Assembly (NCBI GenBank): GCA_963703365.1
Contig: OY969815.1
Span: 2,814,910-2,878,909 of the forward strand
DNA length: 64,000 nucleotides
Direction: 5' to 3'
Source of the DNA: an uncultured Bacteroidota bacterium
Lineage (GTDB): Bacteria > Bacteroidota > Ignavibacteria > Kryptoniales > JAKASW01
The first letter of the stretch is position 1. Each line of letters starts with the position of its first letter. The position numbers and the translations under genes were made by a program. Of the stretch, positions 1 through 64,000 are shown piece after piece. Under the pieces are notes generated by a model that saw only the letters and a program-made list of their open reading frames with translations, was not told the DNA's origin and ran no database searches.

Positions 1-1739
1 AACAAACCGGCACATTCCGGGAAAACCAAAATATGGGAACGCGGATTCTTGATTCAAACGATCTAGAGCGGGAAAAGGGAATAACTATACTTGCGAAGAA
101 TACGTCGGTGAAATACAAAGATGTCAAGATAAATATTGTCGACACGCCCGGACATTCGGACTTCGGCGGCGAAGTCGAGCGGACACTCATGATGGTTGAG
201 GGAGTTCTTCTTCTCGTCGATGCAGCAGAAGGTCCACTGCCGCAAACGAAATTCGTGCTCCGAAAGGCGCTTGAGCTGAATCTGAAACCTATTGTCGTTA
301 TAAATAAGATTGATAGGAAAGATGCGCGTCCCGCAGAAGTGCTGGACGAGGTTTACGACCTTTTCATCACCCTCGGTGCAAACGATGAACAGATAGGTTT
401 TCCTGTCATTTACACAATTGCGAAGCGTGGGATTGCAAAGTATTCTCTCGATGAGGAAAGCTCGGATCTCTCGCCACTTTTCGAAACAATAGTCAAACGT
501 ATTCCTGAGCCACCGGCAGATTCTGAGCCGCCGTTCCAGATGCTCGTGATGAATATTGAATACAACGATTACATTGGCCGCCTCGGCATCGGGAGAATTT
601 TCCGTGGAACGATCAAAGATGGTGCACAGATGCGTGTTGTTCATAAGGACGGCAGGGTTGATGATGCCCGCATAACCAAGATTTATACTTTTGAAGGTTT
701 AAAACGGAACGAAGTCACAGAAGCGAGTGCAGGAGAAATTATTGCTCTTGCAGGAATGGAAGATGTCGACATCGGGGAGACCATTTGCGATCCGGCGGAT
801 GTTACGCCGCTCCCGTTCGTGAACATCGAGGAGCCGACGATCTCGATGAACTTCATCGTGAACAATTCGCCGTTCGCGGGAAGAGAAGGTAGATATGTTA
901 CAACAAGGAATCTCGCCGAGCGTTTACAGCGTGAGCTCCGGGCAAATGTGAGCCTACGCGTCGAGCCGGGAAACACACCGGATATTTTCACGGTCAGCGG
1001 GAGGGGCGAGCTTCACCTCGCTATCCTGATCGAGACAATGCGCCGCGAAGGATATGAGTTTCAGGTCAGCAAGCCAAAGGTTATTTATAAAACAATCAAC
1101 GACGAGCTTCACGAACCCGTTGAGCATGTCGTGATCGACACGCCCGATGAATTTGTTGGAACCATAATCGACAACCTGAGCAAGCGCAAAGGTGAAATGA
1201 AAAATCTTTTACCAGGACATGGAAACACACGGCTGGAATTTATCGTGCCGGCGAGAGGACTCATCGGATTCAGAACGGAATTCTTGACCCAAACAAAAGG
1301 CACCGGGATTCTTCATCATAACTATCATGGCTACGAGCCATTTAAAGGTGAGATCGAGATGAGAAACAAGGGTGCCGTGGTCGTGCTCGAAACAGGAACT
1401 GCGGTAGCTTACGCGATGTGGAAGCTTGGTGAGAGAATGACTTTTTTCATCGAGCCGGGCACCGAAGTTTATGCTGGAATGATTGTCGGGGAAAGTGCTC
1501 GGGAAGACACGATAGTTGCTAACGTCTGTAAGACAAAACACTTAACTAACATGCGCGCTTCAGGCGCCGACGAAGCAATCAGGCTTGAGCCTCCTCTAAT
1601 CATGACGGTCGAGAAAGCTATTGAGTGGATAAACGACGACGAGTATGTTGAATTCACACCGAAGTCAATTCGCCTGCGCGAGAGAATTTTGAACCACGAT
1701 GAGCGTTACAAAGCAAGGAAGAAAACAGCGGTAGGGTAA
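1..1739 (+). CDS. typA: Translational GTPase BipA/TypA; the 5' end lies upstream of the window
   Basis: ORF 33..1739. The frame stays open back to nt 3 (QTGTFRENQN precedes the listed M). G-domain motifs DTPGHSDF and NKID are present, with EF-G-like downstream domains. Confidence 0.9.
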   Translation, partial: QTGTFRENQNMGTRILDSNDLEREKGITILAKNTSVKYKDVKINIVDTPGHSDFGGEVERTLMMVEGVLLLVDAAEGPLPQTKFVLRKALELNLKPIVVINKIDRKDARPAEVLDEVYDLFITLGANDEQIGFPVIYTIAKRGIAKYSLDEESSDLSPLFETIVKRIPEPPADSEPPFQMLVMNIEYNDYIGRLGIGRIFRGTIKDGAQMRVVHKDGRVDDARITKIYTFEGLKRNEVTEASAGEIIALAGMEDVDIGETICDPADVTPLPFVNIEEPTISMNFIVNNSPFAGREGRYVTTRNLAERLQRELRANVSLRVEPGNTPDIFTVSGRGELHLAILIETMRREGYEFQVSKPKVIYKTINDELHEPVEHVVIDTPDEFVGTIIDNLSKRKGEMKNLLPGHGNTRLEFIVPARGLIGFRTEFLTQTKGTGILHHNYHGYEPFKGEIEMRNKGAVVVLETGTAVAYAMWKLGERMTFFIEPGTEVYAGMIVGESAREDTIVANVCKTKHLTNMRASGADEAIRLEPPLIMTVEKAIEWINDDEYVEFTPKSIRLRERILNHDERYKARKKTAVG

Positions 1740-1760
1740 TCAAGCTCTAAGGCCACAAAA

Positions 1761-2474
1761 TTATCTTCCCATGTGCAGCCGCTCGGCAAGAAATTGAGGC
1801 AAGCCTGCGGCTAATATCTTGTCAGCCGCAGTGCGGAAGTTATATTCGACGCGAATATTTTCATAAGCAAAATTCTTCGTATCGATTATCCCGAAGCTCG
1901 CACGGTTGTCGCCGTCACGCGGTTGACCGACGCTTCCAACATTTATCAATTCTTTAGTCTGTGAATCTTCAGCCAGAGGCTGATGCGCTACTGGCGCAGA
2001 CGTTTTGAAGATCACCGGAACATGCGTGTGGCCTATAAGACAAATTTTTTCTTCGAAAGACGAAAGCTCAACCTGCGCATCAGTATTCGTGAAAATGTAT
2101 TTCCAACTCTGCGGTTCCGACGGCGAAGCATGGACTAGTAAAACATTCTCTATTTTGTGTGTCAGCGGAATACTTTTCAGCCATTCCGAGTTCTTATCAG
2201 AGAGAAGCTCGCGCGTATAAGTGATCGCCGACTTAGCATACGAATTAATCGTCGAAAATGTCTCTTCGCTAAATAGAGCATCGTCGTGATTTCCTTTTAC
2301 AGAGTATTTCACCTCCTGGTGGACAAGCTCCACTACTTCATCAGGATTCGCGCCATACCCCACGATATCGCCGAGACAAATTATCTCGTCAACATGTTTT
2401 TTGTGTATTTCACCCAAGACTTTTGTGAGCGCTTCTAAATTCGAGTGAATATCTGAAATGACTGCGTATCTCAT
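1761..2474 (-). CDS. Metallophosphoesterase family protein (calcineurin-like phosphodiesterase)
   Basis: Motifs ISDIHSN, GDIVGYG, GNHD and GHTH are typical of the YfcE/MJ0936-type metallophosphoesterase fold. Confidence 0.8.
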   Translation of the reverse strand: MRYAVISDIHSNLEALTKVLGEIHKKHVDEIICLGDIVGYGANPDEVVELVHQEVKYSVKGNHDDALFSEETFSTINSYAKSAITYTRELLSDKNSEWLKSIPLTHKIENVLLVHASPSEPQSWKYIFTNTDAQVELSSFEEKICLIGHTHVPVIFKTSAPVAHQPLAEDSQTKELINVGSVGQPRDGDNRASFGIIDTKNFAYENIRVEYNFRTAADKILAAGLPQFLAERLHMGR

Positions 2475-2514
2475 AGCTAATGGCTCATAGTCGATAGCGA
2501 CTATAAGCTTTTCT

Positions 2515-3792
2515 TTATTGAACTTTCATGATCCTTGTAAGATAGAGACTCAAATCCGGCAAATACGTGACTATCAATAAAGCCAACAATGTTATTGCAA
2601 GGAACGGCAAAACCGCTCGGTAAATCTTCACGATGTCTTTTTCAAAACGCAAACTCGATATGAATAAGTTCAATCCTAACGGCGGCAACATATATCCGAT
2701 TTCTAAATTCAAAAGGAAAATAATACCGAGATGAACCGGATCGATTCCATATTGCACGGCGATAGGAACGATAAGCGGAACGACAATGATGATCGCGGAA
2801 AAAATCTCAACCATGTTTATCACAAGAAGAAAAATATTCAGTAGGATGAGGAAGATAAGCTGGCTGGAGACAAACTGGTGAATAAGCTCGAACATCTTCA
2901 TCGGTATTTGTTCGTCTATGAGATAGCTCGTGAGCCCGAGAGCGGTTCCGAGAACCACGAAGATCGCGCCGACGAGCATCATACTCTTCTTTACAATTCT
3001 CGGAAGATCCCTAAAAAATTTGACATCGCGTAGGATGAAAACCTCGATGACAAAAACGTAAAAAGCCATTATAGCACTCGCTTCTGTCGCAGTGAAGAAT
3101 CCCGCATAGATTCCTCCAATAATTATGATCGGCAGCGGAATTTCCCATGAGGCTTCCTTCAGAGCACTGGCTGCCTCGTGGAAGGAGAACGATTGCCGCC
3201 TGACTCCTGAGCGAATCCCAATGTAAATGCTGAAGAATGAAAGCAGCACTATCAACAAAATGCCAGGTATAAGACCTGCGGCAAAAAGTTTGTCAACACT
3301 GATTCCCGCAACGATTCCATAAAGAATTATCGGCAGGCTCGGTGGAAAAAGAAGTCCTAGGCTTCCGGATGTAGTCATCAGACCGAGTGAGAATCTCTCG
3401 GGATAAGATTCTTTGACGAGAATCGGATAGAGAAGTCCACCGAGTGCCACGATCGTCACGCCTGAAGCGCCCGTGAATGCTGTGAAAATGGCCGTGGAGA
3501 CCAGGGAGACGATTGCAAGTCCGCCAGGCATCCATCCGAAGAATGCGAGTGCAAGCCGGACAAGTCTCTTTGGCGCATTACTCTCTGCAAGTAAATATCC
3601 TGCGAAGGTGAAGAGCGGAATCGCAATGAGAGCTGGCAAACTTGCAAGCCGATAAAGCTCCACGATCACCGCCGATGTATCGACGCCGGCACTTTTGAAA
3701 AGGAGAAGTCCACCGGCACCGATTAACACAAAGACAGGTTCGCCAAGAAGCACTAATAACAGAATGACGATTCCGACAGCAATATATATCAT
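2515..3792 (-). CDS. dctM: TRAP transporter large permease subunit (DctM family)
   Basis: 425-aa polytopic membrane protein of typical DctM length and composition. It is the last gene of a T-P-Q-M array. Confidence 0.85.
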   Translation of the reverse strand: MIYIAVGIVILLLVLLGEPVFVLIGAGGLLLFKSAGVDTSAVIVELYRLASLPALIAIPLFTFAGYLLAESNAPKRLVRLALAFFGWMPGGLAIVSLVSTAIFTAFTGASGVTIVALGGLLYPILVKESYPERFSLGLMTTSGSLGLLFPPSLPIILYGIVAGISVDKLFAAGLIPGILLIVLLSFFSIYIGIRSGVRRQSFSFHEAASALKEASWEIPLPIIIIGGIYAGFFTATEASAIMAFYVFVIEVFILRDVKFFRDLPRIVKKSMMLVGAIFVVLGTALGLTSYLIDEQIPMKMFELIHQFVSSQLIFLILLNIFLLVINMVEIFSAIIIVVPLIVPIAVQYGIDPVHLGIIFLLNLEIGYMLPPLGLNLFISSLRFEKDIVKIYRAVLPFLAITLLALLIVTYLPDLSLYLTRIMKVQ

Positions 3793-3867
3793 TTATTAAA
3801 ACCCATTAAGAGTGATAAGTGAAGAATGGAAAGCGAAAAATTTTTCACTGTTCGCTTTGAATTGTTC

Positions 3868-4380
3868 TCACACGACCTCGACGGACTTTGGTCCGGTAAC
3901 TGCAACTTCGATCGCTCTGAATAGAAAGTGAATCCCGATAAGTCCGAAGCCGATTGGAATAGCGATCTCAAAGTGGTACACCATGACATTTTTGCCGAGG
4001 AACGTAAAAAGCGGCTCGGTGTTGTATTTGATTTCGTCGGACACGAAAGATATTCCCGCATCACAAAGAAAATAACAGACAACCGATGCAGCGAGATCGA
4101 GCAGTACTTGAACGATCCTTTGCATAGCTTTCGGAAGCCGCTTTGTAATTATGTTGATCGAAAAGTGGCGTGACTCTTTAGCGGCTAAAGCAGCTCCGAA
4201 AAATCCGACCCACAAAACTAAGTGTCTCAGAAAAACGTCAGCCCAAAGTATGCCCGTGTGCCAGAATTCTCTGAGGATAACTTGCAGAAAAGCCATCACC
4301 ACGGTTACGGTCAGGAAGATCACGAGTAGAGTGTTCTCGGTAACCCCCATGATATTCTCGATTAATTTGAAAATTTTCAT
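3868..4380 (-). CDS. dctQ: TRAP transporter small permease subunit (DctQ family)
   Basis: 170 aa with 4 predicted TM helices. Its start overlaps the dctP stop by 4 nt and it lies directly upstream of dctM. Confidence 0.75.
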   Translation of the reverse strand: MKIFKLIENIMGVTENTLLVIFLTVTVVMAFLQVILREFWHTGILWADVFLRHLVLWVGFFGAALAAKESRHFSINIITKRLPKAMQRIVQVLLDLAASVVCYFLCDAGISFVSDEIKYNTEPLFTFLGKNVMVYHFEIAIPIGFGLIGIHFLFRAIEVAVTGPKSVEVV

Positions 4381-5393
4381 TTCTGTTCCTTGCGAAACTG
4401 GTCGAGAGCGGACTCAACTTGCTTGAGCAGATCTTCCGAATACAATTTTCCGACAAGCATCTGGCGTGCTTCCTCGCCGGTCTGATAATAATAAGCAAGC
4501 TCGCTGTTGGAACGCGGATGAGTAATCGTGATTCCTTTAGATTGCAAAGTCTTAATTGCTTTCTGGTTATCTTCGCGGCTTAATTGTGTGAGCTTTGTCA
4601 GATAAATCTGTCCGTTTTTCGTCAGTATCTGTTGCAGGTCCTGTGGGAGAGTATCAAAAAACTTTTTAGAAATTAAAACACCACCAGAGGAGTTAGCAAG
4701 CGGGACATCAAGCATGTATTTGACCTTTGTGAACCATTGTAACGCAATCATTGCAAGCGGTGGTGAGTACACACAATTGATCATTCCAGTCTGAAGGGAG
4801 GAATTCACGTCTATAATCGAAAGTGGGATCGGTGCAAGTTTGAGGACTTTGAAAGAAACCTGCGCTATTGGGTCACCTTCCCACATCCATGCTCTTACAT
4901 CCTGCATGTCGTTCACAGAATAAATCGGTTTTTGCGTGAACACATAAACAAATCCCACCTCAGCCCAACCGAGTAGGACGAACCCGCCTTGCTCAAACGC
5001 CTTACTAAATTCAGGAGTGAACTTATTGTAAATGTAATCTATCTCCGCTGTGTTGTGAAACAAAAAGGGGCTATCGAGAATCCGCTCTTCCGAAGCGACC
5101 TCACCCATTCCAACACCGGTGAAGCCTGCAGATTGGTATTGTCCGATTCTTATTTTTCTCATGACATCTTTTTCGTCTCCCGCAACTCCGCCGGAGTAAA
5201 ACTTAAACCCGAGTCTTCCACCGCTCTCTTTCCTTATGGCTGCATCGTATTCCTTCATCACATTCATCCATGTAGTCCCTTCTGGAGCGACAGTAGCAAA
5301 CTGTATGGTGTACTGTTGGGCACAGACCGGGATGTCCGATAAAATAAAAATCAGCGAGAGAAAAATTGTTTTCTTAAATATTCTTAACATCAT
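4377..5393 (-). CDS. dctP: TRAP transporter substrate-binding protein (DctP/TatP type)
   Basis: 338 aa with a signal peptide and DctP-like sequence (ATVAPEGTTWMNVMKEY...). Operon context supports the call. Confidence 0.8.
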   Translation of the reverse strand: MMLRIFKKTIFLSLIFILSDIPVCAQQYTIQFATVAPEGTTWMNVMKEYDAAIRKESGGRLGFKFYSGGVAGDEKDVMRKIRIGQYQSAGFTGVGMGEVASEERILDSPFLFHNTAEIDYIYNKFTPEFSKAFEQGGFVLLGWAEVGFVYVFTQKPIYSVNDMQDVRAWMWEGDPIAQVSFKVLKLAPIPLSIIDVNSSLQTGMINCVYSPPLAMIALQWFTKVKYMLDVPLANSSGGVLISKKFFDTLPQDLQQILTKNGQIYLTKLTQLSREDNQKAIKTLQSKGITITHPRSNSELAYYYQTGEEARQMLVGKLYSEDLLKQVESALDQFRKEQK

Positions 5394-5415
5394 TTATTCC
5401 TTCCATGAAGCTGAA

Positions 5416-6300
5416 TTAAAAATAATCGCTTTCATGTTTTAGTAATTCTTCCGCTTTGGACTTAGCAATCTCGTTCGCGAGGTTCTGCTCGGGCAGCAAG
5501 TTTTCCGATGCATCGATCACTTTATGTAGCAGGGACTCGAAGAGCTCTTTGTTCTGTGTCATAACGGCATAGAACCTTGCATAAAAATAATATATCATCA
5601 AAAATCTGCCGTCGGAAATTTGAATTGCTTTGTCGAAATGAACTCGTGCTGATGCGGTGTCTCCTCCGAACATTGCAGGCAAGCTTGCCTGGATAGATCC
5701 GAAGAACAAATGTGCACCACCATAGAAATAAGACTCATCGTATTTAAGAACGAAGTCCATCATGGCTTCGACCTTCGGCAGATCGGCAAGGGCGTCAACA
5801 TTATCGAGGTTCAGGCTTACATAACTTGCCCACGCATTCGCTATCCAGAAAATTGCGGGGACATCATCCTTGCCGAACTCGTTCAACGCTTTTTTGAAAT
5901 CCGTGACGTCTCCATCAAAACTTTTTTTGAAGTCATCGTTATCAAATAGAATCCTCAGGCCGTAATCGCGGGCGCGAAGATAGAATAAGCTGGCACGCGG
6001 TTTCGATGAATCTTCGACGAAACCGAGCGCGTAACTCGTGTAGCCCTGTGCACCAAGCATAAGCAGATCTTTGTTGTCGGGCGCTTTTAGTATCAAGCCA
6101 TCGAGAAGCTTCAAGTCGGCGGGAATCGCTTGAGCGGCAATTTGCAGATCGGTTTCCCTGTTCATTGCCTGGAACCCGCCGTCGATAATTCCACTCGTAG
6201 CACCGATGGTGAGTTGTGTGATGCTGCAGCCATGGAACGCAAGAACAGACAACACAGCCACTGCGGCGCTCAAAGAAAAAATTTTCGCGTTATTCATCAA
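5416..6300 (-). CDS. TRAP-transporter-associated TPR lipoprotein (TatT family)
   Basis: 294 aa with a lipoprotein signal (..LAFHGC) and an all-helical TPR-like body. It sits immediately upstream of dctP, as in Treponema TatT/TatP TPAT systems. Confidence 0.65.
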   Translation of the reverse strand: MMNNAKIFSLSAAVAVLSVLAFHGCSITQLTIGATSGIIDGGFQAMNRETDLQIAAQAIPADLKLLDGLILKAPDNKDLLMLGAQGYTSYALGFVEDSSKPRASLFYLRARDYGLRILFDNDDFKKSFDGDVTDFKKALNEFGKDDVPAIFWIANAWASYVSLNLDNVDALADLPKVEAMMDFVLKYDESYFYGGAHLFFGSIQASLPAMFGGDTASARVHFDKAIQISDGRFLMIYYFYARFYAVMTQNKELFESLLHKVIDASENLLPEQNLANEIAKSKAEELLKHESDYF

Positions 6301-6361
6301 TTACCTTAATTACCTTTAGTTCGTAGCTTTTATCTAACAGTCAAATGCTAAAAGCGTTCTA

Positions 6362-7366
6362 TCATATTGAGAGAATCTGGGATAATTCGACGAGACTGTT
6401 GTCGATCGCTTTCTTTTTCTCCCACGTATCGCGCATAGGAGTGTAAACGATTTTGCTGTTTATCTCGCCAGCCATGACGTTCAGCTCGCCGGCTAAGAGT
6501 CCTTCGACTGCTGCAGATCCTAATTTTGCAGCTAAGACTCTGTCACGGGCGGTTGGGCTTCCACCTCTTTGGATGTGTCCGAGCACTGTCACGCGAAAAT
6601 GAAGATGGACAAACTCGCTCATTCGTTTTGCGAGGTCAACTGCGCCGCCGTTAAAGCAGCCTTCCGCAATTACGACTATGCTGCTTCGCTGACGACCACC
6701 GGTCATAAGTTTCTGGCGAATAGCCTCGAAGTTTTCTTCGATTTCCGGAATTGCAATGTATTCTGCACCGCCCGCGATGCCGCAATCAAGCGCGATGAAA
6801 CCTGCGTCACGACCCATCACTTCAACATAAAATACTCTGTCATGTGCATCGGCGGTGTCGCGGATTTTGTCTATGGCTTCGACTGCGGTATTTATCGCCG
6901 TATCATAACCGACGGTGTAATCGGTTCCATAAAGATCGTTGTCGATCGTCCCCGGCACACCGACCGTTGGGATCATGTGTTCGTCGTAAAGAAGAGTGGC
7001 TCCTTGAAAAGTTCCGTTTCCGCCGATCGCGACCAGTCCGTCGATTCCCTGCGCGTTTAGGTTTGCAGCAGCTTTTGCTCTTCCTTCGCGCGTCATGAAT
7101 TCCGTTGAGCGTGCCGTTTTTAGAATTGTGCCACCACGCTGAATTATATTCGACACTGAGCGCGGTCCCATCGGAATGAAATCACCTTTTATCATTCCGT
7201 TGTAACCGTGCTGGATTCCTACAACTTCGATTTTATGATAAACCGCTGTTCTTACTATTGCTCTTAATGCGGCGTTCATGCCAGGCGCATCGCCGCCGCT
7301 GGTATAAACCCCGATTTTTTTTATTTTACTCACATTCTTCCTTGGAAAGCAATTTAAATTTATCAC
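6362..7366 (-). CDS. pfkA: ATP-dependent 6-phosphofructokinase
   Basis: Motifs GVYTSGGDAPGMNAA, GGNGT, PGTIDND and MGR are present. The listed start is GTG. An internal GTG at 7333, preceded by AAGGAAG, may be the true start. Confidence 0.9.
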   Translation of the reverse strand: MINLNCFPRKNVSKIKKIGVYTSGGDAPGMNAALRAIVRTAVYHKIEVVGIQHGYNGMIKGDFIPMGPRSVSNIIQRGGTILKTARSTEFMTREGRAKAAANLNAQGIDGLVAIGGNGTFQGATLLYDEHMIPTVGVPGTIDNDLYGTDYTVGYDTAINTAVEAIDKIRDTADAHDRVFYVEVMGRDAGFIALDCGIAGGAEYIAIPEIEENFEAIRQKLMTGGRQRSSIVVIAEGCFNGGAVDLAKRMSEFVHLHFRVTVLGHIQRGGSPTARDRVLAAKLGSAAVEGLLAGELNVMAGEINSKIVYTPMRDTWEKKKAIDNSLVELSQILSI

Positions 7367-7504
7367 TCACTCCAAGAAAATGCAAAGCGGGCATAGAAGA
7401 TGATGCACGAAACTTGTATTTTTATATTTGTTTTAAACCGGCGGAGCCAAAACAAGTTGAAGAAATTTTGATTCGAAGAGACTAATAATAATTGGTTATT
7501 TTCT

Positions 7505-7630
7505 ATGAAAGAGTTGTCCGCAAAACTTATCAAGAAGCTCAAGCGAATAAAACTCGTGGTTTCTGATCTTGACGGTACGCTTTTGAATAACGAAGGCAAA
7601 ATCGAGCCTGACGACCGAGAAGACAAATGA
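7505..7630 (+). pseudogene. Truncated remnant of a Cof-type HAD hydrolase (41 codons then stop)
   Basis: Hand translation gives MKELSAKLIKKLKRIKLVVSDLDGTLLNNEGKIEPDDREDK*. It contains HAD motif I (DxDGTLL) but stops after 41 aa. It lies in a 333-nt spacer and is not in the ORF track because it is shorter than 60 aa. Confidence 0.4.
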
Positions 7631-7699
7631 CGAAAGTGGCACACACGAATTCTTCGAACTCATACACAAACTAAGAACTAGCAATAACAGCTGACTCAA

Positions 7700-10192
7700 A
7701 TGCCTGACAATGCCCGTGAACAGGATCTTCGACAATCGAAACCAGAATTTTTACTCCGGAGATTGATGAATATCAACAGGGAAAAAAGTATTGCGCTAAA
7801 AATATTCCTGCTTTTAGCTCTCGTGGTTGTAATAACTCTTCTCGCGCCGTCACAGAACCAACTGACTTTCAACTATGATGTTGGCACAATATGGACGCAT
7901 GAAGATGTCATAGCTCCTTTTTCATTTTCAATTTACAAGGACGATGATGAATATCAGAAAGAGATAAAACAGACGGCGGCTAACGTTCATCCGGTTTACG
8001 ACAGAGTTGAGATCGAAAACTCCCTTGCCGACTCCGTGGTCACGATCATCAACCAGATTCAAAATGCCATCAGGCTTCACATAAGAACCATGCGAGACGA
8101 AAACAAGAAAACTTTTGTCAGGGATTCCGAGACGCTTCACGTATTATTGCAGATTCTTCCTTACAAATTTTCTGATTCCGGGTGGCATCAATTACTCTCC
8201 GCTGCCAATAGAAATTCCTCCGTCGTAAACAAATTAGGCGGTTTGGCTCCTGCGATGAAGGGAATAATTGCAAGCGCATATCAGCCAGGGATCATTGACA
8301 GGCCACGCGATCAGATAGGCTCAAGCATCATAGTGGTACGGGAGAAAAATTCCGAAACTTCCGTTTTCACCGATCAAGTCCTGACACCGCAGGATGTTTT
8401 TAATCAACTCGATCAGGCCGCAAGTACCATATTTAAAGGAGACACTGCATCGGCGAACATACTCTCAACTGCGATTGAATCACAAGTGATTCCAAACCTC
8501 ACGTATGATGGAGCACAGACTCAGCGTGAGATCAATGCGGCTGTCGATCTGGTGCCGCACACCGTCGGCTTCGTGAAAGAAAACGAACGAATTATCAGTA
8601 AACATGATCGGATTACGAACGATATAAAGTTGAGATTAGATTCACTCGAGAAAGGACTCCGCGAAAGAACGGGGAAAACGGATATCATTTTCCAGTTCAT
8701 CGGAAAATTTCTTCTGGTTTTTGTAATAATCGGACTCCTCGGCATTTATCTTTTCCTTTTCAGGAAAAAGATTTTCTTCAACAACAAAATGCTTTTACTT
8801 ATAGCCGTGCTGTTGGTCTTTGAGGCATTGCTGATGTATTTCGCATTCACTGCGCAGACAACTTTGCCGGTTGAGTATCTTGTGCTCGTGCCTGTTGCTT
8901 CGATGATCGTGGCAATAATTTTCGATTCGCGTGTGGCTTTCCAGACAACGGTGGCAATTGCGCTCCTTGTCGGTGCTATGAAAGGCAATGATTTCGGCGC
9001 GGCGTTCGCGTCGCTAAGCGCGGGTGCACTCGCGGTCTATACTGTGCGTGACATCAAGAACAGAACACAGATATTCAGGAGTTTGGTTTTTATTTTCATC
9101 GGATATTCCGTCGCTTCTTTGGCCATCTCGTTGCAGAGAGCCGAGGATGCGTCGAGCATTTTGGCTGAGTTTTCTCTGATTGCAGTCAATTCAGTTCTCT
9201 CGCCGATCATAACTTTCGGCTTTCTGATCTTCTTCGAGAAAGTCTTCAACATCGCCACTGACCTGACGCTTCTTGAGTTGTCGGATTTCAACCAGCCTCT
9301 CTTGCGCGAGCTGTCTCAGAAAGCTCCCGGCACTTTCCATCACTCGATAATTGTCGGGACACTCGCTGAAAAGGCTGCCGAAGCAGTGGGCGCAAATCCG
9401 ATACTGGCGCGCGTCGGTGCTTATTACCATGACATCGGCAAAACACTGCGGCCCGGTTATTTCATCGAAAACACAATGAATTTGGACAAATCCAAGCATG
9501 AGTGGCTGCCTCCTGATGTCAGCGTGCAAATGGTTGTCTCGCATGTTACCGAAGGAATTGAGCTTGCGAAAAAGCACCACCTCCCGCAGCGAATTATCAA
9601 TTTCATCCCCATGCACCATGGCACGACACTTGTCGCGTATTTTTATGGCAAAGCACTCCGAAGGCCGTTTGCCACCGGAGATGTGAGTGAAGAGGATTAC
9701 AGCTATGAGGGACCGAAGCCCAACTCGAAAGAAACGGCGATCGTGATGCTTGCGGACTCAGTTGAAGCCGCCACTCGCTCTTTGCAAGATAAGTCACTGG
9801 AAAATGTAGAGGCCATGGTAGATGAAATTGTAGAGAGCAGATATGAAGAAGGTCAATTAGACGAAACGAATTTAACTTTTAGCGATTTGACGAAAATCAA
9901 GGAAAGTTTTCTCGCGGTCATGTCCGGCATCTACCACAAAAGAATAGAATATCCCGGACAATTTGAAAAAATTCCATCGGGTGAAGAGGATTTATCAGAT
10001 TCTGTGATCCCGCATTCCGAATCTTCAAATGGCGCTGATAACGTGCCCGAGCCGGCCGGCGAATTGAGCCAAAAGGAAATTGATGGACTCGCTCCTCCGG
10101 TGTCGAATAAGAAAAGGAAAACGAGAAAGACCTTACATTCCCGCGCGCGGGATCTTCGATATGGCACAGCGAAACATCTCCGCAAAAAATGA
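7700..10192 (+). CDS. 7TM receptor with intracellular HD/HDIG phosphohydrolase domain (PgpH/YqfF-like)
   Basis: 830 aa. It has an N-terminal extracytoplasmic domain and a 7-TM block, followed by an HD domain (HHSIIVG...YYHDIGK...HH). Confidence 0.8.
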   Translation: MPDNAREQDLRQSKPEFLLRRLMNINREKSIALKIFLLLALVVVITLLAPSQNQLTFNYDVGTIWTHEDVIAPFSFSIYKDDDEYQKEIKQTAANVHPVYDRVEIENSLADSVVTIINQIQNAIRLHIRTMRDENKKTFVRDSETLHVLLQILPYKFSDSGWHQLLSAANRNSSVVNKLGGLAPAMKGIIASAYQPGIIDRPRDQIGSSIIVVREKNSETSVFTDQVLTPQDVFNQLDQAASTIFKGDTASANILSTAIESQVIPNLTYDGAQTQREINAAVDLVPHTVGFVKENERIISKHDRITNDIKLRLDSLEKGLRERTGKTDIIFQFIGKFLLVFVIIGLLGIYLFLFRKKIFFNNKMLLLIAVLLVFEALLMYFAFTAQTTLPVEYLVLVPVASMIVAIIFDSRVAFQTTVAIALLVGAMKGNDFGAAFASLSAGALAVYTVRDIKNRTQIFRSLVFIFIGYSVASLAISLQRAEDASSILAEFSLIAVNSVLSPIITFGFLIFFEKVFNIATDLTLLELSDFNQPLLRELSQKAPGTFHHSIIVGTLAEKAAEAVGANPILARVGAYYHDIGKTLRPGYFIENTMNLDKSKHEWLPPDVSVQMVVSHVTEGIELAKKHHLPQRIINFIPMHHGTTLVAYFYGKALRRPFATGDVSEEDYSYEGPKPNSKETAIVMLADSVEAATRSLQDKSLENVEAMVDEIVESRYEEGQLDETNLTFSDLTKIKESFLAVMSGIYHKRIEYPGQFEKIPSGEEDLSDSVIPHSESSNGADNVPEPAGELSQKEIDGLAPPVSNKKRKTRKTLHSRARDLRYGTAKHLRKK

Positions 10193-10306
10193 ACAACAAC
10201 GTTAAGGATCGGATCGTCGGAATTTGTCACGCTCAAATTGTTTATGTGATTATGCGGGATGCCGCATGGCGGCATTGGCGAATTTGAAATTGAAATTTGA
10301 CCACCC

Positions 10307-11239
10307 ATGCCCGTCCATGAATTAAACAGGAAAATTTCCAACCAGCTTGACCTTTTTTTCGAGTTCATGAAATTCGAGAAAGGTTTATCCGACAACAGCC
10401 TGATTTCGTACCATAACGATCTAAACCGCTATGCGGGATTCGTGGAATCTCACGGACTTACAGGACTTAACGAGGCATCACGCTCGGATGTTAGAAATTA
10501 TTTCAAATCGCTCTTTGACTTGGGGTTGAAGCAGAGCAGCATCGCCAGGAATTTTTCTGCCGTAAAAAATCTCCACAAGTTTTTAGTGTTCAGGAAAATT
10601 TCGGAAATTGATCCGACTGCAAACCTCGATCGCCCGAAGCCGTCGAAAAGACTTCCGGTCGTCTTGAGCAAAGAGGAAATCGAGCGACTCATCGGGTCGC
10701 CCGATTTAAAAACAGAACTCGGCATCCGCGATCGCGCAATCATCGAAACACTTTACGCGACCGGCACGAGAGTGAGCGAGCTTGTTAATCTCAAAAAAAG
10801 AGATTTAATCAGAAGTGAGAATGTGATAAGAGTATTTGGAAAAGGTTCGAAGGAAAGAATTGTCCCGATTGGCGACATCGCGCTCGAATGGATTGAACGC
10901 TACGATTCATCTGTTCGTTCAAAGCTGGAAAAGGAAAAGTCTGGCGGAAATGATTTTCTGTTTTTGAATTTCAGAGGCAGCAGACTTTCCCGGATTTCCG
11001 TTTGGAGAATGTTGCAGAAATACGCGCGCGACGCCAACATAAAAAAACAAATTCACCCGCACACTTTGAGGCACACATTCGCAACGCATCTTTTAGAAGG
11101 CGGAGCGGACATTCGCGCGGTCCAGGAAATGTTGGGGCACAGCGACATCGGTACGACCCAGATCTATTTGCACTTAGACAGAAATTATTTGAAAGAAGTT
11201 ATAGACAGGTTTCATCCAAGAGGAAGATATGCTCAGTGA
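10307..11239 (+). CDS. xerD: Site-specific tyrosine recombinase XerD/XerC type
   Basis: 310 aa. Phage-integrase-fold catalytic residues are present (R...HPHTLRHTFATHLLEGGADIRAVQEMLGH...Y), with a SAM-like N-terminal domain. Confidence 0.8.
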   Translation: MPVHELNRKISNQLDLFFEFMKFEKGLSDNSLISYHNDLNRYAGFVESHGLTGLNEASRSDVRNYFKSLFDLGLKQSSIARNFSAVKNLHKFLVFRKISEIDPTANLDRPKPSKRLPVVLSKEEIERLIGSPDLKTELGIRDRAIIETLYATGTRVSELVNLKKRDLIRSENVIRVFGKGSKERIVPIGDIALEWIERYDSSVRSKLEKEKSGGNDFLFLNFRGSRLSRISVWRMLQKYARDANIKKQIHPHTLRHTFATHLLEGGADIRAVQEMLGHSDIGTTQIYLHLDRNYLKEVIDRFHPRGRYAQ

Positions 11240-11891
11240 ACTATACATTTTGCCGGTTTTACTTTTCTCGGTAATCATACATGAAATCTCTCACGGCTAT
11301 GCTGCCCTAAAGCTTGGCGATCCGACCGCACGCGACATGGGGCGGCTCACGCTCAATCCGATTCCGCATATAGACCTAATCGGATCAATAATAGTTCCGT
11401 TGTTCTCGCTTCTGACAGTCGGTCATATTTTTATCGCGTGGGCAAAACCTGTTCCGGTTAACCCAATGAACTTTTCGAATCGCCGGCGCGATGATGTTAT
11501 TGTTTCGTCGGTTGGTCCGATCTCGAACCTAATCATGGCGATTGTGTGTGCCACGATAACGATTCTACTTCTGAAAGTTCAACCGCTCATCGGGGACGCG
11601 GCGGCATCGTCAACGTTTTTTGTTTTTCTCTTAAAAATGTTTTCCGGTGGAATTTATCTTAATGTCGTACTCGGGGTTTTCAATCTCGTTCCGATTCCAC
11701 CGCTTGACGGCTCGCATGTGTTAGGTGCTTTTCTCCCTTCAGAAGCGGCGGCGGCGTATAGTAAAATCGGCTTTGCCGGAATTTTTCTTATTCTCATTTT
11801 GATGCGCATTCCGGCGTTTTTGGCTGCTTTCTATGCCGCGATCGATTTTTTTTATGCGCCGCTGTACCAGCTTGTGGTATCGTTTGCGTAA
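11229..11891 (+). CDS. Site-2 protease family (peptidase M50) membrane protein
   Basis: HEISH zinc motif near the N-terminus, multiple TM helices, and an LVPIPPLDG motif. Confidence 0.75.
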   Translation: MLSELYILPVLLFSVIIHEISHGYAALKLGDPTARDMGRLTLNPIPHIDLIGSIIVPLFSLLTVGHIFIAWAKPVPVNPMNFSNRRRDDVIVSSVGPISNLIMAIVCATITILLLKVQPLIGDAAASSTFFVFLLKMFSGGIYLNVVLGVFNLVPIPPLDGSHVLGAFLPSEAAAAYSKIGFAGIFLILILMRIPAFLAAFYAAIDFFYAPLYQLVVSFA

Positions 11892-12007
11892 AGCAAAGTG
11901 GGAACAAGCTTGCTTGAAATTTGGAGTTTGAGATTTGAAATTTTACTTATATGTGTTTACCGGAATTTTCTGGTTTTGATGCAAACTTCTGACTGCATAG
12001 GTACTAA

Positions 12008-13384
12008 ATGATCGTAATGAAATTCGGTGGAACATCCGTCGAGGATTCTGATGCAATTCGAAGAGTAATCGAAATTGTAAAATCGGAAATCTCGAGAAGA
12101 CCGATCGTCGTTGTTTCCGCTCGCGCCGGAGTTACGAACCAGCTTTTGAAAATCGCGACTCTGTCTGCTGAAGGAAAAAAAGATGAGGCGAACGATCTTA
12201 TCACCGCAATTCGGTCGAGACATGATAAACTTGTCGACGAGTTGATAAACTCCGAGCTCCCGAAAAATTATCTTAAGGGAAAAATTTCTGTTTATACGCA
12301 CGAGTTGAAAAATCTTTCGCAATCCATTTCGGTTCTTGGTGAAGTAACCAACCGTTCCCGCGACACAATTGCATCGTATGGCGAGCGGCTTTCGTCAATG
12401 ATAATCGCGCAGGCGATGGAAGAGCATTCGATCAAAGTAGCGCTCGTCGATGCACGCGAATACATGATCACAAACGACAGCTACACGAAAGCAACACCGA
12501 TTTTAAATCTCGTTCAAGAAAAAACCAAAAAGGTGCTTCTGCCTCTTGTGCAAGATGGCTACGTTGTCGTGACCCAAGGATTTATTGGAGCGACTGAAAA
12601 GGGAATTATGACGACAATCGGAAGAGGCGGTTCGGATTACTCCGCCGCGATAATCGGAGCACTTCTGGGCGTGTCGGAAATACAAATATGGACTGATGTC
12701 GACGGCGTACTCACCGCAGACCCGTCGATTATTCCCGAAGCGCGACGAATAAAAAAATTGTCGTTCAACGAAGCATCCGAGCTTGCCTACTTCGGTGCAA
12801 GAGTATTGCACCCGTTGACGATTCTCCCTGCAATCGAGAAAAATATTCCTGTCTATGTCAGAAACTCACGAAATCCGTCATATCACGGTACACTCATAAC
12901 TAGGAGCGATGAGCTTGAAGAATGTGTGGTGAAATCTATCGCCTACAAAGAGCGGATAACTCTACTGAACCTTGTTTCCAGCCGAATGTTCCTCGCTTCC
13001 AATTTTCTTGAAGCTGTCTTTGCTGTGTTCAATAAGCATAAGACAATCGCACACGCGGTGGCAACAAGCGAAGTGAGCATCTCGGTCGCAATCGATGACA
13101 CTACGAAGTTGGAAGATATGAAGAAAGAATTCTCGGAGTTTGCGGAAGTGTCGTCGTCCGGCGATAAAGCAATCGTTTGCGTCGTCGGCGACAATATCCG
13201 TCATAGTCCCGGAGTCGTCGGGAGAATTTTTTCCGCACTCGACGGAATACGAATCAACATGATATCACAAGGTGCATCGGAGATCAACATCGGTTTCGTG
13301 GTCGATGAGAAAGACATCGAACAGGCGGTCAAGCTCCTGCACGATGCACTTTTCAGCAGCCTGTCAGAGAAAATTTTTGATTGA
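12008..13384 (+). CDS. lysC: Aspartate kinase
   Basis: Motifs MKFGGTSV, GRGGSDYSA and C-terminal ACT domains are present. It is adjacent to lysA and asd. Confidence 0.9.
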   Translation: MIVMKFGGTSVEDSDAIRRVIEIVKSEISRRPIVVVSARAGVTNQLLKIATLSAEGKKDEANDLITAIRSRHDKLVDELINSELPKNYLKGKISVYTHELKNLSQSISVLGEVTNRSRDTIASYGERLSSMIIAQAMEEHSIKVALVDAREYMITNDSYTKATPILNLVQEKTKKVLLPLVQDGYVVVTQGFIGATEKGIMTTIGRGGSDYSAAIIGALLGVSEIQIWTDVDGVLTADPSIIPEARRIKKLSFNEASELAYFGARVLHPLTILPAIEKNIPVYVRNSRNPSYHGTLITRSDELEECVVKSIAYKERITLLNLVSSRMFLASNFLEAVFAVFNKHKTIAHAVATSEVSISVAIDDTTKLEDMKKEFSEFAEVSSSGDKAIVCVVGDNIRHSPGVVGRIFSALDGIRINMISQGASEINIGFVVDEKDIEQAVKLLHDALFSSLSEKIFD

Positions 13385-13457
13385 AAAATTCTAATGCTAC
13401 TGTTCTATTCACCTTTTAACTTAACTCAGCGTAGCCACGACCAAAAAGAATTTGAAT

Positions 13458-13533
13458 CGCAAAGATCGCCAAGATTCTCCAAGATTCTTTCATCAGTCAT
13501 AATTATCTTTGCGCACCTTTGCATTCTTGGCGG
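13458..13533. repeat. REP-like imperfect inverted repeat built from GCAAAGA/GCCAAGA units
   Basis: The left arm is cgcaaagatcgccaagattctccaagatt. The right arm atctttgcgcacctttgcattcttggcgg is its imperfect reverse complement. The arms include a perfect 9-bp pair, cgcaaagat and atctttgcg. A related unit (ggcgccaagaatcaaggaaaggcaagcc) occurs at about 43118-43146. Confidence 0.45.
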
Positions 13534-13588
13534 TTAAAAAAAACTTTGCTTTTATTTAACAAAATGTATTTCTAAGAGACTAAGACTA

Positions 13589-14881
13589 ATGACTAACCAA
13601 ATAGCTTATCGAAAATCTGGTGCGCGGGACAAGAAAAACCTGCTTTGCATTGAAGATATTCCGGCAGCCGACCTCGCGGAAAAATATGGCACGCCCCTTT
13701 ACGTCTATAGCAAAAACCAAATTACAAATAACATTACGCTTCTTCAGAAAGCTTTCGGTAAAATACCGAACGCGAAAATTCTTTATGCGCTGAAAGCAAA
13801 TTCAAACGTGGAAGTGCTGAAGCATATCAGTTCGCTTGGTGCGGGAGCAGACACGGTTTCCGCCGGAGAAATTTTTCTCGCATTGAAAGCCGGATTTCCT
13901 GCCGACTCGATCTCACTCGCCGGCGTCGGAAAAACGGAGAAAGATATCGACTTCGCGCTCACACGAAATATCGGCGTCATAATCGCCGAATCGAAGGAAG
14001 AGATCGAAGTCATTTCAAAGCGTGCATTCGCACTGAAGAGAAATGCCCGTGTAATGTTAAGAATAAATCCCGATGTCGATGCACGGACGCATCCGCATAT
14101 TTCAACAGGCTTGAAAGAAAACAAATTCGGCGTAAATATAGATTCCGCGGATGCCGTTATTAAGTTTGCGGCAAAGCGAAAGAATATACAGTTCATCGGA
14201 ATTCATTCCCATATTGGATCGCAGATCACAGGAGTCGAGCCGTTCGTGGAAGCTGCGGAGTCCATTCGCAATTTTGTTCTGAAACTAAAGAAAGACGGAA
14301 TCCGTATCAGGCAGATAGATCTGGGTGGTGGAATCGGCGTTCGGTACAGAAACGCGATCAAGAATGAATTTCTTCCGGTCGAGGAGCGCGAAGACTCTAC
14401 GATAGATCTTGCAGCATTCGCAAAACTTGTTGAAGATAAACTTTCGCAGCTCGGCTGCGAGGTCGCTATAGAGCCCGGCCGCTTCATTGTTGCGGAATCC
14501 GGTATTCTCTTAACGCGTGCTCTGTATAAGAAAAAATCTCACGACAAAACATTTGTGATCGTGGATGCGGGAATGAACGACATGATGCGTCACGCGTTGT
14601 ATTCTGCTTATCACCAGATAGTGACTGCGGAATTGATCGGAGAAAATTTCGAGACCGTGGATGTTGTTGGACCTGTTTGCGAATCGACGGACGCATTTGC
14701 CCTTTCGCGTGAACTTCCGGTGGTAAAGCGAGGCGATCTGCTTGCAATTCTGACCGTGGGTGCCTACGGATATTCACTTGCATCCAATTATAACTCGCGC
14801 CCTAAGCCGGCGGAAATTCTCGTCGAAAAAGACTACGCGCAGGTGATAAGGGACCGCCAGACTCTTGAAGATTTGGTTTAA
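13589..14881 (+). CDS. lysA: Diaminopimelate decarboxylase
   Basis: 430-aa PLP fold-III decarboxylase with motifs YALKAN, HSHIGSQ, GGGIG and CESTD. Confidence 0.9.
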   Translation: MTNQIAYRKSGARDKKNLLCIEDIPAADLAEKYGTPLYVYSKNQITNNITLLQKAFGKIPNAKILYALKANSNVEVLKHISSLGAGADTVSAGEIFLALKAGFPADSISLAGVGKTEKDIDFALTRNIGVIIAESKEEIEVISKRAFALKRNARVMLRINPDVDARTHPHISTGLKENKFGVNIDSADAVIKFAAKRKNIQFIGIHSHIGSQITGVEPFVEAAESIRNFVLKLKKDGIRIRQIDLGGGIGVRYRNAIKNEFLPVEEREDSTIDLAAFAKLVEDKLSQLGCEVAIEPGRFIVAESGILLTRALYKKKSHDKTFVIVDAGMNDMMRHALYSAYHQIVTAELIGENFETVDVVGPVCESTDAFALSRELPVVKRGDLLAILTVGAYGYSLASNYNSRPKPAEILVEKDYAQVIRDRQTLEDLV

Positions 14882-14986
14882 ACAAAAAGTTTTTGTTATT
14901 TAATATATGGTCGAAGAATATGACCATTTCGTGAAACACTAAATAATAAAGAATCGAATAGATAATTCGACAGTATAATTAATAAA

Positions 14987-15985
14987 ATGAAATTATATAA
15001 TGTGGCGGTTGTCGGTGCGACAGGACTCGTCGGGCGAAAGATGACACAAGTTCTCGAAGAGCATAATTTCCCGGTGAAGAATCTGACGCCGCTGGCATCG
15101 GAGAGATCGGTTGGAAAGGAAGTTTTATTCAAAGGCAAAAAAATAAAAGTACAGAAACTAACGCCGGAGAGTTTCAAAGGAATCGAAATCGCGCTTTTCT
15201 CCGCGGGCGCGACGGTCAGCAAAGAGTTTGCTCCGATTGCCGTGAAAGAGGGAACGGTTGTTATCGATAACAGCAGCGCCTGGAGAATGGATCCGAGCGT
15301 TCCACTTGTTGTTCCGGAAGTAAATCGCTATGATATTTTCAAGCATCACGGAATTATCGCGAACCCGAACTGTTCCACGATACAAATGGTTGTTGTGTTG
15401 AAGCCGCTCCATGATAAATATAAAATAAAACGCGTCGTGGTTTCGACTTACCAATCCGTGACCGGCGCTGGACAAAAAGGAGTCGACCAGCTTGATGAAG
15501 AGCTGGGAAAAAAAACAGGTACAACTCGGAAATTTCCTCACAAGATCGCATTCAACTGCCTTCCGCATATAGACGTGTTCCATGATGACGGTTATACGAA
15601 GGAAGAACACAAGATGACTTTCGAGACGACGAAGATTATGGGAGACGATTCAATAAAAGTGACGGCGACATGCGTTCGTGTGCCGGTATTCGGCGGGCAC
15701 AGCGAGAGCGTGAATGTGGAGATGCAGAAAAGTTATGAATTGGAAGATATTTTCGTGCTATTGAAGAAGTCGCCGGGAATAATTGTTGTAGATGATCCGG
15801 CGAAAAATATTTATCCGATGCCGCTGAACGCTTACGAGAAAGATGAAGTTTTCGTAGGTCGAATACGACGCGACGAGACAGCACCGAACGCGCTGAACAT
15901 GTGGATTGTCTCCGACAACGTCAGAAAAGGTGCCGCTACAAATGCGGTGCAAATCGCGGAAGAGCTCATAAAGGGTAGAGACTGA
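14987..15985 (+). CDS. asd: Aspartate-semialdehyde dehydrogenase
   Basis: Motifs VAVVGATGLVG and NPNCSTIQ (active-site Cys) are present. It is 332 aa, the short Gram-positive/archaeal-type form. Confidence 0.9.
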   Translation: MKLYNVAVVGATGLVGRKMTQVLEEHNFPVKNLTPLASERSVGKEVLFKGKKIKVQKLTPESFKGIEIALFSAGATVSKEFAPIAVKEGTVVIDNSSAWRMDPSVPLVVPEVNRYDIFKHHGIIANPNCSTIQMVVVLKPLHDKYKIKRVVVSTYQSVTGAGQKGVDQLDEELGKKTGTTRKFPHKIAFNCLPHIDVFHDDGYTKEEHKMTFETTKIMGDDSIKVTATCVRVPVFGGHSESVNVEMQKSYELEDIFVLLKKSPGIIVVDDPAKNIYPMPLNAYEKDEVFVGRIRRDETAPNALNMWIVSDNVRKGAATNAVQIAEELIKGRD

Positions 15986-16150
15986 AGGACTAAGTCCAAA
16001 GTTAAAACCTGATTCAAGCTACTTTTGAGTTTGAGATTATTTTTGGGCGTCGACTTTTAGTTTTTGAACTTATTTAGTTTCTACTGAAACTTTTTCGGTT
16101 GGAACTATTCTCTCCTTCCCAAGCTCCTGCTTTGGAAAGGGCAACATCTG

Positions 16151-16585
16151 TCACTGCAAAATCTTTGAAAAGAGAAAGGCGCGGTTCTCGAAGCCTGATT
16201 TCTCGTAGAACTTGTGAGCTTCTTTCCTATGAAATGCCGAATCCAACTCGATCCTGCGGCATCCTTTCTCTTTGGCAATGACTATGAGTTGATGTAAAAT
16301 CTGAGTACCGACACCATGGTGTCGATAGTTATTGTCCACAACGAGCTCATCGACGTGACAAATGTATCCTTCCTGCCAGAGATTATTCTTGATCGTAAGT
16401 GATCTGAACCCGACGACGTGTCCGTCCTCCACAGCACAAATATATTTTTGCGAATTTGAAAAGAGTGCTCTTTCAAAAACGGTGACGAGAGAATGGACAT
16501 CGATTGGCTTATCAGGCCAGAGTTGGCGTAACAGCTTTGCGACATCGTCAAAGTCTGCTTTATCACATTGACGTATTTCTACCAC
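16151..16585 (-). CDS. GNAT family N-acetyltransferase
   Basis: 144 aa with the acetyl-CoA binding motif (VDNNYRHHGVGTQIL) and a C-terminal FYEKSGF. Confidence 0.8.
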   Translation of the reverse strand: MVEIRQCDKADFDDVAKLLRQLWPDKPIDVHSLVTVFERALFSNSQKYICAVEDGHVVGFRSLTIKNNLWQEGYICHVDELVVDNNYRHHGVGTQILHQLIVIAKEKGCRRIELDSAFHRKEAHKFYEKSGFENRAFLFSKILQ

Positions 16586-16600
16586 AGGAGTTTCTAATTT

Positions 16601-16975
16601 TTATTTGTCCAGGTCGAGCTCGACTATCGGCACATCCCAGTGTGCTTTCAATATTTCGAACCGGCGTTGCTCTTCCTTCTTGTGCACTTCCTGATTTGGA
16701 TAAAGCTCGCCGGCGAGATCCGCTTCGCTGAATCCCTCATCAGTCGTTTGAATATTTTTCCAGAAGATGGTCACTCTGAAATCCCACCGGCTATCTTCCG
16801 TCGCATGAAATCGCGGCTTGGTTAGTGTTAGCTTGAGTATGTGTCCCATCTCCATACGTTTCTTGAGTACAGGATGGTGATTCTTCTTATACAACTGGAG
16901 GAATTCGTCGGCATGGCCCCACCGGGCTTTGTAGTAATACTCGACAATGTACGGTTTATCTTGAATTGCTGCCAT
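16601..16975 (-). CDS. Hypothetical small cytoplasmic protein (possibly NIPSNAP/ABM-like alpha+beta fold, tentative)
   Basis: Clean 124-aa ORF with no strong family recognition. Its 5' end and promoter are duplicated at 18769-18868. Confidence 0.45.
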   Translation of the reverse strand: MAAIQDKPYIVEYYYKARWGHADEFLQLYKKNHHPVLKKRMEMGHILKLTLTKPRFHATEDSRWDFRVTIFWKNIQTTDEGFSEADLAGELYPNQEVHKKEEQRRFEILKAHWDVPIVELDLDK

Positions 16976-17019
16976 GGTATTATCCTTTATTTTATCTTAA
17001 TCTCTTGTGGGCAACATTT
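16919..17019. repeat. Direct repeat copy A (5' 19 codons plus upstream region of the 124-aa gene)
   Basis: By hand alignment it matches 18769-18868 at roughly 80% identity (caccgggctttgtaGtaataCtcgacaAtgtaCgg...catgg...tcttaatctct.gtgg.caa). Confidence 0.7.
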
Positions 17020-17034
17020 CCTGCCCCGAGTGTT

Positions 17035-18081
17035 TTATGATTTGATTTCCTGCGCATTCGGCTTCATCTGGTACGACATTGCTTTAAGCCACATGATCCG
17101 CTTATCTATTGGAGGGTGAGTGGAAAACAATTCTGCGACAAATCCTTCCTTGGCATTCATCTTTCTTCCGAGAGGATCGACGATACACAAGTGAGCAGCT
17201 CCACTCTTTATAGATTCGTCAGGAACTGAAGCGGCGTCGAGCTTCTCAAGGGCATTCGCCAATGCCATAGGGTTTCGCGTCAACTCGGCGCCGGACGCGT
17301 CTGCATAATATTCTCGATTGCGAGAAACGGCCATTGCCAATATCTGGCTGATCAGCGGTGCAAGGATGACCCCGATAATCCATACGATGATCATAATCAA
17401 TGCAATTGCTCCGCCCGCGCTTCCACCTGAACTACGCGAGCGACGCCGGCCGCCTCCCCAGAACAATCCGCGCCTTGCCCAGGCGGACAGCAATAAGATT
17501 GCCCCGATCATTGCTGCAATCACCGTCATCAACCTGATGTCATAATTCCGGATGTGACTCATCTCGTGCGCGACGACTCCTTGAAGCTCCTCTCGATTCA
17601 GTGAATCAAGAAGCCCCTGCGTGACGGCGATTGAACTATTCTGCGGATCCTTGCCTGTCGCAAATGCATTCGGATCGGGGTCGGGCACAATATAAACCTG
17701 AGGCCGCGGCATTCCGGAGGCAATACTCATTTCTTCTACTACATCGAGAAGCTGTTTGTGTGCCGGATTGTTAGGGTCTGCAGGGAATGCATTGGTTGAA
17801 CTTAACACGGCCTTTGCGCCGCTTTGAAGACTCCACGTCGCGGAGAGCAACCCGAATCCGATGGCAATGAGAGTTCCGATAGGAAGGAACATATCCTGGT
17901 CCACTGTACCAAGATAGAATGCGTCGAAACCAAATCCGATGAACCCGAGGAACAAGATAAATACAATCATCACAGCAAGCGTCTCCCGCTTGTTGTGCGC
18001 TTGCTGTTCGTAAATATTTCTGCTGTCAATCAAGGTAATATCTCTGAGAGAAGATGAGGAATCCGGTCTTCTCATCTTCAA
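17035..18081 (-). CDS. htpX: M48 family zinc metalloprotease (HtpX-like)
   Basis: HEMSHIRNYD (HExxH) motif, 4 TM segments and a Gly/Arg/Ser-rich loop. It is paired with lemA upstream. Confidence 0.8.
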   Translation of the reverse strand: MKMRRPDSSSSLRDITLIDSRNIYEQQAHNKRETLAVMIVFILFLGFIGFGFDAFYLGTVDQDMFLPIGTLIAIGFGLLSATWSLQSGAKAVLSSTNAFPADPNNPAHKQLLDVVEEMSIASGMPRPQVYIVPDPDPNAFATGKDPQNSSIAVTQGLLDSLNREELQGVVAHEMSHIRNYDIRLMTVIAAMIGAILLLSAWARRGLFWGGGRRRSRSSGGSAGGAIALIMIIVWIIGVILAPLISQILAMAVSRNREYYADASGAELTRNPMALANALEKLDAASVPDESIKSGAAHLCIVDPLGRKMNAKEGFVAELFSTHPPIDKRIMWLKAMSYQMKPNAQEIKS

Positions 18082-18113
18082 CGTGAAAGTTGGGAGAGTT
18101 TCGGATCTCAGGC

Positions 18114-18680
18114 CTACTTCTTTAACGACAGATCGACGTTCGGTACCTCGCGCTCAGCCTCTGCTTTGATCTCGAAGAGTTCCGACGGAGTAAAATTGAA
18201 CATCGACGCAATGATGCTTCCGGGAAAAACCTGTTGTGCAATGTTGAACTTGGTAGCAATGTCGTTGTAGAATTGTCTGGCGAAGGAAATTTTATTCTCC
18301 GTGCTCGTCAATTCTTCCTGGAGCTGCTTCACGTTCTCGTTCGCTTTCAATGTCGGATAGTTCTCTACGAGTGCAAACAGCTTGTTCAACGCCCCCGAAA
18401 GAATGTCTTCTTTTCCAGCTGAGTCGACAACCCCCTTCGCAGAGATCGCAGCGTTCCGGGCCTGGATAACTTTCTGGAGTGTATCCTGTTCGAATTGCAT
18501 TTCTCCCTTGACTGTCTGTACCAGATTCGGAATCAAATCGTGTCTTCGTTTCAATTGAACATCAATCTGTTTCCAGCCGTTAGCGACCTGATTGCGGAGG
18601 GTGACGAGTCCGTTGTATTTCGCAATGACCCACGTTAGGATGAGAACCACCAGGATGATAAGAGCATAGACTATAAACAT
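18114..18680 (-). CDS. lemA: LemA family membrane protein
   Basis: 188 aa with an N-terminal TM helix and typical LemA sequence (YNGLV.LRN.V...W.QIDVQLKRRHDLIPNLV). Confidence 0.85.
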   Translation of the reverse strand: MFIVYALIILVVLILTWVIAKYNGLVTLRNQVANGWKQIDVQLKRRHDLIPNLVQTVKGEMQFEQDTLQKVIQARNAAISAKGVVDSAGKEDILSGALNKLFALVENYPTLKANENVKQLQEELTSTENKISFARQFYNDIATKFNIAQQVFPGSIIASMFNFTPSELFEIKAEAEREVPNVDLSLKK

Positions 18681-18765
18681 GTAAAGCCTCCTTTAGAAAA
18701 TATCTATACGTAAAGTAAGATTCATGAAATCTCGATTCAAGCTACGTGCAAAGTGAGTTGATGTT

Positions 18766-18825
18766 TCACCACCGGGCTTTGTAATAATATTCGACAGTGT
18801 ATGGCTTGTTTTGTTTCGTTGTCAT
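18766..18825 (-). pseudogene. 19-codon remnant (or uORF) paralogous to the N-terminus of the 16601..16975 gene
   Basis: Hand translation gives MTTKQNKPYTVEYYYKARW*, compared with MAAIQDKPYIVEYYYKARWGHADEF in the full gene. It lies 85 nt upstream of the lemA start. Confidence 0.5.
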
Positions 18826-18868
18826 GGCATTTCCCTTTTTTCTCTTAATCTCTGGTGGACAATTTTAT
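18769..18868. repeat. Direct repeat copy B (see 16919..17019)
   Basis: Same orientation as copy A. The two copies bracket lemA-htpX. Confidence 0.7.
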
Positions 18869-19018
18869 CTTTTGTTGAACTCTCTTTGTGAGATCCTGCT
18901 TCAAGTGGAGACTCTATCCGTGCCGTGGTTTTTACGCGGACCTTTTATAAAGTCCTATGTCGGGCGTGTAGGTCAGAACATCAAAGCAGCTTTTCATATA
19001 TAGTAACTGCTCACCAAT

Positions 19019-20611
19019 TCAAATATAGAATCGTTCCGTCGGCCAGAGTTTCTGAAATGTCGTATTCATTTCTCTGCAAATAAAAATCATACGTCCGTTT
19101 TCATATGGCATGCAATACTTGGCATTCGTCGTGGCGGCGAGCTCCACATGTTTGTATCTACCCCTCAAATCAGAAAAATTGTCCTCGAGATTTCGGCTAT
19201 CTCCGAAGATGATTGCGATATTACCCGTTCGCTCCCCAGGTCCCCAAAGCCAATAGTTATTGTGAGCACAGAGAGCTTTGGGAAGTCCGTACTTCTTCCC
19301 GAAAAAGTCGATTGCGGCAGCTTCACCGTAGTTGCGGACATAGATCACGCATTGTGACTGTTCTTCCGGCGTCAGCTTTCTGTACACGCTTGCAACTGTA
19401 TCAACCATTTCTCTCCAGCCAAATTGATCGGCGTAGTATTGTGGAAGCTCACTAAGGGAAGATCTTTCGTCCGCATGCGGCTTCAATCCAAGGAAGTGTT
19501 CGTATTTGATAAACTGTTCAACGGGTAGGACTGGGAGTGCGGATGGAAGGATGATGAGTGCTAGGAGGATCAGACAACCTATATAGACGGGCTTTAGCCA
19601 ATTGTACGACTTCTGGTGAACAAATTGTTCGAAAGCTACGGCACCCGCTGCAAGGAACATCGGATAGATGGCAGACATATAATAAACTTTCGCATTCCCT
19701 GCCACCATTAGGATAAAGACAATGACGAACATCCAGGCCAGCGGACGATAACGTCCCTCCTGTTGCTTGTAGAAGTAGTAGATTCCCCCAAGCCATAATG
19801 GTGCATTGAAAATATTCATGTCCCGAATTTGTCCCATAAGAAAATTGATGGCACCAAGACTCACGTTCTTGTTCGTGCTTGCATTGCGCATGAACTCGAA
19901 AGAGGGGAAGCCGTGAACGATTTCCCACGCGACATTTGGTAAAAAGGCAACGGCCGCGGCTGCTGCCCCCAGCCAGAACCATTTTGTGCCAAACTGCTTT
20001 CGTTGTCGAGTGAGCAATAAACCGGCGACGAGTCCGATGACCATGAATCCCATGGAATATTTGTTCAATAGACCAAGCCCAACCACAAGACCGAAGATAA
20101 CCCAGAGTTTTTGCTTACCACTGCTGAAGACAACAATCACAACGTATCCAGCGAGGGACCAGAAAAGTACATCGAAGGGATTCATGGAGAACAATGTCCC
20201 GTGCCCGATAAGGCCGTGAGCAGCTACAACCGAAAGCGCAGCCAGCGCTTGGGCGTGTTTTGCTCCTCCTAATTTGCGAGCCATTAAAGATGCGAGAAGA
20301 ACAACACCGGCGCCGGCAACAGCAGGCAGAAAACGCAATGCGTAAAGGGAATCGCCGAGTAGCAAGCGATTGACCCAGAGAATGGCGATTGAGAGAGGAG
20401 GTTGGTCAACGTATCCAAATGCAAGGTGATTACTGCAGGCTATGTAATAAAGCTCATCCCGAAAATAACCATAATTTCCGTGGAATACCATTTGCATCGC
20501 GAGTTGGAAAAGAGCCAGGAAGAAGGGAATTGTCAGATCATTGGAGAAAATACTATGCGGCCATGATCTCTTTAGCATGATGATACCCTTCGTCTCTGGT
20601 GTTGGTTGCAC
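19019..20611 (-). CDS. Glycosyltransferase family 39 / ArnT-PMT-like membrane glycosyltransferase
   Basis: 530 aa. The polytopic N-terminal half has a YFRDELYY...GYVDQPPL loop typical of GT-C (ArnT/PMT_2) enzymes. The C-terminal domain is soluble. Confidence 0.65.
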   Translation of the reverse strand: MQPTPETKGIIMLKRSWPHSIFSNDLTIPFFLALFQLAMQMVFHGNYGYFRDELYYIACSNHLAFGYVDQPPLSIAILWVNRLLLGDSLYALRFLPAVAGAGVVLLASLMARKLGGAKHAQALAALSVVAAHGLIGHGTLFSMNPFDVLFWSLAGYVVIVVFSSGKQKLWVIFGLVVGLGLLNKYSMGFMVIGLVAGLLLTRQRKQFGTKWFWLGAAAAAVAFLPNVAWEIVHGFPSFEFMRNASTNKNVSLGAINFLMGQIRDMNIFNAPLWLGGIYYFYKQQEGRYRPLAWMFVIVFILMVAGNAKVYYMSAIYPMFLAAGAVAFEQFVHQKSYNWLKPVYIGCLILLALIILPSALPVLPVEQFIKYEHFLGLKPHADERSSLSELPQYYADQFGWREMVDTVASVYRKLTPEEQSQCVIYVRNYGEAAAIDFFGKKYGLPKALCAHNNYWLWGPGERTGNIAIIFGDSRNLEDNFSDLRGRYKHVELAATTNAKYCMPYENGRMIFICREMNTTFQKLWPTERFYI

Positions 20612-20816
20612 GCCGGCATATGGCGGTTATTTCCTCTTTTGAAGTTGCGCATCTGACTTTCAAAGTTATTGCTTCTACCCGCGAAGTGCAAATCGATTCT
20701 CTGTTGCAACACGGCGACCGTGGTGGTGAGGAATCTTTCCGTGATTCGTGGAAGGACAAGTTCATCCGGAACTCCGGTGACTTTTTAAATACGCGGGAGA
20801 AGCAAAGAGTGATGAA

Positions 20817-22544
20817 TTATTCTTCGTAAAGAATTTTATCTGCGTGCAGAAGATCTGAAAATACGCCGCTCTTGATCGACTCCGTATTGTTCCGAGCTTT
20901 GGCAAGGGCGCTTAAGATGTAACGGTTGGCTATGAAAACTTTTCGTGAATTGCGCTCCGCTTCATCCAGCACGAGATACCCGATCACAAGATAGCTGTAA
21001 AGCTCCACTAAGTCTTTTGACGCAACGTCCTGGAAGCCGACGTCTTTTTTGTCCGTTACATATTTCAGGCTTTCGTAAAAGAGCCGGCGAATTTCTTTCA
21101 GGCAGTTTGCAAGCGTGGTTAATCCTCCGCTGTATTCTTTCGCTTCCTTTGTGTCGAAATGTTCGCGCAAAATATCGTTCAAGACATTGCCCGCAGCCGC
21201 GACGATTTGCATCTGCGAAGTGCCTTCATAGATGTTGGTAATGCGCGCATCGCGCGCAAGCCGTTCGACTCTGAACTCTTGCATGTAACCTGTACCACCA
21301 TGGATTTGCAGAGCGTCGTATGTAATTCGATTCGCGGATTCGGTCAAAACATATTTTGTCATCGGGGTCAGCAGGTTTGCGACTTTTGTCGCTTGCTTAA
21401 GCTCGGCTGCCTGTTCCGCGAACGGCTTTCCTTCCTCTTTGAGCTTTTCGATTTGCTCTTCTAATTTTTCTTTTCGATCGACGCTCAGCGCGGCGCGGTA
21501 GAAAAGAGAGCGATTGACTTCCAACATTACACGCATCTCGATCAACATATTTGAAACGGCTGGAAGGGAATAGATAGATTTGCCGAACTGGACGCGATCC
21601 CTAGCGTACACTAATGCTTCTTCATACGCCGCTTGTGAAATTCCGAGTGCTTGTGCCGAGACTCCCATGCGCGCTCGATACATCAGATCGAGCACATATT
21701 TAATCAATCCGAATTTCCTGCTTCCGACAAGCTGAGCCGGCGTATCGTTGAACTGAAGCTCGCATGTCGGCGATCCGTGAATTCCCAGCTTATGTTCGAT
21801 GCGGCGCACTTTCACACTCTCGCCTCCATAACAAACGAACATGCTCAGCCCGCGGCCGTCTTTCGTTCCGGCTTCCGAGCGTGCGAGCACGAGCAATACT
21901 TGGCCGCTGCCGTTGGTGATGAATCGTTTCACGCCTCGGAGGAACCATTTTCCCGCGTCATTCTGGTAAGCCTGAAGTTTGACAGCCTGAAGGTCGGAAC
22001 CGGCGTCCGGCTCCGTCAACGCCATGGCACCCGTATATTCTCCCGTACAGAATCTCGGCAGGAATTCCTGCCGCTGCTCTTCACTTCCGAATTTGCAGAC
22101 CGTGCCGGCAATATCCTGCAAGCCGAACAGGTTCATCAGGGAAGCATCGGCCCGCGAGACAATCTCGACCGCCATCATATATGTCGTGAACGGGAAATTC
22201 AGCCCGCCGTATTTGCGCGGAAGGATCATTCCCATCAAGTCGGCTTGAGCAAGCTCCTTGATATTTTTTTGCGTTCCTTTTGCATACGACACGACTCCAT
22301 CGTGTATCGTTGCTCCTTCATGGTCAACTTCCGGTGCACGCGGCCCTATCCTGTTCGCTGCGAGATCGCCGACTACCTCGAGAACTTTCTTGTAGTTCTC
22401 CATGGCGTCGTCGTAGTTTACCGGTGCGTCGTGGTACTCTTTCGCCTGCTCGTAGTTGTCTTCGGCAACGGCGACAATGTCGTGTATGTCGAGGCTGTTG
22501 AAATGGAATAGCAAATCTTTATTGTCAAGAAAAAAATTCGGCAT
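20817..22544 (-). CDS. Acyl-CoA dehydrogenase (long form with C-terminal extension)
   Basis: 575 aa with ACAD N, middle and C domains (ALTEPDAGSD, FITNG, IYEGTSQMQ). It is directly downstream of etfBA. Confidence 0.85.
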   Translation of the reverse strand: MPNFFLDNKDLLFHFNSLDIHDIVAVAEDNYEQAKEYHDAPVNYDDAMENYKKVLEVVGDLAANRIGPRAPEVDHEGATIHDGVVSYAKGTQKNIKELAQADLMGMILPRKYGGLNFPFTTYMMAVEIVSRADASLMNLFGLQDIAGTVCKFGSEEQRQEFLPRFCTGEYTGAMALTEPDAGSDLQAVKLQAYQNDAGKWFLRGVKRFITNGSGQVLLVLARSEAGTKDGRGLSMFVCYGGESVKVRRIEHKLGIHGSPTCELQFNDTPAQLVGSRKFGLIKYVLDLMYRARMGVSAQALGISQAAYEEALVYARDRVQFGKSIYSLPAVSNMLIEMRVMLEVNRSLFYRAALSVDRKEKLEEQIEKLKEEGKPFAEQAAELKQATKVANLLTPMTKYVLTESANRITYDALQIHGGTGYMQEFRVERLARDARITNIYEGTSQMQIVAAAGNVLNDILREHFDTKEAKEYSGGLTTLANCLKEIRRLFYESLKYVTDKKDVGFQDVASKDLVELYSYLVIGYLVLDEAERNSRKVFIANRYILSALAKARNNTESIKSGVFSDLLHADKILYEE

Positions 22545-22551
22545 GGTTATT

Positions 22552-23568
22552 TTATTTCAATTTGTTTTTAAATACTTCGATGAAACGAGGCAATATTTCT
22601 GCTGCATCGCCGACGATACCATAATGGCTGATTCCGAAGATAGGAGCTTCCGGGTCGATGTTGATTGCGATGATCTTGTTTGAATCCTGCATTCCTGCGC
22701 GATGCTGGATCGCTCCTGAAATGCCTACGGCGATGTACAGCTTCGGCCTGACGGTGACGCCCGTTTGTCCGACTTGCCGCTCCGGCGGCACAAATCCGGC
22801 ATCGACGGCGGCACGGCTTCCCGCAACTTCGCCGCCGAGCGCATGAGCAAGCTCATGAATTAATTTGAAATTCTCTTTTGACCCGAGTCCGTATCCACCT
22901 GAAACGATTATCGGCGCGCCTTTTAAGTTGACGCGATTTTCTTCCCGGTGCTGTTCAATGATTGTGACGATGTCGTCGACCCCGTCGGGATGATATGGAA
23001 CGGGAGTGATTTTTCCGGTTCGAGCTTCTTCGTATATGTGCATCTCCATGACGCCTTCGCGCACCGTCGCCATCTGGATCGGATTGTCGGGAGTAATAAT
23101 TGTCGCAATGATGTTGCCGCCGAACGCGGGACGGATTTGCAGCAAAAGCTGTTTGTAATCCTTGCGCAGATATGAAACGTCGGAGATTTGTAAGTCGGTG
23201 CAATCAGCCGTCAGCCCGCTTCGTGTCGCCGACGCGACACGCGGAGCTAAATCCCGTCCTATAATTGTTGCTCCGAAGAGCACAATCCGCGGGTTGTGCT
23301 GTTGAACTAATTCTGTCAAAACTCTGCCGTATGGAAGCGTCCGGTACTGTTTCAGCTCCGGATGGTCAACGAGGATCGATTCGTCCGCGCCGTAACGGAA
23401 TGTTTCCGCTGCAAGCTCGCCAACTCCGCTTCCAATAACTACGGACTTCAATACTCCGCCCATTGCCTGTGCCAGTTTGCGTCCCTTGCTGAGCAGCTCG
23501 AAACTTACGTCGGCTGCTTTACCGTTGCGTTGCTCTATAAAAACCCAAACGTCTGTATTTATATTCAT
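22552..23568 (-). CDS. etfA: Electron transfer flavoprotein subunit alpha
   Basis: 338 aa with the FAD-binding C-terminal signature ([19 protein letters not shown]). Confidence 0.85.
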
Positions 23569-23571
23569 CGT

Positions 23572-24459
23572 TTATCCAAGAATATGGTCTTCCATTAATT
23601 TGTCGATTAATTTTCCGATGCCTGTCTTCGTCGGCTCGATCATCTCGTGCTCTCCGCTGCTAAGCACAACGGATTCTACTTTATAAACTTTTGTCGGTGA
23701 GCCATGGACACCGCATCGTCCAGCTTCGAGATGGAGATCATCCATGGTCAATGTCTTGATGAAAAGGGAACGGGATTCGTACTCGTTGACCAATGACTCC
23801 ACAGAAAGAAGCGGATTTCCATCGGCAAGCTTTTCGATTTCCATGAGCGACCGCGCGCCTTTGAATGCCATTACGCGTCTTGCCTTGAAAGGTCTCGGCT
23901 CGGCGGCGTCTTTCAACACAGTCACGAGCACCGGAAGTTTGCAGAGGACAATTTCGAATCCGCCTTCGATTTTCCGTCTCGCTTCCACTGTCCCGTCTTT
24001 CACCGAACGAATTTCTTCTAAATAGGTAATCTGAGGAATGTGAAGTTTTTCCGCCGTCTGCGGGCCGACTTGAGCGGTATCGCCGTCGATCGCTTGCCTG
24101 CCGGCAAAAATAAAATCGAACGAGCCGATCTTTTTAATTGCTTCGCTCAAGACATACGATGTGGCAAGCGTGTCAGCGCCGGCAAATTTTCTGTCGCTAA
24201 TGAGATATGCCTGATCCGCACCCATATACAAACATTCCCTTAAAATGTCGGAAGCTCTGGGCGGTCCCATGGTGATTGCGGTGATGGTGCCGCCATACTT
24301 GTCTTTAAGGTGAAGTGCAACTTCCATAGCGACTCGATCTTCATGATTTAAAATGGCGGGCAATTTGGCACGATTAACGGTGCCATCTTCTTGCATAACA
24401 TTACCTGTGATGTTTGCCGTGTCCGGGACTTGCTTAACGAGAACAATAGAATGGTACAT
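23572..24459 (-). CDS. etfB: Electron transfer flavoprotein subunit beta
   Basis: 295 aa with an N-terminal VLVKQVPD motif. It is adjacent to etfA. Confidence 0.85.
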   Translation of the reverse strand: MYHSIVLVKQVPDTANITGNVMQEDGTVNRAKLPAILNHEDRVAMEVALHLKDKYGGTITAITMGPPRASDILRECLYMGADQAYLISDRKFAGADTLATSYVLSEAIKKIGSFDFIFAGRQAIDGDTAQVGPQTAEKLHIPQITYLEEIRSVKDGTVEARRKIEGGFEIVLCKLPVLVTVLKDAAEPRPFKARRVMAFKGARSLMEIEKLADGNPLLSVESLVNEYESRSLFIKTLTMDDLHLEAGRCGVHGSPTKVYKVESVVLSSGEHEMIEPTKTGIGKLIDKLMEDHILG

Positions 24460-24674
24460 GAATTATTTCATCCCAATTCTGTTTTAGTTAGATAAAACGT
24501 ACTGACTTTTCAATCACATTAACACAATCTGGTTTATCAGCCTCCTCCTGACAAACACATAAATTTAGTCGGTCATCAAAACAATTTCAAGAATGCAACA
24601 GACGCTACATGCCAAAAATTTTTTTATACGTTACTTCAATAATCAATTTCTCTTTGCTTTCTGAATCTCCAATC

Positions 24675-27041
24675 TTACAGTATGCTGCTCATCCCGACGC
24701 TGAAGAAACATGCGTTCGGCTTGCTGATACGGTAAGTCAGATCCATGCGAATCAATCCGAGTATTTTTCCCAAGCCGATTCCAGCTTCGTAATACCAGCC
24801 GTTCGTGGTTGATTTTCTATTGAGCCATGACTGAGCCGCAGAAGCATCGATAAGGATTTCCATCCCCTCCTTGTAAAGATAAGGAATGCCGAGGAGTAAG
24901 AAGGGGACATTCCGAAAGTTCTGTTCCACTGAAACCATAGCAAACCTATCGCCTGTAAACTCTACCGGTCGGGCGGTTTTCAGGACGCCGAAAGGCGCAA
25001 GACCTCCAATCTGAGAATCAAGCACGAAATCTCGCTGCACCGGAAGTGTGCCTGTCGAAATGCCGCCCGCGAACATCATTTGCATCTGCGGCGGGAAAAG
25101 GTAATTTGTCAGGAAGGTATCGAAATGGTATGACGCCGTAACATGGTATTGGCCGAAGTGGAATTCGCTTCCGAGAAGCGATGGCGATGAGTATTCGGCA
25201 GAAAAATCAACGGCATTTATCGGCATCATGCCGAGCGATACTCGCTCGTCTCCAAAACGGACATCTAATTTCACGCTCCGCATCTCTCCGGACATTATTG
25301 GCGGATTCGGACGGTAGGTGTTACCGAATGAAAGGACGCTGAATGTTGTGTGGTCCACGATGCTCGTTTCATCCTCAGCCAAATAAGTTGCCGTGGCATT
25401 GAGGTTTCGAAGCGGCATGATGGAGTAATGTGTGCTCCATCCGTAGGTCATGTAATAATTGTAGTAATCATTACATCCGAAGAGCGAAGTTAAGGTCGTC
25501 GTGAGAGGTGAGAAGAAATCATCTTCCGGGTGATGGTTGATATCATGAAACACATTCGCTCCGATTTCGTATTTAACATTCTCGCCAAATGGATACGCAC
25601 CGCCAACTCGCCACTTGAATGTCTTGTCTGAAATTCCGTACCCTGCCGCAAGACTAAGCTGCCAGCCGTCGGAAGTTCGTGAAATTCCCGATCCTTCATC
25701 CGAGATCGTTAATTTGGTTTGCTTTTTTCTCGAGGCATATGTGTACTCTCCACCGAGGAACAGCCCTTCGACTCTATCAAATCGTATGTCGACATATTTG
25801 AAAAACGAAAGCGGGCTGTCTTCACCGAAGAGTTTGGCTGTGATACCGGTCGGTTTGAATTGCTTTGCCAGAGTTTGCGTGCTGTCAAGAGTCTTATAGG
25901 CTTTTTGTTCGGCAATAGTCAGAGGTAGGACTTCATGTGCACTCCAGAATGTAGAATCAAATTTCGCTGCACTCGAATCGACGACAAGACCCGGTTTATT
26001 GAATATCGAATCTGCAATTTGAAGGTTCAGTTTATAATCGTAAATATCCGATGTCTCGTTGACAACGAGCTTCGGGAGCGACATCGCAGCAAATTGGATC
26101 TTCATTCCGAAGTCGGTTATTATGTCGGTCGGCATCCAGAACTTGTTTTCGTACAGAGAATAATGCTGGCTGAAATTTATTTTTAACTCAGTTAGAAAAG
26201 GAATATTGAACGCCTCGTTAGGATGGAGATCGACCCCCATCACTGCATAAGAAGAATCTGCAATCGAAATCTTGCCGGAAAAAAGCGGAACTATGCGTGA
26301 ATCGGGTATGACTTCAATCTCATATACCACGACATCATTTTTTCTAAATGTTCTAAGGAGTTTGTATTTATAATAATCGAGTGCGTCCTCGGCGATCGGA
26401 CCGACGAACTTGTAGCCGACGAATTCGATTATATCATCCGTGAAATTTACTATTTTCCCGACCGATGGTATGAGCCCTGCCTCTGGTAGATTCTTTGTCT
26501 CTCGTTTTTGAACCACCACTTCTCGAAGCGAATCGCCTTCTCGCCAATAGCCATCGGTATAAGATTCGGTGATGCCGGCAAGCGAAGTGTCACGGTAAAT
26601 CTTTAACCTGGTAAATGCCTTAAAGTCGTATGATCGAAGGAACTTTGCCCATTCATGTTTTCTATCGATAGCTTTTCGAATGATCGCATATGCGGGGTCT
26701 TCCGCGACGGTGACTACTTCCGGGAGGAAGATATCTGCCGGTTCGAGCTTAACATCTTCATTAATATTGCCGGTAAGCTTAATGTCTGCGGAGTCTGTTC
26801 GATAACCTATATAACTGTAAATGAGAGTGTAACTTCCTGCCGGAAGAGAAATAAGGTAAGAGCCGTCAAGATTAGTAATGGTTCCCCTTGCCGAACCCGA
26901 TACTCGCACGTTTGCCGCCGCAAGCGGCTCGCCGGTTTTTGAATCAAAAATCTTTCCTGAAATAGCATAAATGTTTTGAGCTGACGCCACTCCATCACAA
27001 ATGATAAGAATGGATAATATTCTTGATAGAATTCTGTACAT
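24675..27041 (-). CDS. Carboxypeptidase-regulatory-like domain outer-membrane protein (DUF5686-like)
   Basis: A signal peptide begins at MYRILSRILSILIICDGVASA, so the start was moved from 27077 to the ATG at 27041. A CarboxypepD_reg-like domain (ISGKIFDSKTGEPLAAANVRV..GSYTLIYSYIGY) is followed by a large beta-rich body. Confidence 0.65.
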   Translation of the reverse strand: MYRILSRILSILIICDGVASAQNIYAISGKIFDSKTGEPLAAANVRVSGSARGTITNLDGSYLISLPAGSYTLIYSYIGYRTDSADIKLTGNINEDVKLEPADIFLPEVVTVAEDPAYAIIRKAIDRKHEWAKFLRSYDFKAFTRLKIYRDTSLAGITESYTDGYWREGDSLREVVVQKRETKNLPEAGLIPSVGKIVNFTDDIIEFVGYKFVGPIAEDALDYYKYKLLRTFRKNDVVVYEIEVIPDSRIVPLFSGKISIADSSYAVMGVDLHPNEAFNIPFLTELKINFSQHYSLYENKFWMPTDIITDFGMKIQFAAMSLPKLVVNETSDIYDYKLNLQIADSIFNKPGLVVDSSAAKFDSTFWSAHEVLPLTIAEQKAYKTLDSTQTLAKQFKPTGITAKLFGEDSPLSFFKYVDIRFDRVEGLFLGGEYTYASRKKQTKLTISDEGSGISRTSDGWQLSLAAGYGISDKTFKWRVGGAYPFGENVKYEIGANVFHDINHHPEDDFFSPLTTTLTSLFGCNDYYNYYMTYGWSTHYSIMPLRNLNATATYLAEDETSIVDHTTFSVLSFGNTYRPNPPIMSGEMRSVKLDVRFGDERVSLGMMPINAVDFSAEYSSPSLLGSEFHFGQYHVTASYHFDTFLTNYLFPPQMQMMFAGGISTGTLPVQRDFVLDSQIGGLAPFGVLKTARPVEFTGDRFAMVSVEQNFRNVPFLLLGIPYLYKEGMEILIDASAAQSWLNRKSTTNGWYYEAGIGLGKILGLIRMDLTYRISKPNACFFSVGMSSIL

Positions 27042-27193
27042 AGGCAAACAGTCTTTTATATTATAATAATAAAACACAAAAGATGTTACCTCTTTTGTGG
27101 GTCATAAATGAAATGAATCCGCGGGCATTTGAAACTTGTTCTATAAGTTGGTACGTACGAACAAGGCGATTGTTAAAAAATAGGGGAGATAAA

Positions 27194-27658
27194 ATGAAAA
27201 AGTTATTTGAAACGGACAATTCATGGGCAGGATTGATTCTCCGGCTGGGACTCGGAATAGTAATGTTCCCGCACGGAATGCAGAAGGTGTTGGGCTGGTT
27301 CGGAGGGCATGGGCTTGCCACCACGTTTAATTTCATGACGGGCATGGAACATATCCCGGCAGTATTTGCCGCCCTCGCGATTATCGCCGAAAGCCTCGGA
27401 AGCATCGCTCTGATCGTCGGCGCGCTCAGCAGAATAGCGGCATTCGGCATCGGCATTGAGATGGTTGTTGCAGTGTACCTTGTTCATTGGAAGAATGGTT
27501 TCTTTATGAACTGGAGCGGGCATCAAGCCGGCGAAGGATTCGAATTTCACATTCTGATGGTTGCGATAGCGATTGCGCTGATGATCACGGGTGGAGGCAA
27601 ATGGTCGATCGACGGAATGATTGCCTTGCGCTCGAAGGCAGGGCCGGGATCACTTTAG
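27194..27658 (+). CDS. DoxX family membrane protein
   Basis: Four TM helices and the motif MFPHGMQKVLGWFGGHG. The start was moved to the ATG at 27194, which is preceded by AGGGGAG. Confidence 0.8.
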   Translation: MKKLFETDNSWAGLILRLGLGIVMFPHGMQKVLGWFGGHGLATTFNFMTGMEHIPAVFAALAIIAESLGSIALIVGALSRIAAFGIGIEMVVAVYLVHWKNGFFMNWSGHQAGEGFEFHILMVAIAIALMITGGGKWSIDGMIALRSKAGPGSL

Positions 27659-29653
27659 AAGCACCATTTTCTTTGTTATCGTCATTCCCCCTGCGGTCAA
27701 TGCATAAAAATATACTCCACTTGACAATCTGCTCGCGTCGAAGGTTATGACGTGACGCCCGGCGGTTTGACGTTCGCTGACCAACGTCTTTACTTCTCGT
27801 CCAAGGATGTCATAAACCTTTAACGTAATGAAGGTATTAGCAGGCAGTTCGTAGATGATGGTCGTTGCCGGATTGAAGGGGTCGGGATAGTTTTGGTCCA
27901 GAACGTATTCGGTTGGAATCCCGGTCGTCGGCCTAACCCCTGTAGCAATATTTGATGCCCTGAAAACCTCAATCTCCGAGATCGAATATGGCCCGTTCCC
28001 CTGAGACTGGAATGTGAACTTGATATATCTGCCTACCGCCTGAAGGCCGCTCAGAGTCTCGACGTAGTTCGTTCCTCCGACTCCATCATTTGTGTTGTTG
28101 ATTAAAGACCAGGTATTGAGGTCATTTGAAACCTCTACGAAAAATTTCTCTGCGTATGTCTTATTAGCCCAGTCGATCTCGATCCTGCCTATTGTGTCGG
28201 GCTGGGCAAGGTCGATCAATACCCATTGCAACGAGTCCTGGGACGCCTGCCATCCTGTTGTAGCATCTTCGTCGGTCAAGTTGCCCGGCGCGCTTGCAGG
28301 ATCTGCAAGCGTATCGTTCGATGATGCTGATACGGAAGCACCGAGGGCCTGATCGATGATGTTAATTACTATATTACTCGCGTGGTCTTTTGACATTGCG
28401 CTCAACGCATGCAAGGTCTCTGTCGTGTCTTCCGTATCTGTGGTCCACGCCCAGCTTAATGCACCAGCATAACCGTTTGAGTAAAGGTCAGGGTAGATAT
28501 CTTGCGAAGTAAGGCCTTTGAACAAGGTGCTTCCCAGGATATCCGAGAATCCGAACTCAGCGACGACAAGAGGTTTAGTCAGGCCCCAGGTGGAGTAAGG
28601 TACCAAGAACGGTGCATAGGCAGTTCCCATCCAGGTGTAATAGTGGACGCAATAGAAATCAAGTATACCAAGGCTGTCACCGCCTGCGGCTATCAGGTGA
28701 TCGTCGCTGTAATAATTATAATTTGTGGTTGACGCCAGCTTGTTCATATATTCCACCGTCTGCTGGACGGTAAGTCTTGTCCGGTAGATCCTGTTGAAGC
28801 CGTCTGTCATCGCCTGTTGTTGACTGGGAGTCATACTCTGTAAAGTCTTCAATCTGGATTCTCTCACGGCGGCGGCCGGCGTGAAGCTGGACAGACTCTG
28901 AAATGCCCACGCTCCATTTGTAACCGAAGCGTTCGCATCGGCCCTATGAATGGCGCCCGCCATCAAGTTGACGCATCGTTGAATATCAGCCATAGGAATT
29001 TGGGTGGTCCCCCAGCCATCTCCGAATTCGTCGGACATTCCTTCGGGTTCGTTGAAGATCTCCCATGCGACGATTGCGGCGTTGTTCTTTACCGAATCCA
29101 CCATGGGTATCAGAGAGTTTCTAATGTATGCCATGGTATAAGATGTGTCGGTCAACAATTTGTAATTGTAGTTAACTTGAGTCTGTGTCAAACTATCCTC
29201 AGATCCGGCTGCTTGCAGCATGTCGAACGACCAAAGGCACAATATCAGGCCTACGTCGTTTTGCTGTGCAAGGCTTAGGATTTTTCTTAGATCTTGGATC
29301 GCATAAGGGCCAGGGCCGGTCACGTAGCCATTAGAACCAAAGACAGGTGTCGCTGCTCCGTTCGTGTGCAGCCAAAGCCGCATCACGTTGCCCCCGTTTT
29401 CATGGATCGTTTGGAATATTGTCTGAAATTCGGAAAAGTTGACATTGTTACGCGAGTTTGCGCTTCGCGGGCCTAAGTCGCCTGCAAATTTTATCCATGG
29501 AACATTCGTTCCGTTTAGAAAAAAATTCCCGTCTGCATAATGAATGCCCGTTTGTGCGGGCGCTTGAGTTTGCAAGCTGGCTATCGTAACTAGGGCCAGG
29601 GCGACCAGAGCTGCACATTTTTTCCCCCATATATCGTGATGGACAGTTCTCAT
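27650..29653 (-). CDS. Secreted glycoside hydrolase family 5 (possibly beta-mannanase) with discoidin/CBM32-like domain and T9SS C-terminal sorting domain
   Basis: It has a signal peptide. The GH5 acid/base motif WEIFNEPEG and the nucleophile region VVAEFG are present. An F5/8-type-C-like segment (WQAS..WVLIDL) follows. The C-terminus ...ITLKVYDILGREVKTLV...GVYFY..KKMVLLK is a T9SS sorting domain. Confidence 0.7.
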   Translation of the reverse strand: MRTVHHDIWGKKCAALVALALVTIASLQTQAPAQTGIHYADGNFFLNGTNVPWIKFAGDLGPRSANSRNNVNFSEFQTIFQTIHENGGNVMRLWLHTNGAATPVFGSNGYVTGPGPYAIQDLRKILSLAQQNDVGLILCLWSFDMLQAAGSEDSLTQTQVNYNYKLLTDTSYTMAYIRNSLIPMVDSVKNNAAIVAWEIFNEPEGMSDEFGDGWGTTQIPMADIQRCVNLMAGAIHRADANASVTNGAWAFQSLSSFTPAAAVRESRLKTLQSMTPSQQQAMTDGFNRIYRTRLTVQQTVEYMNKLASTTNYNYYSDDHLIAAGGDSLGILDFYCVHYYTWMGTAYAPFLVPYSTWGLTKPLVVAEFGFSDILGSTLFKGLTSQDIYPDLYSNGYAGALSWAWTTDTEDTTETLHALSAMSKDHASNIVINIIDQALGASVSASSNDTLADPASAPGNLTDEDATTGWQASQDSLQWVLIDLAQPDTIGRIEIDWANKTYAEKFFVEVSNDLNTWSLINNTNDGVGGTNYVETLSGLQAVGRYIKFTFQSQGNGPYSISEIEVFRASNIATGVRPTTGIPTEYVLDQNYPDPFNPATTIIYELPANTFITLKVYDILGREVKTLVSERQTAGRHVITFDASRLSSGVYFYALTAGGMTITKKMVLLK

Positions 29654-29985
29654 ATCCTCCTCCTCAATTAAACATATGGTCGATGAAACGCACGGAATTC
29701 AGTAGAAATCACGATTGCCATTCTGAGATACTTTGCGGCAATTTTTTTGATGACACACACGTGAAATAAAATAAGCGCCCACGCGCTCGACCAAAACGTA
29801 ACCCCATCGAAATCTACCTACCTCACTTTAAGAATTCTTTCACAAAGAAGCAAGGCGAAAATTGGTAGCATAAGGAAACGATACCATTTTCACTACCGTT
29901 AGCTTCTGTTTTTTGAATTCGTCGGGAAAATTTATAACTTCTAAATCGATACTAAGTTGAATCAATTGTTCTATTTTCCAGAAAA

Positions 29986-31812
29986 ATGAAGAAACCTTTC
30001 CGCGAAAGACTTAAAGACGGTGTTATCGTTTGCGACGGCGCGATGGGAACGCTTCTCGAGTTATACAAATATGACGAAATCCCGCCGGAAATACACAACA
30101 TAAAAAATCCTGACATCGTGGAACGCGCGCACCATGAATATATCCAGGCTGGCGCGGAAATCATCGAGACGAACACTTTTTCAGGCAATCGGATGCGTCT
30201 CGAAGCATACCATCTTGCCGACAGACTAAATGAAATAAACAGGTCTGCTGTCGAGATTGCGCGCCGCGCGGCGGGAGAAAATGTTTATGTCGCAGGCGCA
30301 GTCGGGCCCACCGGAAAACTCCTTGAACCTCTCGGCAAAACGAAGATCGTGGAGGTAAGAAAAGTTTTCAAAGAACAGATAGAGATTCTTGTAAAAGCTG
30401 GAGTTGATCTCCTAATATTTGAGACATTTTTAGATTTGAATGAGCTTGACGCCGCGATCGATGCCGCGAAAGAAATTTCTCCGGACATACCGATCATCGC
30501 TCAGAAAACCTTTTCCGAAGACGGTGCAATCTTAGCAACCGACTTCCCCGTCGAGGTTGTGAGGCATATTAAATCCAAGGGCGTCGATGTCGTCGGGTCT
30601 AATTGCACCGTAGGACCGCAGAGGATGTATGGTATCATCAAGTCGATTTATTCGGAAGATGTAATTTTATCGGCTCAGCCTGCGGCGGGAATTCCGACTC
30701 TTGTTGACGGCAGATCTATTTATCACGCGGCGCCGGAGTACCTTGCCACTTATGCAAAGCAGCTTGTCGAAGCCGGGGTGACTGTCATAGGAGCATGTTG
30801 CGGCTCAACACCTTCTCACATCAAGGCAATCGCGGAAGCTGTACGCGGTGTGAAGATCGAAAGAAAACCGGCTGCGGTAAAGAAAAAGCTAACTTCGGGA
30901 GAAGAATTATCAAAAGAAAAATTTCAGATCCGATCTGAATTCTCAAAAAAAATCGGGAAAAAATTTATTACCACGCTTGAACTCGATATTCCGCGCGGAC
31001 TCGATATTTCAAGCGTAATCGAAGGAGCGCGTTTTTGTAAGGAACACGGATTTGATGCAGTGCATATCACGGATGGCGCGCGAGCAAGAATCAGGATGAG
31101 TTCATTTGCAATTTCGCATATCATTCAGAGAGATGTCGGAATCGAAGCCATCACGCACGTTACGACACGCGACAGGAACATGATTGGTCTGCAAGCGGAA
31201 CTCTTAGGAGCACATGCGCTCGGCTTAAGAAATATTCTTGCAATCACCGGCGACCCGGCAAAGATTGGCGATCTGCCGCAGGCAAAGTCGGTATTTGACG
31301 TTGATTCGGCAGGGCTTGTGAAAATCGTAAAGAACATGAACTGCGGCCGTGACTCAGTTGGAAACACCATCGGCGAGCCGACATCGTTCCTGATTGCGTG
31401 CGCGGCGAATCCTTCCGCCGATAAATCCGATTATGAAATCGAAAGACTCGAGCGCAAGGTGGAATCGGGAGCCGAAGTGATTATAACGCAACCTGTTTAC
31501 GAGATCAACACTTTCGAAAAATTTATCAAAGCTGTAGAACATATGCATGTTCCGGTTGTTGTTGGAGTGCTTCCATTGAGGAGCTACAAACACGCCGAGT
31601 TTTTACATCATGAAATTCCAGGCATATTTATTCCAGAAGTTGTCCGAGAAAAAATGTTTCGTGCGGGTGAAAGTGCGGCACAAGTCGGAATAGAAATCTC
31701 TGCCCAGCTTCTCCATGAAATAAAATCTTCGGTCGCAGGTGCATATCTTTTACCGCCGTTCAAAAAATACGATATAGCGGTGAAAGTCCTCGAAAAAGCG
31801 GGAATTTCATAG
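29986..31812 (+). CDS. Bifunctional homocysteine S-methyltransferase / 5,10-methylenetetrahydrofolate reductase
   Basis: 608 aa. The N-terminal Hcy-binding domain (CDGAMGT...GACCGSTP) is fused to a MetF-like TIM barrel (ITDGARA..ITGDP..). Confidence 0.8.
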   Translation: MKKPFRERLKDGVIVCDGAMGTLLELYKYDEIPPEIHNIKNPDIVERAHHEYIQAGAEIIETNTFSGNRMRLEAYHLADRLNEINRSAVEIARRAAGENVYVAGAVGPTGKLLEPLGKTKIVEVRKVFKEQIEILVKAGVDLLIFETFLDLNELDAAIDAAKEISPDIPIIAQKTFSEDGAILATDFPVEVVRHIKSKGVDVVGSNCTVGPQRMYGIIKSIYSEDVILSAQPAAGIPTLVDGRSIYHAAPEYLATYAKQLVEAGVTVIGACCGSTPSHIKAIAEAVRGVKIERKPAAVKKKLTSGEELSKEKFQIRSEFSKKIGKKFITTLELDIPRGLDISSVIEGARFCKEHGFDAVHITDGARARIRMSSFAISHIIQRDVGIEAITHVTTRDRNMIGLQAELLGAHALGLRNILAITGDPAKIGDLPQAKSVFDVDSAGLVKIVKNMNCGRDSVGNTIGEPTSFLIACAANPSADKSDYEIERLERKVESGAEVIITQPVYEINTFEKFIKAVEHMHVPVVVGVLPLRSYKHAEFLHHEIPGIFIPEVVREKMFRAGESAAQVGIEISAQLLHEIKSSVAGAYLLPPFKKYDIAVKVLEKAGIS

Positions 31813-31863
31813 CATTAAACGGTCTGCCGGTGATTTCGTCAATAACTCATAAGGCAGTTTTTC

Positions 31864-31892
31864 TTGACTACCAGCGTTTGGTTTGTTAGATT
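31864..31892 (+). promoter_or_regulatory. Sigma70-like promoter for tRNA-Val (TTGACT-17 nt-TAGATT)
   Basis: The hexamers were read directly with a 17-nt spacer. The -10 element ends 12 nt before the mature tRNA 5' end. Confidence 0.45.
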
Positions 31893-31904
31893 ATTCGACG
31901 GCTT

Positions 31905-31979
31905 GGGCTCTTAGCTCAGCTGGTTCAGAGCGCTTGCTTCACACGCAAGAGGTCACTGGTTCGAGTCCAGTAGAGCCCA
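31905..31979 (+). tRNA. tRNA-Val (anticodon CAC)
   Basis: Hand-folded 75-nt cloverleaf: acceptor GGGCTCT/AGAGCCC, D arm GCTC/GAGC, anticodon stem CTTGC/GCAAG with loop TTCACAC, T arm ACTGG-TTCGAGT-CCAGT. CCA is not encoded. Confidence 0.9.
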
Positions 31980-32173
31980 CAGGAGCAAGGGTCATCCCGC
32001 TTTACGGGGATAGTGCCCACAGAAGAGGTTTTAAAGAAATTGGATTCTAAAAAGTTGTTTTTTAAATATTTCAACTCTATGGAAAATGATAACATGACAC
32101 AAACGGAGGGGATAGGGAGACTTTGATAGTGTTTATCGTGAATAAGTCTCACTAAAAAATTGGCGAGGAAAAA

Positions 32174-32461
32174 ATGGAAAAAATAAGTGGACTCCCCTCG
32201 GAGAAGAAGAGGGTACAAAAAAAGCAGATTGAGAACCCACTCAGCGACATTCTCAGTGACGATCTCTATGAAAAGTTAATGGAAAACAGCCTTTTGGATT
32301 ATAAAGCAGTAAGAGATTACCAGATAAAACGGCGGTTTAAAGATTTGCGTAACTACATGAGCGTTGGTGACGCAATAGAGAAAATCCAGGACGAATATCC
32401 CTACCTGCGGTTCGATACAATCCGAAAGATTGTCTATAACGCAAAGGCCGAAAAAGAATAA
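32174..32461 (+). CDS. Hypothetical 95-aa protein, possible small HTH (Mor/sigma-region-4-like) DNA-binding protein
   Basis: GAGGA lies 5 nt before the ATG. The C-terminal half (RDYQIKRRFKDLRNYMSVGDAIEKIQDEYPYLRFDTIRKIVY) resembles Mor-type HTH proteins. Recognition is weak. Confidence 0.35.
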   Translation: MEKISGLPSEKKRVQKKQIENPLSDILSDDLYEKLMENSLLDYKAVRDYQIKRRFKDLRNYMSVGDAIEKIQDEYPYLRFDTIRKIVYNAKAEKE

Positions 32462-32630
32462 ATTCCCGTCAACGGGCGGATTTCGCTTCAAAAATTAATT
32501 CTTTGTTAATTTAGGCGGCAATTCGGGGAATTTTCCATGCTCCAATTCAGTTTATAAGGTTGTAGGCATTCGGCCAGAGGCTGATGAGCCTGTGGCTCAA
32601 AAGAAAAATCTTGAAAGAAGGAGTATAGAA

Positions 32631-33254
32631 ATGAAGCGCTACGTTTCAAACAACGACGAATCTGCAAGGATGTTCGAGAGTGATATACTCGAAGTGTTTT
32701 CGCATGTTCATCCGCTGGTGCCGGCAATAATATATTTTCCTGTCGTCGCTTACATGCTTCAAAGAACCGTTGTCACAAACATAAATTTTATCTATGCGGT
32801 TTCTTTATTTATCTTCGGGCTGTTAGTCTGGAGTTTCACCGAATACATGCTTCACCGGTTCGTCTTTCACTTTATTCCGAAGAGCGGCTGGGGAAAACAA
32901 ATCCATTTTATGTTCCATGGTGTCCATCATGATTACCCGAACGACTCAACACGTCTTGTGATGCCTCCGGTTGTCAGCATTCCGCTTGCTATTTTTTTCT
33001 ATGTACTTTTCATGAATATTCTTGGTGCTCATTACTTGCCGCCGTTCTTTGCCGGATTCATTCTCGGTTACCTTGCATACGACTTAACGCATTACGCCGT
33101 TCATCATTTCGGTTTGCGCGGAAAGATCGGCTTATTTCTAAAGCACCAGCATATGCGGCATCATTATATGGACCCTGACAATAATTTCGGAGTTAGTTCA
33201 CCGCTGTGGGATTTTGTGTTCGGGACGTTCGCGAAGAAGAGTTCTAGTCTTTGA
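32631..33254 (+). CDS. Fatty acid hydroxylase / sterol desaturase superfamily membrane protein
   Basis: Histidine boxes HRFVFH, HGVHHDYPND and HMRHHY lie between TM helices. The start was moved to the ATG at 32631, after AAGGAG. Confidence 0.7.
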   Translation: MKRYVSNNDESARMFESDILEVFSHVHPLVPAIIYFPVVAYMLQRTVVTNINFIYAVSLFIFGLLVWSFTEYMLHRFVFHFIPKSGWGKQIHFMFHGVHHDYPNDSTRLVMPPVVSIPLAIFFYVLFMNILGAHYLPPFFAGFILGYLAYDLTHYAVHHFGLRGKIGLFLKHQHMRHHYMDPDNNFGVSSPLWDFVFGTFAKKSSSL

Positions 33255-33352
33255 GAGGCAAACTGTTGCCATTTCGAAATTATATTCAGTATAAGAAGTA
33301 GCGAGGAATAAGCGGCACCGGCTATGCGCTTCTATTTTCCTTTTGACATGCT

Positions 33353-34060
33353 TCAGATATATCCCGCATTCTTCATGCTCAAATATCCTGTTGAACCAAC
33401 GATCAAATGGTCGTGGACGGGAATGTCCAAGAAATTTCCGGAATAGACAAGGTCTTTTGTAATTTGTATGTCCTCTTTGCTCGGATCTAATTTTCCGCTC
33501 GGATGATTGTGTACCACGACAATGCTCGCCGCATCCTCGAGTATTGCGAACTTGAATACCGCCCGCGCATCGACTAGACTCGCACTAAGCGTTCCTTCCG
33601 TCATTGTTTTCACGCGTTTTACTTTGCCGGACGTGCTCAGCGCAATGACTCTGAATATTTCCCGTTTCTCGCCCGCGAAATCTCTCGCAATGAATTTATA
33701 GACCGCTTCCGGATTATTGAGAAGCGGCATGTCTTCTTTCGGAGTATTCTGCGTCCGTCTTCCTGCTTCGAATGCCGCGGCAAGCGTAACTGCTTTCACC
33801 GTGCCGATCCCGGCAGTGCCTGACAGCTCGAGCGCATCCCGCATCGACAGCACTTCGAGAGAATTGTCGAATGCCATTAAAAGGTCTCTCGCTACATCGA
33901 TGGCCGTTCTTGAATGCGACTTCGTTCTGGTCCCCGTTCTTAAAAGTATTGCAAGCAGCTCAACATCAGTTAGCTTTGTTGCACCATGGGACAGAAGTTT
34001 TTCGCGAGGCTTTTCACTATTGGGCCATTCGCGAAGCGTGTGTGGGTTTTTATTGGTCAT
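33353..34060 (-). CDS. radC: RadC-family JAB-domain protein (UPF0758)
   Basis: N-terminal HhH region (EKPREKLLSHGATKLTDVELLAILLRTG) and a JAMM motif (VVHNHPSG..PS.ED). The start was moved to the ATG at 34060. Confidence 0.8.
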   Translation of the reverse strand: MTNKNPHTLREWPNSEKPREKLLSHGATKLTDVELLAILLRTGTRTKSHSRTAIDVARDLLMAFDNSLEVLSMRDALELSGTAGIGTVKAVTLAAAFEAGRRTQNTPKEDMPLLNNPEAVYKFIARDFAGEKREIFRVIALSTSGKVKRVKTMTEGTLSASLVDARAVFKFAILEDAASIVVVHNHPSGKLDPSKEDIQITKDLVYSGNFLDIPVHDHLIVGSTGYLSMKNAGYI

Positions 34061-34188
34061 ACCAGCCCTTTTTTTCCTTTTTACCGCGAAGTCGCAAAGG
34101 AAATGAAGCGGCACACTAATAGAATGATATTAAAAACTCATTCGAGGTATCCGCGTTCTACTTTTTCCCTATGACAAATCGGCGTTTA

Positions 34189-36123
34189 TCAGTTGCTGTT
34201 GACTTCACCGAGATCGATTATTCTTTCTCTTTTAAATTGAAGAATATGTAGGTAATGATTTGAATTATCTCCATCAAAGAAAATTGTGGAGTGCATGCTT
34301 TTGAAAGTTCCCGCTTTTAACACGTTTGTAATGTCTGACCTGCTGCTATTTCCCGATTTAATTATGCCGAGTAGCACGTTTGCCAAATCGTAGCCGTATG
34401 ATATCGTCCGATCAAATTCCATATCAGAAATTTCCGAGAGCGAATCGCTAATGGCTAAATATTCCGGAGAATTTGTGTCGAAGAAGGCATCGCTGCAGAA
34501 TATCACGCCGTCAATATACAGATCGTTGTTGGAAAGCTGGTTCAAATCGTACCAGTCATCCGTTCCGAGAAGCTGTGTCTTCACGTTGTAATAAGCAAGC
34601 TGTGCCCCGATGATCCCGATATCTTTCGATGAAGTCAGCGGTACAAAGATTGCTTCAACGGAGCGAAGAGGATCGGACTCATCAAGAGAAGATTTGTTGA
34701 AGGTTGGAACGCCGAGCGAATCTGCGACCCTCTTTGGATAATTTCCGAACAAATCATAGGCGTTGATTATCCCGCGTGATTTCACGAGCGAGTCAACGTA
34801 AGCTGGAGCAACACCGTAACTTCTCAGTTTTCCTTGCTGTTGTCTGTTCAGTTTGCCGAAATCTACGAATGGTTCTCCGGATGCTGCGGCATTTTTCATA
34901 TCAACGGTTTGCTGGGACAAGTCGGTAGCGCCTGATTCAAAATATTGGGTGGAAATTGGAGTGATGCCAAATTCCTTCAGTCGCGCAGCAAAATATCCGG
35001 CGATAGTTTTGCCGTAAGTGTCAGATGGCGAGAAGATTGCGATTCGTTGGAGGTGCAGAACATTGACGGCATAATAGGCGATCGCACTTGCTCGCGTTTT
35101 GAAGTTCGGATTCGCTTGAAATATGTAGGAGTTTCCGGAAGTGATGCCGGCTTGTGTTGCGGTCGGGGTTATTGTCGGCAGATGTCCGGAATTTGCAATG
35201 TCGGCAATTCCTGTAACATCGCCGCTGAAGACCGGACCTATCACAGCTTTTACGCTGTCGTTCTTGACAAAACTTCGCATATCGGAATTGAGCTTTAAGA
35301 AATTTGCGTCGTAATTTTTTAAAACCAGGCCGACTTTTATCGCGGCAGTCGCGTTATAATCATCCAAAGCGAGCTGGATGCCGAGAAGAAGTTTATCTCC
35401 TACGCCGCTTCCGTATTCGAGCGGGAGGAGTGCACCTAACTTAATTGATGCTTGACTCAGGATTTTATCCTCGGCAATTCTGTTGATCCACTTTGTTGCC
35501 TCGCCGCTTCCCGCGCCCTGTTGTGGATAGCGCTGCAGAAATTCTTTAAGAACTTTATCCGCGTCCCCAATTCTATCTGAAAAATATGCACGACGTGCAA
35601 ATCCAATTGCAACTGTCACTGCAGACAATCGGCTTCGGCATTGCTCAAATAGACTTTCAGCATCATCAAAACTCAAATTCGCGTTCACTAAACTGCGAAG
35701 ACTTGCAACAGAACGATCCCTCACAGCTTGATCGGCCGCGGAGTCGATTGCTGTGACAAATTGAGATGCAGCGAGGTTGTATTTCCCGGTCTCGTAATAT
35801 ATCGCTCCGAGAATGTAAAACATTTCGAATCTGTGATCGTCGGCAGGGAAGCGGACAAGAAAAGTGTCCACGACGTCTATTGAAGTCGTATAATTGTGGA
35901 GACTGGAAAGGCATTTTGCGCCATAATAAAATGATTCCGCGGAGCGCTGGTTCAAAGAATCATTCATCACCGCCTGAAAATATTGATAGGCTGTGGAGTA
36001 GTCTCCCTGCCTGAAACTTTGCAGTCCTAAGGTGTAATTATTTTCGTCTGTTTGACTGAATGGGATTTGTGAAAATGCGTTGCTCGCAAGGAGAACGATA
36101 AAAAATCCGGTGGTGATTTTCAT
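34189..36123 (-). CDS. Periplasmic TPR plus type-1 periplasmic-binding-fold protein (LpoA / Leu-Ile-Val-binding-like)
   Basis: 644 aa with a signal peptide and N-terminal TPR-like helices, followed by a Peripla_BP_6-like region (IKLGALLPL..GIQLALDDYN..AVIGPVFSGDV). Confidence 0.5.
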   Translation of the reverse strand: MKITTGFFIVLLASNAFSQIPFSQTDENNYTLGLQSFRQGDYSTAYQYFQAVMNDSLNQRSAESFYYGAKCLSSLHNYTTSIDVVDTFLVRFPADDHRFEMFYILGAIYYETGKYNLAASQFVTAIDSAADQAVRDRSVASLRSLVNANLSFDDAESLFEQCRSRLSAVTVAIGFARRAYFSDRIGDADKVLKEFLQRYPQQGAGSGEATKWINRIAEDKILSQASIKLGALLPLEYGSGVGDKLLLGIQLALDDYNATAAIKVGLVLKNYDANFLKLNSDMRSFVKNDSVKAVIGPVFSGDVTGIADIANSGHLPTITPTATQAGITSGNSYIFQANPNFKTRASAIAYYAVNVLHLQRIAIFSPSDTYGKTIAGYFAARLKEFGITPISTQYFESGATDLSQQTVDMKNAAASGEPFVDFGKLNRQQQGKLRSYGVAPAYVDSLVKSRGIINAYDLFGNYPKRVADSLGVPTFNKSSLDESDPLRSVEAIFVPLTSSKDIGIIGAQLAYYNVKTQLLGTDDWYDLNQLSNNDLYIDGVIFCSDAFFDTNSPEYLAISDSLSEISDMEFDRTISYGYDLANVLLGIIKSGNSSRSDITNVLKAGTFKSMHSTIFFDGDNSNHYLHILQFKRERIIDLGEVNSN

Positions 36124-36125
36124 AG

Positions 36126-37034
36126 TCAGTGTTTGCTTTGTCCGTCTTTATTCCTATGATGTTTGGACAGACTAATTTTTGAGATGCGTTCTAAAGTTTC
36201 CGTGTCGTCTTCGATTATCGCGTTCGCGGCGGCAAGCTCGTCAAAGATGGTGCGTGCTTTTTCAATTTCTCCTATGGTGCTGTATAAATTTGCCAGCGTT
36301 TGCAAGACTCCTGCGCTTCTCGGATTTAGATTCAACGCTCGCTGCAAGTAGAATTCCGATTCGTCAGGCTTGCCGAGCTCAAGTAAAATTTTCCCACACA
36401 TGAGCCAGCCTGGGAAAAAATCCGGATCGGTATCAATGAGAAGCGTGAACTCTTCGAGTGCTGCATGCAAATCGCCGAGCAAATAAAATGCCGTTGCGAG
36501 ATCGAGTCGGGATTCAACCGACGATTCATTCAGAGCAACTTCTCGCTGTAAATATTTAATTGCATTCGGGAAATTCTTTTGCTTTAGATAAATTCTTCCT
36601 AGAATTCCGTTCGCATCAGGGTGCTTCGCATCTGTACGAAGAACTCGTTTGACTTCGGCGACGGCTTCCGCAAATTCATCCTGTTCAAGAAAAATAGTCG
36701 CGAGTGCAAGATGGACACTCGGATTGCGCGACGAGTTCAGCATTCTCAAAAGCGGCAATGCCCGTTCAAATTCTCCGAGATTGTAGTATAGACCACCGAG
36801 CGCGTAAGCCAGCTTATAGTCATCTCTAATTTTTGAGATCGCCTCAGTGAGAAGACTTTCAGCCGCCTCATATTTACTCAAGCCGATATAAATCTCGGCA
36901 AGTTTAAGGTACGCATCAGCGCATTTGGGATTTGTTGAAATTATTTTACGCAGGATTTGGATGGCATGAAGCGGTTTGTCGTCGCCCAAGAAATCGACAG
37001 CTTCGTCAAGAAGCACTTTTACCGAGTTTCCCAT
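36126..37034 (-). CDS. Tetratricopeptide repeat protein
   Basis: Repeated TPR consensus (A..YL.LA.IY...G....A) throughout. The start was moved to the ATG at 37034, because the longer ORF would overlap the guaA 3' end. Confidence 0.7.
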   Translation of the reverse strand: MGNSVKVLLDEAVDFLGDDKPLHAIQILRKIISTNPKCADAYLKLAEIYIGLSKYEAAESLLTEAISKIRDDYKLAYALGGLYYNLGEFERALPLLRMLNSSRNPSVHLALATIFLEQDEFAEAVAEVKRVLRTDAKHPDANGILGRIYLKQKNFPNAIKYLQREVALNESSVESRLDLATAFYLLGDLHAALEEFTLLIDTDPDFFPGWLMCGKILLELGKPDESEFYLQRALNLNPRSAGVLQTLANLYSTIGEIEKARTIFDELAAANAIIEDDTETLERISKISLSKHHRNKDGQSKH

Positions 37035-37083
37035 TTTATTAGCTCGTCCATTCGATAGATAATAATCGTTGGACGGCAAATTT

Positions 37084-38622
37084 TCACTCCCACTCGATCG
37101 TTGCGGGCGGTTTGCTGCTGATGTCATAGACTACTCGGTTGACCCCGCGCACTTCATTGATAATTCTTCCCGAGACGTTAGCGAGAAGTTCGTACGGCAC
37201 CTGCGCCCAATCTGCGGTCATTCCATCCTCGCTCGTAACGGCGCGCAACGCTATTGTATATTCGTAAGTTCTCTCATCGCCCATGACGCCGACAGATTGA
37301 ACCGGCAATAGAACAGCGAATGCCTGCCAAATTTCGGTGTAAATTCCATGCTTCTTAATTTCATCGATAAAGATATCGTCGGCTTGACGAAGAATTTCTA
37401 ACTTCTCAGCAGAAATATCTCCGAGAATTCTTACCGCAAGTCCGGGTCCAGGAAATGGATGACGCTCGATTATCTCATTGGAAATTCCAAGCTCTCGTCC
37501 GACTTGACGCACTTCATCTTTGAAGAGAAGTCTGAACGGCTCGATCAATTTTAGCTTCATCACTTCCGGCAAGCCGCCGACATTGTGGTGAGTTTTGATT
37601 TTCGCCGATGGACCTTTGTGAGACTGCGACTCGATCACGTCCGGATAAAGCGTTCCCTGTGCCAGGAACCGAACGCCTTTTATTTCATGTGCAGCGTTTT
37701 CGAAAACTTCTATGAAAGTGTTGCCGATAATTTTCCGTTTCTTTTCGGGATCAGTCACGTTGCGAAGTTTTTTGAGAAATCTGTCTGTAGCGTCAATATG
37801 GTGGAGATTCATTTTAAAGTTATTTTTGAAATACTCCACGACCTTCTTGCTTTCATCCTTGCGCATCAAGCCATTGTCGATGTGAACTGCGTGTAGCTTG
37901 TCGCCGATAGCACGCTGGATTAAAACCGCTGCAACTGCGGAATCGACACCACCACTTAAAGCACAAATGACTTTTTCGTTCCCGACTTTTTCTTTTATCT
38001 CACGGATTTTTTCCTCAATGAAATTTCCTGCTTTCCAGTCACCTGTGCACCCGCAAACTTTAAAAAGGAAATTTGAGAGTATGTCTTTGCCCTTGGGTGT
38101 ATGAACGACTTCAGGGTGAAATTGCACGCCGTAAATTTTCTTCGACTTCGAGCTGAATGCTGCAACAGGGGAATTGTCTGTGTGAGCGATCGGAGCAAAT
38201 CCGGGCGGCAGCTTCGTGACTTTATCGGCGTGGCTCATCCATACTTTGACCACATCGCCGATGCCTGCTAACAGGTCTTTCGAATCATCGACGATGAGAA
38301 GAGCCTTCCCGAATTCCTGATGCGCAGAGCGATCAACTTCGCCGCCCAGAAGGTGTGCCACGATCTGAAGTCCGTAGCAAATTCCGAGTATCGGGATTCC
38401 CGATTCGAGGATTCGTTTTTCGGGAAGAGGTGCATTCGTCTGATAGACGCTCGACGGTCCGCCGGAAAGAATTATTCCTTTCGGTGCAAGCTCGCGGACA
38501 TTTTCAAATGGGAAATCAAAATTCTCGACGAGGCTGAAAACATTTAGCTCGCGAACACGCCGTGCGATGAGCTGAGTGTATTGACCGCCGAAATCAAGGA
38601 TTAAAATCTTATCCATTCGCAA
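37084..38622 (-). CDS. guaA: GMP synthase (glutamine-hydrolysing)
   Basis: 512 aa. GATase-1 domain (GICYG, catalytic Cys), ATP-PPase SGGVDS motif, and a C-terminal ...KPPATIEWE. Confidence 0.95.
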
Positions 38623-39952
38623 AAGTTTTTAGAAATTCGACAAACATTTCGAGATCATCTCGCGTTCGCTTTTCAGTGACGGTAACTAAAAGACCTTTCT
38701 CACCGGGAGTCAGACGTTCAATATCTATTCCGGCAAGAATTTTCTTTTGCAATCCTGCTTCAATAATTTTTCCGGCGGGAACTGGAGTTGAAACGAGAAA
38801 TTCGTTGAAAAACGGCTGACGATATTTTAAATTGAAACCGGGAATTTTCCCGATTTGCTCGGCGAGGTAATGGGCCTTTGCGCTCGACTGTTCGGCGACT
38901 TCACAAATGCCTTGCTTTCCCATGAGCGACATGTAAATCGTCGAGGCAAGCATCATCAAACCTTCGTTGGTGCAGATATTCGATGTCGCTTTCTCGCGTC
39001 TGATTTGCTGCTCGCGAGTCTGAAGAGTTAGAACAAATCCACGATTTCCTTCGGTGTCGACCGTTACGCCGGCTAATCTTCCTGGCAGCCGTCTGATCAG
39101 AGCCTCTTTAACTGCAAAAATTCCTAAGAATGGTCCACCGAAACTTTGTGGGATTCCAAGCGATTGACCTTCTCCGACAACCACATCCGCGCCATATTCT
39201 CCCGGCGGCACAAGAAGTCCGAGTGAAATCGGAGGCGCATCGACAACATATAGAGCTTTCTTCGAATGAGCAATTTCACCGAGAGCGAAAACATCGTTCA
39301 GTGTTCCGAGGAACGAAGGCTGCTGTACCATGACAGCTGCTACATTTTCGTCAACAGCTTTCTTTACCGTGTCAATGTCGGCAGTCCCATCTCGTGTGGG
39401 AACTTCAACTATCTCGAACCCTTGACCATGAACATAAGTTCTGACAACTTGCAGGTACAAAGGATGAATCGGATGTGCGGCAACAAATTTTTTCCTACCC
39501 GTATGCGCAACCGACATGAGAGCAGCCTCGGCGAGTCCACTTCCAGCATCGTAAAGCGACGCATTGGAAACATCCATTCCGGTGAGACGGCAAATCATAG
39601 TTTGGTATTCGTAGATTGCCTGAAGAGTTCCCTGGCTTACCTCAGCCTGATATGGAGTATATGCAGTGTAGAACTCGGAGCGGCTGAGAAGCGCACCAAC
39701 GGCGGATGGAATGAAATGGTCATACACACCCGCGCCGAGAAATGAGATAGCTTCCTGGGTGTTCACATTTTTATTCGCGAGAGCAGAAACATGCTTGAGA
39801 ACCTCAAGCTCGCTCATCGCCGGAGGAATTGTCAAATCCCTTTTTAGCCTGACCTCCTGCGGAATGTCTTTTATGAGTTCGTCAAAATCCTTGGCCCCGA
39901 TCGCATCAAGCATCTGGCGTCGATCATCATCCGTATTAGGATAATATGGCAT
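38609..39952 (-). CDS. gcvPA: Glycine dehydrogenase (aminomethyl-transferring) subunit 1
   Basis: 447 aa with typical split P-protein alpha subunit sequence ([23 protein letters not shown]). It is adjacent to gcvH. Confidence 0.9.
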
Positions 39953-39982
39953 TGGTAATGTTTTTAGTTGACGGTCTGCAAA

Positions 39983-40363
39983 TTAGTGTCCGACCAGTTC
40001 CTGATATTTCGCTGCATCGAGAAGATTATTCAGCTCGGATTTGTTTTCAATTTTGATTTTCACCATCCAACCGCCGGTATATGGCTCCTTGTTCACGATT
40101 TCGGGCGAGTCTTTCAAAGCGGCATTCAACTCGATGATTTCTCCGCTGATAGGAGCATAAATGTCGGAAACGGTTTTCACGGCTTCGATTGTTCCGAACT
40201 GCTTGCCTTGCTGGATTTTAGTGCCGACTGCCGGCAGTTCTACAAAAACCACATCGCCTAATTCGCCTTGAGCGTAATCGGTTATTCCGACGACGCCTGT
40301 ACCATCTTCGATGCGAATCCACTCGTGATCTTTCGTGTACTTCAAGTTTGATGGGAAATCCAT
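39983..40363 (-). CDS. gcvH: Glycine cleavage system H protein
   Basis: 126 aa with the lipoyl-lysine motif (GTIEAVKTVSDIYAP). Confidence 0.9.
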   Translation of the reverse strand: MDFPSNLKYTKDHEWIRIEDGTGVVGITDYAQGELGDVVFVELPAVGTKIQQGKQFGTIEAVKTVSDIYAPISGEIIELNAALKDSPEIVNKEPYTGGWMVKIKIENKSELNNLLDAAKYQELVGH

Positions 40364-40374
40364 TTTAATCTCCT

Positions 40375-41715
40375 TCAGTCTGCAAAATTAAAAGAGTCTA
40401 AGAAGTGAGTGTCGAACTCGCCCTTCCTGAACCGCTCATCTTTCATAACTTTAATGTGGAAAGGTATCGTGGTCGCGACGCCTTCAACGATAAATTCTTC
40501 GAGTGCACGGGACATTCTGTCAATAGTTTCTTCTCTATTCGAACCGAACGTTATGAGTTTTGCAATCAGCGAATCATAATACGGCGGAATCATGTAGCCG
40601 ACGTAAGCGTGTGAATCGACCCGCACTCCATACCCGCCGGGTGTGTGAAATCCTGTGATCGTGCCGGGATTCGGACGAAAATCTTTATACGGGTCTTCGG
40701 CGTTTATCCGGCATTCGATTGCGTGGCCGGTCTGTTTCAATTTTTTCTTGCTGACCTTTGCCCCAGCAGCTAAGTTGATCTGCTCTTTCACAAGATCGAA
40801 GCCTGTAACTTGCTCCGTCACCGGATGCTCGACTTGAATTCTCGTGTTCATTTCCATGAAATAGAAATTTTTATACTTATCAACAAGGAACTCGATCGTC
40901 CCCGCGCCTTCGTATTTCACACTCTTTGCTCCCTTTACGGCGGCTGCACCCATCTTCTCGCGAAGCTCCACATCGACAACCGGCGATGGAGATTCCTCGA
41001 TCAACTTTTGGTGTCGTCGCTGAATCGAACACTCGCGTTCGCCGAGATGAATGACTTCGCCATGCTGGTCGCCGAGGATCTGAAATTCGACATGGCGCGG
41101 TCCCTCGACATACTTTTCAATATAAACATTCCGATTTCCGAAAGCGGCTTCGGCTTCTGTTTGAGCCATTTGAAATTGTCTGTCAAACTCCTCTGCATTC
41201 CATACAAGCCGCATTCCTTTTCCGCCTCCCCCTGCGGTCGCTTTTATAATAACCGGATATCCAACTCCATCTGTGAGTTCCTTCGCTTCTTTGACATCTT
41301 CAATCGTACCATCACTACCGGGGACAACCGGCACGCCGGCTTTGCGCATCGTCTCTTTTGCAGAAGCTTTGTCGCCCATGGCAGTGATCATTTCCGGTGT
41401 CGGCCCAATAAATTTTATTCCGCTGCTCTGGCAAATTTCAGAGAACTGGGCATTCTCCGCAAGAAATCCGTAACCAGGATGGATCGCATCAGCGTTTGTA
41501 ATTTCCGCTGCTGCGATGATGCGTGGAATATTCAGATAGCTTTCTCGACTAGGGGGCGGTCCGATACAGACAGCTTCATCGGCAAACCGGACATGTAGTG
41601 AATCACGATCGGCTTCCGAGTAAACCGCAACCGACTTGATGCCAAGCTCTTTACAACTCCGTATTACACGAAGTGCGATCTCGCCTCGATTTGCAATTAA
41701 TATTTTATTGAACAA
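40375..41715 (-). CDS. accC: Acetyl-CoA carboxylase biotin carboxylase subunit
   Basis: 446 aa. N-terminus [19 protein letters not shown], an ATP-grasp fold, and the [13 protein letters not shown] motif. Confidence 0.95.
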
Positions 41716-41911
41716 TCAAAACCTGTGTTTTTTTACAGAGAATCATTGCATGTTCGAACAAAAAATTCCAACCACGAAATTAGAAATTCTAAACAATATC
41801 AAAATCCAAAAATCAAAAAGTGAGGAATCTTATCTTGAATTTTTGTCATTCGAATTTATTTAGAGTTTAGAATTTTCTTTCATATCCGCTTCTGCTCGTC
41901 ATTGTTAAGAA

Positions 41912-42400
41912 TCAAGCAGGATCCACCAAGAAAAGCGGCTGATTGTATTCGACCGCCTGTCCATTTTCAACAAGAATTTGCACCACTTTGCCGGCGACAT
42001 CCGACTCGATTTCGTTCATCAGCTTCATTGCTTCAATTATGCAGAGAACCGTTCCTTGCTGAACACTGGACCCGACTTGAACATACGGATCGGCGTTCGG
42101 CGCAGGCGCTCGGTAAAAAGTTCCAACGATAGGAGAACGGACTTCGTGAAATTTTTTCTCTTCAGTTTTTGGAGAAGAAATCGGTTCCGTGGCGGGCAAC
42201 GGATCTGCTTTCGGTGCATTAGAAGATTGTGGAGCCGCCGGAGGCTGTGAAACAAACTGTGGAATAAAAGTCGGGACCGCGAAAGAATTATGATGAGCCT
42301 TACTAACTCTCACCTTCTTTCCTTCTTCCTCAATTTCTATTTCGTCAACTCCGCTTTCGTCCAGAAGTTTGATGAGTTTCTTGATGTAGCTAATATCCAT
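41912..42400 (-). CDS. accB: Acetyl-CoA carboxylase biotin carboxyl carrier protein
   Basis: 162 aa with a Pro/Ala linker and the biotinylation motif IIEAMKLMNEI. Confidence 0.9.
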   Translation of the reverse strand: MDISYIKKLIKLLDESGVDEIEIEEEGKKVRVSKAHHNSFAVPTFIPQFVSQPPAAPQSSNAPKADPLPATEPISSPKTEEKKFHEVRSPIVGTFYRAPAPNADPYVQVGSSVQQGTVLCIIEAMKLMNEIESDVAGKVVQILVENGQAVEYNQPLFLVDPA

Positions 42401-42493
42401 ATCGACTCCGATCCTGAAAATCCATTATGTAAAATGAAAAAGTCCCGGTTTTGGTCGGGACAATTTTTCCGTCCGCATGTTACAGGGACAGAT

Positions 42494-43054
42494 TTACTTT
42501 ACGCGTTCTACATACACGGCGGTGCGCGTGTCTATTTTCAACAGCTCTCCCTCGTTTACGAAAAGAGGAACGTTTACGACTGCGCCAGTTTCTAACTTTG
42601 CCGACTTCATGACATTGTTGACGCTGTCGCCTTTCATTCCAGGTTCCGTCTCAACAACTCTGAGATTAACAAAAATCGGGATTTCGACTCCGATTATCTC
42701 TGTCCCATTAAATGAAATTTGAACGTTCTCATTCTCTTTGAGAAATTTGCTTCCTTCACCGATGATTTCTTCAGGAATTTGAATTTGGTCATAAGTCTCG
42801 TTCTCCATGAAGACCAGCATATCACCATCGCGGTACAGATACTGGTATGTGCGCATCTCGATTCTTACTACATCGACATCCTCGCCTGCGCGGAATCTAT
42901 TTTCGATTACCCGCCCGGTCTTAATATTTTTCATCTTCGCGCGAACGAAAGCTCGCCAATTGCCTGGGTTCACGTGCTGGAACTCAACAATTGTCCAAAG
43001 ATCATTATTATAACGAATTGTCAATCCTGCTCTGAAATCAGAAGTTGTTGCCAT
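42494..43054 (-). CDS. efp: Elongation factor P
   Basis: 186 aa with typical EF-P sequence (F.HV.PGNWRAFVRAKMKN..TG). It forms the conserved efp-accB-accC cluster. Confidence 0.95.
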   Translation of the reverse strand: MATTSDFRAGLTIRYNNDLWTIVEFQHVNPGNWRAFVRAKMKNIKTGRVIENRFRAGEDVDVVRIEMRTYQYLYRDGDMLVFMENETYDQIQIPEEIIGEGSKFLKENENVQISFNGTEIIGVEIPIFVNLRVVETEPGMKGDSVNNVMKSAKLETGAVVNVPLFVNEGELLKIDTRTAVYVERVK

Positions 43055-43229
43055 AATTTCTCGTAAATCTTGATATTTCGTGGATGTTGCTTAGAAATAT
43101 AGTTTCAGAGGCGCCAAGAATCAAGGAAAGGCAAGCCAGGTTTCGGTCGACAAGATGTTCTGTAAGCATGTCTACTTGCTTGGTCAACTGTCAGATATGT
43201 GATTGTACTAACGGAGAAGAAGTTTTCAC

Positions 43230-43272
43230 TTGACATATATAGATATATGCCTTATTATACATATATACATAT
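43230..43272 (+). promoter_or_regulatory. Putative promoter (TTGACA-17-TATTAT) overlapped by two direct ACATATATA(G/C)ATAT repeats (candidate ArsR/SdpR operator)
   Basis: TTGACA is at 43230-43235 and TATTAT at 43253-43258. The repeats lie at 43233-43246 and 43259-43272, 26 nt apart, just upstream of the ArsR-family gene. Confidence 0.35.
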
Positions 43273-43282
43273 TACAAACAAC

Positions 43283-43555
43283 ATGAAGAATATTGGAAAT
43301 ATTTTTTCTGCTCTAAGCGATCCTACAAGGAGGGTAATCCTTGAAAATCTTCGCAGTCAAGACCTGACGCCGACGGAACTACTTGAAAAAATCGATGTGA
43401 GTCAACCCACTCTGTCGCATCATCTTGACATTCTGAAGCGGGCGGAGCTAATCGAAGGAACACGCGAAGGGCAATTCATTCGCTACTCACTCAACATGAC
43501 CATCTTCGAGATGGCTTTGGAATATATGACGTCACTAACAAAAAGGAGAAAATAG
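43283..43555 (+). CDS. ArsR/SmtB family transcriptional regulator (SdpR-like)
   Basis: FSALSDPTRRVILENL...QPTLSHHLDILKRAELI is a wHTH signature. The start was moved to the ATG at 43283. Confidence 0.8.
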   Translation: MKNIGNIFSALSDPTRRVILENLRSQDLTPTELLEKIDVSQPTLSHHLDILKRAELIEGTREGQFIRYSLNMTIFEMALEYMTSLTKRRK

Positions 43556-43556
43556 T

Positions 43557-44222
43557 ATGAGATTATTCTGGAAACAAGAAATGTTTGGCGCAATCGTCCT
43601 GGTCGCGATGGCGTTGGTCGTGATTTACTATTATCCATTGGTTCCCGATCCGATGCCGAGCCACTTCGACATGCACTGGAATGTAGATGGATGGATGCGG
43701 AAAGATAGTTTTCTCATCATGATGGCCTTAATAATAATTCTTCCTTATCTGCTGTTTACGTTTCTGCCGTTCGTCGACCCTCTAAGAAAAAAAATCGAGC
43801 CTCGATTCAAAACCGTTTTATTAATCCGTGACGTTCTACTTATTTTCCTGTCCTTCCTTCTTTTCCTGATTCTCAAGGGAGCAACTGAAGGTAAACTTAG
43901 CCCCAGCATGATAATGGTTGCCCTGGGATTTCTGTTTATTCTACTCGGCAACTATATGCCGAAGCTGCCGCAGAATTGGTTTATCGGAATCAGAACACCA
44001 TGGACCATATCTTCTGAAGTCGTATGGCGCAAGACTCATAATTTGGGAGGATGGCTGTTCATACTTTCCGGAGCAGTCTTCATCATTTATGGCTTGTTTG
44101 ATTCCGGAAGCATAGTTCCTTTCGCGACGATCATCTTCACGGCACTCTTCATCACCACATACTCATTTTATGAGTTCAAGAAAATCGAAAAACAAAGGAA
44201 TGCGGGAGGAGATAAGTCTTAG
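43557..44222 (+). CDS. SdpI/YhfL-family membrane protein with N-terminal DUF1648-like region
   Basis: 221 aa with about 6 TM helices and the motif NWFIGIRTPWT typical of SdpI-like proteins. It starts 1 nt after the arsR-family stop. Confidence 0.7.
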   Translation: MRLFWKQEMFGAIVLVAMALVVIYYYPLVPDPMPSHFDMHWNVDGWMRKDSFLIMMALIIILPYLLFTFLPFVDPLRKKIEPRFKTVLLIRDVLLIFLSFLLFLILKGATEGKLSPSMIMVALGFLFILLGNYMPKLPQNWFIGIRTPWTISSEVVWRKTHNLGGWLFILSGAVFIIYGLFDSGSIVPFATIIFTALFITTYSFYEFKKIEKQRNAGGDKS

Positions 44223-44310
44223 CAATTTTATTTGTACCAAAGACGCATTTTTCGGAACAATACGAGAGACTCACTGAATGAATCAATCTTGACAATCAAA
44301 GGAGACTAAA

Positions 44311-46086
44311 ATGCTGCAAAAGGTAAGAATTCTTAAACGGTTTACTTTGGCAATCGTGACATTGCTCTCTATTGCATTCTCCGCCGCGACGGCTCAGACT
44401 TCTGCGGGCACCTCCATAGTGGGAACGTGGCAGGGCGCTCTGGATGTCGGCGGTACCAAACTAAGAATAGTGTTCCATGTTGCTAAAACTGATGGCGGGA
44501 ATTTCGTTAGTACACTCGACAGCCCCGATCAAGCTGCAACCCGAATACCGGTCAGCAGCACGACTGTAAGGGAGGATTCGGTCATCCTCACCGTGGCATC
44601 CATTGGTGGTTTGTATATTGGCAGAATTTCTGGTGATAAATCCTCTATCGAAGGAAGATGGAACCAAGGCGGCGCTTCCTTCAGTCTCGCACTGAATCGT
44701 GCATCTACTGCTGCCGTAACGGTCCAGACTTCTGCCACAAACGCAACAGCCCAGACTTCTGTGGACACGTCCATTGTGGGCATGTGGCAGGGAACTCTGG
44801 ATGCCGGAGGCGTCAAACTGAGAGCGGTGTTCCATGTTGCTAAAACTGATAGCGACAAATTCGTCAGTACATTCGACAGCCCTGACCAAGGTGCAAACGG
44901 AATACCGGTCAGCAGTACGACTGTTAACGGGGACTCAGTCATATTCACCCTGGCATCCATCGGCGGTTCGTATGTTGGCAAAATCTCTGATGACAAATCC
45001 TCTATCGAAGGGAAATGGAGCCAAAACGGCGCTTCATTGGACCTCTCACTGAATCGCACATCTACTGCGGTCAAATTCAATAGGCCGCAGGAACCGAACC
45101 CGCCTTTTCCTTACAAATCTGAAGAAGTGTCTTTTGAAAACGAAACCACAGGAATGCATTATGCTGGAACACTAACTCTTCCCGATTCAGGTGGTCGGTT
45201 TCCAGCCGTCATTCTTATAACAGGCTCGGGCACGCATAACCGTAACGAGGAAGTCTTTGGACATAAGCCTTTTCTCGTTATTGCCGATTACTTGACAAGA
45301 AGGGGAATAGCCGTGTTGCGAATCGATGATCGAGGAATCGGCGGCTCCACCGGAAAGAAATCGGCTGTTACTTCTGCCGACCATGCGAAAGATGTGATTG
45401 CAGAAATTGAATTTCTCAAGAGTCGCCGTGACATCGATCCAAAGAGGATCGGACTCGTTGGACATAGCGAAGGCGGAATAATCGCCCCGCTTGTCGCGTC
45501 ACAATCGAAAGATGTTGCCTTCATCGTGCTTATGGGAGGACCTGGTGTTCCTGGGTATAAGATCATACTGAGTCAGTTGGCTCTCATCGACAAAGCTGCT
45601 GGAGAAAGCGATACCGCAATCAATGCTGCACTCAGCATGGAGAAGCGACTTCTTGATATAGTCATTACTGAAAAAGACTCTGTGAGAGCTGTCGGCAAAC
45701 TGAGGTATGTTCTCGAAACCGAGAACGCCGCGACTGCCGCAGCAGCTGAGGCATCGGTCGGCCAGTTGCTTTCACCATGGTACAGATCTTTTCTTTCGTA
45801 TGATCCGAATCCGGTTTTGCGGAAAGTGAAATGCCCTGTCCTCGCGCTGTGGGGCAGCAAAGATTTGCAGGTGTCACCTTCCGAGAATTTACCGGCGGTA
45901 GAGAGAGCTTTGAAAAGTGGAGGCAACAAAGACTTCAAGGTCGTTGAGATTCCGGGGCTCAATCATCTATTTCAGGATGCGAAGACGGGTTCACCGAACG
46001 AGTATGTGCAGATTGAGGAAACCTTCTCGCCCGCAGCGTTGAAAGTAATGGGTGACTGGATCTTAGAAAATACTGGTCAGAAGTAA
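44311..46086 (+). CDS. Secreted alpha/beta hydrolase with duplicated N-terminal domain
   Basis: Signal peptide, then two roughly 119-aa repeats, then an alpha/beta-hydrolase core (nucleophile elbow GHSEGG, distal LNHLF). Confidence 0.7.
   Translation: MLQKVRILKRFTLAIVTLLSIAFSAATAQTSAGTSIVGTWQGALDVGGTKLRIVFHVAKTDGGNFVSTLDSPDQAATRIPVSSTTVREDSVILTVASIGGLYIGRISGDKSSIEGRWNQGGASFSLALNRASTAAVTVQTSATNATAQTSVDTSIVGMWQGTLDAGGVKLRAVFHVAKTDSDKFVSTFDSPDQGANGIPVSSTTVNGDSVIFTLASIGGSYVGKISDDKSSIEGKWSQNGASLDLSLNRTSTAVKFNRPQEPNPPFPYKSEEVSFENETTGMHYAGTLTLPDSGGRFPAVILITGSGTHNRNEEVFGHKPFLVIADYLTRRGIAVLRIDDRGIGGSTGKKSAVTSADHAKDVIAEIEFLKSRRDIDPKRIGLVGHSEGGIIAPLVASQSKDVAFIVLMGGPGVPGYKIILSQLALIDKAAGESDTAINAALSMEKRLLDIVITEKDSVRAVGKLRYVLETENAATAAAAEASVGQLLSPWYRSFLSYDPNPVLRKVKCPVLALWGSKDLQVSPSENLPAVERALKSGGNKDFKVVEIPGLNHLFQDAKTGSPNEYVQIEETFSPAALKVMGDWILENTGQK
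44392..45072 (+). repeat. In-frame tandem duplication (2 x about 357 nt) inside the hydrolase gene
   Basis: The units start at 44392 (gctcagacttctgcgggc...) and 44749 (gcccagacttctgtggac...). By eye they share about 80% nucleotide identity. The protein repeats are AQTS.GTSIVGTWQG.LD.GG.KLR.VFHVAKTD... Confidence 0.85.
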
Positions 46087-46185
46087 GAGGTCAGATTCAA
46101 AATTGCAGCTCAAGGGTCAAAACTGAAAGTTTTGAGTACGGGGTACAAAGTTTAGGCTTTGACCTTTGATTTTTGATGTGCCATT

Positions 46186-46725
46186 TCATTTCTTTAGCTT
46201 ATCATGGTACAGCTTCCTGAACTTCGCCACCTTCGGCGCAATTACGTTGCGACAATACGGTTGGTTCGGATTGTTCGAGAAATATTCTTGGTGATACCCT
46301 TCAGCATCGTAGAAATTTTTGAAAGGTGAGAGTTCGGTCACGATCGGATCGTCCCAGATTTTTTCCGATTCGATTTCATTTATGACTTCCATAGCGATTC
46401 GCTTCTGTTCTTCATCGTAGTAAAAAATAACTGATCGATATTGAGTTCCGGTGTCGTTGCCTTGTCGGTTCAAGGTCGTCGGATCATGGACGGTAAAGAA
46501 AACTCTCAGGATATCTCGATATGGAATGGCATTCGGGTCAAACGTAACATTCACAACTTCTGCATGTCCGGTTTTGCCAGTGCAGACTTGCCTGTAGGTC
46601 GGATGTGACACCGTGCCGCCAGAATAACCCGCCTCGACACCGGTTACCCCTCTTAGATCATCGAACACGGCTTCGGTGCACCAGAAACAACCGCCGCCAA
46701 GGGTAGCAATCGTTTTATTATCCAT
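46186..46725 (-). CDS. msrA: Peptide-methionine (S)-S-oxide reductase
   Basis: GGGCFWC active-site motif, 179 aa. Confidence 0.9.
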   Translation of the reverse strand: MDNKTIATLGGGCFWCTEAVFDDLRGVTGVEAGYSGGTVSHPTYRQVCTGKTGHAEVVNVTFDPNAIPYRDILRVFFTVHDPTTLNRQGNDTGTQYRSVIFYYDEEQKRIAMEVINEIESEKIWDDPIVTELSPFKNFYDAEGYHQEYFSNNPNQPYCRNVIAPKVAKFRKLYHDKLKK

Positions 46726-49700
46726 TTATTTTCATCACCTCAATAAGTCTTTCCAGTCGCTCGATTTTTTCACCATCATTGTGCGGAAGGGTCGAGGTGA
46801 AAGTTATCTCCAATCTGGCCTGAGATTTCTCTTGTGTGATGTGATGCTTTATGTCGTCGACTCTGTCGAGCGCATTCATCATCATCGGGAAAATTTCCTT
46901 GTAAAATTCTTGGTCGTCGGAAGGCATATGCAATTTGACTATAGCGCCGTGCATCTCAAGTTTCGGAATCCGAAGCGGTTCAAGTTTTATTTTAAGTTTG
47001 ATCAGCTTCAAGAGATTTTCGGCAGGTTTTGGAATCTTCCCGAACCTGTCTAATAATTCAGCCCGCATGTCGTCGATCTCCTCAACTTTCCCCTCACGCG
47101 AGAGTCGTTTGTAAAAATCAAATCTCTCCGCATCGAGCGAGATGTAATCATCGGGAATAAAAGCATCGACATCGACAGTGACCTGCGGTTCGACTTTCCT
47201 GCGCGTCAATGTGTCTAATTGCTCCGTCAAGTTTTCTTCGAACTTCGCTTCCGCAACTGCCTCTTCGAGTACTTTGTTGTACATTTCGAAACCCATGTTG
47301 TTGATGAAGCCGCTCTGTTCTTTGCCAAGGAGATTTCCCGCACCACGTATTTCAAGGTCACGCATCGCAAGGTTGAATCCGGAACCTAACTCGCTGAACT
47401 CCTCAATTGCGGTAAGTCTTCTTACGGCGTCTCTTGTGAGATTTGAGAATTCCTTCGCGATGAGGTAAGCATACGCCTGAACGTTCGAGCGGCCGATCCT
47501 TCCTCTAAGCTGGTACAGCTCTGCAAGTCCGAACCTATCGGCGTTGTTCACAATAAGTGTGTTGACCGACGGAATGTCGATTCCCGATTCGATTATTTTC
47601 GTTGCAATTAGAACATTCAGTTTCTTTTCAAGGAAATGTATCATGGTGCGCTCGATCTCCGCCGCTTTCATTTTGCCGTGAATGATTCCTGCCTTAGCCG
47701 ATGGTGCGCGACGATGCACGAAATTTGCAAGCTTGCCGAGATCCCTCACTGTATCGCTGACGATATAAACTTGCCCGCCTCGATTCAGCTCGCGCTCGAT
47801 CACGGATTGGAGGAGCTTTCCGTCAAAATTCACGATGTAAGTGTCTATCGGGAGCCTGTTCGCCGGCGGAGTTTGCAAGATCGAAATGTCCATCGCTGAA
47901 GATAGCGACATATAAAGTGTCCGGGGAATCGGCGTGGCAGTCATGTAAAGCGTATCGACATTTGCTTTGAGTTTCCGTATTTTTTCTTTTGCTTCGACGC
48001 CAAAGCGATGTTCCTCATCGACGATCAGAAGCCCGAGATCATGGAACACCGCGTCGCCGGAAAGAAGTCTGTGAGTTCCAATAATTATATCAATCGTTCC
48101 TTCTTTCAGTTTCTCAAGAATTGTTTTCTGCTCCGACTTTTTTCTGAAGCGCGAAAGGACCGCTACCTTCACTGCGTAGTCGGAAAGACGATCTTGAAAC
48201 GTGTTGTAATGCTGCTCGGCGAGTATTGTCGTCGGCACAAGTACGGCGGTTTGTTTTCCGCTCATCACGGCCTTGAAGGCAGCACGCACTGCAACCTCGG
48301 TTTTTCCGAATCCGACATCTCCGCAAAGGAGCCTGTCCATTGGGTTTTCGGTCTCCATGTTGTTTTTTATTTCCGATGTTGCACGAACCTGATCCGGGGT
48401 GTCTTCATATACAAATGAAGCTTCAAGCTCATGCTGCCAGATGCTGTCTTTCTGAAATGAAAAACCTTTCGATTTTTTCCGCTCCGCGTAAAGTTTGATC
48501 AGATCCTTTGCAATGTCCTTTAATTTTCCTTTTGCGCGAGTTTTCATCAACTGCCATTCGACGCCACCCAGTTTGGAAAGTTTCGGTTTGAATCCATCTT
48601 CAGATGCATAACGTTGAAGCTTGCCGACATAATCGACATTCACATAAAGCATATCACCTTCTGCATATTCAATCTTAACGCATTCCTGAACGCTCTCGAT
48701 AATCTTCAGCTTTTCCATCCCGAGAAATCTTCCTATGCCATATTCTTCATGAACCACATAATCGCCTTTGCGTAGTGAGTTCAAGTCGCGGCGTAAAAGC
48801 CCGACAAATTTTTTGGCTTTCTCTTTCCGTGAAATTAGCGGCGAACGCCTGCCGAATATTTCATGCTCGGTGAGAAGCGCAAACTTGTCGTCCGGCAAAA
48901 TGAACCCGGCCGACAACGAGGCTTGAATAACTTTCACCTCCTGTTTGAGCATCGTGCCGTTCATCTCGTCATACTCGTTGAGCAAGTTCAGAAAATTTTC
49001 TTCGAGATGTTTCGTACTCGATGCGACTACAATCTTATAGCCGTCCGAGAAAAGTTCGGCAATTTTGTTTGCCGCCAACTGAAGTTTTCCACCGAATGTC
49101 GGCTGCGGAATTACGTTTATGTCAAAATCTGTATCATTGCGCTCGACGACTTTCCAATAAATCAAACTTGCTCTATCTGAGACTGTTTTTGCAAATTTAC
49201 CGAAATCAGAAAGTTGTTCTTCATCTATTGCAGACGGCTCATAAAAAATTATCCTTGTGCCCTTAGGGATTTGGTCGGCAAACGGTGATGTCTGTTTGTT
49301 TGAGTCGGCAAATGGGAGGAGCGTAAATGTCTCGATGGTTTCTATCGACCGTTGTGTAATTGGATCGAAAATTCTTATCGAGTCAACATTATCGCCGAAG
49401 AAGTCGACCCTAATTGGGTTTGCGCTCGACTCGGGGAAAATATCAATGATGCTTCCGCGCATCGCGAAGTCGCCGACCTCTTCGACATAATCTTTCCGTT
49501 GGTAGCCGTATTTTAAAAGTTTAGGAATGAGATCGTTGTGATTGGTTTCGGAGCGTTTCTGTATTATAACGGCAGTTCGCCGCAGCGAATCCTGAGTCGG
49601 CATATTCTTAAAAATGGTAGAATAATCAGCGACATAAAGATTTTCCTTTCCTAAATAGAATTCGAATAGCCCGGATAGATTTTGCCCGACCGATTCGGAA

Positions 49701-50026
49701 GATTCGTCTCCTGCAACAAGCTCGATAGGCGCAGTACCGGAAAACATTGTGAAGTCAGATTGTATCCGTTCGCTAATATCCTGCTCATTGATTACGAGAA
49801 GGAGGTTAGACTTTTCGGTTTTGAGAATTTCCGACAAAACGAGCGTGACGAACGGAACGCTGATGCAATGCACGCAGATTGATTTTGAATGGAGAATCAC
49901 CTCCATGGCCTTTCGAAAGGTTTCGAGAGAAGTCGGATTGTTTCCAGAAAATCCTCGGATTGAATTTTCGAATTGAGATTTTTTCGACACTATCGGTGAG
50001 AACCGGTCAGGCTTTTCGCTTCCCAA
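46718..50026 (-). CDS. mfd: Transcription-repair coupling factor
   Basis: 1102 aa with UvrB-homology N-terminus, RID/CarD-like domain, DEAD/DEAH helicase motifs (GDVGFGKTEVA, DEEH) and a TRG motif. The listed start is TTG and overlaps the murQ 3' end, so the exact start is uncertain. Confidence 0.9.
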   Translation of the reverse strand: MGSEKPDRFSPIVSKKSQFENSIRGFSGNNPTSLETFRKAMEVILHSKSICVHCISVPFVTLVLSEILKTEKSNLLLVINEQDISERIQSDFTMFSGTAPIELVAGDESSESVGQNLSGLFEFYLGKENLYVADYSTIFKNMPTQDSLRRTAVIIQKRSETNHNDLIPKLLKYGYQRKDYVEEVGDFAMRGSIIDIFPESSANPIRVDFFGDNVDSIRIFDPITQRSIETIETFTLLPFADSNKQTSPFADQIPKGTRIIFYEPSAIDEEQLSDFGKFAKTVSDRASLIYWKVVERNDTDFDINVIPQPTFGGKLQLAANKIAELFSDGYKIVVASSTKHLEENFLNLLNEYDEMNGTMLKQEVKVIQASLSAGFILPDDKFALLTEHEIFGRRSPLISRKEKAKKFVGLLRRDLNSLRKGDYVVHEEYGIGRFLGMEKLKIIESVQECVKIEYAEGDMLYVNVDYVGKLQRYASEDGFKPKLSKLGGVEWQLMKTRAKGKLKDIAKDLIKLYAERKKSKGFSFQKDSIWQHELEASFVYEDTPDQVRATSEIKNNMETENPMDRLLCGDVGFGKTEVAVRAAFKAVMSGKQTAVLVPTTILAEQHYNTFQDRLSDYAVKVAVLSRFRKKSEQKTILEKLKEGTIDIIIGTHRLLSGDAVFHDLGLLIVDEEHRFGVEAKEKIRKLKANVDTLYMTATPIPRTLYMSLSSAMDISILQTPPANRLPIDTYIVNFDGKLLQSVIERELNRGGQVYIVSDTVRDLGKLANFVHRRAPSAKAGIIHGKMKAAEIERTMIHFLEKKLNVLIATKIIESGIDIPSVNTLIVNNADRFGLAELYQLRGRIGRSNVQAYAYLIAKEFSNLTRDAVRRLTAIEEFSELGSGFNLAMRDLEIRGAGNLLGKEQSGFINNMGFEMYNKVLEEAVAEAKFEENLTEQLDTLTRRKVEPQVTVDVDAFIPDDYISLDAERFDFYKRLSREGKVEEIDDMRAELLDRFGKIPKPAENLLKLIKLKIKLEPLRIPKLEMHGAIVKLHMPSDDQEFYKEIFPMMMNALDRVDDIKHHITQEKSQARLEITFTSTLPHNDGEKIERLERLIEVMKING

Positions 50027-50945
50027 GACTTCCCTCGACTGCGCGTTTTACATATCCGTCAGATCTTTCAAGCCTTCGGTGTGCCTCCTGTGCACCAACG
50101 TTCGCACGAATCATCACTACGGCTGTTTTCACGTGTCCACCTGCTTTTTTCAAAACTTGTCCGGCGTTCTCGTAATCGACCCCCGTTATCGTCATAATAA
50201 TCCGCTTAGACCTCTCTTCTAATTTTTTATTCGTCATCTGGAGGTCAACCATCATATTCTCATAAACTTTTCCAAGTTTTATCATAACGGCAGTTGTGAT
50301 CATGTTCAAAACCATCTTTTGTGCAGTTCCGGATTTCATTCTCGTTGAGCCCATGATCACTTCCGGACCGACTTCCGGACAAATTGCGACATCAACATCG
50401 AGGTTAAACTGTGAACGAGGATTAGTTGTGACAAAAATTGTTTTCGCACCAAGCTCACGAGCCTTTTTGATTGCACCTACGACATACGGCGTCCGACGGC
50501 TCGCAGCTACTCCACATACGACGTCTTTCCCGTTTATGCCATATGCCATAATGTCGTTTGCACCATTCTCTTCGTGATCTTCGGCGCCTTCTTGCGCTTT
50601 CAGGAGAGCGGGCTTTCCACCTGCAATTAGCCCTTGAATCATTTCTGGATCAGAGCCGAACGTCGGTGGGCATTCCACCGCGTCTTGAACACCGATGCGC
50701 CCACTTGTCCCGGCACCCACATAAAAAAGTCGCCCTCCAATCTTGAATGCTTCAACAGCGATGTCAACAGCATACGCGATAGAAGAAAGCTCCTGCTCCA
50801 CGGCAAATGCAACTTTCTTGTCCTCATTGTTAACGACTTTCAAAATTTCAATTGTGGTTTTCGAGTCGATGTCCATCGATGCTGGGTTTCGATTCTCACT
50901 CGTGAGAGTTTTGAGTTGTTCAAACAATGCTTTTTGTCTGGTCAT
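50007..50945 (-). CDS. murQ: N-acetylmuramic acid 6-phosphate etherase
   Basis: SIS domain (GGRLFYVGAGTSGRIG..ECPPTFG). The start was moved to the ATG at 50945 (MTRQKALFEQL...), giving a typical 312 aa. Confidence 0.85.
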   Translation of the reverse strand: MTRQKALFEQLKTLTSENRNPASMDIDSKTTIEILKVVNNEDKKVAFAVEQELSSIAYAVDIAVEAFKIGGRLFYVGAGTSGRIGVQDAVECPPTFGSDPEMIQGLIAGGKPALLKAQEGAEDHEENGANDIMAYGINGKDVVCGVAASRRTPYVVGAIKKARELGAKTIFVTTNPRSQFNLDVDVAICPEVGPEVIMGSTRMKSGTAQKMVLNMITTAVMIKLGKVYENMMVDLQMTNKKLEERSKRIIMTITGVDYENAGQVLKKAGGHVKTAVVMIRANVGAQEAHRRLERSDGYVKRAVEGSLGKRKA

Positions 50946-51052
50946 TTGGACTTCCTTATTTTCAACATTTCCATAAATTGTTACCTTTACCCCCTTTGCA
51001 ATGGTCGGTTTACCGTTTTCTGTCCTTGCTTTTAGTGGTTTGCTTCTCTTTT

Positions 51053-51066
51053 GTTTCACGTGAAAC
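51053..51066. promoter_or_regulatory. Perfect 14-bp palindrome GTTTCACGTGAAAC (copy 1)
   Basis: Read directly from the sequence. It lies in the mnmG-murQ spacer. An identical copy is at 53116-53129. Confidence 0.3.
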
Positions 51067-51100
51067 TTTCCGACGGGAGTATCCAACAAGTGGCATGAGC

Positions 51101-52975
51101 TTATCCGCGCAGATACACCATCAACACAGAAATGTCCGCTGGAGAAACTCCGGAGATTCTACTTGCTTGTCCAATCGATCCCGGCTTAACCTTAATAAAT
51201 TTTTCGGTAGCTTCCCTCGACAATGATTTCACTCTCTTGAAATCGAATCCGTCCGGTATTTCTATCGTTTCAAATTTTTCAAACCTTTCTATCTCCTCAA
51301 ACTGTCTGGCAATGTAGCCCTCGTACTTTGTTTCGATCTCCACTTGTCTCACGACGTCTTGACGCGAAGTAGCCTCGGCAGGCAAAGAATCAGATCGGAA
51401 GAATTCAAGTCGGAGAATGTCTGACAAATTTACATCTTGCCTCCTAACAAGTTGAGACAACTTTTCATTCTCAGTCAAGGGAGACGAACCTATCGATTCG
51501 AGATAAGAATTTACCGCAGATGGTGGAACACTTTTCTGCTCGAGATAATCACTGAGCAAGTGAATATATTTTTCTTTCATCAGCAGCGAATCATAAACTT
51601 CATTCGGGATCAAACCAAACTTATCCCCATACTTCATTAGTCGCCTATCGGCATTGTCTTGCCGAAGCATTAATCTGTACTCCGCCCGCGATGTGAACAT
51701 CCTGTAGGGCTCATCTGTTCCTTTGTTCACTAGGTCATCAATCATTACACCGATGTATGCTTCGCATCTCTTCAAGACAAACGGCTCACCGCCTCGAACT
51801 CTCAATGCCGCATTTATCCCGGCTACAATTCCCTGTCCGGCAGCTTCTTCATATCCCGATGTTCCATTAATTTGACCAGCGAAGAATAAACCACTGACAA
51901 GATGAGTTTCAAGTGTCAGCTTCACTTGGTGAGGCGGGAAGAAATCGTATTCGACTGCATAACCTGGGCGCAGCATTTCAACATTCTTAAGCCCGGGAAC
52001 TGTCTTCATAGCTTCATATTGTATTTCTGCAGGGAGACTCGTTGAGAAGCCATTGACATAAATGACGTTGTTGTTGCGTCCCTCAGGCTCAAGAAATATT
52101 TGATGACGCTCCTTGTCGGCGAATCTAACAATTTTGTCCTCAATGGACGGGCAATACCGTGGACCAATTCCCTTTATTAGCCCAGTAAACATTGGTGACT
52201 TGTCGAAACCAGTTCTGAGAACTTCATGGGTATGATGGTTTGTGTAAGTAAGGAAACAGCTGATTTGGTCTCGTGTTACTTCTTTTGTTTGAAATGAAAA
52301 CGGTTCAGGATCAGAATCTCCAAGCTGTTCCTCTAGCATACTAAAGTCGATGCTTCTTCTGTCAACACGCGGCGGTGTTCCCGTCTTTAGTCGTGCGCTC
52401 ATAAAACCAAGTTTCTCGAGTGAAGCGGTAAGACCTACAGCCGGAGGCTCGTTGAACCGCCCTCCAATCCGGCTCTTTAGTCCCGTGTGCATGATTGCAT
52501 TCAGGAAAGTCCCAGATGAAATCACGAGAGCATTGCAACCAATCTTGACGTCAGCCGAAGTTTCAATGCCGCTCATTTTGCCATTGTCCACAAACACTTT
52601 GGTAACCATGTCCTGCGTGATATGGAGATTCAGCTGAGACTCTACGCGACGGCGAGCCTCGATGGAATATGCTTCCCTGTCATTTTGGGCACGCGGCGAC
52701 CAGACGGCTGGACCCTTGGACTTGTTCAGCATCCTAAATTGAATTCCGGTTACGTCCGCGATTTTAGCCATCTCGCCGCCAAGAGCATCAATTTCGCGAA
52801 CCAAATTGCCTTTAGCGGTACCACCAATTGCCGGGTTGCAGGACATTCTTCCAATTGCAGCTATGTCCATGGTCATCAAAAGGACAGAGCAACCCATTCG
52901 AGCTGCAGCAAGTGAAGCTTCGATTCCGGCATGTCCGGCACCAACCACGATTACGTCGTATTTCTGATTATCCAT
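51101..52975 (-). CDS. mnmG: tRNA uridine 5-carboxymethylaminomethyl modification enzyme MnmG (GidA)
   Basis: 624 aa with an N-terminal FAD motif (YDVIVVGAGHAGIEA) and a typical GidA C-terminal domain. Confidence 0.95.
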   Translation of the reverse strand: MDNQKYDVIVVGAGHAGIEASLAAARMGCSVLLMTMDIAAIGRMSCNPAIGGTAKGNLVREIDALGGEMAKIADVTGIQFRMLNKSKGPAVWSPRAQNDREAYSIEARRRVESQLNLHITQDMVTKVFVDNGKMSGIETSADVKIGCNALVISSGTFLNAIMHTGLKSRIGGRFNEPPAVGLTASLEKLGFMSARLKTGTPPRVDRRSIDFSMLEEQLGDSDPEPFSFQTKEVTRDQISCFLTYTNHHTHEVLRTGFDKSPMFTGLIKGIGPRYCPSIEDKIVRFADKERHQIFLEPEGRNNNVIYVNGFSTSLPAEIQYEAMKTVPGLKNVEMLRPGYAVEYDFFPPHQVKLTLETHLVSGLFFAGQINGTSGYEEAAGQGIVAGINAALRVRGGEPFVLKRCEAYIGVMIDDLVNKGTDEPYRMFTSRAEYRLMLRQDNADRRLMKYGDKFGLIPNEVYDSLLMKEKYIHLLSDYLEQKSVPPSAVNSYLESIGSSPLTENEKLSQLVRRQDVNLSDILRLEFFRSDSLPAEATSRQDVVRQVEIETKYEGYIARQFEEIERFEKFETIEIPDGFDFKRVKSLSREATEKFIKVKPGSIGQASRISGVSPADISVLMVYLRG

Positions 52976-53115
52976 TTTTCATACTAAACTGACAGGAATT
53001 CAAAATTCCCCGCGAAGCATGGGGTAAACTCCGGTCAAAAGTCAAAAAGGATGTGTCGTGCAGTAAACTGGCTCTTTTGACTTTGTTCTTGATTTCTCGA
53101 ATCAGGCACATAAGT

Positions 53116-53129
53116 GTTTCACGTGAAAC
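53116..53129. promoter_or_regulatory. Perfect 14-bp palindrome GTTTCACGTGAAAC (copy 2)
   Basis: Read directly from the sequence. It ends 2 nt from the mnmE stop codon, in the mnmE-mnmG spacer. Confidence 0.3.
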
Positions 53130-53131
53130 AA

Positions 53132-54523
53132 TCACTTTCCAACGCAAAACTTCGAAAATATATTGTTTAGGATATTTTCATTAGTGATTTCACCCGTGAT
53201 TTCGCCGAGAGCATTCAAACCGCTCCTAAGATCCAACGCGACAAACTCGCTAGATTTGCCCGCTTTTAAGGTGTCCAATGCAAGAAGCAAGCTCTTCTTA
53301 GCTCTTTGTAAGGCATCTCTATGACGGGCGCTAGTCACTACTACAGAAGATTCACTTACCTGTTTATCCAAGGCTAACTTTAATAACCCTTTTTTCAAAG
53401 AGTCAATTCCTTCGCCAACCAAAGCCGAAATATAAAAAACGTGCTCACTTTTTGGCTTTCGCGGAGCTTTATCACGGTGTAGGTCAATCTTGTTCCAAAC
53501 TTTGATTAGCTTGACTCCATTTGCAGCGCAAACATTTGCCATTTCTTCGTATAAAGGATTACTGCCGTTATAATAATGTTCTTCGTAATCAATCACCAAA
53601 AGCACAATATCAGATTGCTCAGCTTCCTTCTGTGCCCTGTTTACTCCTTCCCGCTCTATTGCATCGGTCGTCTCTCTTAGCCCTGCAGTATCCGTTAGGC
53701 GAAAGAGAACTCCACCGATTGAGATACTCTCCGAGACCGTGTCCCTCGTAGTTCCAGGAATCTCGCTAACGATTGCACGATTTTCCTGAAGGAGTACATT
53801 TAATAAGCTCGACTTACCCACGTTTGGCTTTCCCGCGATTGTAACACGGACACCTTCTCGATAAACTTTTCCTACTGCGAAACTTTCCAGCAGGCCATCA
53901 ACCACTTTGGTCGTTCTGCTAAGTCGGTCTTTCAATACCTTTCTGTTTGCAAACTCGACATCTTCTTCTGAGAAATCAAGTTCAAGTTCAAGGAGCGACG
54001 CCAAATTGAGTAACTCGTCCCTCACCGACTTAATCTGGCGCGACAACTCGCCGGAGAGCTGTCGGAGTGAACTTCTGTAAGCCGCCTCGCTCTGCGAATG
54101 AATCAGATCTCCGACAGCTTCTGCTTGTGTAAGATCGAGACGACCGTTCAGAAAAGCGCGCTTTGTGAATTCTCCCGGTTCTGCAATGCGCACACCGACA
54201 CCGAGAATACATTGCAAAACTTTATGAGTAACCATGTAACCGCCATGGCAGCTTATCTCCACGACGTCTTCGCAGGTATAGCTGTTCGGTTTCCTGAATG
54301 TCACGGCAACGACCTCGTCAATTACTCCGACTTTTTCATCGACGATTCTTCCGAAATGTGCTGTGTGAGATTGGGAATCAATCAATTTTGATTTTCCCAG
54401 AAAAACTTTGTCGGAAATAGAAAACGCATCTGGTCCTGAAATTCTGATCACACTAATTCCACCCTCGCCGAGTGGAGTCGAGATTGCAGCTATCGTATCA
54501 CTGTCTTTTAACTTGAAAAGCAT
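53132..54523 (-). CDS. mnmE: tRNA modification GTPase MnmE (TrmE)
   Basis: N-terminus DTIAAISTP.G.GGISVIRISG, G-domain GKPNVGKSSLLN / DTAG, and the C-terminal FCVGK motif. The start was moved to the ATG at 54523. Confidence 0.9.
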   Translation of the reverse strand: MLFKLKDSDTIAAISTPLGEGGISVIRISGPDAFSISDKVFLGKSKLIDSQSHTAHFGRIVDEKVGVIDEVVAVTFRKPNSYTCEDVVEISCHGGYMVTHKVLQCILGVGVRIAEPGEFTKRAFLNGRLDLTQAEAVGDLIHSQSEAAYRSSLRQLSGELSRQIKSVRDELLNLASLLELELDFSEEDVEFANRKVLKDRLSRTTKVVDGLLESFAVGKVYREGVRVTIAGKPNVGKSSLLNVLLQENRAIVSEIPGTTRDTVSESISIGGVLFRLTDTAGLRETTDAIEREGVNRAQKEAEQSDIVLLVIDYEEHYYNGSNPLYEEMANVCAANGVKLIKVWNKIDLHRDKAPRKPKSEHVFYISALVGEGIDSLKKGLLKLALDKQVSESSVVVTSARHRDALQRAKKSLLLALDTLKAGKSSEFVALDLRSGLNALGEITGEITNENILNNIFSKFCVGK

Positions 54524-54671
54524 ATTTGAATTTAACACACACAGCTTAGGAGTTAAAGACCTGGATGTTCTTACCAGACTATATTTTATTGTTCCTAGTT
54601 CTCTCAAAAAATCTCTCCGTTTTCTTGTTTATTTGCTCATTTAATTCGAACTTGAAAACAAAAAACTATTT

Positions 54672-55889
54672 ATGAATACTCTGAAGAAATCATCAAAGCT
54701 TGACAATGTCTGTTATGATATCCGTGGTCCGGTGTTAGACGAAGCGAAACGATTGGAAGATGCCGGACTTGAAATTCTAAAGTTAAATATCGGTAATCCG
54801 GCGCCATTTGGTTTCAAAGCACCGGATGAAGTCGTGGCGGAGATCGCCGCAAACCTTACAAAAGCCGAAGGCTACATAGACTCGAAAGGTCTAGTCGCGG
54901 CAAGAGAAGCTGTCGCAAATTATTCTGCGAAAAAAGGGATGGGGAAAATAAATATAGATAACATCTTCATCGGCAACGGAGTCAGCGAACTCATCGTGAT
55001 GGCAATGCAGGGACTCTTGAACAACGGTGATGAAATTCTCATTCCCGCTCCCGATTATCCTGTTTGGACAGCCGCAGTCGTTCTCGCCGGCGGAAAGCCT
55101 GTCCATTATATTTGTGATGAAAGTTCCGAATGGTATCCCGACATTTCTGATATAAAGAAGAAAATTTCTAACCGTACAAAGGGGATTGTTGTCATAAATC
55201 CGAACAACCCAACAGGCGCGGTATATCCGAAAGAACTGCTGAACCAACTTGTCTCGTTAGCGGAGCAACACGATCTGATAATTTACAGCGATGAAATTTA
55301 CGACAGGATTCTATACGAAGACGCAAGCCACACTGCAATCGCATCTTTAACGAACAATGTCCTTTGCGTAACATTGAATGGACTTTCAAAGTCTCATTTG
55401 ATAACCGGATATAGAGTCGGATGGATGACATTCAGCGGCAATCTATCGATCGCGCAGAATTATTTGGAAGGCGTAAACATGTTAGCGTCGATGAGATTGT
55501 GTAGCAACGTGCCAGCACAATATGCAGTATCAGTCGGGCTGAGTAATAGCGAGACAATAAAATGTCACACCGCAACCGGCGGGAGGTTGAAAGCGCAGCG
55601 TGACTTTGGATATGAGCGATTAAAAAAGATTCCCGGTTTATCCTGCACCAAACCGATGGGTGCTTTTTATTTCTTTCCACGGATTGATATTAAAAAGTTC
55701 AAGATCAAAAATGACGAGAGATTTGTTCTTGATTTATTGAAGAAAGAAAATGTCCTTGTCGTTCAGGGAACAGGCTTCAACTGGTTCAAGCCGGACCATT
55801 TCAGGATTGTTTTTTTGCCTGAGGTCTCGGCTCTCGAAAAAGCGTTCGATGCGATGGAAAATTTTCTGACAGATTACAGACAAGAATAA
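54672..55889 (+). CDS. PLP-dependent aminotransferase, AlaA-like (class I/II)
   Basis: 405 aa. The N-terminus KLDNVCYDIRGPVL.EAKRLE..G..ILKLNIGNPAPFGF closely resembles enterobacterial AlaA. The LSKS lysine motif is present. Confidence 0.85.
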   Translation: MNTLKKSSKLDNVCYDIRGPVLDEAKRLEDAGLEILKLNIGNPAPFGFKAPDEVVAEIAANLTKAEGYIDSKGLVAAREAVANYSAKKGMGKINIDNIFIGNGVSELIVMAMQGLLNNGDEILIPAPDYPVWTAAVVLAGGKPVHYICDESSEWYPDISDIKKKISNRTKGIVVINPNNPTGAVYPKELLNQLVSLAEQHDLIIYSDEIYDRILYEDASHTAIASLTNNVLCVTLNGLSKSHLITGYRVGWMTFSGNLSIAQNYLEGVNMLASMRLCSNVPAQYAVSVGLSNSETIKCHTATGGRLKAQRDFGYERLKKIPGLSCTKPMGAFYFFPRIDIKKFKIKNDERFVLDLLKKENVLVVQGTGFNWFKPDHFRIVFLPEVSALEKAFDAMENFLTDYRQE

Positions 55890-55989
55890 TCGTTAGCCCC
55901 GTACGAAAATTTTTGTATGACGGCAAAGCGCTCACGTTCAGCTTACTGTTGCAAACATTTTTTCAATTGGTTAAAATAGAAATAATGCG

Positions 55990-56586
55990 ATGAAGAGACA
56001 TAAAGATAACATGGTCTATGGAAAACTTATAATTGCTGCCGCATTTATTTTGATGAGCTGCGGCAGCGCGAAGGATCAAAATAAATCTGCAAACAAAAAT
56101 GAGGAAGAGACCATGGCAACATCCGGAAAATTTACGATCACGAGCCCGGCATTCAAAGAAGGAGAATTGATACCGAAGAAATATACCTGTGACGGTCAGA
56201 ATATTTCCCCGCCGCTCGAATGGCAATTGGCTCCGTCAAATACAAAGAGTCTGGCGCTAATCGCAGACGACCCCGACGCGCCGATGGGAACGTGGGTGCA
56301 TTGGGTGATATTCAATATACCGCCAACGGCGACAGGATTTCCTGAGAATGTCCCGACCAAAGACTCCTTGCCAAACGGTGCAGTTCAAGGAAGGAACGAT
56401 TCCCGTGGAATCGGATATGATGGCCCAAGTCCGCCAGGAGGGACACACCGCTACTTTTTTAAACTTTATGCATTAGACACGATGTTAAAACTCTCGTCGG
56501 GAATCACGAAGGCGGCACTTTTAAAGGCCATGGAAGGGCATATCATGGCACAGACGCAGACGATGGGAAGGTACTCAAGGAAGTAG
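55990..56586 (+). CDS. YbhB/YbcL family Raf-kinase-inhibitor-like (PEBP) protein, lipoprotein/secreted
   Basis: Signal/lipobox (LMSCG) and PEBP motifs DPDAP..TWVHW and GPSPP.GTHRYFF.LYALD. Confidence 0.85.
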   Translation: MKRHKDNMVYGKLIIAAAFILMSCGSAKDQNKSANKNEEETMATSGKFTITSPAFKEGELIPKKYTCDGQNISPPLEWQLAPSNTKSLALIADDPDAPMGTWVHWVIFNIPPTATGFPENVPTKDSLPNGAVQGRNDSRGIGYDGPSPPGGTHRYFFKLYALDTMLKLSSGITKAALLKAMEGHIMAQTQTMGRYSRK

Positions 56587-56726
56587 CTGTTGAGGAAGAA
56601 ATCTTGTAGCAGTTTCTGGAACGCTGCGAAGGTTTTTGGAACCTTCACAAGGTTATAGGAATTTTTTCCTTGCTTTCACGAAAGTGATCTCTTAACTTTC
56701 TTTCGCGTTCTTTAATAATAGTTAAG

Positions 56727-56888
56727 CTCTGGTATGGCGCCAATGTCGCCATTAAAAGGGAATCCCGTTAAAACCGGGAGCTGCCCCGCAACTGTATTCG
56801 GCACTTGAATACTTGAGTCACTGATCCGCCTTAGGTGGAATGGGAAGGCACAAGTCAAATCTGCCGTGAGCCAGGAGACCGGCCAGAG
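56727..56888 (+). promoter_or_regulatory. Cobalamin (B12) riboswitch aptamer
   Basis: The P1 helix is CTCTGG (56727-32) paired with CCAGAG (56883-88). Conserved core elements AAAAGGGAATCCCGT.AAAACCGGGAGCTGCCCCGCAACTGTA and AATGGGAAGGC are present. The B12 box GAGCCAGGAGACCGGCC lies at 56868-56884. Confidence 0.85.
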
Positions 56889-56964
56889 TTTTTTAGAATC
56901 AACAACCTTCGAGGGAGAGGTTAAATTCAATCCCGTTGATTAACGGGATATGAGTTTTGTATTT

Positions 56965-56992
56965 GCCCGCCCTCCCAGCGGGCATTTTTATT
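56965..56992 (+). terminator. Intrinsic terminator of the riboswitch expression platform
   Basis: The stem is GCCCGC-cctccca-GCGGGC, followed by ATTTTTATT. It lies between the aptamer and the btuB-like start at 57022. Confidence 0.6.
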
Positions 56993-57021
56993 GTCCGAGA
57001 AATTTTCTCGGCGGAGGAAAT

Positions 57022-58935
57022 ATGTTTCTGTTGCTTTTATTTAATTTCACTTTTCATCAACCCGATACTCTTCAAGTATATCGACAGCCGGAAGTGGTCG
57101 TAACCGCTACGCGCACGCCGATCAATAGCATTGACGCTCCTTCCCGTGTCACGCAAATCGATGTCAATGAGATGCAGAATGCCGGCTTTGATGACATGAA
57201 AAGTATGCTTTCCTTTATTGATGGAATATTTGTGACAGACTATGGACCGGGACAACTTGGTACGATAAGTCTGCGGGGAACGACATCAGAACAGACCCTT
57301 TTTCTTTTCGACGGAGTGAGCTTGAATAACATCCAGAATGGAGACGTCGATTTATTTCTGGTGCCGACAAACAATTTAAGCTCAATCGAAATTTCTCAAG
57401 GCGGATCTTCGGCATTATATGGAGCAAATGCCGTTGGAGGCGTCGTAAATCTCGAGAGTAAGACCACTTCGAATAATCAGGTTAGAGTCGATTTAGGAGA
57501 AGGATCATACGGAAGTCAAATAATGGGCGGCGAATTGAGTGAGGGACTTGGTTCAGTGAGAATTGACTTGATGGCACACCGCCAGCGCGGTGTTAACGAT
57601 TACGATTTTACTTTCAACAGCGGAACGAATAATTTTCAGATGACGCGCATTGGTGCCGATTACCTTGAAGACATGCAATCATTTAAAATAACACTTCCTT
57701 CGTCAAGCGGCGCGGCATCTTTTCTCATTCAAAATGTTTCCGCAAACCGTGGAACCCCGGGCCCCGTCACTGATTCCGCATTTGTCGGAACCGCACGTGA
57801 AATAGATAAAAACACAGTCGCCATTCTGAAAAACATCGGCAACCTCGGCGTTTTTAACTATTCGACATCCGCAGGATTTATTTATTCATATCTAAAATAC
57901 ACTGACCCGGCTTATCTCACTAATGATTATTACAAAATGTTGTCCCTCCAACCTGCGGCACAGTTATCTTATTCAGAGGAACAGTTTTCCGGTTCAACGG
58001 GACTCGATGCTGAACTTGATCGCGGTGAAAGCGATAACATGGCAGGTACCAAGGACAGAAGCCGAATCGGGATTTTTGCGAGCGGAGAATATGACCTAAG
58101 GAAAGGTTCAGACCTTGAGACTCGACTCTTCGGCGCCTTGCGTTATGATGATTACTCGGATTTCGAAAGCTCCCTTAATCCCAAAGCCGGCATTAACATC
58201 AAGCCAGTCGCTTCCTTACCTGTTCATCTCCGAGCAAATATCGGGACTTCGTATCGAGTTCCAACGTTTGACGATCTCTACTATAACGATCTTCCCTATT
58301 ACAGTGGCAACGAAAATCTTAAGCCGGAAACATCGACAGACTATGACTTTGGAGCTGTAGCCGAGTTCAATGGAAATGAAGTACCGTTTTACGTTAATCT
58401 TGATCTGGATTACTATCACATCGATACACGCAATGGTATAGTTTTCCAACAGGTGACAGATATTTTTGCAACAGAGGAAAATTTACAAAAAATAATATCG
58501 AAGGGAATCGAGTTGAGTCTCCGTCTAAATTACAGTTCTCTTTTTGATTTGAAAGGAAATTACTTCTTCGGAAGGTCGTTGGATGTTTCGGACCCATCGG
58601 ATCCGTCAACTTATGAGAAACAGCTCATCTATATTCCACAGGAACAAAGTTCGCTCATCGCAGAAGTGGCGCCTGGATTTTTCACATTCACTGCCGCGAT
58701 CCAGTATGTCGGTGAACGATTTTACACTTCGGACAACACTGCATCGCTTGCGCCTTACGCCGTAACTTATATTTCTGCTTCAGCACGGGTCGACGCAGGA
58801 TCTTTCAAGATATTGCCGAAAGCTTCGGTTGACGATCTTTTCAATCGCGAATATGAAGTGATACCTGAGTATCCGTTGCCTGGAAGGACCTATAGACTTG
58901 GGCTAAGTTTTCAATTCAACCAGGACAAGGAATAA
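57022..58935 (+). CDS. btuB: TonB-dependent outer-membrane receptor, BtuB-like (vitamin B12/corrinoid)
   Basis: Plug domain with a TonB-box-like EVVVTATR, a beta-barrel, and a C-terminal ...YRLGLSFQF. It is preceded by the cobalamin riboswitch. The start was moved to the ATG at 57022, after GGAGGAAAT and downstream of the terminator. Confidence 0.8.
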   Translation: MFLLLLFNFTFHQPDTLQVYRQPEVVVTATRTPINSIDAPSRVTQIDVNEMQNAGFDDMKSMLSFIDGIFVTDYGPGQLGTISLRGTTSEQTLFLFDGVSLNNIQNGDVDLFLVPTNNLSSIEISQGGSSALYGANAVGGVVNLESKTTSNNQVRVDLGEGSYGSQIMGGELSEGLGSVRIDLMAHRQRGVNDYDFTFNSGTNNFQMTRIGADYLEDMQSFKITLPSSSGAASFLIQNVSANRGTPGPVTDSAFVGTAREIDKNTVAILKNIGNLGVFNYSTSAGFIYSYLKYTDPAYLTNDYYKMLSLQPAAQLSYSEEQFSGSTGLDAELDRGESDNMAGTKDRSRIGIFASGEYDLRKGSDLETRLFGALRYDDYSDFESSLNPKAGINIKPVASLPVHLRANIGTSYRVPTFDDLYYNDLPYYSGNENLKPETSTDYDFGAVAEFNGNEVPFYVNLDLDYYHIDTRNGIVFQQVTDIFATEENLQKIISKGIELSLRLNYSSLFDLKGNYFFGRSLDVSDPSDPSTYEKQLIYIPQEQSSLIAEVAPGFFTFTAAIQYVGERFYTSDNTASLAPYAVTYISASARVDAGSFKILPKASVDDLFNREYEVIPEYPLPGRTYRLGLSFQFNQDKE

Positions 58936-59120
58936 ACAGGAATGCATTATGCGCTTAGAATTTCGTTTCGGCTCAATCCACTTGATTGGAGGCAAACCCA
59001 TGATTAAGTTAAACAGGTAAAGTCGCAAAATTTTAAGAAGAAAGATTTTGTATTCAGATTAATCAGAATGAGAATCACGAAAGTTTTTAATATTAACCAA
59101 TTAGAAGGTTGGAGGTAACA

Positions 59121-59648
59121 ATGAACATATTATTTGCACTCGTCTTAATTCTGTTCGCGGCGTTTTCGAGGCTGATTCCTCATGCGCCGAACTTTACTCC
59201 TATAATTTCGATTGCACTTTTTGCAGGAGCGTACTTGGAGAAGAGATTCGCGTTTCTTGTTCCAATTGCAGCGATGTTAATGAGCGATCTAATCGTAGGG
59301 TTTTATAACCCTGTTTCCATGGTGTTCGTCTATGGGAGCCTTCTGCTGACTGTTGGTCTTGGATTGACAATGAAAGATAAAGTGTCCGTAATAAAGGTCG
59401 GCGGGTTTTCTCTAGCTGGTGCAGTGATCTTCTTCGTGCTGACAAATTTCGGGTGGATCATTCCTAACTCGATGTATCCAAAGACATTTGCCGGACTTGT
59501 CGAAGGCTACGTAATGGCAATCCCGTTCTTCGGCAATACCGTTTACAGTGCATTGATCTACAGCGCGGTGATATTTGGTGTTTATGAAGCTGCGGAGAAG
59601 TTTGTGTTCAAAGTAAGAGAGCATAAAGAATTAGGCATCGGTAATTAA
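59121..59648 (+). CDS. DUF6580-like polytopic membrane protein (putative vitamin/corrinoid transport component)
   Basis: About 175 aa with 5-6 TM helices and the N-terminal motif FSRLIPHAPNFTPI, which I recall from DUF6580 'putative transport protein' entries. GGAGG lies 6 nt before the ATG. It is co-directional with btuB, 185 nt downstream. Confidence 0.55.
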   Translation: MNILFALVLILFAAFSRLIPHAPNFTPIISIALFAGAYLEKRFAFLVPIAAMLMSDLIVGFYNPVSMVFVYGSLLLTVGLGLTMKDKVSVIKVGGFSLAGAVIFFVLTNFGWIIPNSMYPKTFAGLVEGYVMAIPFFGNTVYSALIYSAVIFGVYEAAEKFVFKVREHKELGIGN

Positions 59649-59696
59649 ACAAACAGCTGTCGCGAGCAATAGCAAACGACCCAATTAGCGTATGAG

Positions 59697-59732
59697 CAAA
59701 AAAGGGAGGTATCATACCTCCCTTTTTTGTTT
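59697..59732. terminator. Bidirectional intrinsic terminator
   Basis: An A-run precedes the stem GGGAGGTA-tca-TACCTCCC, and TTTTTTGTTTT follows it. Confidence 0.7.
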
Positions 59733-59757
59733 TCGGACATCGAACTTGAGATGGAAT

Positions 59758-59985
59758 TTACTTCAGATAAACAAGTCTTTTCACAGAAATAAATTTACCT
59801 GATCCATCTTTGCCCTGAGCCTGAATTCGACAGAAATAAATCCCGCTGCTCAATCCAGACGGATTCCATTCGACGCTGTATCGACTCGCCGTTTGCATCC
59901 CATCCACTAAATTTGTCACCACTCGACCGAGTACGTCGTAAATCGTGACCTTCACATATGCATTCTTCGAAGTGCCATTTCTTAT
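59758..59985 (-). pseudogene. Orphan T9SS C-terminal sorting domain (3' remnant of a truncated secreted-protein gene)
   Basis: The frame reads (stop)IRNGTSKNAYVKVTIYDVLGRVVTNLV...GIYFCRIQ...SVKRLVYLK. It is homologous to the C-terminal sorting domains of the genes at 27650 and 62255. No upstream cargo domain exists, and the frame is closed at 59986-59988, abutting the stop of the next gene. Confidence 0.65.
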
Positions 59986-60359
59986 TTAAGGTCATACACC
60001 CCTCTTGCAACTCTTTTCAGTCTCGCGCTTTTCTTGTCACACTCCTGAGACAGGATTGCGCCGATTGTGTGTACTTTGTCAGTAGTGTTACCAAGACTAA
60101 TCTTTTTCTCTTCAACAAACTCAAAGACTTCTTCATTTGTAACATTCCGACCAATTCTATGGATCAGTTCAATCGTTGCGTCAACAACGCGACCGCGAAT
60201 TGTGTTTGAGCCCTTATGAGGAGAGGAACCCGAAATAACCTTTATCTCGTTCGCATGTTCACCTTTGCGAATAGCGATTAATTGAATGAGAAGCTCACGC
60301 TCCTTTTCCAACTCACCGAGCCGAGCCTCTAACGTTTCAACCGATAATACTGTGGACAT
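59982..60359 (-). CDS. Hypothetical 125-aa protein: N-terminal coiled coil plus HARE-HTH/Mrr_N-like winged helix (tentative)
   Basis: The N-terminal segment LEARLGELEKERELLIQLIAIRK looks like a coiled coil. The C-terminal part ...ATIELIHRIGRNVTNEEVFEFVEEKKISLGNTTDKVHTIGAILSQECDKKSARLKRVARGVYDL fits the HARE-HTH pattern. GGAGAAG RBS and a strong promoter are present. Confidence 0.45.
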   Translation of the reverse strand: MSTVLSVETLEARLGELEKERELLIQLIAIRKGEHANEIKVISGSSPHKGSNTIRGRVVDATIELIHRIGRNVTNEEVFEFVEEKKISLGNTTDKVHTIGAILSQECDKKSARLKRVARGVYDLK

Positions 60360-60385
60360 TTTAGCACTTCTCCATTATTGGTATA

Positions 60386-60414
60386 AATATAAGCAACGTA
60401 CCTTTACTTGTCAA
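60386..60414 (-). promoter_or_regulatory. Sigma70-like promoter TTGACA-17-TATATT for the 59982..60359 gene, -35 embedded in palindrome ACTTGTCAAGT
   Basis: On the minus strand the sequence reads cTTGACAagtaaaggtacgttgctTATATT. The 11-bp palindrome lies at 60406-60416. Confidence 0.4.
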
Positions 60415-60487
60415 GTGTTTTGAAAAATAGATTTTGGAACGCTAAACTTAAGCGTAACTCGCCATATTGAAAAATCTTACGGAACAC

Positions 60488-60516
60488 TTGCTTTTTAATT
60501 TTATCCATTGTAAATT
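60488..60516 (+). promoter_or_regulatory. Putative promoter TTGCTT-17-TAAATT for the DUF4065 operon
   Basis: The hexamers were read directly, about 27 nt upstream of the AAAGGAGGT RBS and start at 60544. Confidence 0.3.
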
Positions 60517-60543
60517 GTTGTCGTCACAAAAAAGGAGGTTAGA

Positions 60544-61017
60544 ATGTATGATGTTAAGGCCATCGCCAATTACTTTATTGACAGAGGGCTTAATGAGAAT
60601 ATTGAAATAAGCCCTATGAAGCTTCAAAAATTGCTCTTTTTTGCCTATGGCTTATATCTTACTGGAAAAGGTGAGCAACTATTCAGTGATCGTTTTGAGG
60701 TATGGCCATATGGGCCGGTACTTTCACAGCTTTACCACCAGCTCAAAGGATATGGAAGCAATCCTATTAGGAATTTTGTGCCGGACTTTGATATGGCATC
60801 TGGTGAAGAATTCGTACAAACTGTGGACAAGGATGACAAGGAAGTTAATGATTTTTTAAATGGGTTCTGGAATACCTACAAGGGATATACCGCGACCCAA
60901 TTATCTAATGCGACTCATTTAGAGGGCACCCCTTGGAAAAAGGCGTTTGATAATCAGGAAAAGGTTATTTCTGACAAATATATCGATGAGTATTTTAGAA
61001 ATCTGACTAAGAACTAA
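60544..61017 (+). CDS. DUF4065 / Panacea (SocA-like) antitoxin-domain protein
   Basis: 157 aa. The sequence NYFIDRG..ISPMKLQKLLFFAYGLYL...LFSDRFEVWPYGPVLSQLYHQLKGYGSNPI matches the characteristic DUF4065 pattern (LKLQKLLYYAQG...W..GPV...Y..FK.YG). A strong SD (AAAGGAGGT) precedes it. Confidence 0.75.
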   Translation: MYDVKAIANYFIDRGLNENIEISPMKLQKLLFFAYGLYLTGKGEQLFSDRFEVWPYGPVLSQLYHQLKGYGSNPIRNFVPDFDMASGEEFVQTVDKDDKEVNDFLNGFWNTYKGYTATQLSNATHLEGTPWKKAFDNQEKVISDKYIDEYFRNLTKN

Positions 61018-61412
61018 TGGCCAAATCTCAATTTCCTTCTTTTGCCGATCTCCTAAAGGCCTCTATTGCTCCGCTGAAAACTGGGAGCACTGTTCGTGAT
61101 CCTCTGTCAGAAGCAGAAGATGAGAAGTATGAACAGGATAAAAGAGAGCGCGAAGCGGAGCTTGAAGCTCAAGAGTTAAAGCAGAATATCTCCGAAAGGA
61201 AAAAGTATGCTTCAAAGACATTCAGACTTATTTGCTGGTGGTTAGGTGGGGTGTTCTTTTTACTTTTTCTGGATGGTTTCAACGCCTATTGGTTGCCGTT
61301 TACATTCCAACTCAAAGAGAATGTCCTTTTAGCGGTAATCGGAGGCACAACGCTAAACGTAATTGGAATTTTTATCTTTGTAATGAAGTATTTATTTAAC
61401 CCTAAAAAGTGA
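61017..61412 (+). CDS. Hypothetical 131-aa membrane protein (charged coiled N-terminal half plus 2 TM helices); candidate toxin/effector partner of the DUF4065 protein
   Basis: Its start overlaps the upstream stop in TAATG. EAEDEKYEQDKREREAELEAQELKQNISERKK is followed by TM segments LICWWLGGVFFLLFLDGF and VLLAVIGGTTLNVIGIFIFVM. I recognise no family. Confidence 0.5.
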   Translation: MAKSQFPSFADLLKASIAPLKTGSTVRDPLSEAEDEKYEQDKREREAELEAQELKQNISERKKYASKTFRLICWWLGGVFFLLFLDGFNAYWLPFTFQLKENVLLAVIGGTTLNVIGIFIFVMKYLFNPKK

Positions 61413-61505
61413 GTTGTTTTCAGATTAAAACAAGAAGAAACTATTTAAAAGTCCTATATATCTGTGAGATAATTATGGTAGTTTTGGACTAAAGGAATAA
61501 AAAAA

Positions 61506-61532
61506 CCGAGCAGTCATTACCTGCTCGGTTTT
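61506..61532. terminator. Intrinsic (bidirectional) terminator after the DUF4065 operon
   Basis: AATAAAAAAA precedes the stem CCGAGCAG-tcattac-CTGCTCGG, and TTTTC follows it. Confidence 0.7.
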
Positions 61533-61668
61533 CAAAATCAGCGGAATTCTGTCCGGCATAGTCTTGCATTTGAGAATCTCGCTCTGAAGTGCTTCTTAAT
61601 ATAAGGGGCTATTGGGCCTGATGCAAGACCTTTCTTAAGAATAAGATAAGAAAGGTGGTGAATGGTCA

Positions 61669-61797
61669 ATGGCTGAACAAACAGCGCGGCCGGGTTACCA
61701 TCTCATTTTCAGGGCATTCATAACCTTGAGAAATGGGAAACGTATCTATGCAAGTAGCTACGGTCTCAGGGCGTTTGCTATTTGGGTGAAAGATTAG
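61669..61797 (+). CDS. Unlisted 42-aa ORF (hypothetical small basic protein)
   Basis: Hand translation gives MAEQTARPGYHLIFRAFITLRNGKRIYASSYGLRAFAIWVKD*. It is preceded by AAGGTGGTG. A hairpin follows: AATGGCACA at 61815-23 pairs with TGTGCCATT at 61845-53, then TTT. Confidence 0.3.
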   Translation: MAEQTARPGYHLIFRAFITLRNGKRIYASSYGLRAFAIWVKD

Positions 61798-61896
61798 CCC
61801 GTCTAAGTAAATGCAATGGCACATTCGATGAGTGTCTGGTTGGGTGTGCCATTTTATACTATTACTTTATAACTAAAATCAAGGGAGTAAAATCTT

Positions 61897-62094
61897 ATGA
61901 GTAGCGATTCGGCAAACATAGTTGCAAGCAATCTAACGGTCGCTTATTGTCTAACTATTAATCGGCGATTAGGGCCCGGCACAGGTACGATCTCAACTCA
62001 GGAAACGGAATTTAGCAAAGAAAACATCTTGTCGATCTATCGAAAATTTCTGCAAGAAGTTAAAGGCCCACAAAAGTATGGAAGCCGGCCATAA
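61897..62094 (+). CDS. Hypothetical 65-aa protein
   Basis: The ORF has AAGGGAG 8 nt upstream of the ATG. I recognise no family. Confidence 0.3.
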   Translation: MSSDSANIVASNLTVAYCLTINRRLGPGTGTISTQETEFSKENILSIYRKFLQEVKGPQKYGSRP

Positions 62095-62168
62095 AATCAA
62101 ATTGAGCCACTTAGTCATAAACTGAGCCTTTACCCAAATCCCGCCTACGGGATCTTCGATCGGTTCTC

Positions 62169-62189
62169 TTGTCCCGCACGGCGGGACAA
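62169..62189. terminator. GC-rich hairpin between convergent genes (possible terminator, no clear U-tract)
   Basis: The stem is TTGTCCCGC-acg-GCGGGACAA. A second hairpin, ATCCCG-ccta-CGGGAT, lies at 62138-62153. Confidence 0.35.
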
Positions 62190-62254
62190 AAGAAACTCCG
62201 ACCATGGTGGCGAGGAATCCGTCCATCTTTTCGGGCAGCCTCACGTCGCTCACT

Positions 62255-64000
62255 TTACTTCATCAGCACAAGTTTCTTTACCGACATAAACTTCTCACGG
62301 TTATTCTCATCAGCGATGATTCGGCAGAAATAAACTCCGCTGGCAAATTTTGACGCGTCAAAAGTAACGCTGTAACATCCTGTGTTTTGTTTTTGATTCA
62401 CCAATATTGCCATTTCTCTTCCAAGCACATCGTAGATTTTCAACGTAACGTGGCTGGCAACTGACAACTGATAGCTGATTACTGTGGAAGGATTGAAAGG
62501 GTTCGGATAATTCTGACTCAACTCAAATGAATTCGGTACGCCATTCCCGATTTGTTTCACGCCGAGAACTGTAATATTGTCAGTTCCGCCGGCTTCAATG
62601 TATCTCGCCTTGAACTCTTGCAAATACAAGTTTGCGATGCGCTTGCTGTGAATGATGAGTTCGTTCTCGTTATTGGAAGTCTCCGCAGCGTCCGACCAGT
62701 TGTGCGAACCGGTCATTACAATCTCGTCTGCGTTCGGAGATTCGGCGTCGATAACAGCGTACTTGTGGTGAAGAAGCCCTGTGAGATTGCTTCCTTTCAA
62801 ATGAACATCGATCCCATTTGTTTGCAGGAAACTAAATTGATTCCCGGTGTCGGTATTGTTGTCCATCACGACTCTGACTTTATCGCCTGCCGTTTTTTTC
62901 AAAACGAGTTCCTGTGCCAAGTCGCCGCGTGTAAAAGTAAGCATGCAAACATTGATTGAGCTTGTAGCAGTAGCAAGAGTTTGATATATGTGAAGCGTGG
63001 TTTGGTCCGACGGGCTGAAGTAAAGCTCGACCGGTGTACCGTTGACGTTAAACTTGTGCGGCGTGATGTCTATCTTGCGGGCACCGAAACGGGATTGAGC
63101 TGAATCGGGTGTGTCTGTCGAGCTTCCCCCCATTTCGTTGAACTCCATCGTGTAAGCGTTCGCGAGCGCTTTGTCCTGCATCTCGATTGAATTCTGCGCG
63201 TCATCGTTGTCGCCCGGATCGGTGGCGTTCCATGATCCTGTCCAGACCCAATCGTCGGTGAAGGAGCTTGTATCGCGGAAATCGAATATCGCAAACTTGT
63301 TGTGCATCAATCCAATTCCCGCGTTGACCGGATCGTAAGTGTCGGTGATGAACGGAATGTTGTTTTTCATTGTGTCCATCGGCGCTGTGCCAGCATTATC
63401 GTTTTCAACGATCATTCTGATTCTCACCCCGCGGCTCTTCGCGCTAACCAAAGCATTCGCGATGGCGCTGCCGACATTCCCACTGAAACTATACAGTGCA
63501 AGATCGATTGAATATTTGGCTGCATTAATTCTCGAGAGAAATTTGTTCAATATGTCCACCGTCCGAGCGGTCTCACCGTTAGCGACTGAAGTATCCACAG
63601 ATTTGTTAAAATAAACGTTTATAATCCCCGTTGTGCCGGAAGGAGATTCGGTGCTAAAGATCGCGTCGCCGGTTTGATTCGTGCCGGAAGTGTCTGTGGC
63701 AGCAACCTGATAATGGTACACTGTTGCAGGCCATAATCCACTTAAAGTGATCTCGTGAGCAGTGTCGGGAGATGTAATTACAACGGAATCCTTGTAGGCA
63801 GCACTTGCACCGTACCTGACAACGGCATGGGATGGCGATGAGGTTCTGAAGGAAATCGTGACTGAGTTGGGCAGAATATTTTTTTCAGTTGGCGCCGAGA
63901 CAAAGGCAGGTCCTGCGCTCGTGATAATGTCGGATTGGATTCTGGCTTCAACTTCGTAGTTAGACGTGTACGGAGGCGTCATTGTCGAAGTATAACCGGG
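62255..64000 (-). CDS. Secreted phospholipase D/nuclease-superfamily protein (two HKD motifs) with FN3-like N-terminal domain and T9SS sorting domain; 5' end beyond the window
   Basis: HKD motifs LMHNKFAIFD and LLHHKYAVID.....GSHNWS are present. The C-terminal sorting domain reads NPFNPSTVISYQLS..VTLKIYDVLGRE...GVYFCRI...KKLVLMK. The frame is open to the window edge and there is no signal peptide at the listed M. Confidence 0.75.
   Translation of the reverse strand, partial: PGYTSTMTPPYTSNYEVEARIQSDIITSAGPAFVSAPTEKNILPNSVTISFRTSSPSHAVVRYGASAAYKDSVVITSPDTAHEITLSGLWPATVYHYQVAATDTSGTNQTGDAIFSTESPSGTTGIINVYFNKSVDTSVANGETARTVDILNKFLSRINAAKYSIDLALYSFSGNVGSAIANALVSAKSRGVRIRMIVENDNAGTAPMDTMKNNIPFITDTYDPVNAGIGLMHNKFAIFDFRDTSSFTDDWVWTGSWNATDPGDNDDAQNSIEMQDKALANAYTMEFNEMGGSSTDTPDSAQSRFGARKIDITPHKFNVNGTPVELYFSPSDQTTLHIYQTLATATSSINVCMLTFTRGDLAQELVLKKTAGDKVRVVMDNNTDTGNQFSFLQTNGIDVHLKGSNLTGLLHHKYAVIDAESPNADEIVMTGSHNWSDAAETSNNENELIIHSKRIANLYLQEFKARYIEAGGTDNITVLGVKQIGNGVPNSFELSQNYPNPFNPSTVISYQLSVASHVTLKIYDVLGREMAILVNQKQNTGCYSVTFDASKFASGVYFCRIIADENNREKFMSVKKLVLMK

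Follow-up and report, generated by a model that had tools for sequence, protein, structure and literature searches.

The window, that is, the whole stretch of 64,000 nucleotides analysed here, comes from a 3.15-Mb metagenome-assembled contig of an uncultured Bacteroidota bacterium, which encodes T9SS-sorted proteins. Close to its right end lie two small genes on the plus strand, termed panA (ORF1) and panT (ORF2), with the following features on and around them.

59758-59955, minus strand: orphan T9SS sorting domain of 65 aa (PF18962, E 3e-7), with no cargo domain in front of it
59960-62254, about 2.3 kb: low-GC accessory islet containing p125, panA, panT and an unannotated 0.7-kb tail
59982-60359, minus strand: p125, 125 aa, transcribed divergently from panA; a promoter-like site lies in between
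60532-60539, plus strand: Shine-Dalgarno-like AAGGAGGT, 4 nt 5' of the panA ATG, read from the sequence
60544-61017, plus strand: panA (ORF1), 157 aa, stand-alone Panacea (DUF4065) antitoxin, without an extra N-terminal domain
61017-61412, plus strand: panT (ORF2), 131 aa, putative toxin of the PanT cluster T3 type
61502-61532, no strand assigned: hairpin of 12 bp, GC-rich, located between an A-run and a T-run

Both ORFs were found exactly where a preliminary description had placed them, on the same strand, and the overlap that it claimed can be read directly: the panA/panT junction is ...AACTAATGGCC, or AAC TAA TGG in codons, where the TAA stop of panA and the ATG start of panT have one base in common (TAATG), giving a 1-nt overlap. 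Its single strong Shine-Dalgarno site is likewise present, since AAGGAGGT is the sole Shine-Dalgarno-like site of the bicistron and inspection of the sequence directly upstream of ORF2 gave nothing comparable before the panT start. The terminator that it noted at 61506-61532 corresponds to the strong hairpin at 61502-61532, whose fold reaches -17.9 kcal/mol (z = -4.74 against shuffles). The consensus terminator scan scored this hairpin on the minus strand, and the plus-strand stem is followed only by UUUUC. As the A-run and the T-run stand on opposite sides of the stem, the hairpin is therefore read as bidirectional, probably an intrinsic terminator that closes the operon and is common with the convergent side.

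ORF1 is a Panacea protein. The DUF4065 assignment in the preliminary description was borne out by the PF13274 search proposed there: the SocA_Panacea model matches residues 27-132 with E 1.5e-20 and 74.6 bits (cut-off 25.7), the match spans the full-length domain (model positions 1-113), and Pfam gave no additional domain beyond Panacea. ORF1 also matches PHROG 1281 with E 2e-42, while a sequence search of the PDB returned no match. As for a PanA, which is paired on the same strand with a small partner within ~100 nt, the partner gene here overlaps by 1 nt. The NCBIfam equivalog model SocA_antitoxin (NF047745) scores ORF1 at E 3e-32 and 111.7 bits, well below its cut-off of 190 bits; therefore, ORF1 is a Panacea protein but not SocA itself, and the assignment to SocA proper, the type VI antitoxin, was rejected. 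SocA of the type VI SocA-SocB system of Caulobacter has the same Panacea/DUF4065 domain as ORF1, whereas the partner in the window is a predicted membrane hairpin. SocB is an inhibitor of the replication clamp, and SocA acts as a ClpXP adaptor and not by direct sequestration.

ORF2 had been described as a charged N-terminal half followed by two hydrophobic helices, and both the hydropathy and charge analysis and the AlphaFold2 model agree with this. Hydropathy places TM1 at ~69-89 and TM2 at ~103-125. A charged helix at ~29-66, predicted to be cytosolic, precedes TM1, and K/R-rich flanks are present before TM1 (+4) and after TM2 (+3), with a neutral loop between the two segments. The structure prediction that had been recommended for ORF2 was made with AlphaFold2 from 65 homologues; the model (mean pLDDT 82.5) has a continuous helix at 29-88, a 12-residue loop and a helix at 101-126. 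From these features we infer an N-in/C-in topology, that is, a two-TM hairpin. The columns conserved in the PanT family, taken from homologue alignments, include the juxtamembrane motif Q-x4-RK-x-YA before TM1 (Q56, R61, K62, Y64 and A65), W75 in TM1, G87 and F97 around the loop, T111, T112 and G117 inside a GGTT-x-N-x2-G stretch of TM2, and V122, Y125, L126 and F127 at the C-terminus (the YLF tail). A fold search of the ORF2 model against the PDB and BFVD gave no meaningful match, which is not surprising for a hairpin of such simple helical form, and the ORF2 sequence has no match in the PDB.

Could such a protein be a holin instead? A small two-TM protein with both ends predicted to be cytoplasmic and with a charged soluble extension has the form of a class-II-type holin, and ORF2 would then be a holin, or what is left of a phage lysis cassette, and PanA an antiholin-like inhibitor; its matches to PHROGs, weak only (E ~5e-5) and to families of unknown function, would be in line with this. 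The charged domain of PanT is N-terminal, however, unlike that of typical holins, where it is C-terminal. Within the window, no endolysin, spanin or other phage gene was found near the pair, and the constant neighbour of the family across 77 genomes is PanA and not a lysis gene. A tblastn search with ORF2 and the family consensus gave no match in phage (50,697 genomes) or plasmid collections; it should be noted that this search is insensitive, and that it also missed a homologue on the Salinibacter plasmid pSR56 which scores 2e-30 by HMM, low-complexity masking being the probable cause. We consequently consider the holin reading highly improbable.

The preliminary description could not place ORF2 in any family. 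This is right as far as curated HMM libraries are concerned, none of which knows the family (ORF2 has no significant match in Pfam, NCBIfam or PADLOC), but it is wrong for sequence collections at large. A word-indexed search with ORF2 gave 11 relatives, and the profile built from the relatives found in this way matched 4,613 cluster representatives at E<=1e-3, and 2,258 at E<=1e-10, among the 1.84 billion searched. In IMG/VR, searched by family patterns, a single relative was found in 2.9 million contigs, on a prophage-like contig with PanA upstream. The suggestion that the partner of ORF1 might be new was not upheld either, because ORF2 corresponds to a cluster of PanT toxins, T3, that is already catalogued and forms a very large family.

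A catalogue of Panacea-associated toxins, organized as PanA-PanT pairs, has been published (Kurata et al., 2022, PNAS, PMC8832971). Among the 80 loci of our genome scan described below, six strains are listed with T3 pairs in Dataset S1 of that work, as follows.

T3-listed strains: Tenacibaculum ovolyticum DSM 18103, Dyadobacter alkalitolerans DSM 23607, D. psychrophilus DSM 22270
T3-listed strains, continued: D. crusticola DSM 16708, Chitinophaga costaii A37T2, Pseudarcicella hirudinis E92

When the published A|T distances of the respective strains (-8, -38, 28, 48, -1 and -17) are measured off from the PanA stop codon, an in-frame start codon is reached in all six cases (6/6), the landing codons being GTG, TTG or ATG that open the frame of the homologue. 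The homologues in these strains match the ORF2 profile with E 1.5e-25 to 3.9e-34. Six such coincidences are not plausibly due to chance, and the ORF2 family is therefore equated with cluster T3. Apart from its homology to the listed T3 proteins, ORF2 lies directly downstream of a PanA, and its hydropathy and charge, together with the AlphaFold2 model, agree with how T3 has been described, namely with TM helices in the C-terminal part after a charged N-terminus (PMC8832971). Judged from these sequence comparisons, PanT belongs to cluster T3, and its link to the validated E. coli toxin rests on the published clustering.

That toxin is the PanT of E. coli STEC O31 (PanA-PanT, WP_000287252.1 / WP_000019185.1), where likewise the gene for a stand-alone Panacea protein precedes that for a small toxin whose N-terminus is charged and whose TM helices are C-terminal. 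Its assignment to the same published toxin cluster as the window pair is made through the six strain-matched T3 loci and not by direct alignment. The two pairs differ in gene spacing, with a 22-nt gap in E. coli STEC O31 versus the 1-nt overlap in the window, and in host, E. coli versus a T9SS-bearing uncultured Bacteroidota. Searching with blastn for a Methylomonas panAT locus in 5,426 E. coli genomes gave no match, and no E. coli entry was present among the matches listed for profile searches seeded with broad and Methylomonas-type members.

A relationship of ORF2 to cluster T12, the Bartonella apis type, was also considered and rejected. The T12 member of Aggregatibacter phage S1249 (YP_003344835) has no significant similarity to the ORF2 profile (hhalign probability 7.8%, hmmsearch 4.3 bits), and it is on this member that the absence of a significant sequence relationship between Bartonella T12 and ORF2 is judged. 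T3 and T12 were called only "potentially homologous" by Kurata et al. (PMC8832971). As a separate observation, the T12-type PanAT of the S1249 prophage lies ~2 kb downstream of a gene whose annotation is that of an Abi-alpha-like abortive-infection protein, and both are located between the repressor and integrase genes (L006 32592-34289 and 36265-37036).

The linkage of the two genes was examined in one genome per GTDB species, using a 12-member alignment, since a 43-member diverse alignment was too divergent for locus finding. In 77 of the 80 loci, a PanA homologue is directly upstream of the ORF2 homologue, the end of the PanA-homologous ORF being no more than a few tens of bases away from the PanT homologue. 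Of the three loci without an upstream PanA, one is at a contig edge. The neighbourhood comparison that had been proposed for ORF2 thus comes out in favour of a standing partnership with Panacea genes. The loci are spread over Acidobacteriota, Bacteroidota, Proteobacteria, Planctomycetota, Cyanobacteria, Latescibacterota, Nitrospirota and others, and every upstream ORF that was sampled from different phyla reaches the gathering score of Pfam PF13274 (10/10). Among six metagenome contigs with a homologue, the homologue is directly preceded by a called SocA_Panacea gene in four; the fifth is cut 127 nt upstream, where the C-terminal fragment of PanA still matches the PanA profile, and the sixth (L002) carries a PanT homologue without PanA and with a replaced N-terminus. 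Pairwise identities of PanA and PanT are strongly correlated over 76 pairs (r = 0.88, Mantel p = 0.001); therefore, the two genes travel and diverge together. The linkage of PanA and PanT is near-obligate, with co-inheritance.

The family also has variants. On plasmid pSR56 of Salinibacter ruber M8 (L089 1985-2887), a PanT-T3 variant of 300 aa lies directly downstream of PanA and has an insertion of ~100 residues, with extra hydrophobic segments, between TM1 and TM2. PanT homologues without an adjacent PanA number two or three (L022, L035, and L002 with its replaced N-terminus). Since such copies exist, either the TM hairpin is not always lethal or these copies are silent, and all three may be silent or decayed. 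The L002 homologue (5001-5369), which is downstream of a primase/AAA_25 helicase gene and is preceded by a (GTCAC)n tandem repeat at 4893-4935, may be a decayed or re-partnered copy. Panacea genes that tblastn found on Enterobacter and E. coli plasmids (L087 2123-2491 and L088 1931-2350) have soluble, unrelated partners without TM helices, which illustrates partner swapping by Panacea directly.

What, then, would the pair do? Membrane-targeting toxins occur in three validated PanA-PanT pairs, from E. coli STEC O31 (T3), Bartonella apis (T12) and Helicobacter sp. (T4) (PMC8832971). The E. coli STEC O31 PanT is a validated TA toxin, which causes membrane depolarisation and SYTOX permeability as well as an indiscriminate shutdown of transcription, translation and replication, and is rescued by its cognate PanA (PMC8832971). 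The gene order, the overlap and the shape of the toxin at the locus all match published PanAT modules and, with the 77/80 linkage, uphold the toxin-antitoxin reading of the preliminary description. Therefore, the locus is, in our judgement, very probably an intact type II PanA-PanT TA module of the T3 toxin cluster with a membrane-targeting toxin, where toxicity, membrane targeting and direct neutralisation would be expected by analogy with the published relatives. PanA has no DNA-binding domain, which counts against the reading as a TA module and leaves autoregulation unexplained.

For neutralisation, the PanA-PanT pair of Bartonella apis/choladocola (T12, NetFlax D11) was adopted as a model; it has the same architecture and a validated membrane-depolarising toxin, and its Panacea protein binds the toxin directly. 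The stand-alone Panacea contacts the membrane PanT of B. choladocola at its unstructured N-terminus and the short helix before the TM, a contact region that was predicted and then confirmed by mutagenesis (Ernits et al., 2023, PMC10440598). For the window pair, panA and panT would be transcribed jointly, with translation of panT coupled to that of panA through TAATG. PanT would be a small inner-membrane hairpin with N-in/C-in topology, whose long charged N-terminal helix stays in the cytoplasm. As long as PanA is present, its Panacea domain would bind the N-terminal and juxtamembrane region of PanT, with the conserved motif, and keep PanT harmless by blocking its insertion or oligomerisation. 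Once PanA is lost or inactivated, PanT would insert and oligomerise through the small/polar face of TM2 (GGTTxNxxG), and the oligomer could then leak ions and depolarise or permeabilise the membrane, so that growth stops. Both the PanA binding site on PanT and the oligomerisation face are predicted from sequence here.

The expected outcome, loss of membrane potential with a global shutdown, would be the same as for the type I toxins HokB and TisB and for RmrT of RosmerTA. Hok and TisB are single-TM peptides under antisense RNA control, RmrT pairs with a different antitoxin, and no sequence relationship of HokB, TisB or RmrT to PanT is present. HokB and RmrT served as comparators in the PanT papers (PMC8832971; PMC10440598).

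Is ORF2 a poison at all in its host lineage? It could be a small, non-toxic and benign membrane anchor or partner of the Panacea protein, serving to localise or regulate it; the two genes would then be linked through a two-component, membrane-associated function and not as poison and antidote. The few homologues that occur without PanA would fit, as would the great abundance and strong conservation of the family, which is unusual for a pure addiction module, and several predicted PanTs of other clusters are non-toxic in E. coli (Kurata SI, PMC8832971). However, the T3 members with a recorded result are both toxic (2/2), namely that of E. coli and the Vibrio cholerae member WP_088132352.1, scored "Toxic", and another, third T3 member was stuck in cloning; the two that were tested experimentally are both from Gammaproteobacteria and none is from the FCB group (PMC8832971). 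Moreover, the antitoxin-first order, the overlap and the patchy spread across phyla are typical of TA modules, and the conserved small/polar motif of TM2 fits helix packing or pore lining. Because of the T3 toxicity tests, we consider a benign membrane partner quite unlikely, and the membrane-targeting toxin remains the preferred reading.

The surroundings of the pair were also analysed. The low-GC islet of the preliminary description is real but modest: the GC content of 59960-62254 is 0.407, compared with 0.459 in the window overall, and a value this low occurs in just 2.3% of sliding windows of the same size. On its two sides, the islet borders on the orphan T9SS C-terminal-domain fragment and on a PLD-like T9SS cargo gene, of which it adjoins the 3' end. 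Because the pair sits between these two, the arrangement suggests that the panAT islet has taken the place of the 5' part of a T9SS cargo gene. The orphan sorting domain and that of the PLD-like gene (62255-62470, minus strand) are paralogues with ~55-60% nucleotide identity. The flanking repeats spaced by ~2.5 kb were considered as att sites and rejected, as they are the coding ends of these paralogous T9SS sorting domains and share only that level of identity. A repeat search found no attachment-site-like repeats around the islet, no integrase is among the genes called around the pair that have a Pfam match, and the islet has no tRNA gene, the sole one of the window being at 31905-31980. As for p125, no significant match was found in Pfam, NCBIfam, PADLOC or PHROGs, and a role as a third PanAT component was rejected, since no homologue exists in 84 other PanAT loci.

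The accessory setting also bears on a role in phage defence. The pair could be primarily an abortive-infection system, where PanA would sense a phage-derived cue and release or activate PanT, by which the infected cell would lose its membrane potential before the phage cycle is completed. This reading is compatible with the TA reading and differs from it only in the biological role. The Panacea domain has been proposed as a sensor by Ernits et al. (2023), and antiphage activity has been shown for RosmerTA, another membrane-depolarising TA (PMC10440598). Besides the location of the pair in a low-GC accessory islet, mobile or phage genes occur next to homologous pairs, namely an IS1595 transposase in one case and an integrase fragment with an Sf6-type terminase in another, and the IMG/VR relative is on a prophage-like contig. 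However, that relative is the only one in IMG/VR, no recognisable defence genes were found around the pair within the window, PADLOC-DB 2.0 models match neither PanA nor PanT (nor p125) at E<=1, and a literature search found no T3 PanAT reported as phage defence. Abortive infection as the primary role is therefore a tentative alternative, which we think doubtful. The more specific proposal that T3 PanAT acts as a stand-alone abortive-infection defence, in which the domain-minimal Panacea itself senses the phage cue and frees a membrane-depolarising hairpin, appears rather unlikely to us; if true, it would give a function to several thousand uncharacterised pairs across many bacterial phyla.

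The T3 TA family had been catalogued and partly validated in 2022 (PMC8832971), and what is new here is one more PanAT-T3 member, from an uncultured T9SS-encoding lineage, and not a new kind of system. PanT-T3 is large and tightly linked to Panacea, yet has no model in Pfam, NCBIfam, PADLOC or the annotated PHROGs. Consequently, both annotation pipelines and readers at first pass label it as unknown time and again, which a curated PanT-T3 model would end. The motifs Q-x4-RK-x-YA and GGTT-x-N-x2-G are concrete targets for mutation in questions of neutralisation and membrane damage.

Two minor features of the region should be mentioned. From the panAT terminator to the PLD-like gene, ~0.7 kb (61540-62254) contain only short ORFs with no family match, including one of 86 aa on the minus strand (61993-62253) and a basic one of 42 aa (61669-61797), and this content may be islet debris or small unannotated genes. 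After the DUF6580 gene, a perfect 16-nt palindrome (CAAAAAAGGGAGGTAT / ATACCTCCCTTTTTTG) is located at 59697-59729. Rfam gave only a sub-threshold sraA match (30.5 bits, cut-off 56 bits) to the palindromic terminator region at 59691-59771, and the palindrome is most likely a bidirectional terminator.
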